From an uncultured Thermomicrobia bacterium (GTDB lineage Bacteria > Chloroflexota > Chloroflexia > Thermomicrobiales > JALYUS01): a stretch of 64,000 nt of DNA. The first letter of the stretch is position 1; every line of letters starts with the position of its first letter. The stretch covers positions 31,346 through 95,345 of the forward strand of contig CALBSO010000143.1 of the NCBI GenBank assembly GCA_937968015.1. The letters run 5' to 3'. The position numbers were made by a program, and so were the translations under genes. The notes below the pieces were generated by a model. It was not told the origin of the DNA. It did not search any database and saw only the letters and a program-made list of their open reading frames with translations. Below are positions 1 to 64,000 of the stretch, piece by piece.

Positions 1-346
1 CCTCAACGCCGACGAAATAGCAGGGCTTGGTCGCCTCCGTACCCGTGATCCGCACGCGGCACAGCCCTTCGAGTGAAACAACGATCACACCACCCTGCTC
101 GCGGTCTGATTCCTTGATGCGGCAGAGCGTCCCGACTTCGTAGACATCGCTCGGCGTCGGTTCCTCCACATTTGGATCGCGCAGCGCCGACGCGACGAGG
201 TAGTGATCCCGCTCTATCGCCTCCTCAATCGCGTCGAGCGAGCGCGGCCGACCGACATGGATCTTTGTCGTACTTTGCGGGAAGACGACGATATTCTTGA
301 GCGCCAACAGCGGGTACCGTGGCGCGAACGAATCGAACGTACTCAT
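1..346 (-). CDS. lon: Lon protease, N-terminal substrate-binding domain (5-prime part only; gene continues past window start)
   Basis: Absent from the ORF track because it is open at the window edge. Reverse-strand translation from ATG at 346-344 gives MSTFDSFAPRYPLLALKNIVVFPQSTTKIHVGRPRSLDAIEEAIERDHYLV..., the PLLPLRN-VVFP-type LON N-domain opening. A purine-rich GGAAGGGGG run lies upstream. Confidence 0.7.
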   Translation of the reverse strand, partial: MSTFDSFAPRYPLLALKNIVVFPQSTTKIHVGRPRSLDAIEEAIERDHYLVASALRDPNVEEPTPSDVYEVGTLCRIKESDREQGGVIVVSLEGLCRVRITGTEATKPCYFVGVE

Positions 347-481
347 TTCCCGTGCCCCCTTCCAGTCGTCACCTCACCCGTGACTTCTGGCTCCTTCGAA
401 CGGCAGATGTTCCGCCGTCCCGACCTCTTCCCAACAATCCCCCGTGCCTGTGACGTTACCATCCCTACCCGGTCGGTCTCG

Positions 482-1402
482 TCACGCCGTCATTAACCGC
501 TTAACGGTAATTGCGCGTTTATAGCACAACCCGCGATCGGCGCCCGCTTTCGCCGCCACTTCTTTTGCCGCCGCCGCAAGGGAATAACCCGACGCAAGTA
601 ACCCATGCAGCAGCGTGTCAATGGTCCCGTCGTCCATGACCGTCTCGATCGCTGTTGCCGCCGCAATGATGACAACGTATTCGCCGCGTGGCGGCCGATC
701 TCTGAACCCTTCGACCGCCGCTGCCAGCGTCGTGACGACCACTTCCTCGTGCAGTTTCGTCAATTCGCGGCAGATGGCGCATGTCCGGTCGCCGAGAACC
801 TCAAGCGCATTCGCCATCGTCGCCGCGACACGATGCGGCGCTTCAAAGATCACCGCGGGATGTGGCAAGGCGCACATTGATTCGAGCGCGGCATGTCGGG
901 CGGCCCGCTTGGCCGGAAGGAAACCGAGGAAGGTAAATGGCCCCGGTACGAGCCCGGAAGCGACGACTGCGGCGAGCACTGAAGACGGCCCGGGAACCGG
1001 CACGACACGATGCCCCGCCGCGCGCACCGCCGGGACGAGGTGCGTGCCCGGATCGGCGATGAGGGGCGTGCCCGCGTCGGAGACAAGCGCGACATCGTCC
1101 CCCGCATCGAGGTGTGAGACAATCGCCGCCGTGCGATCCCGTTCGTTGTGCTCATGGAGCGAAAGATAGCGCGCGCTCACGCCGAAGTGCGCGAGCAACT
1201 GCCCGGTATGGCGGGTGTCCTCGGCGGCCACGACCGCGACCTCCCGCAATACACGGAGTGCCCTCAAGGTAATATCCTCGCGGTTGCCAATCGGCGTTGC
1301 CACGATAAACAGCGTCCCCACAAGCCGCTTCTTCCCTCTTGTCGAACAGTATAACGGGCCCGCGCGCAAAACGGGGCTGCGTATACGCGCACGCGTAACC
1401 AT
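482..1402 (-). CDS. rsmI: 16S rRNA (cytidine1402-2'-O)-methyltransferase RsmI
   Basis: 306-aa ORF. LFIVATPIGNREDITLRALRVLREVAVVAAEDTRHTGQLL is the RsmI/tetrapyrrole-methylase N-terminal signature. The N-terminus is longer than usual, so an alternative GTG start at 1321 (VGTLFIV...) is possible. Confidence 0.88.
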   Translation of the reverse strand: MVTRARIRSPVLRAGPLYCSTRGKKRLVGTLFIVATPIGNREDITLRALRVLREVAVVAAEDTRHTGQLLAHFGVSARYLSLHEHNERDRTAAIVSHLDAGDDVALVSDAGTPLIADPGTHLVPAVRAAGHRVVPVPGPSSVLAAVVASGLVPGPFTFLGFLPAKRAARHAALESMCALPHPAVIFEAPHRVAATMANALEVLGDRTCAICRELTKLHEEVVVTTLAAAVEGFRDRPPRGEYVVIIAAATAIETVMDDGTIDTLLHGLLASGYSLAAAAKEVAAKAGADRGLCYKRAITVKRLMTA

Positions 1403-1418
1403 TGCTCATACAAAGAGC

Positions 1419-1447
1419 ATTGTACGAACACTTCTGTTGCTTTGCAA
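1419..1447 (-). promoter_or_regulatory. sigma70-type promoter candidate for rsmI (TTGCAA-17nt-TACAAT)
   Basis: Reverse strand reads TTGCAA agcaacagaagtgttcg TACAAT, with exact 17-nt spacing, ending about 17 nt upstream of ATG 1402. This favours either a near-leaderless mRNA or the downstream GTG start. Confidence 0.4.
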
Positions 1448-1449
1448 GA

Positions 1450-1485
1450 TGTAAAAGGAGAACCGGATCGTTGTCCGGTTCTCCT
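1450..1485 (-). terminator. Rho-independent terminator downstream of hsp20
   Basis: 12-bp perfect stem AGGAGAACCGGA / TCCGGTTCTCCT (1456-1467 / 1474-1485) with a 6-nt loop. On the minus-strand RNA it is followed by UUUAC, 34 nt after the hsp20 stop. Confidence 0.6.
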
Positions 1486-1518
1486 GAATATACCGAAGGA
1501 TTGCGACGGTATCGTCGT

Positions 1519-2082
1519 TTACGCCGGTCGGCTGCCCGCGCCGACTTTCGCGTGCTGGCCCGTGCCGGTCTCCGCACCATTCACGGCGGTTCCGGTCGCG
1601 CTCTCGCTCGCGTTACTGTCAATCGCGGCGTGCGCATTGATCTTGATGGAGCGGGGCTTTGCTGCCTCCGCTTTCGGCAGCGTCAGATGCAGAACGCCAT
1701 GCTCGAAATCTGCCTGCGCCTGATCCGCTTTCACCTGCGCTGGCAGGGTCAGCACGCGTTGAACCATTCCGTGCCGCCGCTCGCGGACAATCCATCGGCC
1801 GTTCTCAGCATTCCCGTTATGCTGCTCGTGTGCTTCCTTCGTCTCTGCCTGGATACGCAATGTTTCCCCGAGGACGGTAATGTCAACATCCTCCGGTTTC
1901 ACGCCCGGCAACGCCGCCGTCACTTCGAACGCCTCCGGCGTCTCCTTGATGTTAACCGCCAGCGTCGCCGTCGCTCCCGGTTGGTCGCCGCGCGGGGCAA
2001 CATAGGATTCTTCAAGCAGATTCGCCATCGCCTCCCGCAGCGACATCATGTCCCGGAAGGGATCCCAACGTGTGATGCTCAT
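1519..2082 (-). CDS. Hsp20/alpha-crystallin family small heat-shock protein
   Basis: 187-aa ORF opening MSITRWDPFRDMMSLREAMANLL. The alpha-crystallin core reads AVNIKETPEAFEVTAALPGVKPEDVDITV...ERRHGMVQRVLTLPAQV...GVLHLTLPK. AAGGAGG SD lies 6 nt upstream of the ATG. Confidence 0.9.
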   Translation of the reverse strand: MSITRWDPFRDMMSLREAMANLLEESYVAPRGDQPGATATLAVNIKETPEAFEVTAALPGVKPEDVDITVLGETLRIQAETKEAHEQHNGNAENGRWIVRERRHGMVQRVLTLPAQVKADQAQADFEHGVLHLTLPKAEAAKPRSIKINAHAAIDSNASESATGTAVNGAETGTGQHAKVGAGSRPA

Positions 2083-2134
2083 CGTGAACCTCCTTCATCG
2101 CGTCTATCCCTATCAGCCTTTCGGCCTCATAGAT

Positions 2135-2163
2135 ATAATAGAACATGAGTCGTATCATGTCAA
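2135..2163 (-). promoter_or_regulatory. Near-consensus sigma70 promoter for hsp20 (TTGACA-17nt-TATTAT)
   Basis: Reverse strand reads TTGACA tgatacgactcatgttc TATTAT, about 50 nt upstream of the hsp20 start. No CIRCE element here. Confidence 0.55.
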
Positions 2164-2282
2164 GTATCTCTGCACGACCCGCAGCCGATCGCAGGAGAGG
2201 CCACGCCGTTGATCGCGTGACCCGTTCCTGATGGATGTGCGATGAGTGGTGAGGGTTGCGGGCTGGCCCGATAACGATCGTG

Positions 2283-2726
2283 TCAGGGTTTTCGCGCCCA
2301 GAGTGTGCGCGTCGTCTGCGCCTCTCCGGCAACGAGATCGAGCGTCACCTGCCGTTCGTGGCGGCGGAGTTCCTGGAAGGCGCGTGAAGCATCTTCGGCT
2401 TCGTCGTGGAATCCCAGGGCGTGGAATCGCTGAATGATCGCTTCCAGGATGCCTTGCTCAGTGAAGGCGCGCGTCGAACCGAGCCATGGCGCGAGCGTCA
2501 ATTGGGCGATAGTCGTAAACTCAGGGCGGAGTCGCCGCACCGACTGCAACCGCTCCTCGGCGGAACCAACCATGTTATCTAACAGGACGACGGGGCCATG
2601 ATCGGCATCGTGACGGGTGTCTACGATCAGCGCCTTGCCGATGCGTGGGAAAAAGATGCTCATCACCTCCGCTTCGGCGAGCGCGCGGATGATCTTGCTA
2701 CTTGAAATGTTGTATGCGTTGTCCAT
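2283..2726 (-). CDS. Hypothetical protein (147 aa), no family recognised
   Basis: ORF with a strong SD (GAGGAGGA, 9-nt spacing) before ATG 2726, 44 nt downstream of the IMPase-family gene on the same strand. Amino-acid composition is protein-like. Confidence 0.55.
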   Translation of the reverse strand: MDNAYNISSSKIIRALAEAEVMSIFFPRIGKALIVDTRHDADHGPVVLLDNMVGSAEERLQSVRRLRPEFTTIAQLTLAPWLGSTRAFTEQGILEAIIQRFHALGFHDEAEDASRAFQELRRHERQVTLDLVAGEAQTTRTLWARKP

Positions 2727-2770
2727 CGTCTGCCGTCCTCCTCACCGGTTGGAAATGCGCGGGCTATCAC

Positions 2771-3661
2771 TCAGGCGGTTGTCTCGTCCCTCGTGGCGTC
2801 GGCGCCCGCCGGTTTCGCGCGTTGCTCGGTTTCCGCATTTGGTTTCCCGGCGCCATGACCGTTTTTACTCATTGCTAGCACATCGAGCATTTTCTCGTGG
2901 AGATGACCGTTCGAGCCGACAATGTCGTGACCATCTATCCGGAAGGGATTGCCATACGGATCGGAGATCGTTCCGCCCGCTTCCTGGATCATCAATGCGC
3001 CTGCCGCCATGTCCCACGGCTGCAAGTTCAATTCCCAGAAGCCATCGAACCGTCCGGCGGCAACATAGCAGAGATCGAGGGCGGCCGCACCATCGCGGCG
3101 AGTCGCCTGCGTGCGCAGGACGAAGTTTCCCCAGTTGACGAGATTATTTGTCGGGCCGTCCAGCCGGTAAGGAAAACCGGTGCACAGTAATCCGCCGATG
3201 AGGTCGGTGACACCGGAAACGGCAATCGGCGCGCTATTCAGCGTCGCTCCGCCGCCCTTGATCGCGACGAAGAGTTCGTTCATATACGGCGCGAAGACGA
3301 CACCGATGAGGGGTTCGCCCGCGCGCTCAACCGCGATAGAGACGCAATAGAGCGGGTAGTGGTGCGCGAAATTCGTCGTGCCGTCGAGCGGATCAATGAT
3401 CCACCGGTAGGCGCCGCCGCCGCCGGCACTCGTCCCTTCCTCAGCGAGAATCTGATGATCGGGATACGATCGTGTGATCGCATCAATGATGATTTGCTCG
3501 CTGCGTTTGTCCGCCTCCGTGACGAGATCACGCTTCCCTTCGCCTTTGAAGATGATCTCTTTGATGCCTTGTTCAGCCACCGCGCGGATCGCCGTACCGG
3601 CTTCGCGCGCCGCCGCGATCGCGACATCACGCATCTCGATGAACTCATTCGGAATGGACAC
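2771..3661 (-). CDS. Inositol monophosphatase family protein (SuhB/IMPase-like)
   Basis: WIIDPLDGTTNFAHHYPLYCVSIA and the ATRRDGAAALDLCYVAAGRFDGFWE motifs are typical of the IMPase/FBPase fold. I place the start at GTG 3661 (VSIPNEFIEMRDVAIAAAREAG) because AAGGAG lies 5 nt upstream. The ORF track extends to 3793. Confidence 0.85.
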   Translation of the reverse strand: MSIPNEFIEMRDVAIAAAREAGTAIRAVAEQGIKEIIFKGEGKRDLVTEADKRSEQIIIDAITRSYPDHQILAEEGTSAGGGGAYRWIIDPLDGTTNFAHHYPLYCVSIAVERAGEPLIGVVFAPYMNELFVAIKGGGATLNSAPIAVSGVTDLIGGLLCTGFPYRLDGPTNNLVNWGNFVLRTQATRRDGAAALDLCYVAAGRFDGFWELNLQPWDMAAGALMIQEAGGTISDPYGNPFRIDGHDIVGSNGHLHEKMLDVLAMSKNGHGAGKPNAETEQRAKPAGADATRDETTA

Positions 3662-3814
3662 TTGCGCTCCTTCAACGGCGACCGTGCGCGGCATGCACTG
3701 CCGCCCGATCAGTATACCCGACCGGGCTACACGTACCGTGGGCAGTCCTGTATTACAATAGGCCGACGCGGCCAGCGAATCGCCAGCCACCATCGCACCG
3801 ACCGAGGAACAATA

Positions 3815-5341
3815 ATGCGTGTGGAACGGCGCGGTCGGTCACACATCACCCGACGCATTGCCATTGGCGGCATCGCGCACGAAACGAATCTTTTCAGCGT
3901 TGTACCGACGGATTACGAGCAGTTTCGCCAGCGCCTCTTGATCGGGGGCCACGATCTTCTCTCCGGGTTCGCCGGCACGCGGACGGTCATCGGCGGTTTT
4001 CTCGACGGTGTCACGGCCATCGGCGCAACGGCGATTCCACTGCTGTTCGCCTCCGCCACTCCCGGTGGGATCGTCACCCGCAGCGCGTACGCCGACCTGC
4101 GGCGATCGCTGCTCGACGATCTGCGCGCGGCGGGTGCCGTGGATGGGGTTTTGCTGGGGCTGCACGGCGCGATGGTCACTGAGGATGTCTCGGACGCGGA
4201 GGCCGATCTCCTACGGGCTGTCCGAGCGATCGTCGGGCCGGGGGTGCCACTGATCGCGACGCTCGATTCACATGCGAATATTTCCCCCGCGATGGTGCGG
4301 GCTGCCGATGCGCTGGTCGCGTACACGACGTACCCGCATGTTGACACCTACGAGCGTGGGTACGAAGCAACCGCGCTCCTCCAGCGCCTTCTCGATGGAC
4401 GGACAACCATCACGACCGCGCTCGCGTGCCCGCCAATGCTCGTGCCTCTCCCACCGCAATGCACGACGGAGGAGACACCCATGCGTTGGGTGTTACGGGT
4501 TGCCGAGCGCGAGCGGCGGCGCCCGGGCGTGCTGAATATCAGCGTCGCGGGCGGTTTCCCCTACAGCGACATCCGCGATGCTGGTCTGCGTGTGCTCGTT
4601 TCGACCGCGAACAACCAATTGCTCGCACAAGAAATCGCCGATCGTATCGCGGGTGACGCATGGCGGCGTCGCGCGGAATTCGCCCCGACTCTCACGCCCG
4701 TTGATGAGGCGGTGCGGCAAGTCAGAGAAGCGATACGACATCCCGTGGTCCTCTCGGACACCGGCGACAATCCCGGTGCGGGCGCGCCATGCGATGGTAC
4801 CACGCTGCTGGCGGCGCTTCGCGAGGCGCGCCTGCGCGACGTCATCATCGGTGTAATCCGCGATCCGGAGACCGTCGCGCGGGCAGTAGCGGCAGGCGCC
4901 GGCACGGCGATCACGGTACGACTAGGCGGCAAGACGGACGACCGGCACGGCGCTTCGGTGAACGCGGATGCCCGCGTCGTACGGATCACCGATGGCGTCT
5001 TTACCAACACAGGCCCGATGGGAACCGGCGGACGCACGCGCATGGGCATTACCGCCGTCCTCGATCTGGACGGCATCACGGTGATCGTGACGGACCAACG
5101 CGTCCAGGCGCTCGATCTATCGCTCTTCCGCAGCCTCGGCGTTGAGCCAACGACCGCACGGGCAATCGTGGTCAAATCGAGCGTCCACTTCCGGGCGGCG
5201 TTTGCGCCGATTGCCGCGAAGATTCTTGATGTGGACACGCCAGGCATCAGCAGCCCGCATCTCGAGCGATTTGCCTTTCGTCAGGTGCGCCGCCCGATCT
5301 GGCCATTGGATGCGGATACAGTGTATTCGGCAGGAGGATGA
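3815..5341 (+). CDS. M81 family metallopeptidase (MlrC / DUF1485-like)
   Basis: RIAIGGIAHETNLFS N-terminal signature and the MlrC C-terminal region. The listed ORF (3359-5341) overlaps the IMPase gene in antisense, so the first non-overlapping in-frame ATG (3815) is taken. Confidence 0.75.
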   Translation: MRVERRGRSHITRRIAIGGIAHETNLFSVVPTDYEQFRQRLLIGGHDLLSGFAGTRTVIGGFLDGVTAIGATAIPLLFASATPGGIVTRSAYADLRRSLLDDLRAAGAVDGVLLGLHGAMVTEDVSDAEADLLRAVRAIVGPGVPLIATLDSHANISPAMVRAADALVAYTTYPHVDTYERGYEATALLQRLLDGRTTITTALACPPMLVPLPPQCTTEETPMRWVLRVAERERRRPGVLNISVAGGFPYSDIRDAGLRVLVSTANNQLLAQEIADRIAGDAWRRRAEFAPTLTPVDEAVRQVREAIRHPVVLSDTGDNPGAGAPCDGTTLLAALREARLRDVIIGVIRDPETVARAVAAGAGTAITVRLGGKTDDRHGASVNADARVVRITDGVFTNTGPMGTGGRTRMGITAVLDLDGITVIVTDQRVQALDLSLFRSLGVEPTTARAIVVKSSVHFRAAFAPIAAKILDVDTPGISSPHLERFAFRQVRRPIWPLDADTVYSAGG

Positions 5342-7056
5342 CGATGAGCAGCATCCGGGCGCGCGAAACGGCGCAACGCGGTCGCCTCGTTGATGTCGCG
5401 GCAGGACACGCGCCCGCCGACCTCATTCTCGCCAACGCGCGGATCGTCAATGTCTACGCAGGCGATATCGAGGAGGGCAACATTGCGATCTGTGACGGCC
5501 GGATCGCGGGTGTCGGGCCATACACGAATGGCGTGAAGACGGTTGATCTCCACGGACGGTATCTCGCGCCCGGCTTGATGGACGCGCATATCCATCTCGA
5601 ATCGAGCCTCCTTTGGGTCAACGAATTCGCGCGCGCCGTCATCCCACACGGGACGAGCGCGACGGTCTCGGATCCACATGAAATCGCCAATGTGCTCGGC
5701 CTTATCGGCATGCGCGCATTGATTGCCGGGACGCGCGATCTGCCAATGTCGTGCTACTTCACGATGCCGTCGTGCGTGCCCGCCAGCCCGCGTGAGACAT
5801 CCGGCGCGACGTTCGGGCCGGATGAGATCGCGGAAGGACTGGCGATACCTGAAGTGATCGGTCTCGGGGAACTGATGGCCTACCCGCTGGTGATCGGCGG
5901 TGTCCCGGATGTTCTCGCCCGCGTGATGGCCGCCGAGGAGGCGCATCGGCCAATTGACGGCCACGCGCCCGGCGTGCGTGGCGCCGACGTGCAGGCATAC
6001 ATCGCCGCCGGCCCGCGCTCCGATCATGAATCAGTGACGCACGACGAAGCGGCGGAGAAGTTGCGGCGCGGGATGTCCATTATGATCCGTGAGGGTTCAA
6101 CGGAGCACAATCTCGCCGCCCTGCTTCCGCTCGTGAATGACCATACATGGCCGTTCATCATGTTTTGCTCCGACGACCGGGAATGCTCGACGCTCGTCAC
6201 CGACGGGCACATGGACGAAACGCTGAGGCAGGCCGTCCGTCGCGGCCTCGACCCAATCCGCGCGCTGCAACTCTGCACGATTAACACGGCGCGGTTCTGG
6301 AACTTCCGCGATCGCGGCGCCATCGCACCGGGGATGCGTGCCGATCTCGTCGTACTGGAAGACCTCACGGCGTTCCGTGCCCTGCATACATACCATGCGG
6401 GCAGATGCGTCGCATCGGACGGCGTACCACTTTTCGAGAACGAGACGGTGATTCCGGATGTATTGCGGCGTACGATGTCCATCGGCGAGTTCGGCGTCGC
6501 GCGGCTCGGTTTACCTTCGGACGGTGGCATGATGGACGCGGTCGGCATTATTCCCGGCCAGATCGTCACGGAGCATCTGCGTGTCGCACCGCTCGTTGTG
6601 GACGGCTACATTCAGGCCGACCCCGCGCGCGACATCCTCAAACTCGCGTGCATCGAGCGGCACCGCGCGACCGGGAATGTCGGCGTCGGACTGGTGATCG
6701 GATTGGGATTGCGGGAGGGCGCGATTGCCTCATCCGTCGCGCATGACGCGCACAACATCATCGTCGCCGGAGCAAACGACGATGACATCGCCGGTGCGGT
6801 CCGCGAGATCGAACGGATGGACGGCGGACTCGTTCTTGTCGTCAATAACGTGGTATGTGGTCGGCTACCGTTGCCAATTGCCGGTTTACTCTCCGATCAG
6901 CCCGCCGCGTCGGTCGCAAAAGAACTTGAGCATCTCTCGCGGCAAGTGCAGGCGCTCGGTTCGCCGCTCTCCGCGCCCTTCGCGACGCTCTCATTTCTCG
7001 CGCTGTCGGTGATCCCGGCGGCACGCGTGACCGATCAGGGATTCGTGGCGCTCTGA
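5338..7056 (+). CDS. ade: Adenine deaminase
   Basis: 572 aa. APGLMDAHIHLESS, SDPHEIANV, MSIMIREGS, SVAHDAHNIIV and LPLPIAGLLS blocks are collinear with enterobacterial Ade. ATGA overlap with the upstream gene; the start may instead be ATG 5344. Confidence 0.85.
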   Translation: MTMSSIRARETAQRGRLVDVAAGHAPADLILANARIVNVYAGDIEEGNIAICDGRIAGVGPYTNGVKTVDLHGRYLAPGLMDAHIHLESSLLWVNEFARAVIPHGTSATVSDPHEIANVLGLIGMRALIAGTRDLPMSCYFTMPSCVPASPRETSGATFGPDEIAEGLAIPEVIGLGELMAYPLVIGGVPDVLARVMAAEEAHRPIDGHAPGVRGADVQAYIAAGPRSDHESVTHDEAAEKLRRGMSIMIREGSTEHNLAALLPLVNDHTWPFIMFCSDDRECSTLVTDGHMDETLRQAVRRGLDPIRALQLCTINTARFWNFRDRGAIAPGMRADLVVLEDLTAFRALHTYHAGRCVASDGVPLFENETVIPDVLRRTMSIGEFGVARLGLPSDGGMMDAVGIIPGQIVTEHLRVAPLVVDGYIQADPARDILKLACIERHRATGNVGVGLVIGLGLREGAIASSVAHDAHNIIVAGANDDDIAGAVREIERMDGGLVLVVNNVVCGRLPLPIAGLLSDQPAASVAKELEHLSRQVQALGSPLSAPFATLSFLALSVIPAARVTDQGFVAL

Positions 7057-7064
7057 TCTGGTTA

Positions 7065-7226
7065 TCAACGTTCATCTATGCCGCCGATGCGACGGCGGAT
7101 CGCTTTTTGCTTCCGCCGCCGCGCGCGGCGATCCATTTTCAAGGCCCACCGACTGACGACGACCGCGAGGAGCGCGGCGGCCACGAGGCCGATGATCAGC
7201 ACCGCTACACCGACCTGGACGGACAC
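7065..7226 (-). CDS. Candidate small single-pass membrane protein (53 aa) with basic C-terminal tail
   Basis: GTG at 7226-7224 overlaps the last base of the helicase TAG stop (TAGTG). AAGGAG lies 7 nt upstream. The product is VSVQVGVAVLIIGLVAAALLAVVVSRWALKMDRRARRRKQKAIRRRIGGIDER, one hydrophobic helix plus an Arg/Lys-rich tail. Confidence 0.35.
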   Translation of the reverse strand: MSVQVGVAVLIIGLVAAALLAVVVSRWALKMDRRARRRKQKAIRRRIGGIDER

Positions 7227-10200
7227 TACACGGCTCCTTCGAGAGAGAGAGGCGCATCGTCGGGCGCCAGGACGGCAGACACCGGCATAATGCCAATCGT
7301 GTAGGACTGCGCGACGATGCCGCGCCGCACGCGCTGTTCCGCCGCCGCCAGCCGTTCGACGAGTGGGCTTTCCGGGCGGACGGCCTGGAGCATCGTCCGT
7401 ACCTGACGCATGATATCCAGCGACTTGTTGAACGCGAGCACGACATCGCCCTCGCTGAGGCCAACCTTCTCGACAATGCGCTCCATTACCGCCCCGCGAC
7501 ACCATGCGCGGAGCGCGCCGTAAAAGAGTGGGTGATACCCCGTGGTAATCGTCAGCCCGGCCCGCCGTTCCGCGACGAGGACGCCATGTGTCAAAACATC
7601 GAGACGTTCACGCACGAGGGTGAGGTGACGCGGCAACTCGAAGGTATTTTCGAACCGCGCGTCCCGATCGTAGGCGAACCATGAAAAGACTTCCGCCACA
7701 TCTTCCGGGGAGAGGTCGTCGAGCCAACCCCGATCAACGAGTTCGGCGACGACAAGCGCGTTCGTGTCAAAGATGTCCGCGAGCAGATCCGCTTTCGGCG
7801 TCGTGTAGCCGCGATGCAGGTAGCCGAATTGATGCAGGACGGCGGCGATGCCACGAATCACGTTGCGCGTCTGCGCGTCGTCCGCCTGTGACTCCTGGGC
7901 CGCCCGATCCGCCATGATCTGGCGCTCGCGTGCCAGCCGTTCGAGGACGGCAAGATTTCGCCGGTGCTCATCGCGAACGGGGCAGGCTTCACAAACGTGC
8001 GCGCGTTGTTGCTCGGTGAGGCGCAGCACGGCGTCGTGCGCGGTTTGGGTCGCTTCGCGGGCAGCCTCCAGCTCTTCGCGTTGCACGAGGCGGCGGGCAG
8101 CGCGAAATTCCGACAGCCACGCGTCGAGATCAGGAAGGCCAAGCGCCGCGACATCTGCTCGGAGCGCATTCCATTCCGAGGGTGCGAGCGATGCGGCGAC
8201 GTTCTCGGTGTTTTCCGGGAGCACGACGAGCGATTCGGGCAGCGTGATCGCCGCATTGGGCGACGGCAAGTGATCAATCTGACGGTACTCGCTCACAATG
8301 CGAATGGAAGGGGGCGCATCCATGTCGGCTAGCCCGAACAGGAAACGACCAATCGCCGCGTGCGTCGCGTCAATCGGCCGGCCGAGATAGACACCCCAAC
8401 CCTTCTCCCGGACGTGAATCATCGCGCCGACCGGCAGCGTGCGGAAGACCTGGCGCAGCACATGCCGTGTCGGCTCTTTCCACGGGCGGTCGTCCGTCAT
8501 CATCAGCACGCGCGTCTCGTCCTCCCGCGCGCGACGTTCCTGCGTCTCCGCCAGTTTGACGCCCCGTCCGAGCGCGCGAAATTCGTTGAGCAGGTCGTCG
8601 CCGCCCTCATAGCCGAGCAAACAGCCCTTCGACACCGTGGCGATCCGCTCCTCCAGGGCCATTAAGTCCATTTCTGTATCGCGGACGCGCCGGTTCGTCT
8701 GATATTGCAACAGGCTCTGGCTCAACAACTGACGCACGCGTTCGCCTGCCGGTGGATCCCAGAGGTTGAGGACCGTGTTGTACCGCACCGAAAATCCGCT
8801 CCGCACCGGATGGAGCGGACCCGTTGCGATCTGCAACATCTCCGTGAATGAGATGCGTGCGCTGTACGGCGTCACCACATGGCCGAGCGCGTCCATCCCC
8901 CGCCGCCCCGCTCGCCCCGACATTTGCTGGAACTCATTGGGGATGAGCAGGCGGCGCCGGCGCCCATCCCACTTCGTCAGCCGCCCGATCACACACGTCC
9001 GGGCGGGCATGTTGACGCCGAGCGCCAGTGTGTCCGTCGCGTAGACGACACCCATCAAGCCGCCGGTAAAGAGCGTCTCGACCAACTGCTTGAGGATGGG
9101 CAACAGCCCCGCGTGATGATAACCGATGCCGCGCCGCGCCAGCCGGACGATCTGCGCGACCTGCGATAGTTGCTGGTCTTCGTTCGCCAACAGTCGCAGA
9201 TGCGCCTCAATGGTCGCCTCGATTGCGGCGGCATTGCCATTCGCCGTGAAATCCACCCCGGCCGCTGCCGCGTGTTGTGCCCAAACCTCGCACTCCTTGC
9301 GGCTGAACTGGAAATAGATCGCGGGCAGCATCTCCTGCTGCTGCAAGGCGAGGACGATCTCCGTCGGCGTCGGCTCGTCGCGCTCCGGCGGCATGTCGAG
9401 CGCGTCTTCTTCCCATGACTGACCGCGATAGGCGCGGCGGTATTCGCCACCGATGTCCGGGAAATCCGCGACCTGTCGCCCGGTGCGGTCAATGACGAGA
9501 TGGAGCGCGCCATCGAGATAGTAGTAGAGCGCGAGCGGCACCGCGCGCTCATCATGGGTGATCAGGTGGATGGGCCGGTGCGTCCGACCGATCCATGCAG
9601 CAATCTCCTGCGCGTTCGAGACCGTCGCGGAGAGACACACCAACTGGATGTGTTCCGGGCAGAGGATGATCGCCTCCTCCCACGTCGTGCCGCGTTCCGG
9701 GTCGGCGAGAAAGTGGATTTCATCGAAGATGATCGCATCCACCGTGTCCATTTCCCACGGCGCCTGGATGAGCATGTTCCGCACGACTTCGGTCGTCATG
9801 ACGAGAATCGGCGCGCGTGGATTGACGGTCACATCCCCGGTGAGCAGACCGACCGCGTCACCGTAGCGGGCGCGGAGATCGCGGAACTTCTGGTTCGAGA
9901 GCGCCTTGATCGGGGTCGTGTACATAACGCGGGCGCGGCGACCCAACGCGCTGTGAACGGCGTACTCCGCGACGACGGTCTTCCCCGTCCCGGTTGGCGC
10001 GGCAACCATCACCGATTCGCCCCGCCCCAGCAGGCCGATCGCTTCTTCCTGGAACGGATCGAGGGAAAATGGATAGAGTGCGTGAAAGGGTGACGGCGCG
10101 GTATCGTCCGTTTGGCCATCACCCGGCACGTCGGCGCGTGGGTCAGCCGCATCATCCGGATGGGGAGGTGGGTCGGATTGTTTCGGCGACGCTGTCAATG

Positions 10201-10273
10201 CGGATTCACTTACGTCCATACCGCAGAAGCGGTCGCGATTGATCTCCCGACACGAGTGTAACACACACGGCAC
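7226..10273 (-). CDS. helY: Ski2-like DEAD/DEAH-box RNA helicase (HelY-like)
   Basis: 1015 aa. FSLDPFQEEAI, AAPTGTGKT (motif I), DEIHF (motif II), SATV and a long C-terminal helical region as in actinobacterial HelY. Start uncertain (GTG 10273 or ATG 10219). Confidence 0.85.
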   Translation of the reverse strand: MPCVLHSCREINRDRFCGMDVSESALTASPKQSDPPPHPDDAADPRADVPGDGQTDDTAPSPFHALYPFSLDPFQEEAIGLLGRGESVMVAAPTGTGKTVVAEYAVHSALGRRARVMYTTPIKALSNQKFRDLRARYGDAVGLLTGDVTVNPRAPILVMTTEVVRNMLIQAPWEMDTVDAIIFDEIHFLADPERGTTWEEAIILCPEHIQLVCLSATVSNAQEIAAWIGRTHRPIHLITHDERAVPLALYYYLDGALHLVIDRTGRQVADFPDIGGEYRRAYRGQSWEEDALDMPPERDEPTPTEIVLALQQQEMLPAIYFQFSRKECEVWAQHAAAAGVDFTANGNAAAIEATIEAHLRLLANEDQQLSQVAQIVRLARRGIGYHHAGLLPILKQLVETLFTGGLMGVVYATDTLALGVNMPARTCVIGRLTKWDGRRRRLLIPNEFQQMSGRAGRRGMDALGHVVTPYSARISFTEMLQIATGPLHPVRSGFSVRYNTVLNLWDPPAGERVRQLLSQSLLQYQTNRRVRDTEMDLMALEERIATVSKGCLLGYEGGDDLLNEFRALGRGVKLAETQERRAREDETRVLMMTDDRPWKEPTRHVLRQVFRTLPVGAMIHVREKGWGVYLGRPIDATHAAIGRFLFGLADMDAPPSIRIVSEYRQIDHLPSPNAAITLPESLVVLPENTENVAASLAPSEWNALRADVAALGLPDLDAWLSEFRAARRLVQREELEAAREATQTAHDAVLRLTEQQRAHVCEACPVRDEHRRNLAVLERLARERQIMADRAAQESQADDAQTRNVIRGIAAVLHQFGYLHRGYTTPKADLLADIFDTNALVVAELVDRGWLDDLSPEDVAEVFSWFAYDRDARFENTFELPRHLTLVRERLDVLTHGVLVAERRAGLTITTGYHPLFYGALRAWCRGAVMERIVEKVGLSEGDVVLAFNKSLDIMRQVRTMLQAVRPESPLVERLAAAEQRVRRGIVAQSYTIGIMPVSAVLAPDDAPLSLEGAV

Positions 10274-10278
10274 TGCGG

Positions 10279-12057
10279 TTAGTCGGCGGCAGGCTGACGC
10301 GTTGCCTCTGTCGCCACTTTTCGTGCGAGGGCGCGTTCCGCCAGGTCGCGTGCGCTCGCACGGGCAGCGGGGGTGATCGGGGCGCCATCCAGCATCGTGG
10401 CCAGTTCCTCGATGCGTGCCGACTCACTCAGCCGCTCGACGTCCGAGACCGTCCGGCCACGCACATCGCGCTTGAGGATGCGGAAATGACCGTCCGCAAA
10501 GGCGGCGACTTGCGCGAGGTGCGTGATGCAGAGCACCTGATGCGTGCGGGCAAGGGCCGAGAGCGTTTCGCCGACCACCTGCCCGCTACGGCCACCGATA
10601 CCGACATCCACTTCATCAAAGACCAACGTTGGCGTCGCATCTGCCGCCGCGAGGACGGACTTGAGCGCGAGCATCAGGCGCGCGGTTTCGCCGCCGGAGG
10701 CGATTCGGGCGAGTGGCTTCGGCGCTTCACCGGCATTGGGCGCGATCAGGAATTCGACACGATCCACGCCGCGTGTGTCGAAGGCGAGATAGCGCGCGTG
10801 ACCGTCATCGCCACCGACCGGGGCGCCCTCCGCGTCCTCTTCCTGCGACTGAAAAACGGTGAAGCGCGTGCGGCCCATCGCGAGGTGTGCGATTTCCGCC
10901 TCGACCGCTTTGGCGAGGCGCGTCGCAGCCTTTTGGCGGGCCTGCGAGAGTTTCCCGGCCCGCTCGCCGATCTGTCGCAAGACGTCCGATTCCTCGTCTC
11001 GCAACTGCGCGAGCCGTTCCTCGCTCCCTTCCAGCGTCTCCAGTTCGCGCGCTGCCTCGTCACCGAACGCGAGCACTTCCGCGACCGTGCCGCCGTACTT
11101 CCGTTCCAGGTCGCGGATCAACGCGAGCCGTTCCTCGACCTCCGCCAGCCGCGCCGGGTTGTCCTCCACGGTGTCCCGGTAGGTGCGGACGGTGGCGGCA
11201 ACGTCTTCGAGCAGGTAGACCATCTCGTCCACCTCGCTCTCCGCTTCCGCCAGCGCGGGGTCGAGTTTCGCCAGTTCGCCGAGATTCTTCGCGACATCGC
11301 GTAGCCCCTCGACCACGCTCGTGCCGCGCGGCGGCGTCCCCTCGCGGAGCGTGCGATAGACCGTGTCGGCGATCACTTGCAGGTGCGATGCATTCGACAG
11401 CCGCTGCCGCTCGACGCGGAGCGCATCGTCTTCTTCCAACCCAAGGTTCGCACTCGCGATCTCCTCGACCTGAAAACGGAGCAAATCCATCCGGCGCGCG
11501 AGTTCCCGGTCATCCCGCTCCAACGCGGATCGCGCGGCGCGAATCCATCGCACGCGGCTGACGAGCGCCGCGAGTTCCGCGCGACGCTCCATCAGCCCCG
11601 CGTACGCGTCGAGGAAATCGAGATGCGTGGCGGGGCGGAGGAGCGAGAGATGCGCGCTCTGGCCATGAATGTCCACCAATCGCTCGCCGACGCGACCGAG
11701 TAGACCGACCGTTACCGTCTGGCCGTTGATCCGGGCGACGGAACGGCCATTCGATTGGAGATCACGCGCGAGGATTAGCGTGCCGTCATCATGCTCGATG
11801 CCCGCCTCATCGAGGAGCGCGGCGAGCAGGGCATCGTCGCGGTCGCTGACATCAAAGACTGCCTCGATCCGTGCCCGCTCCTCGCCGGAGCGCAGCATGT
11901 CGGGCGATGTCCGCCCGCCGACGACTGCCCCAAGGGCGTCAATGATGATGGACTTGCCCGCACCCGTTTCGCCGGTGAGTGCGTTCAATGCCGGCTCGAA
12001 CGTCACCCGCAGCCGGTCAATGATCGCGATATTCTGAATGCTCAACTCAACCAGCAT
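10279..12057 (-). CDS. recN: DNA repair protein RecN
   Basis: MLVELSIQNIAIIDRLRVTF...LTGETGAGKSIIIDAL Walker A, a long coiled-coil middle, and a C-terminal IASGGETARLMLAL / LVFDEVDVGIGG signature. Confidence 0.92.
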   Translation of the reverse strand: MLVELSIQNIAIIDRLRVTFEPALNALTGETGAGKSIIIDALGAVVGGRTSPDMLRSGEERARIEAVFDVSDRDDALLAALLDEAGIEHDDGTLILARDLQSNGRSVARINGQTVTVGLLGRVGERLVDIHGQSAHLSLLRPATHLDFLDAYAGLMERRAELAALVSRVRWIRAARSALERDDRELARRMDLLRFQVEEIASANLGLEEDDALRVERQRLSNASHLQVIADTVYRTLREGTPPRGTSVVEGLRDVAKNLGELAKLDPALAEAESEVDEMVYLLEDVAATVRTYRDTVEDNPARLAEVEERLALIRDLERKYGGTVAEVLAFGDEAARELETLEGSEERLAQLRDEESDVLRQIGERAGKLSQARQKAATRLAKAVEAEIAHLAMGRTRFTVFQSQEEDAEGAPVGGDDGHARYLAFDTRGVDRVEFLIAPNAGEAPKPLARIASGGETARLMLALKSVLAAADATPTLVFDEVDVGIGGRSGQVVGETLSALARTHQVLCITHLAQVAAFADGHFRILKRDVRGRTVSDVERLSESARIEELATMLDGAPITPAARASARDLAERALARKVATEATRQPAAD

Positions 12058-13036
12058 CGCACATCATCCCGTATGGTCGAACATCGGTTCCGTCCGCTTC
12101 TTCGCGCGAAAGGAAGGCGGTCATGCAGTGGATACCGCCGCCGGCTTTGATCAGTTCGCGAACCTCGATCTCGATGCAGATGATACCCGCGTCTTCGTAG
12201 ATCGCGCGCTGGCGTGGCGCGCCCGTCGGCATCAGGATACGGTTTGGCGCGAGCGCGACGAAGTTGCCAGGTAAACAGTCGTGCGTCGCCGGTTCATCAA
12301 GCAGATGGAGAATGCGCACGCCGCGTTCCTGCAAGGCATGCACAACATTCATCGGCGTCCGGCGCGGCCAGACGACCGCCACATCGGGCGCGGCAAAGTT
12401 CAGTAGGCCGTCGAGGTGCATCGCGCCATATGGCAGGACGACGCGCTCCACCGTGACACCGATACTCCGCAGCGCCCAGGTTACTTGATCCGCGCCCACG
12501 CGATTCGTGCGCAGCCCTTCCGCGACAAAGCAGAAGTCGGGTGCGGCCCAGATCGCGTCCGCGCCCTCGAAGGTGCCGCTGCCGTGGACACTGATCAGGA
12601 TCGGCACGCCGAGGACGCCGAGCGTCTCGGCAAGGATGCGCTCTTCGCCCGCGCGGACGGTGCTGGCGGGGCGGGCGAGAATCGCCCCTTCGGGCGACAT
12701 CGTCATCAGGTCGCGGCAGAAGAGTTGATTCGGCTTGTCGGGTCGGTATCCCTCGACGTAATGAACGGCGATCCCCTCAGCCCGGTATGCGGCGGCCATC
12801 GCATCGTGCTGCGCGCGGGCGAGATCAGGTCGCAGATCGGCACGCATCTGTACGGCGTCGAAGTCGGTTATCTCATCCAGTTCCGGGCCGGGCCGATGGA
12901 GCAGCACCGCGCGCAAGCGGCCGCACTCCGAACCGGAGCCCCAGTCGCCCCAGATGTCGGCCATCTCCTCCCGGCGCGATCGCGTTCGTGGCGACCATTT
13001 CTCTCCCCCGTATGCGCCTGTGAGTGACACGTTCAC
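12047..13036 (-). CDS. Amidinotransferase / dimethylarginine dimethylaminohydrolase-family (guanidino-group-modifying) enzyme
   Basis: SECGRLRAVLLHRPG N-terminal block and a C-terminal GGGIHCMT catalytic-Cys motif. Start uncertain (GTG 13036, GTG 13030 with better SD spacing, or ATG 12964). Overlaps recN by 11 nt. Confidence 0.7.
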   Translation of the reverse strand: MNVSLTGAYGGEKWSPRTRSRREEMADIWGDWGSGSECGRLRAVLLHRPGPELDEITDFDAVQMRADLRPDLARAQHDAMAAAYRAEGIAVHYVEGYRPDKPNQLFCRDLMTMSPEGAILARPASTVRAGEERILAETLGVLGVPILISVHGSGTFEGADAIWAAPDFCFVAEGLRTNRVGADQVTWALRSIGVTVERVVLPYGAMHLDGLLNFAAPDVAVVWPRRTPMNVVHALQERGVRILHLLDEPATHDCLPGNFVALAPNRILMPTGAPRQRAIYEDAGIICIEIEVRELIKAGGGIHCMTAFLSREEADGTDVRPYGMMCDAG

Positions 13037-13051
13037 TGCTCCTCGTGATCG

Positions 13052-13786
13052 TTACGCCCGCCCATAGACCGGGATCGCCGCGCCGCTGATGATGCCGCTC
13101 TCCTCCGAGGCGAGAAAGCGGATGACCGCCCCAATCTGCTCCGGCCGCACCCATACGTCGAAATCACTGGCCGGCATCGCGGCGCGGTTGGCCGGTGTGT
13201 CAATGACGCTCGGCAGAATCGCGTTCGCCGTGATGCCGTGATCGCGCAATTCGTTCGCCAGCACCTCGGTCAGCGTGAGCACCGCCGCCTTCGAGGCCGC
13301 GTACGCGCTCAGACCGGCGGGTGACGTGCGCGCGACGCGCGACGCGACGTTAATGATACGCCCCCAGCCGCGCGATTGCATGGCAGGGATCGCCGCGCGG
13401 GACATGAGAAACGCGGTCGTCGCGTTCAGTTCGTACTGCTCGCGCCATGTCGCCAGGTCGGTCTCCGCCACGGACGGCCCGCCTGCGTAGCCACCAACGA
13501 TATTGATGAGGATATCCAGCGAACCATTGGCTTCAGTCGCATGCCGCACGACGCTTCCCGCATCTTCTTCGGTCGCGATGTTTGCCTCGATGGTCGCGAA
13601 GCGCGCGCGGAGATTATCGGGGAGAGACGCGCCGAGGTCGCGCATGCCGGCGCCCCGCTTGTCTGTCGTGACGACTGTCGCACCGGCGTCGAGGAGAACG
13701 CGAATCGTCGCCCGGCCAAGCGCGCCCGCTCCGCCCGTGACGATGGCGACGCGGCCCGTCAGATCGGCGAATGGCATGGCAGGCAT
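13052..13786 (-). CDS. SDR family oxidoreductase
   Basis: VAIVTGGAGALGRA Rossmann motif, NVAS...YAASKAA catalytic Y-x3-K motif, 244 aa. Confidence 0.85.
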   Translation of the reverse strand: MPAMPFADLTGRVAIVTGGAGALGRATIRVLLDAGATVVTTDKRGAGMRDLGASLPDNLRARFATIEANIATEEDAGSVVRHATEANGSLDILINIVGGYAGGPSVAETDLATWREQYELNATTAFLMSRAAIPAMQSRGWGRIINVASRVARTSPAGLSAYAASKAAVLTLTEVLANELRDHGITANAILPSVIDTPANRAAMPASDFDVWVRPEQIGAVIRFLASEESGIISGAAIPVYGRA

Positions 13787-13791
13787 CTCCC

Positions 13792-15150
13792 TTACGTCAC
13801 TTCCAGTGGCACATCGGTGCGGAGGAGATCATCATACGTCTCGCGGCGACGTATCAGTTGGTGCGTGCCGTCCTCGCGGACGAGCGCAATCGCCGGTCGC
13901 GGCACGCCATTGTACTGGCTGGACATCGGGATGCTATACGCGCCCGCGGTCGGGAAGGCGAGCAGATCGCCCGCTTCGAGATCGGCGGGCAAGGCAACAT
14001 CGCGGGCGAGGATGTCGCCACTCTCGCAATACCGCCCGACGACCGTGCTGATGACCGGGTCGCCCGTTGGCGCGCGGTTCGCGAGCAGAACCGTGTACCG
14101 TGCGCCGTAGAGCGCGGGGCGAATGTTGTCCGCCATTCCGCCATCCACGGCAACGAAGCGTCGGACCCCAGCGATCTCCTTGATGTTGTTGATGCGGTAA
14201 AGTGCAATCGCCGCCGGGCCGATGAGCGCCTTGCCCGGCTCGATGGTGATGTCGGGTAGCGGGAAATCGGCGCGCACGCACTCGGCAACGAGTGTGCCGA
14301 TGATCGCCTCGGCGGCGGGATCGGCCTCGAGCGCGTCATCGTCCGGCAGATAGGGGACGGCGAAGCCGCCACCGGGGCTGCACTCTCGCATCGTCCAGCC
14401 GTGTCGCGCGCGCATCTCGGTCGCGAAGCGGACGAACCTGCGGGCCGTCTCCTGGTATGGCTCCGTCTCCGCGATGGAGGAGCCAATGTGCGCGTGCAGA
14501 CCGATGAGGTCGAGATGCTCTGCCGCAAGCGCGGCTTCTACGGCGTGCGCCGCGTCGCCCGTCTCGATGGCGAGGCCGAACTTTGAGTCGAGATGGCCGG
14601 TCGCCATCGCCGCGTGCGTGCGGACGGCGACGCCGGGATTGACGCGCAGCCAGATCGCCGCGCGGGTGCCGAGCGATCCGGCGATTCGGTCGAGCGCGGC
14701 CAGTTCGGTTCGGTTGTCCACGACGATCCGGCCAACGCCGCGTTCGAGCGCCATCCGCAGTTCGTCCGCACTCTTCGCGTTGCCGTGCAGATGGATCATC
14801 GCCGCGGGCATGCCACCGTGGAGGGCAATGTGCAGTTCACCGCCGGAGTTGACATCGAGGCCAACCCGTTCCTCTGCCAATATCTGGACGAGTGCGGTAC
14901 AGAGAAACGCCTTCGAGGCATAGGAAAGCGTGAAGGTCGCGGGCGCGGGCAGGCGCTCGCTGAAGGCGCGCCGGAACCGCCACATGGTCGCGCGCAAGTG
15001 TTCGTCGTCGAAGAGATAGAGCGGCGTGCCGTAGCGGAGGGCGAAGGTCGTCAGCGGGACAGTGCCGAGCGTGAGCAGGCCCGCACGGCTGCGACGTGCG
15101 CTCCGGGGGAGGACGCGTAGTTCGTCGGAGACGGTCGGGGTCGCGTTCAT
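13792..15150 (-). CDS. lysA: Diaminopimelate decarboxylase-type PLP enzyme (Orn/DAP/Arg decarboxylase family 2)
   Basis: YASKAF (PLP lysine), GLHAHIGSS, SPGGGF and YCESGD motifs in LysA order. Confidence 0.8.
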   Translation of the reverse strand: MNATPTVSDELRVLPRSARRSRAGLLTLGTVPLTTFALRYGTPLYLFDDEHLRATMWRFRRAFSERLPAPATFTLSYASKAFLCTALVQILAEERVGLDVNSGGELHIALHGGMPAAMIHLHGNAKSADELRMALERGVGRIVVDNRTELAALDRIAGSLGTRAAIWLRVNPGVAVRTHAAMATGHLDSKFGLAIETGDAAHAVEAALAAEHLDLIGLHAHIGSSIAETEPYQETARRFVRFATEMRARHGWTMRECSPGGGFAVPYLPDDDALEADPAAEAIIGTLVAECVRADFPLPDITIEPGKALIGPAAIALYRINNIKEIAGVRRFVAVDGGMADNIRPALYGARYTVLLANRAPTGDPVISTVVGRYCESGDILARDVALPADLEAGDLLAFPTAGAYSIPMSSQYNGVPRPAIALVREDGTHQLIRRRETYDDLLRTDVPLEVT

Positions 15151-15254
15151 GCATCACCTTTCCATGCAAACGACTCAGGTCGGTAATGGTACGGCAAGAT
15201 GGTGGAATTCGCCACCTCGCCGTACGTAAACTTGACATAATGCACGGCAATGGC

Positions 15255-15283
15255 TTGACACGGGTTGTGTCAAGTGGTATGGT
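15255..15283 (+). promoter_or_regulatory. sigma70 promoter for the hrcA operon (TTGACA-17nt-TATGGT, TGn extended -10)
   Basis: TTGACA at 15255-15260, a 17-nt spacer ending in TGg, then TATGGT at 15278-15283. Lies immediately upstream of the CIRCE element. Confidence 0.5.
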
Positions 15284-15290
15284 CTCGCTA

Positions 15291-15317
15291 TTAGCAGTCG
15301 TGAGGCGAGAGTGCTAA
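15291..15317 (+). promoter_or_regulatory. CIRCE operator (HrcA binding site)
   Basis: TTAGCAGTC-gtgaggcga-GAGTGCTAA against the consensus TTAGCACTC-N9-GAGTGCTAA (one mismatch). Positioned between the promoter and the hrcA SD. Confidence 0.85.
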
Positions 15318-15329
15318 TAAGGAGTGGCG

Positions 15330-16412
15330 ATGGTTGATGCACGGTTGAGCGCGCGGCAGGAGCGGATCCTCCGCCTCCTCGTGCGCGAATATACGGATAC
15401 GATGCGCGCGATCGGTTCGAAGACCGTCGTTGAGCGGGGCGGGCTTGATATTTCGAGCGCAACCGTCCGCAATGATATGGCGATGCTCGAACGGCTGGGC
15501 TTTATTCAGCAGGCGCACACATCCGGCGGCCGCACGCCGACCGACGCAGGCTATCGCTATTACGTCGAGCGGTTAATGGATCAACCCAGCCTCTCCACGA
15601 ACGAGCAGATGCTGATCCGGCACCAGTTTCATCAGGTCGAGGTGCATCTCGATGAGTGGGTGAAACTCGCCGCGTCCGTTTTGGCGCGAGTGGCGGGCAA
15701 TGTCTCGGTCGTCACGACGCCCCGCGCGCGGCTACCGAAGGTGAAAAATGTCGAACTGATCGCCGTGCAGGAGAAGACGGCCCTGCTCGTCCTTGTGACG
15801 CGTGAGGGCGCGGTGCGGCAGGCGATGGTGACACTGCCTGCTGCCTTCGATCAGCCGACACTGCGTTCGGTTGCCGATCGCGTGAGCGTGCAACTGGCAC
15901 AACTTGGCCGGAGCGAGATCGCGCTGGCGGCCGAGCATATGACCGGCATTGATCGCGTCGTCGCTGATGAGTCCGTGCGCATGTTGCGGAACCTCGAAGA
16001 GGCGATGAGCGCCGAGGTCGTCCATGATGGCCTCGGCAATGTCTTGCAGCAACCGGAGTTCGACGGGCATGAGCGGGCCGGGCGGTTGATTGAATTGCTC
16101 CGCGGTGGGGCGCTCCTAACGGCGCTCCTGCCCCAGTTGCTTGTCGCGACCGAGGATGCCGGGCGCGTGAATCGCGTGCAGGTAATCATCGGCGCGGAGA
16201 ATCAGTGGGATGCATTGCAGGATTTTGGCATCGTGCTGGCGACCTATGGCATCCCATCGGAAGTGACCGGCATGGTCGCGGTGCTCGGCCCGACGCGGAT
16301 GTATTACGAGCGGACGATCTCGTCTGTCCGCTATGTCTCGCAGGTGTTGAGCGATTTACTCACGGAGTTGTACACGACGCGTGACCCGCATCTTGGCATT
16401 GGGAACGATTGA
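15330..16412 (+). CDS. hrcA: Heat-inducible transcription repressor HrcA
   Basis: LSARQERILRLLVREYTDT...SSATVRNDMAMLERLGFIQQAHTSGGRTPTDAGYRYYV winged-helix N-terminus. AAGGAG lies 5 nt before ATG 15330; the ORF-track start 15324 is a GTG two codons upstream. Confidence 0.9.
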   Translation: MVDARLSARQERILRLLVREYTDTMRAIGSKTVVERGGLDISSATVRNDMAMLERLGFIQQAHTSGGRTPTDAGYRYYVERLMDQPSLSTNEQMLIRHQFHQVEVHLDEWVKLAASVLARVAGNVSVVTTPRARLPKVKNVELIAVQEKTALLVLVTREGAVRQAMVTLPAAFDQPTLRSVADRVSVQLAQLGRSEIALAAEHMTGIDRVVADESVRMLRNLEEAMSAEVVHDGLGNVLQQPEFDGHERAGRLIELLRGGALLTALLPQLLVATEDAGRVNRVQVIIGAENQWDALQDFGIVLATYGIPSEVTGMVAVLGPTRMYYERTISSVRYVSQVLSDLLTELYTTRDPHLGIGND

Positions 16413-16430
16413 GGCGAGTAAGGACAAATT

Positions 16431-16479
16431 GGTGGCGGGCTTTGCCTGCCACAGCGACGGGCAGGCAAAGCCCGCCACC
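16431..16479 (+). other. 20-bp perfect GC-rich stem-loop between hrcA and grpE
   Basis: GGTGGCGGGCTTTGCCTGCC (16431-16450), a 9-nt loop, then GGCAGGCAAAGCCCGCCACC (16460-16479). No U-tract follows; the grpE SD starts about 10 nt later. Confidence 0.7.
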
Positions 16480-16501
16480 ACCAGAAAGAGGATGGCAGTA
16501 G

Positions 16502-17077
16502 ATGAGCGAAGAACAGACCGTGGATCAGGAGGCGACCGCACCGAACGACACGCCGCCCGAAGCAGCGACCACCGCGACAGCGGTTGCCTCGGACGACCCC
16601 GAGGCCCAGTTGGAAGCCGAGCGCGCCCGCAGCGCCGAACTGCTCGACAGTTGGCAGCGCGCCCGCGCGGAGTTCCTCAACTACAAGCGGCGCGTCGAGC
16701 AGGAGAAGCAGCGGGACGCGCAGATGGCGGGGTTAATCGTCATCGCGAAGGTGCTGCCGGTGCTTGATGACTTTGATCTCGCACTGGCGAATGTACCGAA
16801 GGGTGCGGATGCCGAGGCGTGGCTGAATGGCGTCGCGCTCGTCGCGCACAAACTGCGTGCGGTGTTGGAGAGCGAGGGCGTCCAGCCAATTGCGGCGGCC
16901 GGCCAGAAGTTCGACCCGGCCCTGCACGAAGCGGTACTGGTGGACGGCGACGGCGGCGATGTTGTCGTCGCCGAATTGCGCCGTGGCTACACGCTGCACG
17001 GCAATGTCATTCGCCCTGCTTTGGTGAAAGTCGGCAGTCGCCAGTCGGCAGTTGGCAATACGCCGAAGACGGATTGA
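16502..17077 (+). CDS. grpE: Nucleotide exchange factor GrpE
   Basis: Acidic N-terminus, coiled-coil RARAEFLNYKRRVEQE, and a C-terminal PALHEAV...GYTLHGNVIRPALVKV beta-domain. Confidence 0.9.
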   Translation: MSEEQTVDQEATAPNDTPPEAATTATAVASDDPEAQLEAERARSAELLDSWQRARAEFLNYKRRVEQEKQRDAQMAGLIVIAKVLPVLDDFDLALANVPKGADAEAWLNGVALVAHKLRAVLESEGVQPIAAAGQKFDPALHEAVLVDGDGGDVVVAELRRGYTLHGNVIRPALVKVGSRQSAVGNTPKTD

Positions 17078-17155
17078 TCGCCGCGCGCTTTTTCCACTGA
17101 CGACTGCCGACCGCCGACTGGCGACGAGTGACTAGTGACTGAAAGGAACGAAGGA

Positions 17156-19024
17156 ATGGCACGAACGATTGGCATTGACCTTGGGACGACGAACTCGGTG
17201 ATGGCGGTGATGGAGGGCGGCGAGCCGACCGTCATCCCGAATGCCGAGGGGAGCAGGCTGACGCCGTCCGTCGTGGCGATGACCCCGGCGGGCGAGCGGC
17301 TCGTCGGGCAGTTCGCGAAGCGGCAAGCGGTGATGAACCCGGAGAACACCATCAATTCCGTGAAGCGGTTCATCGGGCGCAAGTTCAATGATCCCTCGGT
17401 GGCGCGGGACGCGAAACTCGTCCCGTATAAGATTTCCGCCGCCGGCAATGGCGATGTACAGGTCCATATGGGCGACAAGACCTACTCGCCGCAGGAAATC
17501 TCCGCGATGATCCTGCAGAAACTGAAGACCGACGCCGAAGCGTACCTCGGCGACAAGGTGGACAAAGCGGTGATCACCGTCCCCGCCTACTTCAACGATG
17601 CGCAACGGCAGGCGACGAAGGACGCCGGTCGGATCGCGGGTTTGGAAGTCTTGCGGATCATCAACGAGCCGACCGCCTCGTCACTCGCCTATGGCCTCGA
17701 CAAGAAGAAGGAGGAGGAGATCGCTGTCTACGACCTCGGCGGCGGCACGTATGACATCTCCGTCCTCGACATCTCGGAGGGTGTCTTCGAGGTCAAGGCG
17801 ACGAATGGCGACACGCACCTCGGCGGCGACGACTTCGATCAGGAGATCATCAACTGGCTTGCGGATGAGTTCAAGCGCGAGAACGGCATTGACCTTCGCA
17901 ACGACCGGCAGGCTCTCCAGCGGCTGAAAGAGGCGGCGGAGAAGGGGAAGATCGAACTCTCCTCGACCCAGCAAACCGATGTGTCCCTGCCGTTCATCAC
18001 GGCGGACGCGACCGGCCCGAAGCACCTCAACGTCACATTCACGCGCTCGAAGTTGGAGCAACTGGTCGGCAAACTGGTGGACGCGACGATCCAGCCAATG
18101 GAAGCGGCCCTCAAAGATGCCGAGTTACAACCGGGCAAGGTGGACGAGATACTGCTCGTCGGTGGCCAGACGCGCATGCCGCTCGTGCAGGAGCGGGTTG
18201 GCAAGTTCTTCGGCAAGGAGCCGAACCGGACGATCAACCCGGACGAAGTGGTCGCACTCGGTGCGGCGATTCAGGCGGGCGTGCTCGGCGGCGAGGTCAA
18301 GGATGTCCTCCTCCTGGATGTGACGCCACTGACCCTCGGTATCGAGACGCTCGGTGGGGTCTCCACGCCGCTGATCGAGCGGAACACGACGATCCCGACG
18401 CGCAAGAGCCAGATCTTCAGCACCGCCTCGGACAACCAGCCGCAGGTGGAGATCCATGTCTTGCAAGGCGAGCGGGCGATGGCCGGGGAGAACAAGACGC
18501 TGGCGAAATTCATCCTCGACGGCATCCCACCCGCACCGCGCGGCGTGCCGCAGATCGAAGTGACCTTCGACATTGACGCGAACGGCATTGTCAACGTCTC
18601 GGCGAAGGACACGGCCTCCGGCAAGCAGCAGAGCGTGACGATCACCGCATCCAGCGGGCTGACCGAAGCGGAAATCCAGCGGATGGTCAATGAAGCGCAG
18701 GCGCACGCTGAAGACGACCGGAAGCGGCGCGAGCAGATCGAAACGCGCAACCATCTCGAATCGAGCGTCTACGCCGCCGAGAAGAGCCTCAAGGAGTTTG
18801 GCGATAAGGTGGATGGCGCGGTCAAGACGGAAGTCGAGGACAAGATTCGCGCCGCGAATGATGCGCTGACCGGCGACGACGCGACGAAGATGACGACCGC
18901 GCAGAGCGAACTCGACACGGCCCTCGCCAAGATTGGGCAGGCGATGTACGGCCAGCCCGGCGCTGCCGAAGAGTACAAGCCCGACGACACGATTGAAGGC
19001 GAATATCGCGAAGCCGGTGCGTAA
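17156..19024 (+). CDS. dnaK: Molecular chaperone DnaK (Hsp70)
   Basis: [35 protein letters not shown] and the rest of the Hsp70 signatures. The ORF-track start 17135 adds 7 residues that look non-native. Confidence 0.95.
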
Positions 19025-19056
19025 TCGTCGTTCACGAGAGAAGGCGTGGTTTGTAT

Positions 19057-19084
19057 GGAGGGGCGATTCGTGAATCGCCCCTCC
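19057..19084 (+). terminator. GC-rich hairpin downstream of dnaK (possible terminator, no U-tract)
   Basis: GGAGGGGCGATTC / GAATCGCCCCTCC inverted repeat 33 nt after the dnaK stop, followed by CTCCCTCG rather than a T-run. Confidence 0.35.
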
Positions 19085-19156
19085 CTCCCTCGTGATCCAC
19101 CTTCATCGCGCCGGTCGAGGCAGAATCGTGCGGGAACGTGCCGCCGGGTGACCACC

Positions 19157-19185
19157 CTGACCACCCAGCGCACCGATGGTATACT
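19157..19185 (+). promoter_or_regulatory. Promoter candidate for tRNA-Arg(CCT) (CTGACC-17nt-TGgTATACT)
   Basis: TATACT at 19180-19185, preceded by TGg. The -10 element ends 12 nt before the tRNA 5-prime end. Confidence 0.4.
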
Positions 19186-19197
19186 CACCTATGGTGT

Positions 19198-19273
19198 GGC
19201 CCCGTAGGTCAAAGGATAGACCGGCAGCGTCCTAAGCTGCGCGTTGGGGGTTCGAGTCCCTCCGGGGTCACCA
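19198..19273 (+). tRNA. tRNA-Arg (anticodon CCT)
   Basis: Hand-folded cloverleaf: acceptor GGCCCCG/CGGGGTC, D arm GGTC..GACC, anticodon stem GCAGC/GCTGC with loop GTCCTAA, T arm GGGGG-TTCGAGT-CCCTC, encoded CCA. 76 nt. Confidence 0.9.
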
Positions 19274-19320
19274 TCCGCTCACACTTCATGCCGGGACCGT
19301 CGAGCGATTGGGGGCAAGTG

Positions 19321-19878
19321 ATGGAACTGCACATCAAGGCGCACCAGATCTCTCTCTCGTCGGATTTGCAGGATTACATTGACCGGAAACTGGGCCGCCT
19401 CGACCGATTTCTGGGCCGCGTGACCGATGCGAAACTCGAACTGCGCGAGGAGCAACGGCACACGGGGGGCGTGCGCCAGATCGCCCAATTGACGATCGTG
19501 ACGAACTTCGCGCTCTTGCGCGCGGAAGAAGACGCGGCGGACATCCACGCGGCGGTTGACGCGGTCGCCACCAAGATGGAGCGGCAGATCGTCCGCTACC
19601 GCAGTAAATGGAAGAGCCGTCGCCATGGTCATCATGAGGGTGAATTGCCACTGCCTGCCGAGGAATCGGAGGGCGATGGGGCGGAGCGTGCGCCGGACGC
19701 GCGGATTGTCCGGACCAAGGCCTTCTCCGCGAAGCCAATTGACGCGGAGGAGGCGATCGAGCAGATGGAATTGCTCGGCCATGCCTTTTTCGCCTTCATC
19801 AATGTACGATCCGGTACTGTCAACGTCGTGTATCGGCGGCGCAATGGCGGGTATGGGCTATTACAGCCAGCGCAATAA
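19321..19878 (+). CDS. hpf: Ribosome hibernation promoting factor, long form (HPF/RaiA)
   Basis: MELHIKAHQISLSSDLQDYIDRKLGRLDRFL N-domain, plus the C-terminal dimerisation domain KPIDAEEAIEQMELLGHAFFAFINVRSGTVNVVYRRRNGGYGLLQP. The upstream part of the listed ORF overlaps the tRNA. Confidence 0.9.
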   Translation: MELHIKAHQISLSSDLQDYIDRKLGRLDRFLGRVTDAKLELREEQRHTGGVRQIAQLTIVTNFALLRAEEDAADIHAAVDAVATKMERQIVRYRSKWKSRRHGHHEGELPLPAEESEGDGAERAPDARIVRTKAFSAKPIDAEEAIEQMELLGHAFFAFINVRSGTVNVVYRRRNGGYGLLQPAQ

Positions 19879-19955
19879 ACGAGAACGGGAATAGTGGCCC
19901 CGTTGTTGCGTTTCAGTTGCACGGTGGCTCATGAAGCGCGCGTCGGAGGCGACGG

Positions 19956-21089
19956 TTGACACACACGGCAGTAATCGGGACTCAGAACGTGCCCGTCGAA
20001 GTAACATCATTCAATGCGCTCCGCGAGGGCTGGAATGCGCTCCTGCCGACGGCGATTACGCCCTACCCGTTTCAATCCATCGGCTGGGCCGAGTCATGGT
20101 ATCGCGTCTTCGGCGCCGATGCCGAGCCACTCCTCCTTGCTGTCCGGGACGATGCGGGTGTGCTGATCGGTATCGCGCCGCTCGTGCTCCGTCAAACCGC
20201 CCTCGGTCGTACCATCCAGTTGATGGGCGGGGCCGACGTGACCGATTACCTCGATATCATCGCGCCGGAACACCAGTTGCACCGTGTCTGGACGGCGGTT
20301 ACGGGCTATTTGCTCAGTATCCGCGCGCGGTGGGACGCGATTGATCTGCACTGTGTACCCCAGTGGTCGCCATCGCATGCGGCCGTCGCGGAAATGCTGG
20401 CGGAGACGACTCATGTCCGTATCGTGCAGGAGGAAGTCTGCCCCGTCGTGCGGCTCGGCGGGCCATTCGAGGCATATCTTCGGGCATTGCCGAAAAAAGA
20501 ACGCCATGAGATCAAGCGCAAGGCGCGGAATTTCGAGCGCGACGCGCCAACGGGCACGTTGCGTCTCCTCACCAGGCGGGAGGATGCCCTCGGCGCGCTG
20601 CCGGACTTCTTTCGACTGCATCGCCTCAGCGCGCCCGACAAGGAACGGTTCCTCACGCCGGAAATCGAGCAATTCTTTCACGAGATGACCGGGGCGATGG
20701 CCGATGCGGGCTGGCTCCGTCTCTACTTCCTCGATATTGGTGGCGAGCCGGTTGCTGCCATCTACACCTTCGCCGCGGACGGACGCCTGCTGGTCTATAA
20801 CTCGGGGTTCGACCCCGCCTTCGCGCGGATCAGTGTCGGCATGGTGCTAACCGGCATGGTGATCGAGGACGCGGCGAATAGCGGCCTGACGCTCTGTGAC
20901 TTTCTGCGCGGCAATGAGACATATAAATACCGGTTCGGCGCCTTCGATACACCGATCTGGCGCGTCGTTGCGTCCGATGATCGGGCGAGTATCGCGCAGG
21001 CGGTCGCCGAGACGGAGGCACGATTGCGGATGTTCGCGGACGACCGCGACTTGACCGACGAAGAACGGGGCAGGGAGGAACGACCTTGA
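19956..21089 (+). CDS. GNAT-family acetyltransferase, CelD/BioF2-like (Acetyltransf_6-type)
   Basis: 377 aa with the layout typical of CelD-like GNATs (FQSIGWAESWYRVF ... LRLYFLDIGGEPVAAIYTF ... YNSGFDP ... DFLRGNETYKYRFGA). TTG start with GGAGG 6 nt upstream. Confidence 0.6.
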   Translation: MTHTAVIGTQNVPVEVTSFNALREGWNALLPTAITPYPFQSIGWAESWYRVFGADAEPLLLAVRDDAGVLIGIAPLVLRQTALGRTIQLMGGADVTDYLDIIAPEHQLHRVWTAVTGYLLSIRARWDAIDLHCVPQWSPSHAAVAEMLAETTHVRIVQEEVCPVVRLGGPFEAYLRALPKKERHEIKRKARNFERDAPTGTLRLLTRREDALGALPDFFRLHRLSAPDKERFLTPEIEQFFHEMTGAMADAGWLRLYFLDIGGEPVAAIYTFAADGRLLVYNSGFDPAFARISVGMVLTGMVIEDAANSGLTLCDFLRGNETYKYRFGAFDTPIWRVVASDDRASIAQAVAETEARLRMFADDRDLTDEERGREERP

Positions 21090-22402
21090 CGCCGCCGGAA
21101 TTGTTCATCCTGCCCTCGTCCGTGCGGCGAATCGCCATGCTCGCGGTGCATACAAGCCCGTTGGCGCGGATCGGCGGGCCAAGCGCCGGTGGGTTGAATA
21201 TCTACGTCCGGGAACTGGCGCGGGAACTGGCGGCGCGCGGCGCGCGGGTAGACATCTTCACGCGGCAGGAGTCGGCGCGGGTACCCACCGAAACGCTGCT
21301 CGAACCGGGAGTCTGTTTAGTTGCCCTGCCGTGTGGTCCATTCGGCAATGTAGATAAGGTATCACTTGCGCCTTTCCTGCCGTCGTTTGCGATGGCGGTT
21401 GATACATGGGCGCATGAGAACCGGCGGACGTACGATCTGATCCATGCCCATTACTGGCTCTCCGGCATCGTCGGGGACGCGCTCCGCTGCCGGTGGGATG
21501 TGCCGTTGCTGATGACCTTCCATACCCTCGCGCAAGCGAAGAACAATGTCGCCCGCTCAGAGTCGGAGAATGAGGCGGCGCAGCGCGTGGTGGCGGAACG
21601 GCGGTTGATGCACAGTGTGGACGCGGTGATGGCCTTCAATCCGCAGGAGAAGGCGGAGATGACATGGTATTACCGCGCGGAACCGGGAAAAGTCTGTGTT
21701 GTCCCCGCGGGGGTTGATACCACGCTCTTCCGGCCCGGCGATCGCGCCGAGGCTCGTCGGTTTCTCGATCTCCCCCCGGACGATCCGACGATTCTCTACG
21801 TCGGACGGATTGATCCGATAAAGGGGATTGATGTGCTCGTGGACGCACTCTGCGGATTGCGGCGCGAGATGTGGCTGACGGCGCCGCCACGGTTGCTGCT
21901 CGTTGGTGGCGGAGAGGGTGAACCCGCTTTTGAGAAACTCATTGCGCGCGCCGCCGCGCGGAACCTCCTGGATCGAATTGATTTTATCGGCTCCGTATCA
22001 CACACAGAATTGCCAGCCTATTACCGCGCGGCGGATGTCGTTGCGGTCCCATCGTTTTATGAATCCTTTGGTCTTGTCGCGGTCGAAGCGATGGCGTGTG
22101 GCACGCCGGTCGTGGCGTCACGGGCTGGTGGCCTCGCCTTTACGGTGGATGATGGCCGAACGGGGTATCTTGTGCCGCACAACGATCCCCTGGCGTTGGC
22201 GACGCGTTTGCGAGCCGTCCTCGCCGATGCGGATGTGCGATCGCGACTTGGCGCGCAGGCGACCGTCGCGGCGCAACGCTTCAGTTGGTCGGTGATCACC
22301 AGCCGTGTCGTGCATATATATGACCGGCTGATCCGGGGCTATCGGATGGATTTGTGCAATGAAACGCCATCGCGTGGCGCGATGATGACGGGCGGATCAT
22401 AG
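21086..22402 (+). CDS. Family 4 glycosyltransferase, MshA-like
   Basis: HTSPLARIGGPSAGGLNIYVRELARELAARGARVDIFTR closely resembles the MshA N-terminus. The C-terminal block is E..G(L/V)V..EAMACGTPVVASRAGG. TTG start overlaps the upstream stop, with GGGAGG upstream. Confidence 0.8.
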   Translation: MTPPELFILPSSVRRIAMLAVHTSPLARIGGPSAGGLNIYVRELARELAARGARVDIFTRQESARVPTETLLEPGVCLVALPCGPFGNVDKVSLAPFLPSFAMAVDTWAHENRRTYDLIHAHYWLSGIVGDALRCRWDVPLLMTFHTLAQAKNNVARSESENEAAQRVVAERRLMHSVDAVMAFNPQEKAEMTWYYRAEPGKVCVVPAGVDTTLFRPGDRAEARRFLDLPPDDPTILYVGRIDPIKGIDVLVDALCGLRREMWLTAPPRLLLVGGGEGEPAFEKLIARAAARNLLDRIDFIGSVSHTELPAYYRAADVVAVPSFYESFGLVAVEAMACGTPVVASRAGGLAFTVDDGRTGYLVPHNDPLALATRLRAVLADADVRSRLGAQATVAAQRFSWSVITSRVVHIYDRLIRGYRMDLCNETPSRGAMMTGGS

Positions 22403-22465
22403 GGGTCAGCACGGGGAGTCATGGCAAGCAGCGGCGGCGAATTGCTCAGTGACCGTACCTGTCCG

Positions 22466-22813
22466 CTATCGGGTCTTGTCTTTGACCGCCTGCTCCCGGT
22501 CACGCTGGGCCTTGTAGAACTTCTTGTCCTTGGGCATCGGGCGGGCGTCTTCGCGCTCGCGCTCCGCCAGCGCGATGGCGGTCGCGGCGTTCAGTTGCTC
22601 TTCGAGTAGCGTGAGGTCGTTGTACACGCCGCTGTTCTTATGCGCTTCCGGCGTGCGCATGAGCATTTTGACGAGTTGGGTCAAGGACGGCGCGGAGGCG
22701 TCCGTGCCTTGCGCGCGATTGAGGTACGTGTCAACCATGGTGAGGGTTGGCGGTATGGCATTATTCGCCGCGAGCCGATCGCGGATGGTGATGAGGCCGT
22801 CCGTGACGCGCAT
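22466..22813 (-). CDS. Hypothetical protein (115 aa), helical with Lys/Arg/Glu-rich C-terminus
   Basis: Only the 3-prime 115 codons of the listed 390-aa ORF are credible. ATG 22813 is preceded by GGAAGGAG. Everything further upstream is antisense to nuoE. Confidence 0.55.
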   Translation of the reverse strand: MRVTDGLITIRDRLAANNAIPPTLTMVDTYLNRAQGTDASAPSLTQLVKMLMRTPEAHKNSGVYNDLTLLEEQLNAATAIALAEREREDARPMPKDKKFYKAQRDREQAVKDKTR

Positions 22814-22909
22814 GGTGAGTCTCCTTCCGGTAGCGCGGAACGCGCGAACCGCTTGGAGTATAGCATGGGCACGAGCCGTCGCGTGGAACACACGCCGATT
22901 TTTCCCGCG

Positions 22910-22938
22910 TTGACGGGTAAAATGCGCCGCCGTATACT
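22910..22938 (+). promoter_or_regulatory. sigma70 promoter for the nuoE/nuoF-like pair (TTGACG-17nt-TATACT)
   Basis: TTGACG 22910-22915, an exact 17-nt spacer, then TATACT 22933-22938, about 90 nt upstream of the ATG. Confidence 0.55.
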
Positions 22939-23029
22939 CTCGCTTGGGGCACCATGTGCCGTCGAATGCGAATGTCTTCACGGGGCGATCCGTCGCTGAG
23001 GACGGTCGCGAGCAGGCAGGAGCGCCAGA

Positions 23030-23581
23030 ATGTTCAAACTTACCGGGGAAGATATAGACCTGGACTGGGTACGCGAGGTACTGGCCGAGCACTTCACGCC
23101 GCGTGACTATCAGGAAGCGCAGGAACTGATTTTGCCCTCGCTTCAGGAAGTCCAGGAGCGGTTCGGCTACGTCTCGGAGGAGGCGGTCAGCGTGATTGCC
23201 TCCCATCTCGACATCTCCGAAACCCGCGTGTTTGGCGTGATGACCTTTTACAACGACTTCCGATTCCGGAAACCGGGGGCGCATGTCCTGCTGATTTGCA
23301 ATGGGATGGCGTGCCGTGTCGTGGGATCGCAGCGACTCATCAACGAAGTGATTTACCCACGCCTCGGACTTGGCGAGAAGGAGACGACGCCGGACGGGCA
23401 GATTACGATGCAGATCTTCCCCGGCTGCCTCGGCGCGTGCGATCAGGCGCCGCTCTGCATGGTGGACGGCGCGTACCATGCGCAGATGGACAACACGAAA
23501 TTGAGCGCGTTGATTGATGAACTCCTGACCAATGACGGCGAGGAAGCGGCCACCACGACACCGGGAGGTACACACGCATGA
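23030..23581 (+). CDS. NuoE-like [2Fe-2S] thioredoxin-fold subunit (NADH dehydrogenase 24 kDa / HoxE family)
   Basis: LPSLQEVQERFGYVSEEAVSVIASHLDISETRVFGVMTFYNDF ... CNGMAC ... GCLGACDQAPLCMVDG cysteine pattern. Confidence 0.85.
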   Translation: MFKLTGEDIDLDWVREVLAEHFTPRDYQEAQELILPSLQEVQERFGYVSEEAVSVIASHLDISETRVFGVMTFYNDFRFRKPGAHVLLICNGMACRVVGSQRLINEVIYPRLGLGEKETTPDGQITMQIFPGCLGACDQAPLCMVDGAYHAQMDNTKLSALIDELLTNDGEEAATTTPGGTHA

Positions 23582-25338
23582 ACGTCCACACCTCATCAGC
23601 CTCCCCGACCGTGCCACATTTGGCTGACCGAGAGGCATTTAACCGCTACCGGGACGCGGCGACCGAGCGGTATCAACGGATGATGTCCGCCGTCGAGCGG
23701 CCGGTCGTCAGCATCGCGATGAGTGAATGCACGCGCGCGAAGGGCGTCGAAGACGTCATCGCGGCGTTCACGGCACAGTCGGGTGCGCGGGGCATGGATC
23801 TCGAGATTCGCCAGGTCGGTTGCTTCGGCAACTGTTATGCCGAACCCGTCGTTGAAGTGCGGAAGGCGGGGTGGCCCGCCGTGATGTACGGCTACGTCAC
23901 GGCAGACGACGTGCCGGCGATTCTCGACGGTATCCGCGACGATCGCGCGAATGTTGCCCGTCCGCTCGGTGTCTACTTTGACGGCCCGGCGGATGAGCAA
24001 CGACCCGAGCCGTTTCAGGGCATTCCGCCGCTGAAGGACGACCCGTTCTGGCGCTTGCAGCAGCGCATCGTACTCGGTAAGGCGGGTCTGATTGACCCCC
24101 TGCGCCTCGATGAGTATGTGGCGCGCGGTGGCTATGCATCGTACGCGAAGGCGCTCTTCGATATGACCGAAGACGAGGTCATTGCGGAGATGAAGACGTC
24201 GAATGTGCGCGGTCGTGGTGGTGCGGGGTTCCAGGCGGGCATCAAATGGGAGAGTGCGCGTGCGTCGGTGGGGCACCCGAAATACGTCTGCTGTAACGCG
24301 CATGAGGGCGAGCCGAACGTCTTCAAGGACCGCAAGATGCTCGAACTCGACCCGCATGAGGTGATCGAGGGAATTCTGATTGCCTGCTACGCGATCGGAT
24401 CTGATCGTGGCTACATCTACATCGGCGGCGAGTACCCGCTTGCCATCCGCCATTTCCGCCATGCGGTGCAGGAGGCGGTGGAGGCGGGCCTCATCGGTGA
24501 CAATGTACTTGATTCGGGCTTTACGGTCGAAATGGTCGTGCGCGTCGGTGGCGGCGCGTATATCTGCGGCGAAGGTTCGGCAATGCTCTACTCAATCCAG
24601 GGCACGCGCGGCCAACCGCGTACCAAGCCGCCGCGCTCGGTCGAATACGGGTTGTGGGGCAGGCCGACCGTCGTGAACAATGTCGAGACGCTCGCCAACG
24701 CGCCGCACATCATCGAGAAGGGCGGGGCGTGGTACGCCAGCATCGGCGTAGATAAGAGCCAGGGCACGAAAGTCTACACGATGGGCGGCAACATCAAGGG
24801 CGTCGGTATGAGTGAGCTGCCGTTCGGCGTCACAACCGGCGAACTGATTAACGAAGTCCATCTTGGCATGCGGGACGGCTTCAAATTCAAAGGGCTGCAA
24901 ACAGGCGGCGTCTCTGGCGGCGTACTGACGGAGGAGGATTTCGACCTCCCAATGACCTTTGAGGGGATCGAGCCTGCCGGTGGTCTGATCGGTTCGGCGG
25001 GGTTCGTCGTCTACGATGACACGACGAGTATGGTTGATCTGGCGCATTACATGATCGAGTTCAACCGCAACGAATCGTGCGGGAAGTGTACACCGTGCCG
25101 GTTGGGCACCCAGGCATTACTGGAAGTCCTCGACCGTTTCCAGCGCGGGCAGGGGCGCGTCGCCGATCTCGATGTCATCATGGAGACAAGCGACCAGATC
25201 ATTAAATTATCGTTATGTGGTCTCGGGCAGGCCGCGCCGGTCCCGGTGCAAAGCATGATCCTCAAGTTCCGGCACGAGTTCGAGGAGCGCTGCATTGACG
25301 CGCCCAAGCGCCAGGAATTGCCGCTCGCCGCCGACTGA
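23578..25338 (+). CDS. NuoF-like FMN/NAD(H)-binding [4Fe-4S] subunit with N-terminal thioredoxin-like domain (HoxF / Fdh-beta type)
   Basis: GRGGAGFQAGIKWE (FMN site), ICGEGSAML, ESCGKCTPCRLGT (4Fe-4S). The N-terminal extension carries VGCFGNCYAEP. ATGA overlap with the nuoE-like gene. Confidence 0.88.
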   Translation: MNVHTSSASPTVPHLADREAFNRYRDAATERYQRMMSAVERPVVSIAMSECTRAKGVEDVIAAFTAQSGARGMDLEIRQVGCFGNCYAEPVVEVRKAGWPAVMYGYVTADDVPAILDGIRDDRANVARPLGVYFDGPADEQRPEPFQGIPPLKDDPFWRLQQRIVLGKAGLIDPLRLDEYVARGGYASYAKALFDMTEDEVIAEMKTSNVRGRGGAGFQAGIKWESARASVGHPKYVCCNAHEGEPNVFKDRKMLELDPHEVIEGILIACYAIGSDRGYIYIGGEYPLAIRHFRHAVQEAVEAGLIGDNVLDSGFTVEMVVRVGGGAYICGEGSAMLYSIQGTRGQPRTKPPRSVEYGLWGRPTVVNNVETLANAPHIIEKGGAWYASIGVDKSQGTKVYTMGGNIKGVGMSELPFGVTTGELINEVHLGMRDGFKFKGLQTGGVSGGVLTEEDFDLPMTFEGIEPAGGLIGSAGFVVYDDTTSMVDLAHYMIEFNRNESCGKCTPCRLGTQALLEVLDRFQRGQGRVADLDVIMETSDQIIKLSLCGLGQAAPVPVQSMILKFRHEFEERCIDAPKRQELPLAAD

Positions 25339-25364
25339 GATCTGTGTCACACATTCACGCAAAA

Positions 25365-25393
25365 CGAGTCCGTGCCGTCGCGGCGCGGACTCG
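25365..25393 (-). terminator. GC-rich hairpin terminator between the convergent nuoF-like and OCD genes
   Basis: CGAGTCCG ... CGGACTCG with an inner GCCG/CGGC pairing. On the minus-strand RNA it is followed by UUUUG. Confidence 0.5.
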
Positions 25394-25401
25394 CGACATT
25401 C

Positions 25402-26394
25402 TCATGACAGATTGACCGTTTGCCCCCGCCCGCTGTGTGCCGCCCGGTCCACGGCGCGGCGACCGACCGCAATATCCTGTACGGCGTTGCCGACCGATTT
25501 GAAAAAGGTGATCTCCTCAGGCGAATCACGACCGCGTTTCGCGCCATGTACGAGTTCGCCGAGTTCCGCGTAAATGTCACGCTCGGTGATGAGGCCCCGG
25601 TCGCGCGCGATGACCAGATCACCCGCCTCAGCCCACGCGGCCTCGCGCTGATCCACGACGATCCGTGCCCGCGCGACCGTTTCCGGCGGTATTTCCTGCA
25701 TCGCGGGGGTATATGCGCCAATGGCGTTGATGTGCGTACCCGGTTCCACGGCGGCATCGGCGAAGAGCGCCGTGGTTGCGGGCGTCGCCGTGCAAATCAC
25801 ATCCGCACCCCGTAATGCGTGCGCGGCATCGAGCACGATCGCGATTCTTTCCGCAATCTCCGGCGCGTGCGTGCGGAGGCGCGTGATGAATGCCGTCCCC
25901 TTCTCGGCTGACCGCGCGACAAGACGAATCTCAGTAATCGGGCGTACCGCGCAGATTGCCTCCACTTGCGTCTCCGCTTGCACTCCCGCGCCAAAGAGCG
26001 CCAGGATACGCGCATCCTGGCGTGCCATCAGGTCCGTCGCGGCGCCGGAAACCGCCCCCGTGCGTAGGGCAGTCAGGTACGTCCCGTCCATGATGGCAAG
26101 CGGCACACCGTCTTCCGGATTAATCAGGCAGACCAGCGCGTGAATCGTCGGGAGGCCGCGCGACGGGTTGTTCGGGAAGACGGAGACGACTTTCAGGCCA
26201 AGCCCACCAACCGACGGCACGGCAGCGGGCATGAACAGCGTCACCGCGCGCTCCGGCGCCACCTCGATCGGCGTGCGGAGTGGTGCGACTGCGGAACCGT
26301 CAGACAACTCGCGAAATGCTTCCTTCATAAGCGCAATCGCGTCCCGCATCGGGACGAGCGTTTGGATGTCATCCGCCGTGAGCGCCAGCATCAT
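25402..26394 (-). CDS. Ornithine cyclodeaminase / mu-crystallin family protein
   Basis: Rossmann block ILALFGAGVQAETQVEAICAVRPITEIRLVARS and OCD-family flanks. I prefer ATG 26394 (MMLALTADDIQ), which has GGAGGG 4 nt upstream. Confidence 0.8.
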   Translation of the reverse strand: MMLALTADDIQTLVPMRDAIALMKEAFRELSDGSAVAPLRTPIEVAPERAVTLFMPAAVPSVGGLGLKVVSVFPNNPSRGLPTIHALVCLINPEDGVPLAIMDGTYLTALRTGAVSGAATDLMARQDARILALFGAGVQAETQVEAICAVRPITEIRLVARSAEKGTAFITRLRTHAPEIAERIAIVLDAAHALRGADVICTATPATTALFADAAVEPGTHINAIGAYTPAMQEIPPETVARARIVVDQREAAWAEAGDLVIARDRGLITERDIYAELGELVHGAKRGRDSPEEITFFKSVGNAVQDIAVGRRAVDRAAHSGRGQTVNLS

Positions 26395-26465
26395 GCTACC
26401 CTCCGAAACGTCGTGCGACCGCACGATCCGCGACCGTGCGTGAGAATATCAACTCATTTGGCCGC

Positions 26466-26481
26466 TACATCGTACGATGTA
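26466..26481. promoter_or_regulatory. 16-bp perfect palindrome TACATCGTACGATGTA (operator candidate)
   Basis: Verified base by base as self-complementary. Sits in the divergent intergenic region between the OCD gene and the FAH-aminotransferase-hydantoinase-DUF917 genes. Confidence 0.4.
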
Positions 26482-26623
26482 CGGCAATGCGGTGCCATTC
26501 CATACGATAACGGCCTTCACGTTGTGAAAAGGGGTTCCGTCATCGTCCGCGGGCATGATAAACTACTGTGCGACTGAAATCGCCTATCGTTGCAGATCAA
26601 CGGATCACAATGGGGAGGATAGG

Positions 26624-27394
26624 ATGCAATTCATCCGCTACATGGCCGATGATGGAGCGCGCTACGGCGTGCTCGAAGGCGCGCAGGTACTGTCCGCGAC
26701 GGGTGATCCGTTTTCCGGCCTCACGCCCGGTGCGGCAGTCGGGTCGCTCGATAGCCTGACGCTCCTGCCCCCCGTCCATCCCGGCAAGATCGTCGCGGTC
26801 GGGCTGAACTATGTGGACCATGTCAAAGAGGGCGGGCGTGACCGCGACGTGCCGGATGAGCCGGTCATCTTCATGAAGCCGCAGAGCGCGCTGATTGGCA
26901 ATGGCGCGACAATTGAGTTGCCGATGGATACCGAGAACATCCATTATGAGGCGGAACTCGCCGTCGTGATCGGCAAGCGGGCACGGCGCATCTCGGAAGC
27001 GGACGCATACGACTATATCCTCGGCCTCACCTGCGGCAATGACGTTTCGGCGCGCGTCCTGCAAGCGAAAGATGGGCAATGGACGCGCGCGAAGGGTTTT
27101 GACACATTTTTGCCGCTCGGTTCTTCCGTCAACGTCGGGTTGCGCGCGGACGATCTCGCCGTCCAGTCCCGCTTGAATGGTGCGGTACGCCAGAGCGCAC
27201 GTACCTCACAAATGATTTTCAGTGTGCCAAAACTGGTCGCCTTCATCTCCCGCGTCATGACCCTCGATCCCGGCGACGTGATCATCACCGGCACACCGGC
27301 GGGCGTCGGCCCGATGCAGCCAGGTGACACGATCGAAGTCGAAGTAGAAGGGATTGGCGTACTGCGCAACCCGGTCGCGGCGGAATCGGCCTAG
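26624..27394 (+). CDS. Fumarylacetoacetate hydrolase (FAH) family protein
   Basis: KIVAVGLNYVDHV, IHYEAELAVVIGK, GLTCGNDVSAR, DPGDVIITGTPAGVG motifs. ATG 26624 has GGGGAGGA upstream. Confidence 0.85.
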   Translation: MQFIRYMADDGARYGVLEGAQVLSATGDPFSGLTPGAAVGSLDSLTLLPPVHPGKIVAVGLNYVDHVKEGGRDRDVPDEPVIFMKPQSALIGNGATIELPMDTENIHYEAELAVVIGKRARRISEADAYDYILGLTCGNDVSARVLQAKDGQWTRAKGFDTFLPLGSSVNVGLRADDLAVQSRLNGAVRQSARTSQMIFSVPKLVAFISRVMTLDPGDVIITGTPAGVGPMQPGDTIEVEVEGIGVLRNPVAAESA

Positions 27395-27436
27395 CAATCA
27401 CACTGGCGCGTATCGGAATACGAGAGGGGACCCCTG

Positions 27437-28654
27437 ATGGCACAAGTACAGGAATCACGGCTGGAGAGCCTCTTCTCAGATCAGGCGAAGGCGCTGCCGC
27501 CAGGCCCGCCGACAGGTTTTTCCGCGGGCAGCGCCGACCGGATTTCCTTCACAGGGGGCTTTCCCGATCCGAACAGCCTTCCCGCCCGGAGCATTGCTGA
27601 AGCGACCGCGCGGGCGATGGAAAAGAATGGCAAGTGGGCGCTCCAGTATGGGGCGGCCGTGGGCTATGCCGGCCTGATTGACCAACTGCGCGCCAAACTG
27701 ACGCGCGACAATGGCGTCACGGTCGAGCGCGAAAACGTCTTGATTACCGCTGGGGCATCGCAGGCGATTGATCTCGTCTGTAGTGCGATGCTCAATCCCG
27801 GCGACATTGTCCTTTCCGAGGAGCCGACATGGCAGGGTGCGGTGCGGTTGTTCAGCGCTCATGACGCCAGGTGCGTCGGTGTGCCGATGGACAATGAAGG
27901 TATGCGCATGGATATGCTGGAGAACCGGTTGGCGGAGTTCAAGGCGCGGGGCGTCCAACCGAAGTTTATCTATGTCATTCCGACCTTCCAGAACCCGACC
28001 GGTGTGACGACGCCATTGCATCGGCGGTTACGGCTCCTCGAACTCGCGAAGGAGTACAACGTCGCGATCCTGGAGGACGATGCGTACTTTGACCTCCGCT
28101 TTTCCGGCGAACGCATCCCGATGCTTGTGACGCTTGATGACGTCGGCCTCGTCATGTATACCGGCACGTTCTCCAAAATCATGGCGGCGGGCATGCGGCT
28201 CGGTTGGTGCGTCGGCCCGACGACATTGATCGAGAAGATGGCGAAGTTGAAGGCCGACGGCGGCACAAGCCCCTTCGCATCAAATGTCGCAGCGGAGTAT
28301 GCGGCATCCGGCGAACTGGAGCAGCATGTCGGCGAACTGATTCACATTTACCGGAACCGACGGAACACCATGCTTGATGCCTTGCAGTCGGAGATGCCGG
28401 ACGGCGTCGAATGGACGGAGCCGAACGGAGGATTTTTTCTCTGGCTGACGTTGCCGCCGGGATGCGACTCCGTGAACATGTTGCCGGAGGCGCGCGCGCA
28501 CGGTGTTGATTTTCTGCCGGGTACGGGCTGCTACTTCGACGGTAGCGGGCGAAGCAATATCCGGTTGTCCTTCTCGTTCTCGGACGAAGAGGCGATCCGG
28601 CGTGGCGTGAAAATCCTCGCGGGTATTATCCGGGAGTATGCCTCGACAACGTAG
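27437..28654 (+). CDS. PLP-dependent aminotransferase, class I/II (2-aminoadipate/LysN-like subfamily)
   Basis: FTGGFPDPNSLP, YVIPTFQNPTG and FSKIMAAGMRLGW (PLP lysine) motifs. Confidence 0.8.
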   Translation: MAQVQESRLESLFSDQAKALPPGPPTGFSAGSADRISFTGGFPDPNSLPARSIAEATARAMEKNGKWALQYGAAVGYAGLIDQLRAKLTRDNGVTVERENVLITAGASQAIDLVCSAMLNPGDIVLSEEPTWQGAVRLFSAHDARCVGVPMDNEGMRMDMLENRLAEFKARGVQPKFIYVIPTFQNPTGVTTPLHRRLRLLELAKEYNVAILEDDAYFDLRFSGERIPMLVTLDDVGLVMYTGTFSKIMAAGMRLGWCVGPTTLIEKMAKLKADGGTSPFASNVAAEYAASGELEQHVGELIHIYRNRRNTMLDALQSEMPDGVEWTEPNGGFFLWLTLPPGCDSVNMLPEARAHGVDFLPGTGCYFDGSGRSNIRLSFSFSDEEAIRRGVKILAGIIREYASTT

Positions 28655-28796
28655 TCATCCGCTACGCCGGAGCAAAGAGGCGAATATACTCTCCGGTTCG
28701 TACTACTCCGCTTGCAGGTATACGCTGTGTGTAAACACTATGTTCCTATCGCTGCGAGGATTCTGTACAATCTGTACGTAAGGGTGTGCGATCGCG

Positions 28797-30329
28797 ATGA
28801 TCCGGGCGGGGATTGATGTTGGCGGTACAAATACCGACGCGGTCCTGCTCGATGGGCGGCGTTTGCTCGGCGCCGCAAAGCGCCCGACATCTGAGGATGT
28901 GACAGAAGGTATTGTCGCCGCGTTATCCGCCGCGATCGCCGACGCCGGCGTCGCGCATGCGGCAATCGGCCGCGTGATGATCGGCACCACACATTTCACG
29001 AACGCAGTTGTCCAACGACGCAACCTCTTGCGAACGGGCGTGATTCGTCTGGGGGCGCCCGCCTCACAAATCCTCCCGCCGTTCGTTGATTGGCCCGATG
29101 ATCTGCGGATTGCGGTCGGTGGCGTCGGCATCATCGTGCCGGGCGGCGTGGAGTTCGATGGGCGAGAAATATGCGCGTATGATCCCGGCTCAATACGTGA
29201 CGCTGCCTCGATCCTCAAGGCAGCGGACGTCGCAGCGGTTGTCGTCTCGGCGATATTTTCGTCAGTCTCCGATACACACGAGCGGGCGGCAGCGGTGATG
29301 GTCGCCGAGCAGATGCCTGGCATCCCGGTCGTCTGCAGTGCGGATATCGGCCGGATTGGTTTGCTGGAGCGGGAGAATGCCGCAGCGCTCAACGCTGCCT
29401 TAATTGGGCTTGCCGATCGTACGACCAGCGCGTTCACGGCGGCGCTCGCGCGTATGAATTTGCACACGGAACTCTACCTCACACAGAACGACGGCACGCT
29501 CATGAGCGCCGCGGTCGCGCGCCGATTCCCGGTTCGCACCTTTGCCTCCGGCCCAACGAACTCGATGCGTGGCGCTGCGTACTTATGCGACATCAAAGAT
29601 GCGATTGTCCTCGATATTGGCGGGACGACGACCGACGCGGGGGCGCTGATCGGCGGTTTTCCGCGTGAAGCGGGCGCATCGGTCATTGTCGGCGGCGTGC
29701 GGACAAACTTCCGCATGCCGGACATCCTGTCAATTGGTCTTGGTGGTGGCAGCGTTGTTGAGCGCGATGGCGCAGTGGTCGGGCCGTTCAGCGTCGGCAA
29801 CCGGCTGACTGAAGAAGCGCGCGTCTTCGGCGGATCGGTATTGACCGCGACTGATGTCGCCGTGACCCTCGGACGCGGCGTGCTCGGACAAGACCCACAT
29901 GTGGCCGAAGACGTAGCGGGCCGGGCGGGGGCGACGATAGATACGATGATCGCGGAGATCATTGACCGGATGAAGACGACCTCCGTGGACGTCTCTGTGA
30001 TCCTCGTTGGCGGCGGCGCCTTGCTTGTCGGCGAGGCAGCGCTGCCAGGTATGGCGTCGTTTTTGCGACCGGAACACGGCAATGTCGCGAACGCGATCGG
30101 CGCGGCGCTCGGTCAGGTCGGTGGTGAGGTTGACCGCGTCGTCTCATTTAACCAAGTTGGCCGTCAGGAGAGCATCGCGACGGCGCTGCACGAGGCGCGG
30201 CGACATGCCATGGACGCGGGCGCGACCGAGGAGAGTCTGGCGACCGTTGAGGTAGACGAGGTGCCACTTGCATATCTGCCGGGAGATGCCGTCCGCTTGC
30301 GCGTCAAAGTTGTTGGTGACCTGCCATGA
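28797..30329 (+). CDS. Hydantoinase/oxoprolinase family protein (HyuA-like, short form)
   Basis: MIRAGIDVGGTNTDAVLLDG actin-like ATPase opening and DIGGTTTDAG second phosphate motif. 510 aa. Confidence 0.75.
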   Translation: MIRAGIDVGGTNTDAVLLDGRRLLGAAKRPTSEDVTEGIVAALSAAIADAGVAHAAIGRVMIGTTHFTNAVVQRRNLLRTGVIRLGAPASQILPPFVDWPDDLRIAVGGVGIIVPGGVEFDGREICAYDPGSIRDAASILKAADVAAVVVSAIFSSVSDTHERAAAVMVAEQMPGIPVVCSADIGRIGLLERENAAALNAALIGLADRTTSAFTAALARMNLHTELYLTQNDGTLMSAAVARRFPVRTFASGPTNSMRGAAYLCDIKDAIVLDIGGTTTDAGALIGGFPREAGASVIVGGVRTNFRMPDILSIGLGGGSVVERDGAVVGPFSVGNRLTEEARVFGGSVLTATDVAVTLGRGVLGQDPHVAEDVAGRAGATIDTMIAEIIDRMKTTSVDVSVILVGGGALLVGEAALPGMASFLRPEHGNVANAIGAALGQVGGEVDRVVSFNQVGRQESIATALHEARRHAMDAGATEESLATVEVDEVPLAYLPGDAVRLRVKVVGDLP

Positions 30330-30335
30330 ACGGAC

Positions 30336-31454
30336 GTGAACGTGTTGATCGTTGACGAGCGAGCGGCGGAAGCAATCGCGCTCGGCGCGGGCATCCTCGG
30401 CACAGGCGGCGGCGGCAACCCCTATCTGGGTTTTTTGATGACTCGCGAACTGCTACGGCACGGAGCGAAGATCGCGGTTACCGGGGTGGCGGATGTACCG
30501 GACGACGCGGTTGTCTGTGGGATTGGTGCGATGGGCGCGCCGACCGTTGGCATCGAGAAGTTACCGCGTGGCGATGAGCCGCTGGCCGCGCTCCGGGCAC
30601 TGGAGCATCATACCGGATGCCGTGTCACGCATCTTATCGCCGGTGAAATTGGCGGCGCGAACGCGATGCAACCCCTCATTCAGTCCGCGTTGAGCGGACT
30701 GGCGGCGATTGATGGCGACGGTATGGGGCGGGCATTCCCAGAGCTGCAACATTGCTCATTTTCGATTGGCGGCGTGCCCTGCACGCCGGCAGCGATCGCG
30801 GATTGCCACCATAATACCGTGGTTTTCCCCGCCTTGCGCGACACAGAGACGCTTGAACGGTTCGCACGCGCCGTGACGGTGCAAATGGGCGCGCGTGCCG
30901 GATATGCGTTCCCGATCATGTCGGGTGCGGAGATGAAGCGGACCGCCGTGTCCGGCTCCTACACGCTGGCGCACGCCATTGGGCGAGCGGTGCTGACGGC
31001 GCGCGCCGCGCACACGGACCCGATCGCCGCCATCCTGGCAATAACAGAGGGTACGGTGCTCCTGCGTGGGCGGATTGTGGATGTCGAGCGGCGGCTGGTC
31101 GCCGGGTTCGCCCGCGGTCGTCTTGAGATCATGGGCACTGGCAGCGACAGGTTGCGCGAGATAGAAATTGCCTTTCAGAACGAGAATCTCGTTGCTTGGG
31201 AAGGGCCGCGTCGGCGGCGGGTGCTCGCAACGGTGCCGGATCTGATTACGCTCGTAGACGAGGAAACCGGCGACCCGGTGACGACGGAGATCACCCGCTA
31301 TGGCCTCCGGGTCGCCGTTCTCGGCATGCCGGCGCCTCAGCAACTGAAAACAGCCGAAGCATTGGCAGTTGTCGGGCCGCGAGCATTCGGCTACGACGTG
31401 CAATTTACTCCACTTCCGGGCAGATACGGTAGGGCGTGTCCTCAGTTGTGGTAA
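30336..31454 (+). CDS. DUF917 family protein (usual partner of hydantoinase-like genes)
   Basis: LGAGILGTGGGGNPYLG is the DUF917 N-terminal signature as I recall it. GTG start 6 nt after the hydantoinase stop. The last 6 codons plus stop (CPQLW*) are encoded inside the left inverted repeat described below. Confidence 0.7.
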   Translation: MNVLIVDERAAEAIALGAGILGTGGGGNPYLGFLMTRELLRHGAKIAVTGVADVPDDAVVCGIGAMGAPTVGIEKLPRGDEPLAALRALEHHTGCRVTHLIAGEIGGANAMQPLIQSALSGLAAIDGDGMGRAFPELQHCSFSIGGVPCTPAAIADCHHNTVVFPALRDTETLERFARAVTVQMGARAGYAFPIMSGAEMKRTAVSGSYTLAHAIGRAVLTARAAHTDPIAAILAITEGTVLLRGRIVDVERRLVAGFARGRLEIMGTGSDRLREIEIAFQNENLVAWEGPRRRRVLATVPDLITLVDEETGDPVTTEITRYGLRVAVLGMPAPQQLKTAEALAVVGPRAFGYDVQFTPLPGRYGRACPQLW

Positions 31455-31456
31455 GG
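31433..31456. repeat. Left copy of inverted repeat (GGCGTGTCCTCAGTTGTGGTAAGG)
   Basis: The 20-nt core 31437-31456 is the exact reverse complement of 33187-33206. The 24-nt extension has one mismatch (G/A). Confidence 0.95.
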
Positions 31457-33097
31457 GCGATTCTCCTCTGACCGCATGTCGGCGAAGGAGGGGAAGATCC
31501 GCAGGCGGAGGTCGCCGACCGTGATCGCCTGGCTGTCGGCGTTGGCCGGCGCGCTGGGGGGCGTCGCGTCGCGCAGCCGGGCGAAGAGCGCGCCGAGCGG
31601 GTTGCGATTGTCGGGGTCGAAGGGTCCATTCCCGACGCCGACTACTTGGAGTACCTGCGGCCAACTCCCCCAGGCGGCGCGACGATCCGGCTCGGGGCCG
31701 CCGGCGAAGTGGGCCAGGTAGCGCCCGAGCACGAAGACGTAGACCTTCTGCACATGGAACCGCTTCGCGGCGCGCTCGTCGAAGCGGGCCAGCAGGTCGT
31801 CGGGGCCGTGGCGCTGCACCCATTCCAGGATCGCCGAGACCTGGCGGTTGGCATGGAAGAAGTTGTCGCGCTGCCGCTGCCGCTCCTCAATCGAGCGCGC
31901 GAAGGGGTCCTGCGCCTTCAGCTCGAAGACGCCGAGCGTGCCGGTCTTGCGGTCGAAGACGAGGGCGTCGAGGTCGGTGCGCGCCTCGCCGCTCCGCTTC
32001 AGTTCGACCCGTCCTGCGCTCAGGACGAAGCGCCTGTCGCCGAAGAGGCGGTAGAGATCCTGCCGGAAGACCCCCTCGCGCAGATGGGCGCTGTTGTGAT
32101 ATTCCTGCGCGTGGCGGCGGCGCAGTTCGCGCGTGAGGAAGATAAGGGGTTCGCCGAGCAGCCCGAGCGCCGACCAGACCACCCGATTCTCGTCGAGACG
32201 GATCAGCGGCGGCGCGGCGCGGCCCGGGAGAGTGCTGTGGTAGGCGGCGTTGTCGTGATCGAGGATAAAAGGCTGGAGGGCACGCCCGATCGCCGCCGGG
32301 TCGGCGTCGAGCGCATCGGCCAGCGCCGCGATCATGGCCCGTTCGTCCCGGGGCGTGGGCGTGTGATCACCGTCGGGCGCGCGACGGTCGCGCTCGCGGT
32401 GCAGCCAGCCGATCAGCAGCGCCAGGATATCGGTGTACTGGCCGAAGGTGGCGCCGCCGATCGCCGCGTCGGCCGGGTAGCTGTGCTGGCAGGCGAAGCG
32501 GGCGACGTGGGCCTGGCCGAGCTGGCGATAATAGCGTTCGACGGTCGGGTCGCTCACGACAAATTCCTCTGTTTCGGGGATGGGAGCACCCTCCTGGCCG
32601 AGGAGCGCACGCATCCGGTGTCGTTCGACGAGGAGGGTAGCCAGGCGAGGGGCGACCTGCCGCGTCAAGTGCGTCGACCACCAGTCGAAGTCGGCCCGCT
32701 CACGCTGCTCGGTTGAGAGGCGCCGGCTCGTCGCCCAGGCGACGAAGGTACGGGGAGCGCGCTGCTGAAGTTGCAGGTGGCCCGACGCGCACTGCGCCAG
32801 CACCAGGCTGGCGAGCGCCAACTGGTCGCAGTCGGCGAGGAATCGTTCGGCCCGGGCGGCGAGCATTGCACGGTCGGCGGGAATGTCGCCGTCCTCGTCG
32901 CCTTGCCGTTCCAGGCAGAGCCGCAGGGCCAGATTCCAACCTGGTCGCGCGGCCTGCGCGGGATCGCCGGCGAGCGCCATCGTATCCCCGGCGCGCAACA
33001 GCGCGAGCAGCGCCCGCGCGCGACCCGGCGGCAGCGTGGCGGCGACCTTGGCGCTGATTTCTGCCAGCAACTGGCGGCAGCAGTCGAGCTGCGTCAT
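31442..33097 (-). CDS. Hypothetical protein (551 aa) with a C-terminal PD-(D/E)xK-like nuclease motif
   Basis: Long ORF with protein-like composition; the antisense ORFs look like GC artefacts. Residues about 335-465 fit helix(E)-strand-strand(D375/D377)-strand(E392-x-K394)-helix(Q)-strand: HLREGVF...RVELK...TDLDALVFDRKTGTLGVFELKAQ...NRQVSAILEW...VYVFVLG. Confidence 0.65.
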   Translation of the reverse strand: MTQLDCCRQLLAEISAKVAATLPPGRARALLALLRAGDTMALAGDPAQAARPGWNLALRLCLERQGDEDGDIPADRAMLAARAERFLADCDQLALASLVLAQCASGHLQLQQRAPRTFVAWATSRRLSTEQRERADFDWWSTHLTRQVAPRLATLLVERHRMRALLGQEGAPIPETEEFVVSDPTVERYYRQLGQAHVARFACQHSYPADAAIGGATFGQYTDILALLIGWLHRERDRRAPDGDHTPTPRDERAMIAALADALDADPAAIGRALQPFILDHDNAAYHSTLPGRAAPPLIRLDENRVVWSALGLLGEPLIFLTRELRRRHAQEYHNSAHLREGVFRQDLYRLFGDRRFVLSAGRVELKRSGEARTDLDALVFDRKTGTLGVFELKAQDPFARSIEERQRQRDNFFHANRQVSAILEWVQRHGPDDLLARFDERAAKRFHVQKVYVFVLGRYLAHFAGGPEPDRRAAWGSWPQVLQVVGVGNGPFDPDNRNPLGALFARLRDATPPSAPANADSQAITVGDLRLRIFPSFADMRSEENRPYHN

Positions 33098-33186
33098 CGG
33101 CCATCGCTCACAAACTATCCCTGAAAGCCGGCGCAGGTTCCAGCGGCTGCCGCACGGTGAATGGGTACCCGAACCCCTCCCGCCTA

Positions 33187-33210
33187 CCTTACCACAACTG
33201 AGGACATGCC
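33187..33210. repeat. Right copy of inverted repeat (CCTTACCACAACTGAGGACATGCC)
   Basis: Reverse complement of 31433-31456 with one mismatch. Weaker similarity (9 of 16) continues outward. Confidence 0.95.
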
Positions 33211-33241
33211 AAGCCGTGTATTGTCCACCGAGTAAGGGGTT

Positions 33242-33287
33242 TTACAATTTCTTTACATTTGCTGGTACAGATTCTTACAGCGGTACG
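33242..33287 (+). promoter_or_regulatory. Phased TTACA/GTACA direct repeats (candidate OmpR-family response-regulator boxes)
   Basis: TTTACAatttcTTTACAtttgctgGTACAgattcTTACAgcggTACGA. TACA starts at 33243, 33254, 33266, 33276 and 33284 (spacings 11, 12, 10, 8), 45-90 nt upstream of the kinase ATG. TACGAT could serve as the -10. Confidence 0.4.
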
Positions 33288-33331
33288 ATAGGCTGTGATC
33301 GCAGCCACACTGGCGATGCAGAAGGACGACG

Positions 33332-34873
33332 ATGCGCACGATCCGCGGTAAACTGAGCCTCGCATTCCTGCTAATTATCGCGGTGTGTCTGATACCCACG
33401 AGCGCCGCCGCGGCATACGTTATCCGCTATTACCAACGGCAGGATGCGATTGAACGGCTCTCATCCTTTGGTCAGACCGTTGCCGGCGCCGCCATGGCAC
33501 GGCCGTTTTCGCAACTCACGCCGACAGAAATTGTCAACCTGTTCAATGAGCAAAAGAGTGGCAATGTATTAGTCGTCTATACGGACGGACGCGGCGTTGT
33601 GCAGGCAGATAGCCAAAACAAGTACGTCGGGACTGTCTGGCCGGTGCCGGACAATCGGCCGGGGAACCGGACGCCACCGTTGCGGCCGGAATACAAAGGG
33701 AGACTGAGCGCTCCGGACGGTGCGTCGCTCGCGGTGGCAACCTATCGCGTCGAACGGAGACGACCGGCTGGCGGTACGACTCTCCCGGCAGCCACCTCAG
33801 GGGATCAGCAGGTGGCGCCATCTTTTATCATCGTCGCCGTCCCGTGGAATGCGCTCAGCGACGCGTGGTCCGTGATCGGTGGTCGGCTGAAGTGGGTTGT
33901 CATCGCCGCTCTTCTTGCCTCGGTGTTCATTGCCTTTGTGCTCTCGCGATCGCTGACCTCACGCTTGCACACGCTGACACAGGGCGCAAATGCGATGGCG
34001 AGCGGTGATTATGAGCGGGCGATGCGGCTTGCAAACGTGCGCAGGAGTAACGATGAGATCGGCGATCTCGTGAATGCGTTCCAGACGATGGCGGCGAATG
34101 TCGCACGCGCGCAGCATGCGCAGCGCGATCTGGTCGCCAACGTCTCGCATGAATTGAAGACGCCGCTCACGTCCATCCAGGGTTTTTCGCAGGCGATGAT
34201 TGACGGCACGGTGACCGACGATGCCGAGTATCAGGATCTCGCGCAGATTATCCAACAGGAATCACAACGGATGCGCCGTCTCGTTGAACAGATGCTTGAA
34301 CTGTCGCGCCTCGAATCTGGCACCGCGCGCCTGGATATCGCGCCGCTTCGGGTGAATGAATTAGTCGAGAATGTCGGCAGACGATACGCGCGGCTCGGCG
34401 AGGCGAAGGGCGTTACGGTGCGATGGGCGTCTCCGCCCAATCTCACGCTCAATGCCGATGCGGGCAGGCTCGAGCAGGTACTTGTCAATCTCCTCGATAA
34501 TGCTCTACAGTACACAGACGCTGGCGGTCTGGTGACATTCCACGCCCGAATTGCGCGCCCACATCGTGTCGAATTCGTTATTGCGGACACGGGCAGCGGT
34601 ATCCCACCCGAGGACGTACCGAGGCTTTTCGAGCGTTTTTATCAGGTAGATCGGTCACGGACGGGGCAGGGGAAGCACGTTGGCCTTGGCTTGGCGATCG
34701 TCCGCGAGATTGTTGACGGGCACCAGGGCGAGATCTCCGTGCAAAGCAGGCTCGGTGTTGGCACGACAATCACGGTCTCTATACCGAGTAACGCCGTCGT
34801 TGCGGTGCCGACAGAGGTAAACCGGCAGATTGAAACGTACGTCGCGGATTCCCGGGCAACGGTCGCGGGTTAA
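33332..34873 (+). CDS. Sensor histidine kinase (TM-sensor-TM-HAMP-HisKA-HATPase_c)
   Basis: Two hydrophobic segments, a HAMP-like linker, the H-box VSHELKTPLTSIQGF, N-box LVNLLDNALQYT, and G-boxes DTGSGI / GLGLAIV. Confidence 0.9.
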   Translation: MRTIRGKLSLAFLLIIAVCLIPTSAAAAYVIRYYQRQDAIERLSSFGQTVAGAAMARPFSQLTPTEIVNLFNEQKSGNVLVVYTDGRGVVQADSQNKYVGTVWPVPDNRPGNRTPPLRPEYKGRLSAPDGASLAVATYRVERRRPAGGTTLPAATSGDQQVAPSFIIVAVPWNALSDAWSVIGGRLKWVVIAALLASVFIAFVLSRSLTSRLHTLTQGANAMASGDYERAMRLANVRRSNDEIGDLVNAFQTMAANVARAQHAQRDLVANVSHELKTPLTSIQGFSQAMIDGTVTDDAEYQDLAQIIQQESQRMRRLVEQMLELSRLESGTARLDIAPLRVNELVENVGRRYARLGEAKGVTVRWASPPNLTLNADAGRLEQVLVNLLDNALQYTDAGGLVTFHARIARPHRVEFVIADTGSGIPPEDVPRLFERFYQVDRSRTGQGKHVGLGLAIVREIVDGHQGEISVQSRLGVGTTITVSIPSNAVVAVPTEVNRQIETYVADSRATVAG

Positions 34874-34898
34874 GGGAACGCGGGGGGATGGGGTGAGG

Positions 34899-36896
34899 AT
34901 GCGTCGTCGGCTGCTCTTCTTGCGGCGGTCACCGGTTGTCGCGTTTGTGATTTTGCTTGCGAGTGCGGTAACGGCGTGCGGCGTTCCGGGCGTTCCTTTG
35001 AAGCCGAGCGTACCGGCACCCGATCAGACGGCAAAGGTACAGCGCGGCACAATTCGGACGATCATCGGTGCGAGTGGCGTCGTTGCGCCCTTTCAGGAAG
35101 TGCTGCTGAACTTCACGTCAGGCGCGACGGTCAAGACCGTCAATGTGGTGATTGGCCAACGCGTGACCACCAATGACACGCTGGGGGCGTCCGATGCGAG
35201 CGACTTGCTCCTGACTCTCCAACAGCAGCAGGCAAACGTCGCCTCAGCGCAAGCGAAATACAATCAGACCGCTGCGGGCGCCACGCAAAAAGACATTGAT
35301 GTTGCACAGGCGAACGTGGACGCCGCACGGGCGAAATACCAGGCGACGGCGACGATCAATCCGAAAGATATCGAGGTCGCGCAGGCAAATCTCGACGCCG
35401 CGATCGCGAAGTACAATGGCGTGATCGCCGGCACTGTCACGCCACAGGACATCGCCAACGCGGAAGCGGCGGTTCGTGCGGCCCAGGCGAAACTCGATGC
35501 GCTTCGTGCCGGCCCGCTGAAAGCGGATGTCATCTCGGCGCAGAGCAAGGTGCAGCAGGCGCAGCAAAACCTTGACAAGGTGAAGTCGGATAGCGCGAAC
35601 ACGAAGGAGCAGGCACGGATCAAGTGGGAACAGTCCGCCGATGCGACGCGCGACGCGCAGCGCAAATTCGACATTGCCAACGCGACGTACCAGCAAGCGA
35701 AGTCCACAAACCTGGACCCATCCGCGTCTGGCGGCTCGTCCACTGTCGGTAAGGGCACCCCGGCGCCTGCGCAACCAACGATCACCCCATTGCGGCTCGA
35801 TACCCTCAAGCAGGCTGCGGATAGCGCTTATCTCACAGAGCAGCAAGCGGAGAAGACCCAAGAAGCGAACCGGCTCGCCTACGAGAACAGCAAGAACGCC
35901 GAGATTAATAACGTGGCGACGGCACAGCAGCAATTGAATGACGCGCAGTCGGCGCTCAGTAAGTTGCTCGCCGGGCCGACAAACGAAGACATTACGCAAT
36001 CGCAGGCGGCAGTTGATCAGGCGCAGGCGCAATTGGACAAACTAAAGCGCGGACCGACGGACTCTGATGTCGCGGCGGCTCAGGCGAGCGTGGACTCGGC
36101 GCGCGCGACTCTCAACGATCTTCTTGGTGGACCGAAAGCGACCGACCTTCAGCAGGCGCAGGCCAATGTGAATTCGGCGGTCGCCACATTGAATGATCTC
36201 ACCGCGGGGGCCAAACCGACCGACCTTGAGACCGCACTCGCGGCACTCGATCAGGCGAAGGCACAGCGTGACCTGGCGCAATTGAAGGTGGATCAGGCGA
36301 CGATCCGCGCGCCCTTCCCGGGTATCATCACGCAGGTGAATGTCGTTCCCGGACAAGTCGCCAGTGGTGGTACGACGGCCACGAATCCACCCGCGTTCGA
36401 CCTCGTGGACGACTCGCAATTGCACATTGATGTCAATGTTTCCGAGAGCGATGCGGCAAGCGTGCAAGTTGGTCAGCAGGCGCTTATTTCGCTCGATTCC
36501 GTACCGGGGCAACCCCTCCCCGGTAGCGTTGAGCGTGTCTCGCCTGTCGCCACGACCACGCAAAATGTGACCGCGTTTCCTGTCCGCATTGCGATTGCGC
36601 CGACGCAGGCGCCAGTCAAGCCGGGTGCGAACGCGACGGTGCAAATCGTCACGGCGGTTCGTACGAATGTCCTCACGATTCCCTCCCGCGCGGTCACCCA
36701 AGTGAACGGCCAGCCAGGGGCAACGGTCTTATACAATGGCTCGACATTTCTTGTGCCAATCCGCACGGGCCTCACGGACGGACGAAACACCGAAGTGATT
36801 AGCGGCCTCAACGATGGCGATGTTGTCGTTCTCCCCAAGGTCGGTACCGGAGGTGTAGCCGCGCCACCGGGCGGCGGCGTGCGGCTAGGAGGGTAA
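34899..36896 (+). CDS. HlyD/MacA-family periplasmic adaptor lipoprotein with a greatly extended alpha-hairpin
   Basis: Signal peptide with lipobox VTAC. The lipoyl half-motifs are separated by about 365 aa of Ala/Gln-rich helical repeats. C-terminal beta-barrel and MP domains (IRAPFPGIITQVNV..., VQIVT...VLTIPSRAV). Confidence 0.85.
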   Translation: MRRRLLFLRRSPVVAFVILLASAVTACGVPGVPLKPSVPAPDQTAKVQRGTIRTIIGASGVVAPFQEVLLNFTSGATVKTVNVVIGQRVTTNDTLGASDASDLLLTLQQQQANVASAQAKYNQTAAGATQKDIDVAQANVDAARAKYQATATINPKDIEVAQANLDAAIAKYNGVIAGTVTPQDIANAEAAVRAAQAKLDALRAGPLKADVISAQSKVQQAQQNLDKVKSDSANTKEQARIKWEQSADATRDAQRKFDIANATYQQAKSTNLDPSASGGSSTVGKGTPAPAQPTITPLRLDTLKQAADSAYLTEQQAEKTQEANRLAYENSKNAEINNVATAQQQLNDAQSALSKLLAGPTNEDITQSQAAVDQAQAQLDKLKRGPTDSDVAAAQASVDSARATLNDLLGGPKATDLQQAQANVNSAVATLNDLTAGAKPTDLETALAALDQAKAQRDLAQLKVDQATIRAPFPGIITQVNVVPGQVASGGTTATNPPAFDLVDDSQLHIDVNVSESDAASVQVGQQALISLDSVPGQPLPGSVERVSPVATTTQNVTAFPVRIAIAPTQAPVKPGANATVQIVTAVRTNVLTIPSRAVTQVNGQPGATVLYNGSTFLVPIRTGLTDGRNTEVISGLNDGDVVVLPKVGTGGVAAPPGGGVRLGG

Positions 36897-36898
36897 GG

Positions 36899-37645
36899 TT
36901 GATCGAGGTTCGTAATCTGACAAAGTCGTACATGACTGGCGAATTTGAATTGCAAATCTTAAAGGGCATCTCGTTTTCGGTCAACGATGGCGAACTCTGC
37001 GCGATCATGGGGCCGTCCGGATCGGGCAAGAGCACGCTCATGAATATTCTCGGCTGTCTCGACACGCCGACCGACGGGGAATACCTGCTGGATGGTGAAA
37101 ATGTCGCGACCTTCAATGAGACACGCCTCGCACAGGTGCGGAACCGGAAAATCGGCTTCGTCTTCCAATCCTTCAATTTGTTGAAGCGCACGACCGCGCT
37201 CGATAACGTCGCCCTCCCGCTCCTCTATGCGGGCGTTGAACCGGTTGAGCGGCACGAGCGGGCAATCGCCGCGCTCAATGCCGTGGGGCTTGGCGACCGC
37301 GTGGATCACAAACCGAACCAATTGTCCGGCGGTCAGCAGCAACGGGTTGCCATCGCGCGGTCGCTCGTCACCACGCCGTCCTTGATCCTCGCGGATGAAC
37401 CAACCGGAAACCTCGACTCCCGATCATCGGTCGAGGTGATGGACATCTTTCAGCGGCTCAATCTCCAACTTGGCATTACGGTCATGTTTGTGACGCACGA
37501 GCCGGAGATCGCCGAGTACACCCGGCGCGTGCTGCGCATTCGGGACGGGTATCTCGGTGCGGATGAAACGATAGACGAGCCTCGGTCCGCCGCCGCCGAA
37601 ATTGCCGCTCGCACGGAAGTCATTCCGTTCCCGGTGACTGTCTAG
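36899..37645 (+). CDS. ABC transporter ATP-binding protein, MacB/LolD-type
   Basis: [12 protein letters not shown] Walker [16 protein letters not shown] signature, [11 protein letters not shown] Walker B. 248 aa with no fused or adjacent FtsX-type permease. Confidence 0.9.
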
Positions 37646-37737
37646 AGGCTCTTGGTTGTGCCTGACCCTATGGACAACGCCACGACGGATATTAAGAGAG
37701 GCGTTGCGTATGAATGAGAGTGGGAAGGTGAGCGCAG

Positions 37738-38586
37738 ATGCGTCGTCGTGCTGCCACGGTGCTGATTATCGCAGTTGCTGCCGCGGCATTCGTGGGGACC
37801 TGGACCGTGGCATACCGTATGGGCGAATCTGACGGGCGTGCGAAGGTTTCGGCGGACCGGAGCGCGTTCCAAACGCGGGCAGCGGGCAACCCGCAAGGAA
37901 GCGCGACCGGCGGACTACCCGGCGGGACACCAAGAACGCGCGCCGCCGCTGGGTCAGCCGTTGCGGATACAGGCACGCCGTCCGCCGGTAGTGGGTCGAG
38001 CGTGCGCGGTTCGCGGGGTGCGGCTGGCAGTCCTGCGGCCTCGGGCACTGGGCGCCCCTCCGGTGCAGCCACGAGTAGTATTGCCGGCCGTGTGACGAAG
38101 ATTGATGGGACGACGGTCATCGTGCAACAGACGGATACCTCGGTCGTAACGGTGACGACGACGAGTGACACCGCGATCAGGAAACTTGTCTCCGGTGTGT
38201 TCAGCGATCTAAAGACGGGTGATGTCATCGCGGTTGATGGCGCCAAGACGGGCGATGCCGCGTACAACGCCAAGATGATCACGAGCCTTGGTCAAATCAC
38301 GGGCGGAGGAGCGGGTCGGCCGGCGAATGTGCTGCCGCAGGGTGTGACTGGGCCGGTAGTGACAGGCCAAATCACGCGCATAGACGGCGGGACGATCACG
38401 GTGCAAGGTTTCGATGGCGCGACCGTGACCATCATTTCCTCGCCCGCGACCGTCGTCAAGACGCAGCAACCGGGGACATTGAGCGACATCAAAAGCGGCG
38501 ATCTGTTGCTCGTAGTCGGTGAGAAGTCCGGCGATACGGGGTTCGTCGCACGGAGTATCACGAATCAAGGCGCGTCGTCCGGATGA
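37738..38586 (+). CDS. Membrane-anchored or secreted protein with low-complexity linker and two tandem ~70-aa beta-rich repeats (DUF5666-like)
   Basis: N-terminal TM or signal VLIIAVAAAAFVG and a Gly/Ser/Ala/Pro-rich linker. Repeat 1 (38086-38292) is GRVTKIDGTTVIVQQ...DLKTGDVIAVDG. Repeat 2 (38365-38571) is GQITRIDGGTITVQG...DIKSGDLLLVVG. Confidence 0.65.
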   Translation: MRRRAATVLIIAVAAAAFVGTWTVAYRMGESDGRAKVSADRSAFQTRAAGNPQGSATGGLPGGTPRTRAAAGSAVADTGTPSAGSGSSVRGSRGAAGSPAASGTGRPSGAATSSIAGRVTKIDGTTVIVQQTDTSVVTVTTTSDTAIRKLVSGVFSDLKTGDVIAVDGAKTGDAAYNAKMITSLGQITGGGAGRPANVLPQGVTGPVVTGQITRIDGGTITVQGFDGATVTIISSPATVVKTQQPGTLSDIKSGDLLLVVGEKSGDTGFVARSITNQGASSG

Positions 38587-38612
38587 CGACCGACGTGTGG
38601 AAGTAGGGCGAT

Positions 38613-39299
38613 ATGGTACGGACAATCCTCGTCGTTGATGACGAACCGAATATCACGCGTTTGCTCGGCATGTATCTCACCAAGGAAGGCTATACCGTCG
38701 AAACTGCCGCCGACGGCGCTGCCGCTGTGGCGAAGGCGCGCGCGACGCATTACGCGCTGATCCTGCTCGATCTGATGCTCCCTGGTATGGACGGATTGGA
38801 AGCGTGCCGGACGATTCGGCGCACGAGTGACGTGCCAATTATTATGCTCACCGCGCGCTCCGAGGATGTGGACAAGATCGTTGGCCTCGAAGTTGGCGCG
38901 GACGATTACGTGACCAAGCCATTCAACCCACGCGAACTCGTCGCGCGCGTCAAGGCAGTGCTGCGTCGGTACGAAGCGGCGGCATCGCCGGAGCGGCAAG
39001 TCCTGACGGTCGGCGACCTCACGATTGATCTTGATCGGCGCGAAGTGCGTGTCGGTGACGAATTCGTCGAGGTACGGGCGAAAGAGTTCGCGCTCCTCGT
39101 CGCCCTCGCACGGCGGCCCGGCGTCGTCGTCCCGCGTGACCGACTGCTCAATGATGTGTGGGGATACGAATACAGCGTGGACACGCGAACCGTGGACGTG
39201 CATATCTCGACCCTTCGTGACCGGATCATCAACGCCAGCGCGCGGATCGAGACCGTCTGGGGTGTTGGATACAAATTGGTGGCGGACAGCAAACCCTGA
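38613..39299 (+). CDS. OmpR/PhoB-family response regulator
   Basis: ILVVDDEPNI, LILLDLMLPGMDG (phospho-Asp), a KPF block, and a winged-helix C-terminus VDVHISTLRDRI...IETVWGVGYKL. Confidence 0.92.
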   Translation: MVRTILVVDDEPNITRLLGMYLTKEGYTVETAADGAAAVAKARATHYALILLDLMLPGMDGLEACRTIRRTSDVPIIMLTARSEDVDKIVGLEVGADDYVTKPFNPRELVARVKAVLRRYEAAASPERQVLTVGDLTIDLDRREVRVGDEFVEVRAKEFALLVALARRPGVVVPRDRLLNDVWGYEYSVDTRTVDVHISTLRDRIINASARIETVWGVGYKLVADSKP

Positions 39300-39326
39300 C
39301 AGTGGGACTATCCCCGCGCGCATGCG

Positions 39327-39356
39327 AAAAAGACGGCCAACTGGCCGTCTTTGTCT
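39327..39356. terminator. Bidirectional rho-independent terminator
   Basis: AAAGACGGCC-aact-GGCCGTCTTT, flanked by an A-run on one side and a T-run on the other. Serves the response-regulator operon (+) and tRNA-Asn (-). Confidence 0.7.
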
Positions 39357-39362
39357 CTTCAA

Positions 39363-39437
39363 TGGCTCCCGGACCAGGATTCGAACCTGGAACCTAGCGG
39401 TTAACAGCCGCGCGCTCTACCGTTGAGCTATCCGGGA
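39363..39437 (-). tRNA. tRNA-Asn (anticodon GTT)
   Basis: Reverse strand: acceptor TCCCGGA/TCCGGGA, D arm GCTC-AACGGTA-GAGC, anticodon loop CTGTTAA, T arm CCAGG-TTCGAAT-CCTGG, encoded CCA. One 27:43 mismatch in the anticodon stem. Confidence 0.85.
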
Positions 39438-39457
39438 ACGGTCGTCCCACGGGCGGC

Positions 39458-39486
39458 ATCCTACCATGTCTTTGCTCGCGCGGCAA
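39458..39486 (-). promoter_or_regulatory. Promoter for tRNA-Asn (TTGCCG-17nt-TGgTAGGAT)
   Basis: Reverse strand reads TTGCCG cgcgagcaaagacatgg TAGGAT. The -10 element ends 20 nt upstream of the tRNA 5-prime end. Same architecture as the other stable-RNA promoters in this window. Confidence 0.5.
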
Positions 39487-39489
39487 GAC

Positions 39490-39987
39490 CTATGATTGGC
39501 CGTCCGCCTCAAGCGCGTCGCGCACGAACTCCGCGTGGCCTTGCGGCTTGACGTTGAAATAGACGGCTTGCACGGCCCCGTCGGCGTCAACGACGAAGGT
39601 GCTGCGCGCCACACCCATATAGGTCTTGCCATACATGCTTTTTTCGACCCACACGCCGTGCTTCTGTGCCGTTGTTGCCCCTTCATCCGAGAGGAAGAGG
39701 AAGGGCAACGCATTGTTTGCCTGGAAGGTGTGCAGTGGCGCGATGGGGTCGGGGCTGATGCCGACGACCCGGTAGCCCAAACGGTCAAAATCGGCCTTCA
39801 GATCACGGAAGGCCACTGCTTCAACCGTTCAGCCATCGGTGTTCGCTTTCGGGAAGTAGAAGAGGACCATTCCCCGGTGGTCACGGATAAGATCGGCGAC
39901 GGAATGCGTCGCGCCGTCGGTGCCAGGCAGGGTGAAATCAGGCAGCGGTCCACTGACCTGCGGTAGCGTGGCTGCGGAATCTCCCAA
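39490..39987 (-). CDS. bcp: Bcp-type peroxiredoxin with in-frame UGA (putative selenocysteine) at the peroxidatic position
   Basis: Reverse-strand translation from TTG 39987 (AGGAGG 5 nt upstream; an in-frame TAG five codons further upstream limits the N-terminus) gives LGDSAATLPQVSGPLPDFTLPGTDGATHSVADLIRDHRGMVLFYFPKANTDG-[TGA 39831-39829]-TVEAVAFRDLKADFDRLGYRVVGISPD.... The TGA occupies the Cys of the universal PxxxTxxC Prx motif. The ORF track shows only the 108 codons after the TGA. Confidence 0.8.
39780..39829 (-). promoter_or_regulatory. SECIS-like stem-loop immediately 3-prime of the UGA
   Basis: The RNA reads UGA-ACGGUUGAAGCAGU-GGCCUUC-CGUGAUCU-GAAGGCC-GAUUUUG-ACCGUU. It has a 7-bp perfect upper stem with an 8-nt loop containing GU 22-29 nt after the UGA, and a 6-bp lower stem AACGGU/ACCGUU that starts at the A of UGA. 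Wobble pairs bridge the two stems. Confidence 0.7.
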
Positions 39988-40012
39988 GATGTCCTCCTAC
40001 GATGCTGCGAGT

Positions 40013-40058
40013 CGCGACTCGGCGCACGCGACTCGTCCAATCCCCGATACGCGACTCG
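40013..40058. repeat. Three direct copies of CGCGACTCG in the SBP-bcp intergenic region
   Basis: Copies at 40013-40021, 40027-40035 and 40050-40058. The first is part of the perfect palindrome GAGTCGCGACTC. Confidence 0.8.
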
Positions 40059-40059
40059 G

Positions 40060-41571
40060 CTATTTTTTGACCGCTTCCGCGAAGGCTTGCTCCATCTTCG
40101 TTTGGGCGGCCTTTGCGGCATCCTGCGGGGATTTCCCGCTGACGACAACGTCCTGGAGCATCTCCGAGTAGATGCGCTTCTGTCCGGTGGCGCTCATCTG
40201 GGTGAGCAAGTCCGGCGTCGGTTGTGCCGGAAGCCACGTCGGTTTCGCGTTCGTGATGCCAGCAGGGAAGGCATCGAAGTAGGGCCGGTCCTTCCAGAAC
40301 TTGGCATTCGCGAGGTCCTTGTAGACCGGATACCAACGGCCTCCGACCTTTTCGTAGACCGCTTCGACCTTGTCCGGCTTCATGATCTCACGAATCATTG
40401 CCTTTGCGGCGTCCACCTGCTTCGAGGCGGAGAAGACGGACCATGACCATGTCCCAAGCGAGGAACCGGTCTGCCCCGACTTCCCTTTCGGGTTTGCTGC
40501 CTGCGTGGTGTCTTTCAGGAGTTCCTTATCGTTTTGATCGAGATAGGCGAAGATCGAGGCGGGATTGAAGACGAAGCAAGACTGGCGGGACTGATAGGAT
40601 TTGTTATTGCTACTATCATCCCATGACGGCGAATCCTGCGGAATCAATTTGTCCTTCCACCACGTCTGCACTCTGGTCAGCGCGGAAATCGTCCCGTCAT
40701 TGTTGATCGCAGGCTTGCCGTCTTTGTCCACCAGCGTGCCGCCATCCGCGAGGAGCAACTGTTGGATGTTGCCGTCACCGTCCGGCGTGCGGCCGAGGGT
40801 GAAGCCGATGCCGTAGAGTTTCGGCGGACTATTGACCTTTCGCGCGATCTGCTCCAACGCATCCCACGTATCGGGCGCCTGCCGGTTGCCGGTGGCCTTT
40901 TCAATCAGATCGAGACGCGCATAGGTGACGGAGAGGTCCGCCTGCATCGGAATCGAGTACGTCTTGCCGTTGACCTGCACGTACGGCAGCAGTTGCTCGT
41001 AGATGCCGCCACCCAGACCCTTGACGTCGTTGTAGACGTCGGAAAGATCGGCGAGCCGATTTTGCGCCGCATAGTAGATCGTGTTCGTCCCGCTCAACAT
41101 GACGACATCAGGGATCGCACCCGTCTCAATGGCGCCGGCAACTTTGGAGTCGTAGCTGGAGCCATCGAGTGGGACGTATTCCACGCTCACGTTATTTGCC
41201 TTACCCCAGTCGGCCATCTGTTGACCGAGCAGCGCGTCGCCGTCCTTCGTGAAGGAGACGATGCCCCACGCCGTCATCTTGCCGCTGAAGGACTTCACTG
41301 CTGTCGGCGCGACCGCAACCGCCGATCCCGTCGTGGCGGGCGCGGTCGTTCCGGCAGCGGCAGGCGGTTTCGTCGCGGCGGCCGCGCTGCCGCTCGGCGC
41401 GGTCGTTGCTGATGCGCCCGCGGTGGTCGCCGCCGGTTTCGGGGTATCCGTGGCGCTCGATCCGCCGCAGGCGGCAAGGACTGTGCTGACTGCGGCGGTG
41501 GCAGCCGTTGCCGCGACACCGCGCAGGAGCGTGCGACGGCTCGTCATAGTGGTTTGAAGTCGGTCGAACAT
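40060..41571 (-). CDS. Sugar ABC transporter substrate-binding lipoprotein (family 1 SBP) with Tat-type signal
   Basis: MFDRLQTTMTSRRTLLRGVAATAATAA...VLAACGG carries a twin-arginine motif plus lipobox, followed by a Thr/Ala/Pro linker and an SBP_bac_1-like body. GGAGGA lies 8 nt before ATG 41571. Confidence 0.85.
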   Translation of the reverse strand: MFDRLQTTMTSRRTLLRGVAATAATAAVSTVLAACGGSSATDTPKPAATTAGASATTAPSGSAAAATKPPAAAGTTAPATTGSAVAVAPTAVKSFSGKMTAWGIVSFTKDGDALLGQQMADWGKANNVSVEYVPLDGSSYDSKVAGAIETGAIPDVVMLSGTNTIYYAAQNRLADLSDVYNDVKGLGGGIYEQLLPYVQVNGKTYSIPMQADLSVTYARLDLIEKATGNRQAPDTWDALEQIARKVNSPPKLYGIGFTLGRTPDGDGNIQQLLLADGGTLVDKDGKPAINNDGTISALTRVQTWWKDKLIPQDSPSWDDSSNNKSYQSRQSCFVFNPASIFAYLDQNDKELLKDTTQAANPKGKSGQTGSSLGTWSWSVFSASKQVDAAKAMIREIMKPDKVEAVYEKVGGRWYPVYKDLANAKFWKDRPYFDAFPAGITNAKPTWLPAQPTPDLLTQMSATGQKRIYSEMLQDVVVSGKSPQDAAKAAQTKMEQAFAEAVKK

Positions 41572-41644
41572 CGTCAGTATCCTCCTTTTGTTCCATGACA
41601 CATGACCCAACGACGTGCCCTGTTCGGGCTTTGCCTCTCTCCGT

Positions 41645-42529
41645 TTACCCTTTCACCGCCCCGCCGGAGAGACCGGAGACGACCCACTTCTGCGCGATCA
41701 GGTAGACAAGAATCGGGGGCGCCGAGGAGAGAATGGACATCGCCATCAAGGCCCCCCACTGGAAGACATCCCCATTGATCAGACCCCCTAAGCCTGCCGG
41801 GATCGTCTTCTCGGAGTCCTTCGTCACGAGCAGCAGGGCAAAGAAGAACTCATTCCACGCGTTCGTGAATGCGAACAAGGCGATCACCGCGAGGGCGGGT
41901 AAGGCGAGGGGAATAATGATGCGCACCAGTGATTGCAGCCGGGTCGCCCCATCCACCAGCGCCGCGTCTTCCAGTTCCACCGGGATCGTGTTGAAGTACG
42001 AAATCGCCAGCCAGGTGCAGAAGGGGACGGTAAAGATCAGATAAATCGCGATCAACCCGGAGGCCTTGTTCGTCAGGTGCAGTTGCAGCGCGATCTGGGT
42101 GATCGGGATGAAGAGCAGCGCGCCGGGCACGAGATAGGTGACGATAATGGCGCGGGCCATAAACGTCCGGCCACGAAAGCGGAGACGAGTCATCGCGTAG
42201 GCCGACAGCACCCCGATCACCATCGCGATCAGGGTGGTACCGATCGAGACGAAGAGGCTGTTCTTGATATAGGTCAGGAATTTCGTTTTGTGAATCACCT
42301 CGCTATAGTGCTGGCCCGTGATATGCGTTGGGAAGAGCGATGCCTGCTGATAAAGGTCCTTATTCGTCTTGAGTGAGGTTTCGATGATCCACACAAATGG
42401 GAAGAGCGTCCAGAGCGTGAAGATGCTCAGCCCGATCACCATCACCACGGTCCGCACGCCGTTCCGCGCCCACCAGGTACTCGCGGCATGCCGTTCGGTC
42501 TGAGATCGTGCCCGTGCAGCAATCGCCAT
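41645..42529 (-). CDS. Carbohydrate ABC transporter permease (MalG-like)
   Basis: Six hydrophobic segments and the EAA-type loop LEDAALVDGATRLQSLVRIIIPLALP. Confidence 0.88.
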   Translation of the reverse strand: MAIAARARSQTERHAASTWWARNGVRTVVMVIGLSIFTLWTLFPFVWIIETSLKTNKDLYQQASLFPTHITGQHYSEVIHKTKFLTYIKNSLFVSIGTTLIAMVIGVLSAYAMTRLRFRGRTFMARAIIVTYLVPGALLFIPITQIALQLHLTNKASGLIAIYLIFTVPFCTWLAISYFNTIPVELEDAALVDGATRLQSLVRIIIPLALPALAVIALFAFTNAWNEFFFALLLVTKDSEKTIPAGLGGLINGDVFQWGALMAMSILSSAPPILVYLIAQKWVVSGLSGGAVKG

Positions 42530-42545
42530 GCGAACCTCCGCCGCG

Positions 42546-43502
42546 CTACGCGCGCCCCTCGGTCGAGAGCATCCGTTTGGTCAGGAAGACGATCGCCACG
42601 ATGAAGAGCGGGAAGAACATCACCGAGACCGCCGCCGCCGTCCCCAACTGCCGCGCCCCGTCAATGCCGATCTCATACGCGAGCATCGGGAAGGTCATCG
42701 TCGCGTTGGCCGGTCCACCGCGCGTGAGGACGAAGACGAAGTTGACGCTGTTCGCCGTCCAGATCGTCGACAAGAGGCAGGTGATGATGAGGACCGGTTT
42801 CAGGCTCGGCAGAGTGATAAAGACGAAGCGCTGGAAGACATTCGCGCCATCCATCGCCGCTGCTTCGTACTGCTCGCGCGGGATTGCCTGCATCCCGGCG
42901 AGGAGCATCATCGTGTAGAAGGGCGTCCCCTGCCAGACGACGACGACGATCACTGACCAGAGCGCCAGGCGCGGGTTGGCGAGGAACTGGGTCAGGGTGT
43001 CCTTCTGCAGATAGTTGATCCGGATCAGGTTCAAGAGACCGTTCGGCGTGCCGTCGTAAATCCACCGCCAGGTGAGGGCGGTGATCAGCGTCGGCATCGC
43101 CCAGGGCAAAAAGAGCAGGGCGCGCATGACCATCCGCCCGCGAAACCGCTCGTTGAGCAGCAGCGCCATGCACATGCCGAGCGACACCTTCACGGCAATG
43201 GCGACCGCGGTGTAGACGAACGAGACCCAGACGGACTTGCGGAAGACCGCGCCGTACTGCGCGCCGACGAGGAGATCACGGTAATTCCGCACGCCGACCC
43301 AGGTCGCCGGACCACCGACGACCTTGTGCTGCAAACTGAGGATGATGGCCGCGACGAAGGGATAGGCGATCAGGACGACCAGCACCACGGTCAGCGGCAG
43401 CAGGAAGAGCCAGGCGAGCCGCCAGTCGCGCCCGAGCAGTCGCTGGCTCACTGATCGTGGGGAGACCGCTGCGGTGCGCTTACCGAGCGAGATCGTCGCC
43501 AT
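42546..43502 (-). CDS. Carbohydrate ABC transporter permease (MalF-like)
   Basis: EAA-type loop YEAAAMDGANVFQRFVFITLPSLKP. ATG 43502 is preferred because AAGGAG lies upstream. Confidence 0.88.
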   Translation of the reverse strand: MATISLGKRTAAVSPRSVSQRLLGRDWRLAWLFLLPLTVVLVVLIAYPFVAAIILSLQHKVVGGPATWVGVRNYRDLLVGAQYGAVFRKSVWVSFVYTAVAIAVKVSLGMCMALLLNERFRGRMVMRALLFLPWAMPTLITALTWRWIYDGTPNGLLNLIRINYLQKDTLTQFLANPRLALWSVIVVVVWQGTPFYTMMLLAGMQAIPREQYEAAAMDGANVFQRFVFITLPSLKPVLIITCLLSTIWTANSVNFVFVLTRGGPANATMTFPMLAYEIGIDGARQLGTAAAVSVMFFPLFIVAIVFLTKRMLSTEGRA

Positions 43503-43795
43503 CAGCCTGACTCTCCTTCGGTTCGCGTTCACCACGACGGACCATTCCGACCCGCAGTGTGTTGCCACGTCCCCTCAGATGCAAAGCGTTCTGACGGTAC
43601 GATACGCGACCGACCGATGACACGTCAACAGCGCGCACCAAAACGAGAATGAGGCCCGCGGGGCGAGTACGGTTGCGAAGGAGATCGCTATGCCGTGCCG
43701 ATCACAGAAAGAAACGGACGGCAATCTTCAAGCAGCGATCGGGCGGGGTCAAATGGAAAGAGCGAAGGTTGCGCTCGGTGAGCATGACGGGGAAG

Positions 43796-43872
43796 TGGTA
43801 CGCCCGGAGGGACTCGAACCCCCAACCTTCTGATCCGAAGTCAGACGCTCTGTCCAATTGAGCTACGAGCGC
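43796..43872 (-). tRNA. tRNA-Arg (anticodon TCG)
   Basis: Reverse strand: GCGCTCG-TA-GCTC-AATTGGACA-GAGC-G-TCTGA-CTTCGGA-TCAGA-AGGTT-GGGGG-TTCGAGT-CCCTC-CGGGCGT-A-CCA. Confidence 0.88.
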
Positions 43873-43885
43873 ACTGGAAGGAAAA

Positions 43886-43962
43886 TGGGGTGCCTCACGG
43901 GGCTCGAACCCGTAACATCCGGCTCCACAGGCCGGCGCTCTGCCGATTGAGCTAGAGGCACC
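43886..43962 (-). tRNA. tRNA-His (anticodon GTG) with encoded G-1
   Basis: Reverse strand: G(-1)-GTGCCTC-TA-GCTC...CCGGC-CTGTGGA-GCCGG...ACGGG-TTCGAGC-CCCGT-GAGGCAC-C-CCA. G-1:C73 is the His identity element. Confidence 0.9.
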
Positions 43963-43965
43963 ACA

Positions 43966-44403
43966 GTGCATGCGGGGATGTCAGGCGCGTAAGCCGAGTT
44001 CTGTTGACGCATAAGAATGCGCTGATGACCATCTCTCTCCGTCCCGGCGGACCGGGACGGGCCGCGTCGTCGCCTTCACGGCTGCTCTCGACTTTCGGTC
44101 TCGGCGAGTCACCGTCAGCAACCGGCATCGGCTGCGTGCGACCGGATCGGAGATTGCAGCAGGGAGGATTGCCCGTTTCATCCGGCCCGCCGAAGCGGCC
44201 GACACCGTTTCTGTTGCTCTCGGGCGGTTGCCCGCCCGCCCGCTCCCGCGGGACTGTCAGCGCGATGACGCGCTTCCCCGGCTTTCGCCGGGCACCCTGC
44301 TCTGTGCTGCTCGGACTTTCCTCTCAGGTCTTCACCTGAGCGGCCATCCTGCCCAACACCCCGTATTGCCTTGTCAATGCGCCGTGCCATGTCCCGCATG
44401 CAC
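43966..44403 (-). ncRNA. rnpB: RNase P RNA, bacterial type A
   Basis: The reverse strand contains GAGAGGAAAGUCCGAGC (44312-44323 region, CR-I), ACAGAAACGGUGUC (CR-II-like), GGAUGAAACGGGCAAUCC and ACAGAACUCGGCUUA (43990-44004, CR-V). The proposed P1 pairs 5-prime GUGCAUGCGGG (44403-44393) with CCCGCAUGCAC (43976-43966). Ends are approximate, within about 5 nt. Confidence 0.88.
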
Positions 44404-44418
44404 GGCTTGGATACGAAC

Positions 44419-44505
44419 TGGTGCCGAAGGAGGGATTTGAACCCTCACGCCCCAACGGGCACTACGCCCTGAACGTAGCGCGTCTGCCGATTCCGCCACT
44501 TCGGC
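44419..44505 (-). tRNA. tRNA-Leu (anticodon CAG), long variable arm
   Basis: Reverse strand: acceptor GCCGAAG/CTTCGGC, anticodon stem CTACG/CGTAG with loop TTCAGGG, variable arm TGCCCGTTGGGGCG, T arm GAGGG-TTCAAAT-CCCTC, CCA encoded. Confidence 0.88.
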
Positions 44506-44509
44506 CAAC

Positions 44510-44584
44510 TGGAGCCGACGATCGGATTTGAACCGATGACCTGCTGTTTACGAAACAGCTGCTCTGCCGCTGAGCTACGTCGGC
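44510..44584 (-). tRNA. tRNA-Thr (anticodon CGT)
   Basis: Reverse strand: GCCGACG-TA-GCTC-AGCGGCA-GAGC-A-GCTGT-TTCGTAA-ACAGC-AGGTC-ATCGG-TTCAAAT-CCGAT-CGTCGGC-T-CCA. Confidence 0.9.
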
Positions 44585-44599
44585 GCTATCGCCGCACGG

Positions 44600-44628
44600 A
44601 TTCTACCATGCGACACCAGCGAGCGCAA
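44600..44628 (-). promoter_or_regulatory. Promoter of the tRNA-Thr/Leu-rnpB-tRNA-His/Arg operon (TTGCGC-17nt-TGgTAGAAT)
   Basis: Reverse strand reads TTGCGC tcgctggtgtcgcatgg TAGAAT. The -10 element ends 15 nt upstream of the tRNA-Thr 5-prime end. I see no other promoter-like element between the five RNA genes, whose gaps are 3-16 nt. Confidence 0.55.
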
Positions 44629-44810
44629 GCGGCACCGAAACATCCACCGACCGGATGGCGCCTCCGCATTGCACGCATTTTACCGATAGTCACAGAGCGT
44701 GCCTATCAGTCAGTGCCTCGTGGGCATGCCTGTGTCCGGCCGGCACGCCATTGACTGATCGGCACGGAAGGAATAGACTGGATGGTGGGTTCGTGACAGG
44801 GAGGCGACCG

Positions 44811-45224
44811 ATGATGCAAGAGCAATCCAGTGGCGCGGCGGTTCGTTTTGGGCAGACATTGACGCGCCTGCGTACCGCGCAGCGGCTCTCTCAGAATCAA
44901 CTCGCGCAGCGTGCGGGTCTGAACCATTCCTATATCAGCCGCTTGGAATCAGGCGGTCGTGGTGACCCATCCCGCGTCGTCGTGGAACAATTCGTCGGCG
45001 CGCTTGGGCTTGATGCGTCGGGCCGCGATGCCGACGAACTGCGAATGGCAGCGGGCTTTCTCCCTGTAGACCCGGCGCACTTGCTGACCGGAGAAACCTC
45101 GCTCGCCAGACTGGCGACACTGCTTGAAGATACGCGCTTGCCGGATCAATCCCGTGCCACATTGCGGCGCTTGCTCTCGCTGCTTGTCGAGGAGTACACG
45201 CGAACCGCGAATCACGAGTCCTGA
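44811..45224 (+). CDS. XRE-family helix-turn-helix transcriptional regulator
   Basis: FGQTLTRLRTAQRLSQNQLAQRAGLNHSYISRLESG is a canonical HTH_XRE. ATG 44811 is chosen because the upstream part of the listed ORF has no support. Confidence 0.8.
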   Translation: MMQEQSSGAAVRFGQTLTRLRTAQRLSQNQLAQRAGLNHSYISRLESGGRGDPSRVVVEQFVGALGLDASGRDADELRMAAGFLPVDPAHLLTGETSLARLATLLEDTRLPDQSRATLRRLLSLLVEEYTRTANHES

Positions 45225-45322
45225 CGGACGTATGGACAGTATGTACGTACTTTGGTAGGCTGAACGTACAGTGTGATCGGCACGTTCGTGGCGCGCCTTT
45301 GGCGGCATCCTTCTGGGGGAGC

Positions 45323-48300
45323 ATGATGGCAACGGGTTCTTCCGCATCGCAGTCCGTCGAGTTCGCGCATCTCCATCTTCATTCGGAGTTTTCGTTACTC
45401 GACGGACTTGGGAAGATTCCCGATTACATGGCGCGCATGGGCGAACTCAATATGACCGCCGCCGCGTTGACCGATCACGGCGTGATGTATGGCGCGATGG
45501 ATTGGATGAAGGCGGGCAAGCAAACCGGCTTCCGCACGATCGTCGGTATGGAGGCGTATGTCGCGCCCGAGGGGCGGCACGAGCGGAAAAAAGCGCCGAT
45601 CCATCATCTGACGCTCCTTGCCCGCAACGAAACGGGGTATCGCAACCTCCTCGAACTCGCCAGCCGTGCCAGCCTCGAAGGATTCTACTATCGCCCGCGC
45701 ATTGACTACGATTTGCTGGCACAGAAGGCGGAGGGGATCACCTGCCTTTCCGGTTGCCTCTCGTCGCACCTCGCGTCGCACATCCTTCACGATCGCGACG
45801 ACGCGGCCCGCCAGTTGATAGATGACATGACGCAGTGGTTCGGGCGCGACCATTTCTTCCTCGAAGTGATGGATCACGGCATGCCCGAGCAACAGAAAAT
45901 GACGAAATTCCTGATCGAGGAAGGAAAGCGGACGGGACTACCGCTCGTTGCGACCAACGATGTGCATTTCGTCCGGCGCGAAGATCACCCCGCGCACGAC
46001 ATCCTGCTCTGCATCCAGACGGGCGCGACCGTAGATGACCCGAACCGCTTCGCGAGCAAGACTGACCAGATCTACATGAAGAGTGGCGACGAGATGCTCG
46101 AACGGTTCCGGGAGATCCCCGAGGCCATATCGAACACAATGCGCGTCGTCGAGCAATGCGATCTACAACTCGGTAACCCCGGTTTCCTGATGCCGCACTT
46201 CGCGGTACCGGATGGCTTCACGCCGGCGACATACCTGGAGCGCTTGTGTCGGGAGGGCGCCGAGCGGAAATACGGCCACCTCACCGGCGAAGTGGCGGAG
46301 CGGTTGGCGTTCGAACTCCAGGTCATCACGGACATGGGCTTTCCCACGTATTTCCTCGTCGTCTGGGATTTCGTCCGCTACGCAAAAGAGAACGGCGTGC
46401 TGGTCGGGCCGGGGCGCGGTAGTGCGGCGGGTAGCATCGTCGCCTACAGCCTCGATATCACGACCGTTGACCCGCTGCGGCACGGCCTGCTCTTCGAGCG
46501 GTTTCTCAATCCATCCCGCATCTCAATGCCGGATATTGACATTGATTTCGCGGATGACGGGCGCGACCTCATCATTAAGTACGTCACCGAAAAGTACGGT
46601 GCGGAGCAAGTCTCGCAAATCATCACCTTCGGGACGCTCGCGGCACGTGCGGCGATCCGCGATGTCGGGCGCGCGCTCGGCATGCCATATGGCGATGTGG
46701 ACCAGGTCGCGAAGTTGATCCCGCAGGTGCCCGCTCACCCGGTTTCAATCGGCCAGGCATTGGAGCAGGTGCCCGACCTCAAGGCGCTGAATGATCGGGA
46801 TGCCAATGTGCGGCGGCTGCTCGACACCGCGCGGAAATTGGAAGGCGTGTCGCGTCATGCCTCTACGCACGCTGCCGGCATCGTCATCTCACGCGATCCG
46901 CTCATCCAACATGTCCCGTTGCAGCGCACCGGGGCGGGCGACAACGCGGGCGTCACGACGCAGTATCCGATGGGCTGGCTCGAAGAACTCGGCCTCCTGA
47001 AGATGGACTTTCTCGGCCTCAAAACGCTCACCGTGCTGACGAAGGCGCTGCACCTTCTCGAACGGCGCGGCATCACCGTTGATCTCGACACGCTCGACCT
47101 TGAGGACCCTGTCGCCTACGCGCCACTAATGCGCGGTGAGACGATGGGCATCTTCCAACTCGATCAGCCCACCGGCCAACGTATCTGTGCGCTCGTGAAG
47201 CCGCGAAACTTCGCCGAAGTGGTCGCGGTCGGCGCACTGGCGCGGCCCGGCCCGATGGAGCACGCGCCCCGATTCGCGGCGCGCAAGGAGGGCCGCGAGG
47301 AAGTCACCTACGCTCATCCCGATCTGGAGCCTGTGCTGCGCGAAACATACGGATTCGCGCTCTTTCAGGAGCAGGTAATGCAGATCGCGCGGGTGCTCGC
47401 GGGCTACTCGCTCGCCGAGGCCGACAGCCTGCGGAAGGCGATGGGCAAGAAACTGCCCGCCGAGATGGCGAAGCACCGCGACCGGTTTGTCCAGGGTTGT
47501 GCGGAGAAGGGCGTTCCGAAAAAGACCGCCGTCCCGCTCTTCGAGGAACTGGAGAAATTCTCCGGCTACGGCTTCAATAAGGCGCACTCAACCTGCTATG
47601 GCTTAATCGGCTACTGGTGCGTGTGGCTGAAAGCGCATTATCCCGCCGAGTTCCTGGCAGCAATCCTGACGAGCGAGCAGGGGGACACCGCCCGTGTTGT
47701 CCAGTTGATCGCGGAATGCCGACGGATGAAAATTGCCGTCCTGCCGCCCGATGTCAATCGCAGCGAGCGGGATTTCAGCGTCGAGGAGACCGGCCAAACG
47801 CGCGCCGACGGAGAGCCTGAGCGTGCCGTGCGGATTGGCCTGAGCGCGATCAAGAATGTCGGGGTCGGGGTCGTTGATGCGATCATCGGCGCGCGGGAGG
47901 AGCAACCAGAGAAGCGGTTCGTCGGGCTGGCGCAGTTCTGCGCGAGCGTTGGCGCCCAAGTCAACCGGCGCGCTGTCGAATGTCTGATTAAAGTTGGCGC
48001 GATGCGTAACCTGGGGAACGGCCAGCAACTGATGCTTGCTGTGGAGAGCGCGATGTCAGCGGCGCAGGCGACGCGCAAGGCGGCCGCGGCGGGCCAGTTC
48101 GGATTGTTCGGGGCGGCAATCCCCGGCGCGACCGACATCCTTGATGTGCCGCTCCCGGATGTGCCGGACTGGTCGGTCAAGGAGCAATTGGCCCACGAGA
48201 AGGAGTTGCTTGGCATCTATCTTTCGGAGCATCCGCTGACGGCGGTCGCGGCGCGCGTGCGTGGGAAGCAAATCGTCAATCTCGGCACGATTGACGAAGC

Positions 48301-48865
48301 GATGGCCGGGCAACGGGCGACGGTGATCGGTCTGCTGATTGAGCCGCGCGCGATGCTCACGAAGAAGGGCACGATGATGCTCCGGGCAGCGCTCGAAGGC
48401 GTGGATGGCGTTTCGCTCGATCTTATCGCTTTCTCCGAGGCGTACGAGCGGTGCAAGGAGACGCTCGTCGCCGACATGGTGATCGAGGTGGATGCGCGCG
48501 TTGACTTTCGTGGCGAGCAAATCCAACTGATCGTCGAAGCGGTGCGGCCCTGCGAAGATTCTCAGCCCGCCGCGGATGCGCCAACGATCGAAAGATGGGT
48601 CCACATCTCGCTTTCCGTCGAGCAGACTGAGGAGATACATGGCCGCTTGCATGATTTGCTGCGCGCGTATCCCGGCAGTGATGTCGTGCTGCTTCACTGT
48701 CAGACACCAGCGGGACGGCGCGTTCTGCGGCCAATGTTCCTGCGGATTGATGGCGACGAGAGTTTGCAGGCAGCCGTTCGCTCATTGATCGGGCACGAGG
48801 CCGTGCGCGTCGAGACCGTCACGCTCTCGCAGCGCAACGAGTACGAGCAGTTCAGCGCTGACTAA
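45323..48865 (+). CDS. dnaE: DNA polymerase III subunit alpha
   Basis: PHP domain FAHLHLHSEFSLLDG, palm/fingers blocks (GPGRGSAAGS, DIDIDF), an OB-fold C-terminal region. About 1180 aa. Confidence 0.95.
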   Translation: MMATGSSASQSVEFAHLHLHSEFSLLDGLGKIPDYMARMGELNMTAAALTDHGVMYGAMDWMKAGKQTGFRTIVGMEAYVAPEGRHERKKAPIHHLTLLARNETGYRNLLELASRASLEGFYYRPRIDYDLLAQKAEGITCLSGCLSSHLASHILHDRDDAARQLIDDMTQWFGRDHFFLEVMDHGMPEQQKMTKFLIEEGKRTGLPLVATNDVHFVRREDHPAHDILLCIQTGATVDDPNRFASKTDQIYMKSGDEMLERFREIPEAISNTMRVVEQCDLQLGNPGFLMPHFAVPDGFTPATYLERLCREGAERKYGHLTGEVAERLAFELQVITDMGFPTYFLVVWDFVRYAKENGVLVGPGRGSAAGSIVAYSLDITTVDPLRHGLLFERFLNPSRISMPDIDIDFADDGRDLIIKYVTEKYGAEQVSQIITFGTLAARAAIRDVGRALGMPYGDVDQVAKLIPQVPAHPVSIGQALEQVPDLKALNDRDANVRRLLDTARKLEGVSRHASTHAAGIVISRDPLIQHVPLQRTGAGDNAGVTTQYPMGWLEELGLLKMDFLGLKTLTVLTKALHLLERRGITVDLDTLDLEDPVAYAPLMRGETMGIFQLDQPTGQRICALVKPRNFAEVVAVGALARPGPMEHAPRFAARKEGREEVTYAHPDLEPVLRETYGFALFQEQVMQIARVLAGYSLAEADSLRKAMGKKLPAEMAKHRDRFVQGCAEKGVPKKTAVPLFEELEKFSGYGFNKAHSTCYGLIGYWCVWLKAHYPAEFLAAILTSEQGDTARVVQLIAECRRMKIAVLPPDVNRSERDFSVEETGQTRADGEPERAVRIGLSAIKNVGVGVVDAIIGAREEQPEKRFVGLAQFCASVGAQVNRRAVECLIKVGAMRNLGNGQQLMLAVESAMSAAQATRKAAAAGQFGLFGAAIPGATDILDVPLPDVPDWSVKEQLAHEKELLGIYLSEHPLTAVAARVRGKQIVNLGTIDEAMAGQRATVIGLLIEPRAMLTKKGTMMLRAALEGVDGVSLDLIAFSEAYERCKETLVADMVIEVDARVDFRGEQIQLIVEAVRPCEDSQPAADAPTIERWVHISLSVEQTEEIHGRLHDLLRAYPGSDVVLLHCQTPAGRRVLRPMFLRIDGDESLQAAVRSLIGHEAVRVETVTLSQRNEYEQFSAD

Positions 48866-50592
48866 CTACCGGCAATACGGCGCGCGCGGCGCGCGAGGAT
48901 CTCCTCAGCGGGCCAGCAGTTGAGGACATGCTCCGGCGCAATCCAGGCGCGCCGCGCGGTCATGACGCCGAAGATCATGTTGCTCAGACCCGACGGACTG
49001 TGCGCATCGCTGTTGATCGTCAGGATGACACCGGCTGTGGTGGCGCGCATCGCGTGCGGCGCGTCGAGGTCGAGGCGATGATAATCGGCGTTGATTTCCA
49101 GGGAGGTCTCCGTTCGCACCGCTTCCGCGATGATGGCGTCAAGGTCAAGGTCCATCGGCTCCCGGTGCAACGGCATCCGACCGGTCGGATGGGCGATGAT
49201 ATCCACATACGGATTACGGATCGCGGTCAGGGTGCGGCGCGTTACCGTCTCGCGGTCGCCACGCTGGCCGCTATGGACGGACGCGATGGCGTAATCGAGT
49301 GTCGCGAGGACTGCATCATCGAGGTCGAGGTGGCCGTCGCTATGCACTTCCGTCTCGCACGCGCAGAGGACGGTGATCCCGGTAGGCAGCGCATCTATTT
49401 CCGCCCGCTGTTGACGCAGCCGCTCCGGATCGAGGCCGTTGGCAATCCGCAGCGAGTACGAATGGTCGCTCACGCCATAATAGGAGTAGCCGCGTTGTCG
49501 GGCGGCGGCCGCCATTTCCGCGATTGTCCCGCCACCATCACTCCACACCGAGTGGGTGTGCAAGTCTCCGCGGATGTCGTCAAGCGCGACGAGACGTGGC
49601 ACGCCGGAACGAATGACCGCGTCGAGCGCCGCACCGCCCTCGCGGAGTTCGGGGGGGATGAAGGGGAGGCCGAGCGCCGCGAAGGCGTTGGTCTCATCTC
49701 CTTCGATTATTCGCGCACCTTGTCGCAGCCCTGCTTCGTCCAGGGTGAAGCCGCGTGCCTCGGCGTACGCCGCTACCGCTTCGCGGAAACCCGGCTGATC
49801 GCCCCTCGTCGTGTTCCCCGTCAGCCAGAGGAGCGCGCCGCCGGCAGTCGCGGTGGGCCGGGTAATGCATTCCGCCTCCGCGCCATCAATCAAGCGGACA
49901 CGTACGGCATCGGCGTCTCTCCGCACGACATTCAGGACATCCGGCAGACGTGCGAAGAGATCGAGCGCCACGGCGGGCGCATTTGTTGCGGCTAGTAGGT
50001 CAACGTCGCCGAGCGTTGGCGCCCATCGCCGCAGGCTGCCGATTGGTGTGAGCGGTACATCCGGCAATCGTGCGTGAAAGTCGGCGACCAGTTTCGCGGC
50101 GACGGTCGCGCCCGTCCCGAGCAAGATGCGCCCCGCAGTGGCGATCCGCGCGTGCAAGCCACTGAGGATTTCCGCCTCACGGTGCGCGCCGATGCCCTTG
50201 ACGGTCTTGAGCGCCCCGGCCTGGAATGCCTGTTCGTAGGATGGAAGATCGGGGAGATTGAATCGCGCATGTAGCGACGCAGCCGTCTTCGGGCCGATAC
50301 CGGGGACACTCATCAATGCGACAACGACTGCTGGCAATGCCTCGCGTAGCGCGTTCAGGCGCGCAAATTCGCCTGTCGTGAGCATCTCCGTGATTTCCGC
50401 GCCAATGGCTGGGCCGATACCCGGCAGCGACTGGAGTTGGTGGCGCGCCGCGAGCGCCGCGAGCGGGCGCGCTTCGTGGCGGACCGTGTCACTCGCGCGG
50501 CGATAGGCGGAGACACGGAAACGATCCTCACCGGCGATCTCCATCAAGTCGGCGAGTTCCCGCAAGGCTGCGGAAACCTGGCGATTTTCCAA
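48862..50592 (-). CDS. polX: Family X DNA polymerase with C-terminal PHP phosphoesterase domain (PolX)
   Basis: N-terminal Pol-beta-like HhH region (LPGIGPAIGAEI, VPGIGPKTA) and a PHP domain (GDLHTHSVWSDG ... INSDAH). TTG start. Overlaps the dnaE stop by 4 nt, convergent. Confidence 0.88.
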   Translation of the reverse strand: MENRQVSAALRELADLMEIAGEDRFRVSAYRRASDTVRHEARPLAALAARHQLQSLPGIGPAIGAEITEMLTTGEFARLNALREALPAVVVALMSVPGIGPKTAASLHARFNLPDLPSYEQAFQAGALKTVKGIGAHREAEILSGLHARIATAGRILLGTGATVAAKLVADFHARLPDVPLTPIGSLRRWAPTLGDVDLLAATNAPAVALDLFARLPDVLNVVRRDADAVRVRLIDGAEAECITRPTATAGGALLWLTGNTTRGDQPGFREAVAAYAEARGFTLDEAGLRQGARIIEGDETNAFAALGLPFIPPELREGGAALDAVIRSGVPRLVALDDIRGDLHTHSVWSDGGGTIAEMAAAARQRGYSYYGVSDHSYSLRIANGLDPERLRQQRAEIDALPTGITVLCACETEVHSDGHLDLDDAVLATLDYAIASVHSGQRGDRETVTRRTLTAIRNPYVDIIAHPTGRMPLHREPMDLDLDAIIAEAVRTETSLEINADYHRLDLDAPHAMRATTAGVILTINSDAHSPSGLSNMIFGVMTARRAWIAPEHVLNCWPAEEILARRARRIAGS

Positions 50593-50695
50593 TGACGCGA
50601 ATCCTTTCGTTGCCTACTATTCGCAGTCTACCACGCCCATTGCCGAACCGTCGTGCGCGTGGCATACTGGCTGTACGTACAGGAGGCGCTAGACG

Positions 50696-51316
50696 ATGGC
50701 AACCCTCGTTGTCGCATCGAACAATCCAGGGAAGCTCCATGAGTTTCGGAAAATACTCGCGGCACTGCCGCTCTCATTGGTCGCGGCCAGCGACGCGGGC
50801 GTGACGGTTTTCCCCCCGGAAATCGGCGTGACGTTCGCCGAAAACGCGCGAGCAAAAGCCCGCTATGTCACGGGAATGACGGGCCAGCCTGCCCTCGGTG
50901 ACGATTCCGGTCTCGTCGTTGACGCCCTCAACGGCGCGCCGGGCGTGTTCTCCGCCCGATTCGGAGGGGCTGGCCTGAGCGACCACGATCGTTGTCTCCT
51001 CCTCCTCGACAAATTGAAGGCCGTGCCACATGCCTCGCGGACGGCACGGTTCATCGCGGCCCTCGCACTTTCGTTGCCAGATGGAAGTGTGCTCGAATCG
51101 GAAGGTCATTTAGCGGGCATCATCGCGGACCAGCCGCGCGGCACGTCCGGCTTCGGGTACGACCCCCTGTTTATCGTCGGAGGCACGGATCGGACGCTCG
51201 CCGAGATGCAGGATGACGAGAAGAATGCGATCAGCCATCGCGCGCGTGCATTCGCTGCACTGCGCCCGCGATTGGTTGCAGCGCAGTTGGCAGGGGGATT
51301 CATTGCTCCACAATGA
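50696..51316 (+). CDS. rdgB: Non-canonical purine NTP pyrophosphatase RdgB/HAM1
   Basis: LVVASNNPGKLHEFRKIL, EIGVTFAENA, DDSGLVVDALNGAPGV, GFGYDPLF, ISHRARA motifs. AGGAGG lies 9 nt upstream. Confidence 0.9.
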   Translation: MATLVVASNNPGKLHEFRKILAALPLSLVAASDAGVTVFPPEIGVTFAENARAKARYVTGMTGQPALGDDSGLVVDALNGAPGVFSARFGGAGLSDHDRCLLLLDKLKAVPHASRTARFIAALALSLPDGSVLESEGHLAGIIADQPRGTSGFGYDPLFIVGGTDRTLAEMQDDEKNAISHRARAFAALRPRLVAAQLAGGFIAPQ

Positions 51317-51338
51317 GAACGATGCGGTTGCGTCCGGC

Positions 51339-52382
51339 ATGACGGTCGCGGCGGCGATAGATGACTTCCTGACGACGATGCGGAAAAGCCCCAAAACCGT
51401 GGCAACGTACGGGTATGGGCTGCGGAAATTTTGCGCGTTTCTGGTGAGCGAGGGCTTTCACGCTGATACGGTCGCCGTCACCGAACTGACGACCGCACAT
51501 GTCGTGGATTTTGCGGCGTCATTGCTCCCGCGAGAACGGCAGACGCGCGAAGATGTCGCCGCGACGCGTACCGCACAAACGTATAGCGCCGCGGTGCGCA
51601 AGTTCTACAAGCATTTGGTAGCGAACGACCTCCATCCGGCGCTCTCGCTCGAAAAGATGGGGTTGCAACTGGCGGCGCAACAATCGGGTTTCAGCGCGCC
51701 GCCGCCAGATATTCGCACGCGCGACCTGAACCGCATCCTCGACTTTCTCGCGCGTCAGCCGAAAGAGGAGAAAGCGGAGGCCGATCTCCGCCGATTGAAA
51801 GTTGCCGCCCTCATCCGCTTTCTCTATCGCTCCGGCACACGCGTCTCCGAATGTTGCGCGATGCGCCGTGGTGATATTGACCTTGAGGACGGCACGGCGT
51901 TCGTCTTTCGAGGCAAAGGCGGAAAGAGTCGCCGTGTCTACTTCGATACCGACACAGCGACGGCGTTGACGCGCTACTGGTCAGCACGGCTCGATGGCAG
52001 CCAACCGGTCGCGCTGGCAACCTTGCCGGCATTCAGCGGGCGCGATCTTCCCGGCAAGCCGGGCAACCGCATCACGCCCCGATCGGTGGAGCGGATAGTC
52101 AGCGAGGTCGCGCGGCAGGCCGGCATCGCCGCGCATATCACGCCGCACTCATTTCGCCACGGCCTTGCGACGCATCTCGTCGAAGGCAAAGTGCCCGCGC
52201 CCGTGGTGCAGCGCGTCCTCGGTCATGCAAACCTGGCGACGACGCAGGTCTACGTCCATCTCGTGGATGCCGAGGTGCGTGCCGAATACCAGGAGGCGTT
52301 CGGCGAGTATCGTCCGTCGTCGGCATCGGTGGAGTCTCTCATCCTCGAAAGCGACGCGCCGCCGTTGCCGGACGATGACTAA
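51339..52382 (+). CDS. Tyrosine site-specific recombinase (XerC/XerD-like)
   Basis: SAM-like N-domain (AIDDFLTTMRKSPKTVATYGYGLRKF), catalytic R (SGTRVSE), HSFRHGLATHL, and GHANLATTQVYVHL with the nucleophile Tyr. Start chosen at ATG 51339 to avoid overlap with rdgB. Confidence 0.85.
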   Translation: MTVAAAIDDFLTTMRKSPKTVATYGYGLRKFCAFLVSEGFHADTVAVTELTTAHVVDFAASLLPRERQTREDVAATRTAQTYSAAVRKFYKHLVANDLHPALSLEKMGLQLAAQQSGFSAPPPDIRTRDLNRILDFLARQPKEEKAEADLRRLKVAALIRFLYRSGTRVSECCAMRRGDIDLEDGTAFVFRGKGGKSRRVYFDTDTATALTRYWSARLDGSQPVALATLPAFSGRDLPGKPGNRITPRSVERIVSEVARQAGIAAHITPHSFRHGLATHLVEGKVPAPVVQRVLGHANLATTQVYVHLVDAEVRAEYQEAFGEYRPSSASVESLILESDAPPLPDDD

Positions 52383-53572
52383 TTCTTTATGCGCTGATCC
52401 GCACGCACGCCATTGATCGCGTTACGGATGACGATTTCGATGTCTTGCTGCGTCGCACGGCGCGGGTTGATACGAATGTTTCCCGACTTCATCGCATCCA
52501 CCGCAATCGCCGCGACGTGTTCCTCGGTCACGCCGACCTCGCCGAGCGTTTCCGGGATACCGACATCACGGCTGAGGGCGCGTACCGCCTGGATCCCCAT
52601 CTGCGCCGACGTGTTCCACGCCATCTGTGGATTGTTGCCGGATAGCGCCTTGCCGATCTCCGCGATGCGCGGGCCCGCGCCAATCGCGTTGTACTCCAAC
52701 ACGTAGGGGAGAAGGATCGCATTGGCAACGCCATGCGGCGTACCGACGTACGACGTGACCGGGTGCGAGATCGCGTGGACGATGCCGAGACGGTTCTGGC
52801 TGAATCCCATGCCGGCCATCGCCGCGGCGACCGCCATGTAGGCCATCGCCTCACGGTTGCCGTTCGCGACGGCGGGACGGAGGTACGTGCCGATCAGACG
52901 AATTGCGTGGATATCGAAGGCGTCCGAGAACGGCTGCACATCCTGATTCGTGTACGACTCAATCGCGTGCGTGAGCGCGTCCATACCGGTCGCGGCGATC
53001 AGCGACGCGGGCATCTTCAGGAAGAGATCGGGGTCAATAATTGCCACGCGTGGCACCTCGCGTGGCGACGCGATAGACATCTTCCAATGTCGCTCTTCAT
53101 CGGTGATGACGGCGAAGGGCGTCACCTCTGAACCTGTGCCGCATGTTGTCGGCACGCAGACTAAAGGTGGCAGATCACTGCGGACGGCCTCGGGCTTCCC
53201 TTCGTACTGCGCAATCCCGCCGCCGTTCGTCGCGAGGATGCCGACCGCCTTTGCGACATCCATTGGGCTGCCGCCACCGACCGCGACGATCGTGTTGCAT
53301 CCACCGGATTGATACGCGGCAAGGGCGGAATTGACCGTGCCGATGCTGGGATTCGGTTCGACCGCGTCGAAGACCGTTGTGCGAATGTCCGAGGCGGCGA
53401 GACTGGCACGCACGCCGTCGAGCAAGCCCGCATGAACGACCCCACGGTCGGTGACGACGAGCGCCGCTGTGCCGCCCAACGCGGCGACCTCGCGGCCCGT
53501 CGCCTGGACGCTCCCACTGCCGAAGATCACGCGCGTTGGCGCGTGGAAAACGTACTGTCGAGTCAGGTCCAT
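52379..53572 (-). CDS. Iron-containing (group III) alcohol dehydrogenase
   Basis: GGGSPMDVAKAVG, TTCGTGSEVT, and the His-rich metal site (DALTHAIESY, HAISHP). GGGAGGA lies 8 nt before ATG 53572. Confidence 0.88.
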   Translation of the reverse strand: MDLTRQYVFHAPTRVIFGSGSVQATGREVAALGGTAALVVTDRGVVHAGLLDGVRASLAASDIRTTVFDAVEPNPSIGTVNSALAAYQSGGCNTIVAVGGGSPMDVAKAVGILATNGGGIAQYEGKPEAVRSDLPPLVCVPTTCGTGSEVTPFAVITDEERHWKMSIASPREVPRVAIIDPDLFLKMPASLIAATGMDALTHAIESYTNQDVQPFSDAFDIHAIRLIGTYLRPAVANGNREAMAYMAVAAAMAGMGFSQNRLGIVHAISHPVTSYVGTPHGVANAILLPYVLEYNAIGAGPRIAEIGKALSGNNPQMAWNTSAQMGIQAVRALSRDVGIPETLGEVGVTEEHVAAIAVDAMKSGNIRINPRRATQQDIEIVIRNAINGVRADQRIKN

Positions 53573-53669
53573 CGTGATGATCCTCCCGCGCACTGCAAGT
53601 CAACCGTGAGACTGCCATGCTAACGCATTTGGCAGCGTGCTGCATCTTCGCCATCACGATCCAGTCGGA

Positions 53670-54854
53670 TTATCGCCTCGGCTTATCGTAGCCCGTCAGT
53701 TCGACATATCCCGAAGCGGTGATCGGCCCGCCTCCCTTTGTGCCCGTGATCGTGCAGTCGCCTTCCCAGTAGATGACGCTCGTGGAGCGCCGGGTGTCCA
53801 GTTCGGCATTCGGGATCACGGGCGTGTAGGTAAGGTCCATCGCGGGCACATCGCCCTGCGCCAGGACCGTCACCCGCCAGGCGCTTGGATAACTGATGCC
53901 GGTCGTCGGGCTTGTCCAGGCGCCGAGCGGTGTGATTGAAAATTGATCCGCGGAGAGTGCAACGGAGGGGACGGGCTTCGTCGGCGAACAATCACGCGGA
54001 CACGGCGGGATGTATTCACCGAAGGTTTGGACAATTTTCCCGGATGGGTCACGCAGGTGGTAAATCATCATCTCGCTGTTGTCGTCGAACTGCGTGCTGA
54101 ACCAATCCCATCCGCCGTTCGTCGCGAGGAAGTTGCCCCACTGGTGGTCGAACCAGAGCGTCCCATCCACGATGGGTTTCGCAACCCCGCCCACCGTCAT
54201 CGTCCCGCTCGGTCGCATGCGCGTGCGACTGTAGTAGTAACTGCTGCCACCCGGCCCGTAACTGAACTGGCCGCCACCCTGCAGGACCGGCCCTTTCGTG
54301 TCGGTCACAGTGAGATCAATCGCGTACGCCCCGGACTTCATGACTGCGTGCAAATGATCCGCCCCGCTCCGTCCCCGCATCGTCCAATCATTCACGCGGA
54401 GGTCGAATCCGTCGCTGCCGCCGAACGCGACATTACGCGCGAGCGATGATGCTTCATCGTAGGCAAACGCGCGGGTGTGTGGATCAATCACGGCGAAATG
54501 CGCCGCATACCCGATCGGGAAATCCGCGCGGCTACCTTGGAATATGACGTACTCGACACCGTACCGTGCGCCGTCAGCCGTCTGGACGTGACCGGTGTAG
54601 TACCACCACTCGGTAATGACCGGATGCGGGGCCTCATCCAACGGAAAGCGTATGACGGTGCCCGGCACCGGCCCTGGTGTGCTCGCCGGTACGGTCGCTG
54701 CGGCGATATTCGGCCCCGGCGTCGGGAACGATTCCGCGACGCCCGCACTTCCGCAGCCCGAAAGCGCCACGATCACTACGACGGAGAAAACGGAGAAACA
54801 TGCGGGAAATTGAAATAGACGGGGACGCATATATGGCGCTCCTTCGTAGGTCAT
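53670..54854 (-). CDS. Lipoprotein of the AttH / CrtC (hydroxyneurosporene synthase-like, lipocalin-like) family
   Basis: Signal peptide with lipobox LSGC. EWWYYTGHV and WFDHQWGNF motifs are typical of AttH-like proteins. The start overlaps the MMPL stop (TGATG). Confidence 0.7.
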   Translation of the reverse strand: MTYEGAPYMRPRLFQFPACFSVFSVVVIVALSGCGSAGVAESFPTPGPNIAAATVPASTPGPVPGTVIRFPLDEAPHPVITEWWYYTGHVQTADGARYGVEYVIFQGSRADFPIGYAAHFAVIDPHTRAFAYDEASSLARNVAFGGSDGFDLRVNDWTMRGRSGADHLHAVMKSGAYAIDLTVTDTKGPVLQGGGQFSYGPGGSSYYYSRTRMRPSGTMTVGGVAKPIVDGTLWFDHQWGNFLATNGGWDWFSTQFDDNSEMMIYHLRDPSGKIVQTFGEYIPPCPRDCSPTKPVPSVALSADQFSITPLGAWTSPTTGISYPSAWRVTVLAQGDVPAMDLTYTPVIPNAELDTRRSTSVIYWEGDCTITGTKGGGPITASGYVELTGYDKPRR

Positions 54855-57172
54855 CAAGGGCTGACGAGATCTCGATCCCGCTCATAGAGAGATTCAGTCG
54901 CGCCTTCGCGGTCGAGCGCCCCGCCAGTGGCCAGCGCATGGCGCGGTAAGAACCGCAAGAGCCATCGCGGTGCATACCAGTTCCAATGGCCAAGAAGCCG
55001 CATTGTCGCTGGCACGAGCAAGGCGCGCACGACCGTCGCATCCACGGCGACGGCGACCGCGACCCCGAGACCGAGCGCCTTGACAAGCACGATGTCCGCA
55101 CTCACAAACGATGACGCGACGAGGACGACGATCAGCGCCGCGCTCGTGATGATCCGCGCGCTCCGCTCGATGCCCGTTGCCACGCTCCACGCGTTGTCGC
55201 CGGTCGCGTCGTACGCCTCCTTGATGCGGCTCAGGAGGAAGACTTCGTAATCCATTGAGAGGCCGAAGAGCGTGCAGAACATGATGATCGGCAGCGTCGG
55301 CTCGATGAAGTGCAACGCGGTGAAGTGCAACAACCGCCCGAAGTGCCCGTCTTGAAAGACGAAGACGAGCATGCCGTAACTGGCAATGATACTGAGGGCG
55401 TTCATAATGATTGCCTTCAGTGGCAGGACGACGGACCGGAAGAGGAATAAGAGGACGACATACGTCGTCAGGACAATGAAGAGGAGCGCAATCGGAAATG
55501 AGCGATAGAGGCCGTTCACCACGTCAGTGACACCGGCAGTCGCGCCCGTTACCTGGAAGATCATCCCGTTGCCGATCGTGCTGTTGCGCAACTTGGCGAC
55601 GAGGGCACGGGATTCGGCAGAGTTCGATGGGAATTTGCTGATGATCGAAATGAGCGTCGTATCGTCGCGGGCATACTGACGCGCGAACTGGGTGATATAC
55701 GGGTCTTGAAGGTCGGCAATGGCGCGGTAGTAGACCTGATACTGCGTAAGTGTCAGGCGTGGATCCACGGAAACGATACTCTCGACGCGCGCGACGCGCG
55801 GATCTGCCTGGATATTTCCCACGAAGGCGGACAGCGTGGCCAAATTTGCGGCATCGAACGCGGTCGTGCCCGGCGCCGTCTTCACGACGACAAGAATCGG
55901 CGTTGTCTCACTCGCATTGAACTCCGTGTTGAGGATGTCATACACCTGTCGGCTCTGGACTGACGGTGGCATGATCGAGGCGTCCGGGCTGCTGAAGGTG
56001 ATATGCAGAAACGGCGTACCGAGCAACAATAAGAGGCTGAGTGTCGGCAGGAAGATGGCGATTGGATGGCGCATGACCAGGTGCGCGACGCGTGCCCACA
56101 GACCTTCGTCTTCCCGCTGTGCAGTATTTCCCCGGAGCAGTGTCACCAATCTACGGACGGAGAGGGCATCAATGCGCGTGCCGACGAAGGAGAGCAGTAC
56201 CGGCAGCAGCGTCGTCGCGGCGAGGACGGAGACGATCACGACGACCACGCCGCCGATACCGATAGAGACAAGCAGATTGATATGGAAGGTGAGAAGTGCA
56301 CAAAGCCCGATCAATACCGTCAGGCCGCTATAGACAACCGCCTGGCCCGCCGTGGCGAGGGTCCGGGCGACCGCTTCCGGCACAGCGAACCCATGCGCCA
56401 GTTCTTCACGAAACCGGCTGGAAAGGAAGAGCGAATAATCGAGACCGAGGCCAAGGCCAAGGAGCGTCGCGAGATTGACTGTGAAAATCGAGAGTTCCAT
56501 CAGGGTGCCGAGCGCGTAAATCACCGCCAGAATGACGACCACTCCCGCACCGCCGACGAGGACCGGCAAGCCCGCTGCCAGGGCGCTGCCGAAGACGAGG
56601 AGGAGTGCGACGACCGCAATCGGGAACGCGACTTCTTCCGCGCGGGCCAAGTCGCGCTGGCTGACTTTCTCGACATCCGCGTAGAAGGCGGGGCCACCGC
56701 CAATACGCGTCCTCAGGTCCGGCGGTGGGCGGATCGCCGCGGTGATTTCCGGTATCAGTTTTGCCGCTGCCTCGGTGTCCGTCGTCAGGCTGACGACTTC
56801 GAATGCGGTCCGCCCGTCGCGGGAAATCTGCCGGGGGTTGGCCGCGTGGGTCAAGACGGTCGTTTGCGCATGCACGTTACGCAACCCGGCAAGCGACGCT
56901 TCCGTTTCGGCGATAAAGCGTGGGTCAGTCGCGAGAAAGGACGGATCATCGCTCGAATAGGTGACGATGACGCTGCTCGTGCTGTAGCCGAGATCTCGCG
57001 CGAGCGTCGCCGCCGCCTTGGAACTCTCCAGCGCGGGATCCGCGAAACCGCCGACGCGCAAAGGCTCCGTGACGCGCGGCGCGAAGGGGAGGGCGATACC
57101 GAGTACCGCGATCCAGCATGCGAGGACGAGCCAGCGAAACCGATAGATCAGACGACCGAAAGCGTAAAACAC
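54854..57172 (-). CDS. MMPL-family (RND superfamily) membrane transporter
   Basis: 772 aa with a duplicated 6-TM architecture. GLGLDYSLFLSSRFREE and GLSMDYEVFLLSRIKE are the paired MMPL motifs. Confidence 0.9.
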   Translation of the reverse strand: MFYAFGRLIYRFRWLVLACWIAVLGIALPFAPRVTEPLRVGGFADPALESSKAAATLARDLGYSTSSVIVTYSSDDPSFLATDPRFIAETEASLAGLRNVHAQTTVLTHAANPRQISRDGRTAFEVVSLTTDTEAAAKLIPEITAAIRPPPDLRTRIGGGPAFYADVEKVSQRDLARAEEVAFPIAVVALLLVFGSALAAGLPVLVGGAGVVVILAVIYALGTLMELSIFTVNLATLLGLGLGLDYSLFLSSRFREELAHGFAVPEAVARTLATAGQAVVYSGLTVLIGLCALLTFHINLLVSIGIGGVVVVIVSVLAATTLLPVLLSFVGTRIDALSVRRLVTLLRGNTAQREDEGLWARVAHLVMRHPIAIFLPTLSLLLLLGTPFLHITFSSPDASIMPPSVQSRQVYDILNTEFNASETTPILVVVKTAPGTTAFDAANLATLSAFVGNIQADPRVARVESIVSVDPRLTLTQYQVYYRAIADLQDPYITQFARQYARDDTTLISIISKFPSNSAESRALVAKLRNSTIGNGMIFQVTGATAGVTDVVNGLYRSFPIALLFIVLTTYVVLLFLFRSVVLPLKAIIMNALSIIASYGMLVFVFQDGHFGRLLHFTALHFIEPTLPIIMFCTLFGLSMDYEVFLLSRIKEAYDATGDNAWSVATGIERSARIITSAALIVVLVASSFVSADIVLVKALGLGVAVAVAVDATVVRALLVPATMRLLGHWNWYAPRWLLRFLPRHALATGGALDREGATESLYERDRDLVSP

Positions 57173-57459
57173 GAAGCCACTCTTTTCGTCATTCCATTGA
57201 CGATCGTCGCGACATTGCGACTGCGCGCGTAGGCTCGCTCGTCAGGCGACGACCAAACCGTGCGTGAGAGAAGCATAGCGCGTTTTTGGCTGACTGGGTC
57301 TCTTCGTCGCGTGAGATGCGATTTCGGAGAGAGCGGTTTGCGTCACCGGGTGCTTGTTTTTGTTGCCACTCTCCCGCACAATAGCCTCAGGAGCCTGACC
57401 ATTTCATGCCTGGGTGCGCAGAGTTGACGGTTCGCAGACAAGGAAAGCGGGGCGATACG

Positions 57460-58596
57460 ATGGCGATGGCAGTTGGCGCACGACCGATCAAGGCCCCCGG
57501 CTGGTCCGGCGGCGTACACACCGATCTTGCCCTCGTGGACTGTGATGTTCACCAGACGGTGAGTGCGCCTGAGGAACTGCTGCCGTATCTTTCCCGCGTC
57601 TATCGTCAGCAGGCGACCGAGCAGGGTATTCGCTTTCCGGGGTCGGGCTATTTCAACGTCGCGAACGATGCGGCGCGCACCGATCTGGCGGCCAACTGCG
57701 ACGCGCCGAAGCACGACGGTCGCCAGATGGGCACCACCTACGAGCGGCTGCGCGAGCAGCATCTCGATCTCTGGAATGTTGACAAAGCCCTGCTCACCGG
57801 GGCGAGCACATATGGCGCGTCCATCCTCCCCGACCCCGACTTCGCCGCCGCGCTCTGCCGCGCCTTCAATGATTGGACGATCGAGCAGTGGTTGGAGAAG
57901 GATGACCGGCTGATGATGGCCCTTTCGATCTCAACGACCGATCCACATCTCGCGGTCGCGGAAATTGAACGGCTGGGGCCCGATCCGCGCGTGCGGGCAG
58001 TCATGCTGCCGACGGGCAATCGCATGCCGTACGGCAACCGCTTCTACCACCCGATCTGGGAGGCGTGCGAGCGACATGGGCTGGTGGTCGGCATTCATCC
58101 CGGCAACGAGGGCGCGGGGATGGCCGGATCGCCGACCGGCGTCGGCTACCCAACGTACTACATCGAGACCCGCATGGCGCGGCCGCAGATGGCGATGGCA
58201 CATTCCGTCTCCTTCATTGCCGAGGGCGTTTTCGAGAAGTATCCACGGCTCAAGGTGTTGTTTGATGAATGTGACCAGTTCTGGGCGGTCGGCCTGATGT
58301 GGCACATGGATGCGGACTGGAAGTCGCTGCGCGATCAGACGCCCTGGGTGAAACGCCTGCCGAGCGAGTACTTCCGGGAACATATCCGTGTTGGTTCGCA
58401 ACCGATGCTCGAACCGGAAAACAGCGCGCAGTTCTTCACCATGCTCGACGCGATGCACGCCGAGGAGACGCTCGTCTTTTCGTCCGATTGGCCGCATTGG
58501 GACTGGGATGACCCCGCGACGACCTTCCCGAAACTCCCGGAGCGTCTGCATCGCCGCGTCTTTGTCGAGAACGCGCGCGCACTCTTCGGGCTGTAG
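57460..58596 (+). CDS. Amidohydrolase-2 family protein (ACMSD-type metal-dependent hydrolase/decarboxylase)
   Basis: DCDVH metal-binding opening, HPIWEACERHGLVVGIH, and SDWPHWD near the C-terminus. Confidence 0.75.
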   Translation: MAMAVGARPIKAPGWSGGVHTDLALVDCDVHQTVSAPEELLPYLSRVYRQQATEQGIRFPGSGYFNVANDAARTDLAANCDAPKHDGRQMGTTYERLREQHLDLWNVDKALLTGASTYGASILPDPDFAAALCRAFNDWTIEQWLEKDDRLMMALSISTTDPHLAVAEIERLGPDPRVRAVMLPTGNRMPYGNRFYHPIWEACERHGLVVGIHPGNEGAGMAGSPTGVGYPTYYIETRMARPQMAMAHSVSFIAEGVFEKYPRLKVLFDECDQFWAVGLMWHMDADWKSLRDQTPWVKRLPSEYFREHIRVGSQPMLEPENSAQFFTMLDAMHAEETLVFSSDWPHWDWDDPATTFPKLPERLHRRVFVENARALFGL

Positions 58597-58610
58597 GGCG
58601 CGGTCGCGAC

Positions 58611-59054
58611 ATGCCGCTCGATGATACCCGGCGCGTCGTCGTTGGCCCGGCAGCGGAATTTCCTCCCGGTACGCGGCGGATCATCGTGCCGTTTCGCGGT
58701 CGGGCGGGGATCGGTCTCTTCAACGTCAACGGAACGTACTGCGCCCTACGCAATCTCTGCCCGCACAAGGCGGGGCCGCTCTGTACGGGGCGGGTCAGTG
58801 GGCGCGTCGTCGCGGACGCCCCACCGTCGGGGGAGAACACCAATCTCGATCTCATCCGCGACGGCGAAATCATTCGCTGCCCGTGGCATTTATGGGAGTT
58901 CGACCTCCTAACCGGCCGCTGCCTCGTTGACCCAAAGGTGCGCGTCAAGACATATCCCGTGAGCATTGAGGATGGCGAGATTGTCGTCTACGCCGATCCC
59001 GCCGACTTGCCGGAGCAGCCCGCGCCGTTGGCGTCAGTTCCCCTCTCTTCCTGA
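58611..59054 (+). CDS. Rieske [2Fe-2S] domain protein
   Basis: CPHKAGPL...CPWHLWEF Rieske cluster motif (CxH...CxxH). Confidence 0.85.
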   Translation: MPLDDTRRVVVGPAAEFPPGTRRIIVPFRGRAGIGLFNVNGTYCALRNLCPHKAGPLCTGRVSGRVVADAPPSGENTNLDLIRDGEIIRCPWHLWEFDLLTGRCLVDPKVRVKTYPVSIEDGEIVVYADPADLPEQPAPLASVPLSS

Positions 59055-59193
59055 CAACAGCACGGGTTCGTGCCCGTACGGTTGAGGAATGGCGCTTGAC
59101 AGCCGTAATCAGCGATGCTATTCAGGTGCGGGCGATAGGGTCGGGGTCACCGTTCCGGTGCGTGCGAATGAGTTTTCCGTAGAGGAGTAAGCG

Positions 59194-60372
59194 TTGATGG
59201 ATCGTTTCGAGTTGTCCGAAAACGAACTGCGTGCGCGTCGCGGTGCGAAGTGGCATCATCACCCTGAAGACGTCATGCCCGCGTGGGTGGCGGACATGGA
59301 TTTTGCCGTCGCGGAACCAGTGCAGGCGGCCATCGCCCGCATCGTTGACCAGCGGGACTACGGCTATCCGTATCGCTCCGGTGAAGAATCGCTGGCCGCC
59401 GCATTTGTCGAGCGGATGCAGGAGCGGTTTGGCTGGACGGTTGATCCTACCCTCGTCCAACCCGTCACCGAGTGCGTCCAGTGCATGTACGCGACCGCAC
59501 TCGCCTTCAGTGAGCCGGGCGACGGCATCGTCCTTCAGACACCGATCTACCCGCCATTCCTCTCTGCGGTCGGCAATACGGGACGGCGGTTGGTGGAGAA
59601 CCGCCTCAAGGATGCTGGCAGCCGGTACGTGTTGGATATTGACGGATTGCGTGCGGTCGTAGATGACCAGACGCGCATCCTGATGGTGTGCAACCCGCAT
59701 AACCCGACGGGCCGCGCCTTCTCGCGCGATGAATTGATGGCGCTTGGCACGCTCGCCATCGAGCGCGACCTCGTAATCCTCTGTGATGAGATTCACGCCG
59801 ACCTGCTCTATCCGGGCAGCACACATATCCCGATGGCGACGCTCAGCCCGGAGATCGCCGCACGCACGATTACGATCACCTCGGCGACGAAGAGTTTCAA
59901 CATCGCGGGGCTTCGCTGCGCGGTGATGCACTTTGGCTCCGCGGAGTTGCGCGCCCGCCTCCGTGCCCGCGTGCCGGATTCACTGATGGGGCAGATTGCC
60001 ATCGTCGGGACGGACGCGACCGTTGCGGCATGGCGGCACGCGCAGCCGTGGCTCGATGACGTGATGGTGCGCTTGCAGTCAAACCGCGATTACGTCGCGC
60101 AGTTCATCGCGGAGGAGATCCCCGGTATCCATCATTACCGGCCGGAAGGCACCTACCTCGCCTGGCTCGATTGCCGCGCACTCGACCTGCCGGACAGCCC
60201 ATACACGTTCTTTCTCAACGAGGCCAAGGTCGGCCTGAACGACGGCGCAATGTTCGGGACGGTCGGGCAGACGTGTGTGCGGCTCAATTTCGCCACATCG
60301 GAGACAGTCCTGCGCGAGGTCCTCTCGCGCATGGCCACGGCCGTGCAACGTGTGCATGCAGGGAAGGCATAA
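59194..60372 (+). CDS. PLP-dependent C-S lyase/aminotransferase (MalY/PatB cystathionine beta-lyase type)
   Basis: RRGAKWHHHPEDVMPAWVADMDFAVAEPV, CNPHNPTG and SATKSFNIAGLR (PLP lysine). GAGGAG lies 9 nt upstream. Confidence 0.85.
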   Translation: MMDRFELSENELRARRGAKWHHHPEDVMPAWVADMDFAVAEPVQAAIARIVDQRDYGYPYRSGEESLAAAFVERMQERFGWTVDPTLVQPVTECVQCMYATALAFSEPGDGIVLQTPIYPPFLSAVGNTGRRLVENRLKDAGSRYVLDIDGLRAVVDDQTRILMVCNPHNPTGRAFSRDELMALGTLAIERDLVILCDEIHADLLYPGSTHIPMATLSPEIAARTITITSATKSFNIAGLRCAVMHFGSAELRARLRARVPDSLMGQIAIVGTDATVAAWRHAQPWLDDVMVRLQSNRDYVAQFIAEEIPGIHHYRPEGTYLAWLDCRALDLPDSPYTFFLNEAKVGLNDGAMFGTVGQTCVRLNFATSETVLREVLSRMATAVQRVHAGKA

Positions 60373-60423
60373 ACCGCCAACTCACGGGCGTCAGAATACC
60401 TGTAGGCGGGAATGTAGACGATA

Positions 60424-60457
60424 AAACGGGCGATCATCGCACAGTGATCGCCCGTTT
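60424..60457 (-). terminator. Rho-independent terminator downstream of tRNA-Gly
   Basis: AAACGGGCGATC / GATCGCCCGTTT 12-bp stem with a 10-nt loop. On the minus-strand RNA it is followed by UUUUAUCG. Confidence 0.65.
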
Positions 60458-60470
60458 CGCTTGCGATACG

Positions 60471-60545
60471 TGGAGCGGGAGATGGGATTCGAACCCACGA
60501 CAGCCTGCTTGGAAGGCAGGAACTCTACCACTGAGTTACTCCCGC
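60471..60545 (-). tRNA. tRNA-Gly (anticodon TCC)
   Basis: Reverse strand: GCGGGAG-TA-ACTC-AGTGGTA-GAGT-T-CCTGC-CTTCCAA-GCAGG-CTGTC-GTGGG-TTCGAAT-CCCAT-CTCCCGC-T-CCA. Confidence 0.9.
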
Positions 60546-60554
60546 ACGGAGGAT

Positions 60555-60583
60555 AATCTAGCACTGCGCTGGCGAATTCGCAA
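60555..60583 (-). promoter_or_regulatory. Promoter for tRNA-Gly (TTGCGA-17nt-TGcTAGATT)
   Basis: Reverse strand reads TTGCGA attcgccagcgcagtgc TAGATT. The -10 element ends 9 nt before the tRNA 5-prime end. Confidence 0.5.
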
Positions 60584-60677
60584 CGGGTGTTTGACGCATT
60601 CAGCGGCACGACCGCATACTGCAAAGCATGGGGCTGATGCAGACGACGTACAGATTCGTTGCAAGCGAGGATGCCGT

Positions 60678-61880
60678 GTGTCTCGACCGCTGATTGCCAC
60701 GATCATCTTTCTCGCGACGCTCGGTTGCACGCTCTTCTTCGTGTGGCAGGTGCGGGGCATCGCCGTTCGTCTCGGCCTTTTCGGACGGATGGGCGACCGG
60801 CATTTGCATTCGCGCGCCATTCCTCGCCTCGGTGGGGTGGGCATCTTTCTCGGCTTTTGTGTCGGCGTCGCGCTCTCGTTCGCGTTGCCGGTAACGCGTT
60901 TCCCGATCGAAGTGGCGCGCATTGTCCTGATGCTCGTTGCCGGTATGGTGATTTTTTTCGTGATGCTCGCGGACGATCTCGTCGAACTCGCGGCGTTTCC
61001 CCGGTTGCTCTGGCAGTTCGGCGCGGCGGCGCTCGTCGTCCTGCCGCGGCTGCGTGGGCTAAATTCCGGGATCGTCATTGACTCCGTGCCGAACCCGTTT
61101 CATCTGCGGGTCACGGAGTCGTTGGCCTTACCGCTCGCGGTTGCGATTCCGTTCACGCTCTTGTGGATCGTCGGGATGACGAATGCGATCAACTGGGTTG
61201 ACGGCGTAGATGGGCTTTCGAGCGGGATCGTCTTCATCGCGAGCGCGGTATTGTTCGTCCATACCTATTTCCGCCCACCGGGGAACCCGCAGTTTACGAT
61301 CTCACTCCTGCCGCTCGCCCTCGGTGCGTCCGTGCTCGGGTTCCTACCCTTCAACTGGCACCCGTCACGCATCATCATGGGCGACTGCGGGGCGATGTTT
61401 CTCGGCTTCGCCCTTGCGGTCGCCTCGATCATTGGCGGCGCCAAGATCGCGACGATGCTGCTCGTCCTGATCGTGCCGTTGCTCAACATCGCCTGGGTGA
61501 TCCTTGATCGCTTGCGACACGGCACGAACCCGATGCGTGCGGACCGCCGCCATCTGCATGATCGCTTGCTCGACGCGGGTTGGTCGCAGCGTCAGGTCGT
61601 CACGGCAGCGTATGGGATTTGCGCCCTCTTCGGCGCGATCGCGCTTCTGTTCGATAAGCGGGTGAAGTTCTATGTCTTCAGCGCGATGGCGATTGTCCTC
61701 GTCGTTGCGCTCGTCGTCTTGGTGTTGCGCGGGCCGACGCGTGCGAAACCGGAGCGGGGAGGTCACGCGGGTGGGTCTTCGCCTGCGCCAGGGCCCGGCG
61801 CACCGACGCATCAGGCCACGCGCGTGCATGCGGCGCGCGAACCTTCACAGGAACGACGGAGCGCCGAAGGCGTCAGATAA
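60678..61880 (+). CDS. Polyprenyl-phosphate N-acetylhexosamine-1-phosphate transferase (MraY/WecA glycosyltransferase family 4)
   Basis: Multi-TM protein with MTNAINWVDGVDGLSSG and the HLHDRLL motif. GTG 60678 has GAGGA 6 nt upstream. The listed ORF start (60171) overlaps the PatB gene and tRNA-Gly. Disordered Pro/Gly/Arg C-tail. Confidence 0.85.
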   Translation: MSRPLIATIIFLATLGCTLFFVWQVRGIAVRLGLFGRMGDRHLHSRAIPRLGGVGIFLGFCVGVALSFALPVTRFPIEVARIVLMLVAGMVIFFVMLADDLVELAAFPRLLWQFGAAALVVLPRLRGLNSGIVIDSVPNPFHLRVTESLALPLAVAIPFTLLWIVGMTNAINWVDGVDGLSSGIVFIASAVLFVHTYFRPPGNPQFTISLLPLALGASVLGFLPFNWHPSRIIMGDCGAMFLGFALAVASIIGGAKIATMLLVLIVPLLNIAWVILDRLRHGTNPMRADRRHLHDRLLDAGWSQRQVVTAAYGICALFGAIALLFDKRVKFYVFSAMAIVLVVALVVLVLRGPTRAKPERGGHAGGSSPAPGPGAPTHQATRVHAAREPSQERRSAEGVR

Positions 61881-61884
61881 ATCC

Positions 61885-62091
61885 CTACTGGGCGAGGAAT
61901 TCGAAGTGTGGTTCATCGTCCGTGCCGAGTCGTTGTCGCAGGGAGCGGACCGCCGCCCCGATTGGCCGGGCGAAGACGGAACCGACAACCGAGCCGACGA
62001 GCAGGCCAAGCGACAATCCGACCGCGCCGCCGAGGAGGAACGCGGTCAATGAGGGGGACGTATCGGTATCAACCTGCGCGTGATCCATCAT
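61885..62091 (-). CDS. Small membrane protein (68 aa), hypothetical
   Basis: One Gly-rich hydrophobic helix (LTAFLLGGAVGLSLGLLVGSVVGSVF). AAAGGA lies 5 nt upstream of the ATG. Sits 36 nt downstream of rsfS on the same strand. Confidence 0.45.
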   Translation of the reverse strand: MMDHAQVDTDTSPSLTAFLLGGAVGLSLGLLVGSVVGSVFARPIGAAVRSLRQRLGTDDEPHFEFLAQ

Positions 62092-62127
62092 GCGGATCCT
62101 TTATGTACCGGCGCATGCGACCTGCCA

Positions 62128-62499
62128 CTATTGAATGACGAGGAGACGCGGTGCATCCGCCCAAAGCCGGTCAAGCTGGTAAAAGTCGCGCTCGCTCTTG
62201 CCAAACGCATGCACGATGACTTCGCCGAAATCCATCAGCACCCAGCCGGATTCAGGGGTGCCCTCGACGCGGTTGAGCCGCGCGATGCCCGCCTCGCCCG
62301 CTTCAGTCAGCGCGCGTGTGATGGCGCGAAGCATCCGCACGTTATCCGCGGTGCAGACGACGAAGTAATCAGCGAGCGTCGTGAGGCTGGCAATGTCGAG
62401 GACGAGAATATCGCTGCCGTGGGCATCCGAAGCGATGTGCGCGAGATCGCGCGCGCGCGTCTGCGCTTCCGGACTGACTTCAATGGGCTGTACCGACAT
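62128..62499 (-). CDS. rsfS: Ribosome silencing factor RsfS (iojap family)
   Basis: DILVLDIASLTTLADYFVVCTADNVRMLRAI ... WVLMDFGEVIVHAFGKSERDFYQLDRLW matches the RsfS core. Confidence 0.9.
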   Translation of the reverse strand: MSVQPIEVSPEAQTRARDLAHIASDAHGSDILVLDIASLTTLADYFVVCTADNVRMLRAITRALTEAGEAGIARLNRVEGTPESGWVLMDFGEVIVHAFGKSERDFYQLDRLWADAPRLLVIQ

Positions 62500-62628
62500 T
62501 CACACTCCTTCGCAACCACGTCGTCACGCTGACCGACACACCATACCGTACGGTAGGCCATCATGCAACCAAAGTGCCACGACATTTCGCGGTTGTCAGG
62601 CGGAGTAGGCGAAGGGTTTGAACATGGC

Positions 62629-62657
62629 TTGTTCTCCGCAATTGCCTCTGGTATACT
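62629..62657 (+). promoter_or_regulatory. Promoter for tRNA-Ala (TTGTTC-17nt-TGgTATACT)
   Basis: TTGTTC 62629-62634 and TATACT 62652-62657, preceded by TGg. The -10 element ends 16 nt before the tRNA. Confidence 0.5.
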
Positions 62658-62673
62658 GCGCATCGGTGGATGT

Positions 62674-62749
<76 letters not shown>

Positions 62750-62774
62750 CATTTTTCCACACGGGAAACCCACT

Positions 62775-64000
62775 ATGGCAATCCGCATTCTGTCGCCCGA
62801 ACTCGTCAGCAAGATCGCGGCGGGCGAGGTCGTCGAGCGGCCCGCATCCGTCGTCAAGGAACTCGTCGAGAACGCGCTCGACGCCGGTGCGCGCACCGTC
62901 CGTGTCGAAGTGCGTCAGGGCGGCCGCGATCTCATTCGCGTTACCGACGATGGCGTGGGGATGACGGCGGACGATGTGCGCCTCGCTATCGAGCCGCATG
63001 CGACCAGCAAGGTCACCGCGCTCACCGATCTGCAGAACATCACCACGCTCGGGTTCCGCGGCGAAGCGCTCCCCAGCATCGCGGCTGTCTCGCGGTTTAC
63101 GCTACTCTCTCGGCCCCTCGGTAGCCAGGAGGGATTCGAGATTCAGATTGACGGCGGTCGGCCCGTCAATGAACGGGCGCGAGGCTGCCCGGAAGGGACC
63201 GCCGTGACCGTGCGTGACTTGTTTCAGCATGTTCCGGCGCGGTTGAAATTTCTTCGGTCGGTCGCGACGGAAACCGCGTTCATCACGCGGGTCGTGCAGG
63301 CGTACGCGCTTGGGCGGCCCGACGTGCGGTTCGAGATGGTCGTGGATGGCCGAAACACGCTCCGAACAGCCGGTGATCGCGATCTGCGGGCCGCTATCGG
63401 TCAGGTGTTTGGGCACGCGGTCGGGTCAACGATGCTCGCACTGCCCGATACCGATGGTTCGGCAGAGACGGTGGCGCACATCACGGGTTACGTCGCGCAT
63501 CCGTCGCACGACCGCGCGGATCGAACGCAGATCCTCTTCTACGTGAATGGCCGGTGGGTGCAGCACCGGAACATGATGTACGCACTCGAGGAAGCCTACC
63601 ATAGCCTGTTGATGGTCGGGCGGCATCCGACGGCGATTGTCTCGCTCGCCATACCGCCGCATCTCGTTGATGTCAATGTTCACCCGACGAAACAGGAAGT
63701 GCGCTTTGTCCACGACCGTGACGTCACCCGGATGCTCGGCGCGACCGTGCGGGCGGCCTTGCTTGGGAACGCGACCGCCGCTGCCGTCCCGCTCGTCAGC
63801 CTCCCGTCAGCCTTCTCCGGGAGCGGGCGCGATTTCTCACGGGCCGCGTCACCCTTTCCATCGCCGGGGCAACCCACATTGCGTGAGGCGCCGCTATCGC
63901 CGTGGATGGGTCCGTCCACGTCAGCGCCTGCGCGGAGCATCCCGGATGCCTCCGGGCAGCAGACGGCGATCTCTCCGGCGGCAGTCGCGTTGCCGGATGC
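62775..64000 (+). CDS. mutL: DNA mismatch repair protein MutL (N-terminal part; runs off window end)
   Basis: Absent from the ORF track because no stop lies in the window. Translation from ATG 62775 gives MAIRILSPELVSKIAAGEVVERPASVVKELVENALDAGARTVRVEVRQGGRDLIRVTDDGVGM, the GHKL ATPase signature of MutL. Confidence 0.92.
   Translation, partial: MAIRILSPELVSKIAAGEVVERPASVVKELVENALDAGARTVRVEVRQGGRDLIRVTDDGVGMTADDVRLAIEPHATSKVTALTDLQNITTLGFRGEALPSIAAVSRFTLLSRPLGSQEGFEIQIDGGRPVNERARGCPEGTAVTVRDLFQHVPARLKFLRSVATETAFITRVVQAYALGRPDVRFEMVVDGRNTLRTAGDRDLRAAIGQVFGHAVGSTMLALPDTDGSAETVAHITGYVAHPSHDRADRTQILFYVNGRWVQHRNMMYALEEAYHSLLMVGRHPTAIVSLAIPPHLVDVNVHPTKQEVRFVHDRDVTRMLGATVRAALLGNATAAAVPLVSLPSAFSGSGRDFSRAASPFPSPGQPTLREAPLSPWMGPSTSAPARSIPDASGQQTAISPAAVALPD

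Follow-up and report, generated by a model that had tools for sequence, protein, structure and literature searches.

The segment at 31432-33210 of the window (the whole 64,000-nt stretch of DNA analysed here, from an uncultured Thermomicrobia bacterium) derives, with a probability of about 0.8, from an IS5-family insertion sequence (IS) as a non-autonomous element that resembles a decayed composite or a mobile insertion cassette (MIC), in which a passenger gene for a predicted nuclease lies between the left end (IRL) of the IS and a second, inverted IRL, without a transposase. The element itself is of a known kind. Both arms copy the IRL of an ordinary IS5-family element with a DDE transposase, and the cassette is a true insertion of foreign mobile DNA, placed within the final codons of a DUF917 gene, the 3′ end of which was rebuilt by it. 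The 551-aa ORF within the cassette is the passenger and not the transposase. The features of the locus are as follows.

30336-31454, plus strand: DUF917 (S-Me-THD) gene, assigned by Pfam
31430-31431, no strand: TA, left copy of a putative 2-nt target-site duplication, from the flanks of complete ISs and of the L001 composite
31432-31456, plus strand: left arm, copy of the IS5-family IRL, GGGCGTGTCCTCAGTTGTGGTAAGG, outer tip at 31432
31442-33097, minus strand: passenger gene, 551 aa, from the ORF call, homologue alignment and predicted model
31916-31969, minus strand: predicted catalytic strands D377-ALVFDRKTGTLGVF-E392-L-K394, from the translation, homologue alignment and predicted model
33098-33186, minus strand: leader from the IRL to the start codon, conserved in the alignment with relatives
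33187-33210, minus strand: right arm, IRL copy GGCATGTCCTCAGTTGTGGTAAGG (minus-strand sequence), upstream of the 551-aa ORF
33213-33235, plus strand: displaced original DUF917 3′ end, from reconstruction and gapless alignment to L027, L028 and L029
33221-33248, plus strand: sigma-70-like promoter, TTGTCC-16-TACAAT, of the downstream histidine kinase gene, outside the element

The sequence TGTCCTCAGTTGTGGTAAGG is present on the plus strand at 31437-31456, its exact reverse complement lies at 33187-33206, and these are its only two sites in the 64-kb window even at 3 mismatches, where shuffled sequences give an expectation of 0.00. A preliminary description of this DNA had reported the 20-nt exact inverted repeat, extending to 24 nt with one mismatch, around one ORF, and the search of the window reproduced it; the arm pair can be followed further to 31 nt at 87% (31426-31456 and 33187-33217), and a single long ORF, 31442-33097 on the minus strand, was found between the arms. 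The left arm has the same sequence as the IRL with which the complete IS copies at three other loci (L017, L018 and L019) begin and is of the IRL type (..GTGGTAAGG), which differs from the IRR type (..GAGGAGGAT). It gives the final codons and stop to both the DUF917 gene (CPQLW-stop) and the 551-aa ORF (PYHN-stop), and DNA homology with the relatives of this ORF ends at 31455. In the right arm a single internal position differs (A for G) and the tip is degenerate, the two tips being unlike (GGGCG versus TGGCA), and it is kept upstream of close homologues at L001-L006, L016, L036 and L038 with an outer flank that differs each time; in some relatives the leader that follows this IRL contains an extra insert of ~100 nt. 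On the right side, the counterpart of the putative target-site duplication (33211-33212) reads AA, one substitution away from TA, and the window holds no clean duplication.

Empty sites were located through DUF917 orthologues, whereas a look-up of the exact kinase and hydantoinase proteins returned the same locus only. At three loci (L027, L028 and L029) synteny is kept and the kinase gene directly follows the DUF917 gene. DUF917 orthologues end in ..YGG(R/D)VLSxx-stop and the window copy in ..YGRACPQLW-stop, the insertion having replaced its last 7 codons. The displaced tail, when joined to 31432, restores ..TAC GGT AGC CGT GTA TTG TCC ACC GAG TAA (..YGSRVLSTE-stop), and the join of 31432 to 33214 aligns gaplessly to the three empty sites, giving back the orthologous C-terminus. 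The empty-site comparison sets the inserted DNA at 31433-33213 (1,781 nt), which corresponds to the element at 31432-33210 plus 2 nt, and establishes that the cassette is present at some loci and absent from others, its boundaries coinciding exactly with the IS ends. This refines the limits of 31433-33210 initially proposed for the cassette, and the suggestion, one of two made at the outset, that the 3′ end of DUF917 had been hit and remade by an incoming element was borne out by the same three loci; relatives have an empty site at this place, not the same gene without the repeats. The intergenic region with the kinase promoter is also present in the empty sites.

The origin of the arms was established from complete ISs of ~0.83 kb on other metagenome contigs (L017, L018 and L019), which are headed by the same 25 nt as the window arm, beginning with CTAG followed by GGCGTGTCCTCAGTTGTGGTAAGGT and finishing with ..CTCAACTGAGGACACGCC followed by CTAG. 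These ISs encode a frameshifted OrfA/OrfB DDE transposase, which scores 129.5 and 158.2 bits against NF033580 'IS5 family transposase' (cutoff 110) and also matches PF13340 and PF01609. C-TA stands to the left and TA-G to the right of the complete copies at L017 and L018 and of the L001 composite; L019 has TA on both sides. Among the ISfinder subgroups, we take the parent IS to be closest in kind to those of the IS427/IS1031 type, whose insertion at TA/CTAG-like targets generates duplications of 2-4 bp. No transposase match was obtained across the whole 64-kb window by tblastn with OrfA and OrfB, and the 551-aa ORF, as the sole long ORF between the arms, matches no DDE family.

Homologues of the passenger with 84-92% amino acid identity have the IRL upstream at 10 loci, which share no synteny and among which the outer flanks are of at least 9 different kinds. 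At one of these, L001, the 3′ side of the gene is followed by the IRR, then by the last 40 transposase codons on the reverse strand and then by an inverted IRL tip. This transposase remnant stands at 82% to OrfB and matches PF13586 (E 1.7e-6), and the whole IS remnant, the only one at that locus, amounts to 146 bp. Smaller IS remnants were found at L032 and L038, and a decay series runs from L001 through L038 to the window. A full-length IS adjoining the gene was present at none of L001-L016, L030-L032, L035, L036 and L038, so that the ancestral composite is rebuilt from remnants only; nor was a second copy of the exact IRL-gene-IRL form found, and homologues at 39-75% identity, plus some at 85-90% (L032 and L035), are without the repeat. 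A scan for conserved inverted repeats around the relatives returned a single candidate, a 22-nt repeat at L001 that differs in sequence from the window repeat and was rejected as an alternative element end, as it is made up of the IS tip and an adjacent 120-nt unit.

The IRLs of the relatives, together with the reversed remnant and inverted IRL at L001, suggest that the window holds a decayed composite. We infer that the ancestor in this clade would have comprised a solo IRL, the gene, ~35 nt and a full IS in reversed orientation, an order which makes the outermost ends two IRLs, and the IS5-family DDE transposase could have moved the whole unit via these. The unit may have entered a G-TA-G site in the last DUF917 codons, pushing the tail of the gene aside, and a later internal deletion in the window lineage would have removed the IS interior, the IRR and the last three passenger codons, leaving 25 nt of IRL fused to the passenger gene and thereby a protein that ends in PYHN-stop. 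This C-terminus is found in 0/120 homologues, the native end being ..EDRPA-stop. Since the gene is missing from the orthologous loci of close relatives it is accessory, and the locus represents a clear natural case of an accessory gene caught between two IS5-family ends of the same type, comprising an exact empty site, a rebuilt host-gene tail and a decay series.

In composite transposons of the Tn10/Tn5 type the cargo lies between inverted flanking IS copies. The window cassette resembles these in having the same IS end type outermost, inverted, with the cargo inside, but keeps just 24-25 nt per IS, and its relatives have at most one decayed IS. Autonomous IS5-family ISs (NF033580 transpos_IS5_3; DUF4096 + DDE_Tnp_1) share with it the G-TA-G site and an identical terminal 25 nt, whereas the interior of the window element is the 551-aa nuclease gene, without a transposase. 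MIC231 of Bacillus cereus is described as a mobile insertion cassette (Chen et al. 1999, Mol Microbiol 32:657, as cited in PMC6542083), and the MICs of Xanthomonas derive from Tn3-like elements (PMC4337579). Like the window cassette, MICs have IS-type inverted repeats around one or more passenger genes, lack a transposase, show insertion polymorphism and presumably depend for their movement on the cognate transposase acting in trans; unlike MICs, the window cassette has ends from an IS5-family element, both of the IRL type instead of IRL plus IRR, and an imperfect target-site duplication. That both ends are IRLs points to a composite of a solo IRL and a whole inverted IS, and not to replacement of the transposase within one IS.

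Three other accounts of the element have to be weighed, two of which had been put forward in the preliminary description. The 551-aa PD-(D/E)xK protein could itself be the transposase of a new single-ORF IS with the 20-24-nt repeats as its own ends, as the layout is IS-like (inverted repeats, one ORF, raised GC, a real insertion) and close homologues occur in many different genomic contexts; the same repeat, however, heads complete IS5-family elements with their own DDE transposase, and both arms are the IRL of that IS. Moreover, the many homologues without the repeat, the finding of one locus per MAG in 15 genomes and the 3′ arm, a private fusion that truncates the protein, render this account highly improbable, and as the perfect inverted repeat is explained by ordinary IS biology, the proposal of a new nuclease-type transposase is removed. 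The evidence likewise argues against a TnsA-like cooperation of the nuclease with the DDE transposase, given that most family members are without IS ends. Perfect inverted repeats around a 1.7-kb segment, with a promoter-like site just outside, might instead indicate a segment whose inversion would turn the gene towards or away from that promoter. This is scarcely credible when the 10 kb to each side contain no gene for an invertase or recombinase, all four independent assemblies that carry the locus have one orientation, and the IS ends fully explain the repeats; the promoter-like site lies on the plus strand, where it faces the kinase gene, and is also present in the empty sites.

A history of two unrelated events, in which the gene came first, together with its upstream IRL, and a separate IS inserted later at the 3′ end of the gene and then decayed, would accommodate the unlike tips, the imperfect target-site duplication and the private 3′ arm. 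It is nevertheless judged unlikely, because in the empty-site comparison the inserted DNA begins and ends exactly at the two IRL tips, a second IS would need to have inserted precisely at the DUF917 junction, and L001 independently has the IRL-to-inverted-IRL outer architecture with TA on both sides. The third earlier reading was of a stand-alone defence-type nuclease gene whose mRNA ends can pair: the nuclease part is plausible for the cargo, while the pairing found no support and, with the arms explained as IS ends, is not needed. The decayed IS5-family composite remains the preferred reading of the segment.

The passenger gene has a GC content of 0.70 and a GC3 of 0.86, as compared to a GC content of 0.626 in the rest of the window and a GC3 of 0.67-0.75 in the neighbouring genes, in agreement with the raised GC noted from hand counts, and its dN/dS versus relatives is 0.21-0.46. 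The ORF had been thought to belong to no recognised family, and it was indeed without a match in Pfam, NCBIfam, PADLOC and PDB sequences; phmmer and a family-profile hmmsearch against PDB sequences, 9wuf (Upx, a defence nuclease) included, returned nothing at E up to 10. Pfam and PADLOC searches of all 32 aligned homologues gave nothing credible, the PADLOC models, which presumably include that of Upx, leaving the window protein and 31 of the 32 unmatched and assigning the last to a non-Upx model at E 0.13. This unannotated family, with a novel domain joined to a predicted PD-(D/E)xK nuclease and absent from Pfam, NCBIfam and PADLOC, comprises 632 clusters at 50% identity, mostly from Chloroflexota, with protein lengths of about 550-570 aa. 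It is widely retained in Thermomicrobiales and looks single-copy per genome, one locus per MAG being found in 15 genomes. Most members sit among metabolic or housekeeping genes and not in defence islands, on a Sinorhizobium plasmid a distant homologue (26% identity) is part of a defence island, with DndH-like+Vsr to one side and BovA (Borvo) to the other, and no relatives were found on IMG/VR viral contigs. One family member is located directly 3′ of ruvA, the stop and start codons overlapping.

The residues earlier proposed as a PD-(D/E)xK-like motif proved to be invariant in 32 homologues of 49-92% identity (E341, D375, D377, E392, K394 and Q409), and the predicted fold agrees. In the AF2 model (pLDDT 86, pTM 0.88) residues 1-335 are mostly helical, ~335-490 form the PD-(D/E)xK core in the order alpha-beta-beta-beta-alpha-beta, and a small C-terminal beta domain follows; the catalytic segment falls on predicted strands 378-382 and 387-394, preceded by helix 338-350, which carries E341. 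Foldseek matches of this model are, noise aside, PD-(D/E)xK nucleases, the only class retrieved from the viral library. The top PDB match was Upx 9wuf (E 8.4e-4, prob 1.00), followed by Card1, Can2, R2 RLE and Bax1, the similarity to Upx being marginal (TMq 0.33) and limited to the nuclease part. No structural relatives were retrieved for the N-terminal domain (1-335), and full-length homology to the Upx CTD was rejected, as the model of the N-terminal 335 residues fails to retrieve Upx. By its catalytic motif and modelled restriction-endonuclease-like fold the passenger has a predicted PD-(D/E)xK nuclease core, and it is a predicted Mg-dependent nuclease of this class joined to a novel N-terminal domain.

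Upx is a single-protein anti-phage PD-(D/E)xK nuclease (PDB 9wuf; PMC13099982; PMC13601566), for which ExK-dependent anti-phage activity and terminase sensing were assayed in PMC13601566. Like Upx, the window protein is the product of a single gene with a C-terminal PD-(D/E)xK core and a large unannotated N-terminal domain, and it agrees with Upx D1161/E1176 (PMC13099982) in the D-to-E spacing, which is 15 in both. Unlike Upx (1,272 aa, with a ~1,200-aa architecture made up of NTD/sensor, MD and CTD), the window protein has 551 aa, its family does not grade into Upx-length proteins, and sequence similarity was not detected. Card1 6xl1, Can2 8q44, R2 RLE 9dou and Bax1 6p4w have the core fold in common with it as weak Foldseek matches, but carry other sensor or accessory domains, the window protein having no CARF or known partner domain.

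The passenger is most likely a stand-alone sensor-plus-nuclease defence or abortive-infection protein; as a defence gene the cargo is plausible but unproven. A more specific proposal, offered tentatively and as somewhat doubtful, is that the ~560-aa family constitutes an unrecognised single-gene anti-phage system, in which the novel N-terminal domain would act as a sensor coupled to an Upx-like PD-(D/E)xK effector, and that one Thermomicrobiales clade has packaged it between IS5 left ends as a minimal IS-movable defence cassette. The same element may, with a fairly low likelihood, carry cargo of another kind, namely a nuclease of DNA repair or recombination, or a selfish one of the addiction type, hitch-hiking on the IS ends. 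The stand-alone position of most family members among metabolic and housekeeping genes, one of them directly after ruvA, the lack of a PADLOC model match and the apparently single-copy, widely retained state of the family in Thermomicrobiales are in keeping with such a role; it is disfavoured by the accessory nature of the gene, missing at the orthologous loci of close relatives, by a context that differs in every genome, by the relatively high dN/dS, and by the fact that the nearest solved structure is a defence nuclease and a distant homologue lies inside a defence island. In Chloroflexota, where to our knowledge few defence systems have been tested experimentally, the family can reasonably be regarded as a candidate new defence gene. 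Elsewhere in the window, an AT-skew bump in the HlyD-like gene was considered as a DNA repeat and rejected, as it encodes a coiled coil.

The inverted repeat reported in the preliminary description is real: TGTCCTCAGTTGTGGTAAGG occupies 31437-31456 and a perfect reverse-complement copy 33187-33206. These were the sole matches in the window with up to three mismatches allowed, shuffled sequences gave an expectation of 0.00, and the inverted pair of arms can be extended to 31 nt at 87%. The arms enclose a single long ORF:

31442-33097, minus strand: long ORF of 551 aa

The raised local GC was likewise borne out (0.70 for the ORF versus 0.626 in the remaining window; GC3 0.86 versus 0.67-0.75 in neighbouring genes). 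The neighbours of this cassette encode a hydantoinase, a DUF917/S-Me-THD protein whose gene ends within the left arm, a HAMP-HisKA kinase and a HlyD-type adaptor. Inside the last of these, positions 35000-36250 display a strong positive AT skew of up to 0.36, owing to a long coiled coil that is rich in Q/A/K/D and has DI..AQA.LD.A.AK as its degenerate periodicity; no DNA tandem repeat underlies this region.

Judged by sequence comparison, the cassette is an insertion. DUF917 orthologues (75-86% identity) terminate in ..PLPGxYGG(R/D)VLSxx-stop and the window protein in ..PLPGRYGRACPQLW-stop, and joining 33213-33235, directly right of the cassette, to 31432 restores ..YGSRVLSTE-stop. Three loci from other genomes (L027, L028 and L029) share the gene order of the window (OCD, FAA hydrolase, aminotransferase, hydantoinase, DUF917, kinase, adaptor, ABC) with the kinase directly after DUF917 and no cassette between them, and the reconstructed junction aligns to all three without gaps, so that empty sites of the kind envisaged earlier do exist. 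Given this gapless junction and the restored DUF917 end, the inserted DNA amounts to 1,781 nt, comprising the element at 31432-33210 and two bases. Two independent JGI contigs (L025 from 3300025134 and L026 from 3300022557) carry the exact hydantoinase of the window and both end 363 nt into the DUF917 gene. A second, cassette-bearing contig of sample 3300022557 begins inside this same gene; such breaks suggest heterogeneity among strains, or an assembly interrupted by a repeat upstream of the cassette.

A 19-mer exact-match scan of metagenomes returned four contigs, in three of which (L017, L018 and L019) the motif forms the left terminus of a complete ~0.83-kb element. All three begin with GGCGTGTCCTCAGTTGTGGTAAGGT directly after CTAG, end with ..CTCAAC-TGA-GGACACGCC directly before CTAG, and encode two ORFs, OrfA (PF13340) and OrfB (PF01609, frameshifted), each exceeding the cutoff of NCBIfam NF033580 'IS5 family transposase'. 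The left and right terminal inverted repeats (IRL and IRR) of this IS are alike over the outer 16 nt only, and the IRL-specific inner part, GTGGTAAGG, is present in both window arms (alignment A5, with the IS ends). The odd C-terminus of the ORF is explained by the fact that IRL read backwards always gives ..PYHN-stop. No transposase was present in the window; in L001, a locus carrying a close homologue, the C-terminal 40 residues of a DDE transposase are encoded 3′ of the gene on the reverse strand (PF13586, E 1.7e-6; 82% identity to OrfB of the IS), bounded as well by the GGCGTGTCCTCAGTT motif. C-TA on the left and TA-G on the right border the complete ISs of L017 and L018 as well as the L001 composite, and the L019 IS too has TA on either side; the window flanks, TA to the left of the element and AA to its right, are compatible with a 2-nt duplication with one substitution, without proving it.

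Homologues of the ORF number in the hundreds and derive nearly all from Chloroflexota/Thermomicrobiales metagenome-assembled genomes. Among fifteen genome loci retrieved for comparison, one per genome, none had a neighbouring gene in common with the window, not even where the proteins were 92% identical. At the nucleotide level the close relatives match the window from 33210 to 31455, and thus the right arm, upstream of the gene, belongs to the unit that travels with it and the left arm lies outside that unit. The native end of the relatives is ..EDRPA-stop, from which the window diverges exactly at the start of the left arm (alignments A1 and A2). IRL is found directly upstream of close homologues at ten loci (the window, L001-L006, L016, L036 and L038), and as at least nine different outer flanks abut it, movement has repeatedly had its boundary at the IRL tip. 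An 85%-identical relative without IRL has a GTG start that overlaps the ruvA stop codon (L032:7990-8010) and appears to be domesticated into a housekeeping operon position; another close homologue without IRL is directly preceded by a PIN/MazE-type toxin-antitoxin pair (L035:3972-4740).

Downstream of the gene, relatives keep ~35 nt followed by the outer part of IRR in the same direction; L001 goes on past IRR with the transposase remnant and an inverted IRL tip, L032 retains a degenerate IRR, and L038 carries 3′ of the homologue (4629-4700) a tiny palindromic scar, GGATGTCTCCTCAACTGAGGAG, which resembles the tips of IRR and IRL joined when nearly all of the IS was deleted, an intermediate of a decay series. 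The simplest ancestor would comprise a solo IRL, the gene and a whole IS in reverse orientation, with two IRLs as the outer ends of the unit, and the window would be its most reduced form, produced by a deletion that starts at IRL nucleotide 25, spans the IS and takes in the last three codons of the gene. As PYHN ends none of the 120 homologues compared, the fusion is confined to the window lineage; the unit may have moved either before or after it lost its transposase. In L001 identical 120-nt units (1-120 and 2142-2261), each bounded by 22-nt inverted repeats (CTAGTACTACAGCGACACTTCA ... TGAAGTGTCGCTGTAGTACTAG), flank the whole IRL-gene-IS-remnant composite as a direct repeat; position 1 is a contig end, and the unit could be a MITE-like element hit by the composite or an assembly-graph loop.

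The cassette is a mobile structure of a known kind (a cassette bounded by IS ends, or a decayed composite) in an unusual IRL/IRL configuration. The preliminary description had considered a new IS with a nuclease transposase, which we reject since the ends are those of a DDE IS and are missing from many family members. An invertible switch is unsupported, as no recombinase occurs within 10 kb and four assemblies show one orientation, and the promoter-like site outside the cassette belongs to the kinase gene and is also found in the empty sites. Regarding a stand-alone defence nuclease with pairing mRNA ends, the nuclease is plausible as cargo of the IS-end-bounded cassette and the mRNA pairing is unnecessary.

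The cargo family falls into 632 clusters at 50% identity (261 with E ≤ 1e-30), almost all of 550-570 aa and aligning end to end. Neither the window protein nor, credibly, any other member matched Pfam, NCBIfam or PADLOC models. E341, D375, D377, E392, K394 and Q409 are invariant. The confident AlphaFold2 model (pLDDT 86, pTM 0.88) predicts that the N-terminal region is helical, that D377 and E392-x-K394 sit in a core of the order alpha-beta-beta-beta-alpha-beta, and that the protein closes with a small beta domain at the C-terminus. The proposed nuclease fold was upheld by Foldseek, where the sole PDB match under E 1e-3 was Upx (9wuf; E 8.4e-4, prob 1.00, TMq 0.33), followed by Card1, Can2, R2 endonuclease and Bax1, all PD-(D/E)xK enzymes; a viral structure library gave weak PD-(D/E)xK matches only. 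Upx, a nuclease of 1,272 aa, acts against phage as a single protein with catalytic D1161/E1176/K1178, and its D-to-E spacing of 15 is identical to that of the cargo (PMC13099982); it senses phage terminase (PMC13601566). Residues 1-335 modelled separately (pLDDT 86) retrieved nothing from the PDB, Upx included, and the family profile matched no PDB sequence, which confines the likeness to the nuclease part; membership of the Upx family was thus rejected, and the modelled N-terminal domain is without detectable relatives among solved structures. Two long members, P0295 (1,116 aa) and P0307 (1,143 aa), are reminiscent of Upx in overall size, bearing the ~500-aa family module at the C-terminus (residues 603-1103 of P0295, hhalign prob 99.9) after an extension of ~590 aa that matches nothing in Pfam.

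The gene is accessory, being missing from the orthologous loci, exceeds its surroundings in GC in nearly every locus examined, is under moderate purifying selection (dN/dS 0.21-0.46) and stands solitary in unrelated contexts. On Sinorhizobium fredii GR64 plasmid pSfreGR64a (NZ_CP137019.1; L033, 367-10405) a distant 582-aa member, 26% identical over residues 186-537, has on one side a 1,820-aa DndH-like ATPase (DndH-like in its C-terminus) plus Vsr and on the other the BovA CHAT protein (Borvo), a recognised defence island. Taken together, these features make defence or abortive infection the most likely role, unproven and put at a probability of roughly 0.35-0.5. The cargo belongs to an unannotated nuclease family worth testing. 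In both the plasmid homologue and P0295, FQLK replaces FELK, changing E to Q in the ExK motif. No relatives were found in IMG/VR, and the single family match in the phage collection was a 27%-identical relative of residues 186-539 at 6941-8005 of MT836369.1 ('UNVERIFIED: Bacteriophage sp.', human faeces), a phage-labelled, unannotated contig of 10.8 kb.

Follow-up and report, generated by a model that had tools for sequence, protein, structure and literature searches.

Reading frame and start region

The locus raises the question of whether a TGA that interrupts a peroxiredoxin reading frame is a stop codon or is translated and, if translated, as which amino acid. The window (the whole 64,000-nucleotide stretch of DNA that was analysed) comes from an uncultured Thermomicrobia bacterium. 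In its ORF list the region appears as two adjoining ORFs in the same frame, one of 108 aa beginning with GTG (39490-39816, minus strand) and one of 52 aa beginning with TTG (39829-39987, minus strand). A reading made from the sequence alone (hereafter the sequence-only reading) had described the 108-aa ORF as a fragment of a gene that extends upstream in the same frame, and this was verified by the ORF list and by a one-frame translation. The translation of 39490-40005 on the minus strand reads ...AS, stop, EDILGDSAATLPQVSGPLPDFTLPGTDGATHSVADLIRDHRGMVLFYFPKANTDG, stop, TVEAVAFRDL...GQS, stop. Followed from 40005 to 39490, the order is TAG, four codons, the TTG start, LPDFTLPGTDGATHSVADLIRDHRGMVLFYFPKANTDG, TGA, TVEAVAFRDL... 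and the TAG stop. The frame from 39987 to 39490 thus opens at TTG, runs for 52 codons to the TGA and continues for a further 112 codons to TAG. The features of the gene are as follows:

39490..39987, minus strand: putative full-length selenoprotein gene of 165 codons (TTG start, UGA as Sec53, TAG stop)
39985..39998, minus strand: ribosome-binding site and start (AGGAGG at 39998-39993, 5-nt spacer, TTG at 39987-39985)
39829..39831, minus strand: in-frame UGA, the proposed Sec codon, occupying the column of the peroxidatic Cys within P-K-A-N-T-D-G-U-T

The frame is closed upstream by an in-frame TAG at 39999-39997 and terminates with the TAG at 39492-39490 (both minus strand). The gene limits put forward earlier, namely a TTG start with AGGAGG 5 nt ahead, an upstream in-frame TAG and a length of 165 codons, can all be read in the sequence. 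The position of the start is kept among orthologues, with TTG in most, GTG in L088 and ATG in L087, and an AAGGAG-like Shine-Dalgarno (SD) sequence ahead. Gene callers cut this gene down to a fragment of 107-108 aa.

The UGA lies at the catalytic position of a BCP/PrxQ-type peroxiredoxin

When a placeholder residue was put in for the TGA, the product matched the Pfam family AhpC-TSA (PF00578, E = 1.5e-27) over residues 14-141, an interval that spans the TGA, and the 165-residue product also matched PF08534 (8.9e-17). The top PDB matches were all BCP or AhpC/TSA proteins, the best being 5enu (1.8e-28), with 3gkk and 5iiz also found. NCBIfam models were scored with Cys as the placeholder for Sec. 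The best was NF006960 (Bcp, thioredoxin-dependent thiol peroxidase) at 123.7 bits, below its equivalog cutoff of 140, followed by the PrxQ model NF053650 at 112.4 bits, below its cutoff of 260. The PrxU model NF040737 scored 31.1 bits against a cutoff of 270, covering part of its 233-position profile. BCP/PrxQ is therefore the best-matching subfamily, of which the window protein is, judged by these profile scores, a divergent member.

The TGA had been placed on the Cys of the motif P-x3-T-x2-C, and an alignment with Bcp homologues had been proposed as a check. That alignment was run, and the placement is borne out: each of the ten full-length homologues has Cys where the window gene has TGA, with P46, T50 and R128 invariant. 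Moreover, in alignments with the best-matching BCP proteins of solved structure (5enu, 3gkk, 5iiz) the peroxidatic Cys of PKDNTPGCT falls on the TGA, and Cys stands at this column in 5enu and 5iph.

There is no Cys anywhere among the 165 residues. A resolving Cys at position +5 (G-C-T-x-E-A-C) was found in 8 of 10 aligned Cys homologues, whilst the same position is Val in the window protein and most of its clade, Ser in L085 and Lys in L087. Since the protein lacks Cys, a selenenic acid formed at the active site would have to be recycled by an external thiol, e.g. thioredoxin, and a mechanism of the 1-Cys type (here 1-Sec) is predicted from the sequence.

The window was also screened for other recoded genes. 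A codon-usage score was computed for both flanks of every in-frame TGA that had 35 or more open codons on each side, 313 in all. No further TGA-recoded candidate with a redox motif was found in the window by this score, which separates sense from antisense frames poorly.

Conservation of the UGA and selection on its flanks

Orthologous DNA was collected from independent NCBI, ENA, JGI and Logan assemblies. This yielded 22 loci from Thermomicrobia/Chloroflexia MAGs and metagenomes, representing 16 distinct sequences across a 139-codon core. The MAGs with an orthologue include GCA_038232355.1, GCA_030155865.1, GCA_020200735.1, MFD04580.bin.2.53 and MFD04580.bin.2.129. Contig-collection scans with the peroxiredoxin contributed three close loci from genomes and two from metagenomes; none of the close orthologues in these scans came from Sphaerobacter, Thermomicrobium or Nitrolancea. 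The TGA is kept in 22/22 loci, all of which are collinear, and the frame upstream of it is open and never disrupted. The ratio dN/dS (Nei-Gojobori) was 0.087 upstream of the UGA (38 codons) and 0.105 downstream of it (codons +14 to +100). Such similar values show that the two halves are equally constrained and that each is translated in this frame. The presence of the TGA in all orthologues, together with purifying selection on either side of it, rules out a sequencing error, as it does a pseudogene or a gene with a decayed N-terminus. Sequencing error and pseudogene were the outcomes named in the sequence-only reading as fatal to it, and this evidence excludes both.

A closer inspection of synonymous changes revealed a short zone immediately after the UGA in which they are almost absent:

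39790..39828, minus strand: zone of suppressed synonymous change, codons +1 to +13 after the UGA, overlying the hairpin described below

Here dS was 0.13, compared with 1.17 in the N-terminal part and 1.22 in the C-terminal part, a drop of approximately 9-fold. Synonymous diversity in codons +2 to +13 was 0.018 against a gene-wide mean of 0.38 elsewhere. No other stretch of 12 codons in the gene is so poor in diversity, and not one of 200,000 random draws of 12 codons reached a value that low. Between codons -1 and +13 synonymous variation is limited to ACG/ACA at +1 and CUG/UUG at +10, the latter in the loop of the hairpin. Mapped onto the hairpin, the frozen zone corresponds to its upper stem, loop and inner lower helix.

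The closest database entries (about 37 clusters, 74-91% identity) are all fragments of 102-110 aa. They are recorded as 'redoxin domain' fragments without an active site and come, where an organism is named, from Thermomicrobia or Chloroflexota MAGs. The nearest full-length protein in the database is a Cys form and is 57% identical.

A conserved hairpin follows the UGA

The RNA downstream of the UGA folds into a stem-loop with the following parts:

39785..39824, minus strand: putative conserved SECIS core, consensus fold of 14 distinct sequences
39824-39819 / 39790-39785, minus strand: lower helix of the core, 6 bp, followed by an internal loop CAG/A
39815-39808 / 39799-39792, minus strand: upper stem, UGGCCUUC paired with GAAGGCCG, 8 bp when folded without lonely pairs
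39807-39800, minus strand: apical loop CGUGAUCU, 8 nt, 21 nt after the UGA
39777..39832, minus strand: extended hairpin as folded in the window, with extra outer pairs AACGG/CCGUU

The minimum free energy (MFE) of the 71 nt starting just before the UGA was -30 kcal/mol (z = -2.77), and 4 of 200 shuffled sequences were as stable; for 60 nt it was -24.8 kcal/mol and for the 40-nt core -12.6 kcal/mol. When lonely pairs were allowed, RNAfold added a single G:C pair within the 8-nt loop. The loop starts C-G-U, so that its second position is G and its third U, and CGUGAU is invariant in all orthologues. The same hairpin was found in 13/13 distinct Sec-type sequences, in each of which 21 nt separate the UGA from the loop. 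The long hairpin of the sequence-only reading does fold in the window as described. However, its outer stem AACGG/CCGUU is not conserved among orthologues, these pairs being missing or broken in L085, L087, L088, L094, L095 and L096.

The bSECISearch model (Zhang & Gladyshev 2005, as summarised in PMC13188914) describes a bacterial SECIS (bSECIS) element with an apical loop of 3-9 nt, an upper stem of 4-16 bp, a G within the first two loop positions (the next base being G or U as a rule), a distance of 16-37 nt from the UGA to the loop, and an MFE of -7.5 kcal/mol or lower (PMC13188914). The window hairpin lies within all four published limits (loop and stem size, loop G-U, spacing, MFE), in agreement with the geometry claimed earlier. 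These limits are loose. Among the 1871 TGA triplets of the window (63% GC), 16% pass the loose criteria, 1.7% do so with an MFE no higher than that of the window hairpin, and 28 of 144 Cys-type homologues (19%) satisfy them at the equivalent place. The hairpin alone is therefore suggestive and not decisive. Hairpin energy was rejected as a discriminator on the strength of these controls; in Cys homologues the 60 nt that follow the Cys codon are on average about as stable (-18.4 against -19.1 kcal/mol).

Rfam gave no match over the hairpin at the gathering threshold and none over the core (39785-39824) at E <= 10. A match to a microRNA family just downstream of the hairpin (39746-39770, E = 4.7) was weak and was judged to be due to chance. 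Compensatory double changes were seen at none of 15 pairs, and single-sided G-U/G-C changes at two pairs only. Covariation is uninformative here because the hairpin is nearly invariant; the structure rests on conservation and thermodynamics, not on covariation. Taken together, the hairpin alone is only moderately unusual, whereas the conservation of the TGA and of the codons over the hairpin is far beyond chance, and it is the comparative evidence that is decisive.

Genetic code, selenocysteine machinery and gene neighbourhood

Elsewhere in the window TGA acts as a normal termination codon. The response-regulator gene at 38613-39299, for instance, has a TGA stop and encodes 228 aa, compared with 229 aa in its orthologues. 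A reassigned genetic code was therefore rejected as the explanation.

No tRNA-Sec was found in the 64-kb window by ARAGORN, which returned eight ordinary tRNAs. Likewise, phmmer searches with E. coli SelA, SelB and SelD (taken from NC_000913.3) found no homologues among the six-frame ORFs of the window and none in the 22 orthologous loci with up to 10 kb of flanking sequence. In published tables, Sphaerobacter thermophilus, Thermomicrobium roseum and Nitrolancetus hollandicus are all SelD+/SelA+/SelB+ (PMC5029168 Table S1) and have 9, 5 and 8 known selenoproteins, respectively (PMC5029168 Table S2). These are all three of the cultured Thermomicrobia in those tables, and support for Sec machinery is, by analogy, only at the level of the class.

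Gene order is kept in the orthologous contigs, in which two ABC permeases, a solute-binding protein, the Sec-containing peroxiredoxin (Sec-Prx) and a tRNA-Asn follow one another. Past the tRNA-Asn, on the opposite strand, lie an OmpR-type response regulator and a DUF5666-like protein. A scan of 39300-40200 revealed no promoter-like site, including in the 70 nt that follow the binding-protein gene, which makes it possible that the Sec-Prx gene is co-transcribed with the transporter genes. Two terminator-like sites in the same scan lie within coding sequence and are at chance level.

How the UGA is read

The explanation that we consider very probable is that Sec is inserted at UGA-53 by the canonical bacterial route, in which the downstream hairpin acts by way of SelB and Sec-tRNA(Sec), giving a BCP/PrxQ-type peroxiredoxin with a peroxidatic Sec. 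The selenocysteine-type recoding proposed from the sequence alone thus gains support on three counts: the TGA at the Cys column, its conservation in orthologues and the frozen, bSECIS-like hairpin. Under this model a ribosome would reach UGA-53 and the stem-loop a few nucleotides downstream would act as a bacterial SECIS, recruiting SelB-GTP-Sec-tRNA(Sec) so that Sec would be inserted in place of termination. The selenolate, presumably held by Thr50 and Arg128, would then reduce peroxide and be converted to a selenenic acid, which an external thiol reductant, for instance thioredoxin, would have to recycle (the 1-Sec mechanism). We infer the dependence on SelB and tRNA-Sec, the incorporation of selenium, the identity of the reductant and the peroxidase activity.

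The UGA might instead be read by a non-canonical route, either by near-cognate suppression (Trp, Cys or Arg), which would be stimulated by the hairpin, or by a Sec-like tRNA charged with Cys, so that the active-site residue would be Cys or another amino acid. The data establish that the UGA is translated and that the RNA element is conserved, which does not in itself fix the identity of the residue, and the lack of Sec machinery in the window and in the flanks of the orthologues is in keeping with such a route. However, at a catalytic Cys column only Cys or Sec would function, and a Cys product would be obtained more simply with TGC or TGT, yet 0 of 22 orthologues have either codon. The bSECIS geometry of the hairpin with its loop G-U, and the presence of SelA, SelB and SelD in cultured members of the class, also speak against this route, which we regard as unlikely. 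Were the TGA a true stop, the locus would be either a pseudogene or a split gene encoding a 52-aa peptide and a 108-aa protein from the GTG at 39816, and the hairpin an unrelated regulatory RNA element. This is how gene callers have annotated about 37 database clusters, and the ORF list likewise holds two separate ORFs. Against it, the 38 upstream codons are as constrained as the downstream part (by the dN/dS values above) and the frame is intact at 22/22 loci. Moreover, a protein that lacked its peroxidatic residue would have no use for the active-site Pro, Thr and Arg, all of which are retained, and the GTG at 39816 is itself part of the hairpin and has, as read from the sequence, no clear SD ahead of it. 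A true stop is accordingly very unlikely. That the TGA is a sequencing or assembly error for TGC or TGT has nothing in its favour beyond the a priori possibility and, as the TGA occurs in 16 distinct sequences from independent NCBI, ENA, JGI and Logan assemblies, borders on the inconceivable.

Significance

With the UGA taken as Sec, a complete antioxidant enzyme takes the place of the fragments without an active site that are recorded for this gene and for about 37 database clusters of its orthologues. It would also imply the use of selenium, and a selABCD system, in an uncultured Thermomicrobia-related lineage. The Sec-Prx described here adds to an established selenoprotein family and its value lies mainly in correct annotation; knowledge of recoding itself is unchanged. 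A larger claim can be framed, to which we would give an even chance: that this is an independently evolved and undescribed Sec clade of BCP/PrxQ in uncultured Thermomicrobia/Chloroflexia, in which the change from Cys to Sec was joined to loss of the resolving Cys, leaving a protein with no Cys, a pure 1-Sec mechanism and a frozen SECIS, and for which no selenoprotein-specific model exists, with the result that every public copy seen is truncated. The literature search found no paper on Sec-containing BCP/PrxQ and none specifically on the selenoproteins of these uncultured Thermomicrobia-related lineages. The clade may already count among the peroxiredoxin selenoproteins of published surveys.

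Comparison with known systems

Bacterial peroxiredoxins with T/SxxU are among the commonest selenoprotein families (PMC1794560; PMC5029168). In 2006 the Sec-Prx family had 12 members with five inferred Cys-to-Sec conversions (Zhang et al. 2006, PMC1794560), and by 2016 it comprised 91 proteins in 78 organisms (Peng et al. 2016, PMC5029168). The table of selenoproteins in a 2026 review includes Peroxiredoxin (Prx), citing the PrxU paper of Sohling et al. 2001 (PMC13188914). The earlier remark that Sec-peroxiredoxins are already known in bacteria is thus confirmed by the literature (PMC1794560; PMC5029168). The window protein shares with this family (PF00578, PxxxTxxU) the AhpC/TSA fold, Sec in place of the peroxidatic Cys in T-x-x-U, a UGA followed immediately by a stem-loop in the coding region, and widespread homologues in the Cys form. 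It differs in that its clade belongs to the BCP/PrxQ subtype, comes from Thermomicrobia/Chloroflexia MAGs (mostly metagenome-derived), has no Cys and is without selenoprotein annotation in any source seen. PrxU of Eubacterium acidaminophilum (Sohling et al. 2001, as cited in PMC13188914) likewise has a peroxidatic Sec, but the window protein lies in a different peroxiredoxin subfamily, scoring 31 bits on NF040737, for which the cutoff is 270.

With regard to RNA, the bSECIS consensus and the SECIS of E. coli fdhF resemble the window hairpin in being a coding stem-loop directly after the UGA with a small loop and an early G-U. The spacing between UGA and loop in the window falls within the 16-37 nt of the consensus, and SelB would be expected to bind.

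The Cys-type BCP/PrxQ proteins (NF006960; 5enu, 3gkk, 5iiz) resemble the window protein in length, in the motif P-K-x-x-T-x-G-[C/U]-T-x-E-A and in the conserved Arg. They have Cys, mostly with a resolving Cys at +5, whereas the window clade has Sec and mostly Val at +5. The closest Cys form, P0021, is 56-57% identical, has TGC and a resolving Cys at +5 and is without the hairpin. It adjoins the same response-regulator gene as the Sec-Prx, and the two look like a syntenic Cys/Sec pair. Such a natural pair could serve the study of Sec-for-Cys replacement in peroxiredoxins.

Public annotation of the Sec clade

The public annotation of the Sec clade, the loci from Thermomicrobia/Chloroflexia MAGs and metagenomes in which the peroxiredoxin gene carries an in-frame TGA, is systematically truncated at the Sec codon. 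Among the protein database matches to the peroxiredoxin (P0001-P0040), Sec-clade entries form approximately 37 clusters at 90% identity, deposited at 102-110 aa under the names 'redoxin domain-containing protein' or 'peroxiredoxin Q/BCP'. One of these clusters, P0014, is found on about 100 contigs.

Gene neighbourhood of the peroxiredoxin

The following features were located in the window:

37738-38586 (+), ORF of 282 aa with a high content of Gly, Thr and Ser
39363-39437 (-), tRNA-Asn(GTT), 52 nt 3′ of the peroxiredoxin stop codon and on the same strand
43796-44584 (-), four clustered tRNA genes (Arg-TCG, His-GTG, Leu-CAG, Thr-CGT)

The tRNA-Asn gene has the peroxiredoxin on one side and, on the other, the OmpR-type response regulator (38613-39299, +), which is divergently oriented. 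The four-tRNA cluster lies immediately past ABC transporter permease genes. No tRNA-Sec was found among the eight tRNA genes of the whole 64-kb window. The 282-aa ORF contains two alike segments, TKIDGTTVIVQQTD and TRIDGGTITVQGFD, and its position beside the response regulator is conserved; its counterparts in orthologous contigs gave only a faint Pfam match, to DUF5666. On the strand opposite to that encoding the peroxiredoxin N-terminus, a weak Rfam match to JUMPstart (39943-39970, +; E = 0.97) was judged to be due to chance; at 16.7 bits it falls short of the gathering score (35).

The neighbourhood is not the same in all orthologous contigs. On contig_56737, which carries L094/L100, a DDE transposase gene (DUF772/DDE_Tnp_1) is found downstream of the peroxiredoxin, in the place held by the response regulator in the others, and this replacement indicates a local rearrangement. 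Two differing TGA-containing copies of the peroxiredoxin are present on separate contigs of a single MAG, uncultured Chloroflexia MFD04580.bin.2.53 (L100, 8219-8683; L102, 10001-10453), which could reflect either paralogy or mixed strains within the bin. In L102 the N-terminal leader, translated in frame, reads ...DRQHLCPKSV TLPDF and departs from the V-G-x-x-LPDF pattern that the other orthologs show.

A Cys-form counterpart

The closest Cys-form homologue among the database matches was as follows:

L180, 77-565, P0021, 56-57% identity

P0021 has a TGC codon together with a resolving Cys at +5 from the peroxidatic position, and its gene adjoins the same OmpR-type response regulator gene as the Sec clade. 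It looks like a syntenic Cys counterpart of that clade.
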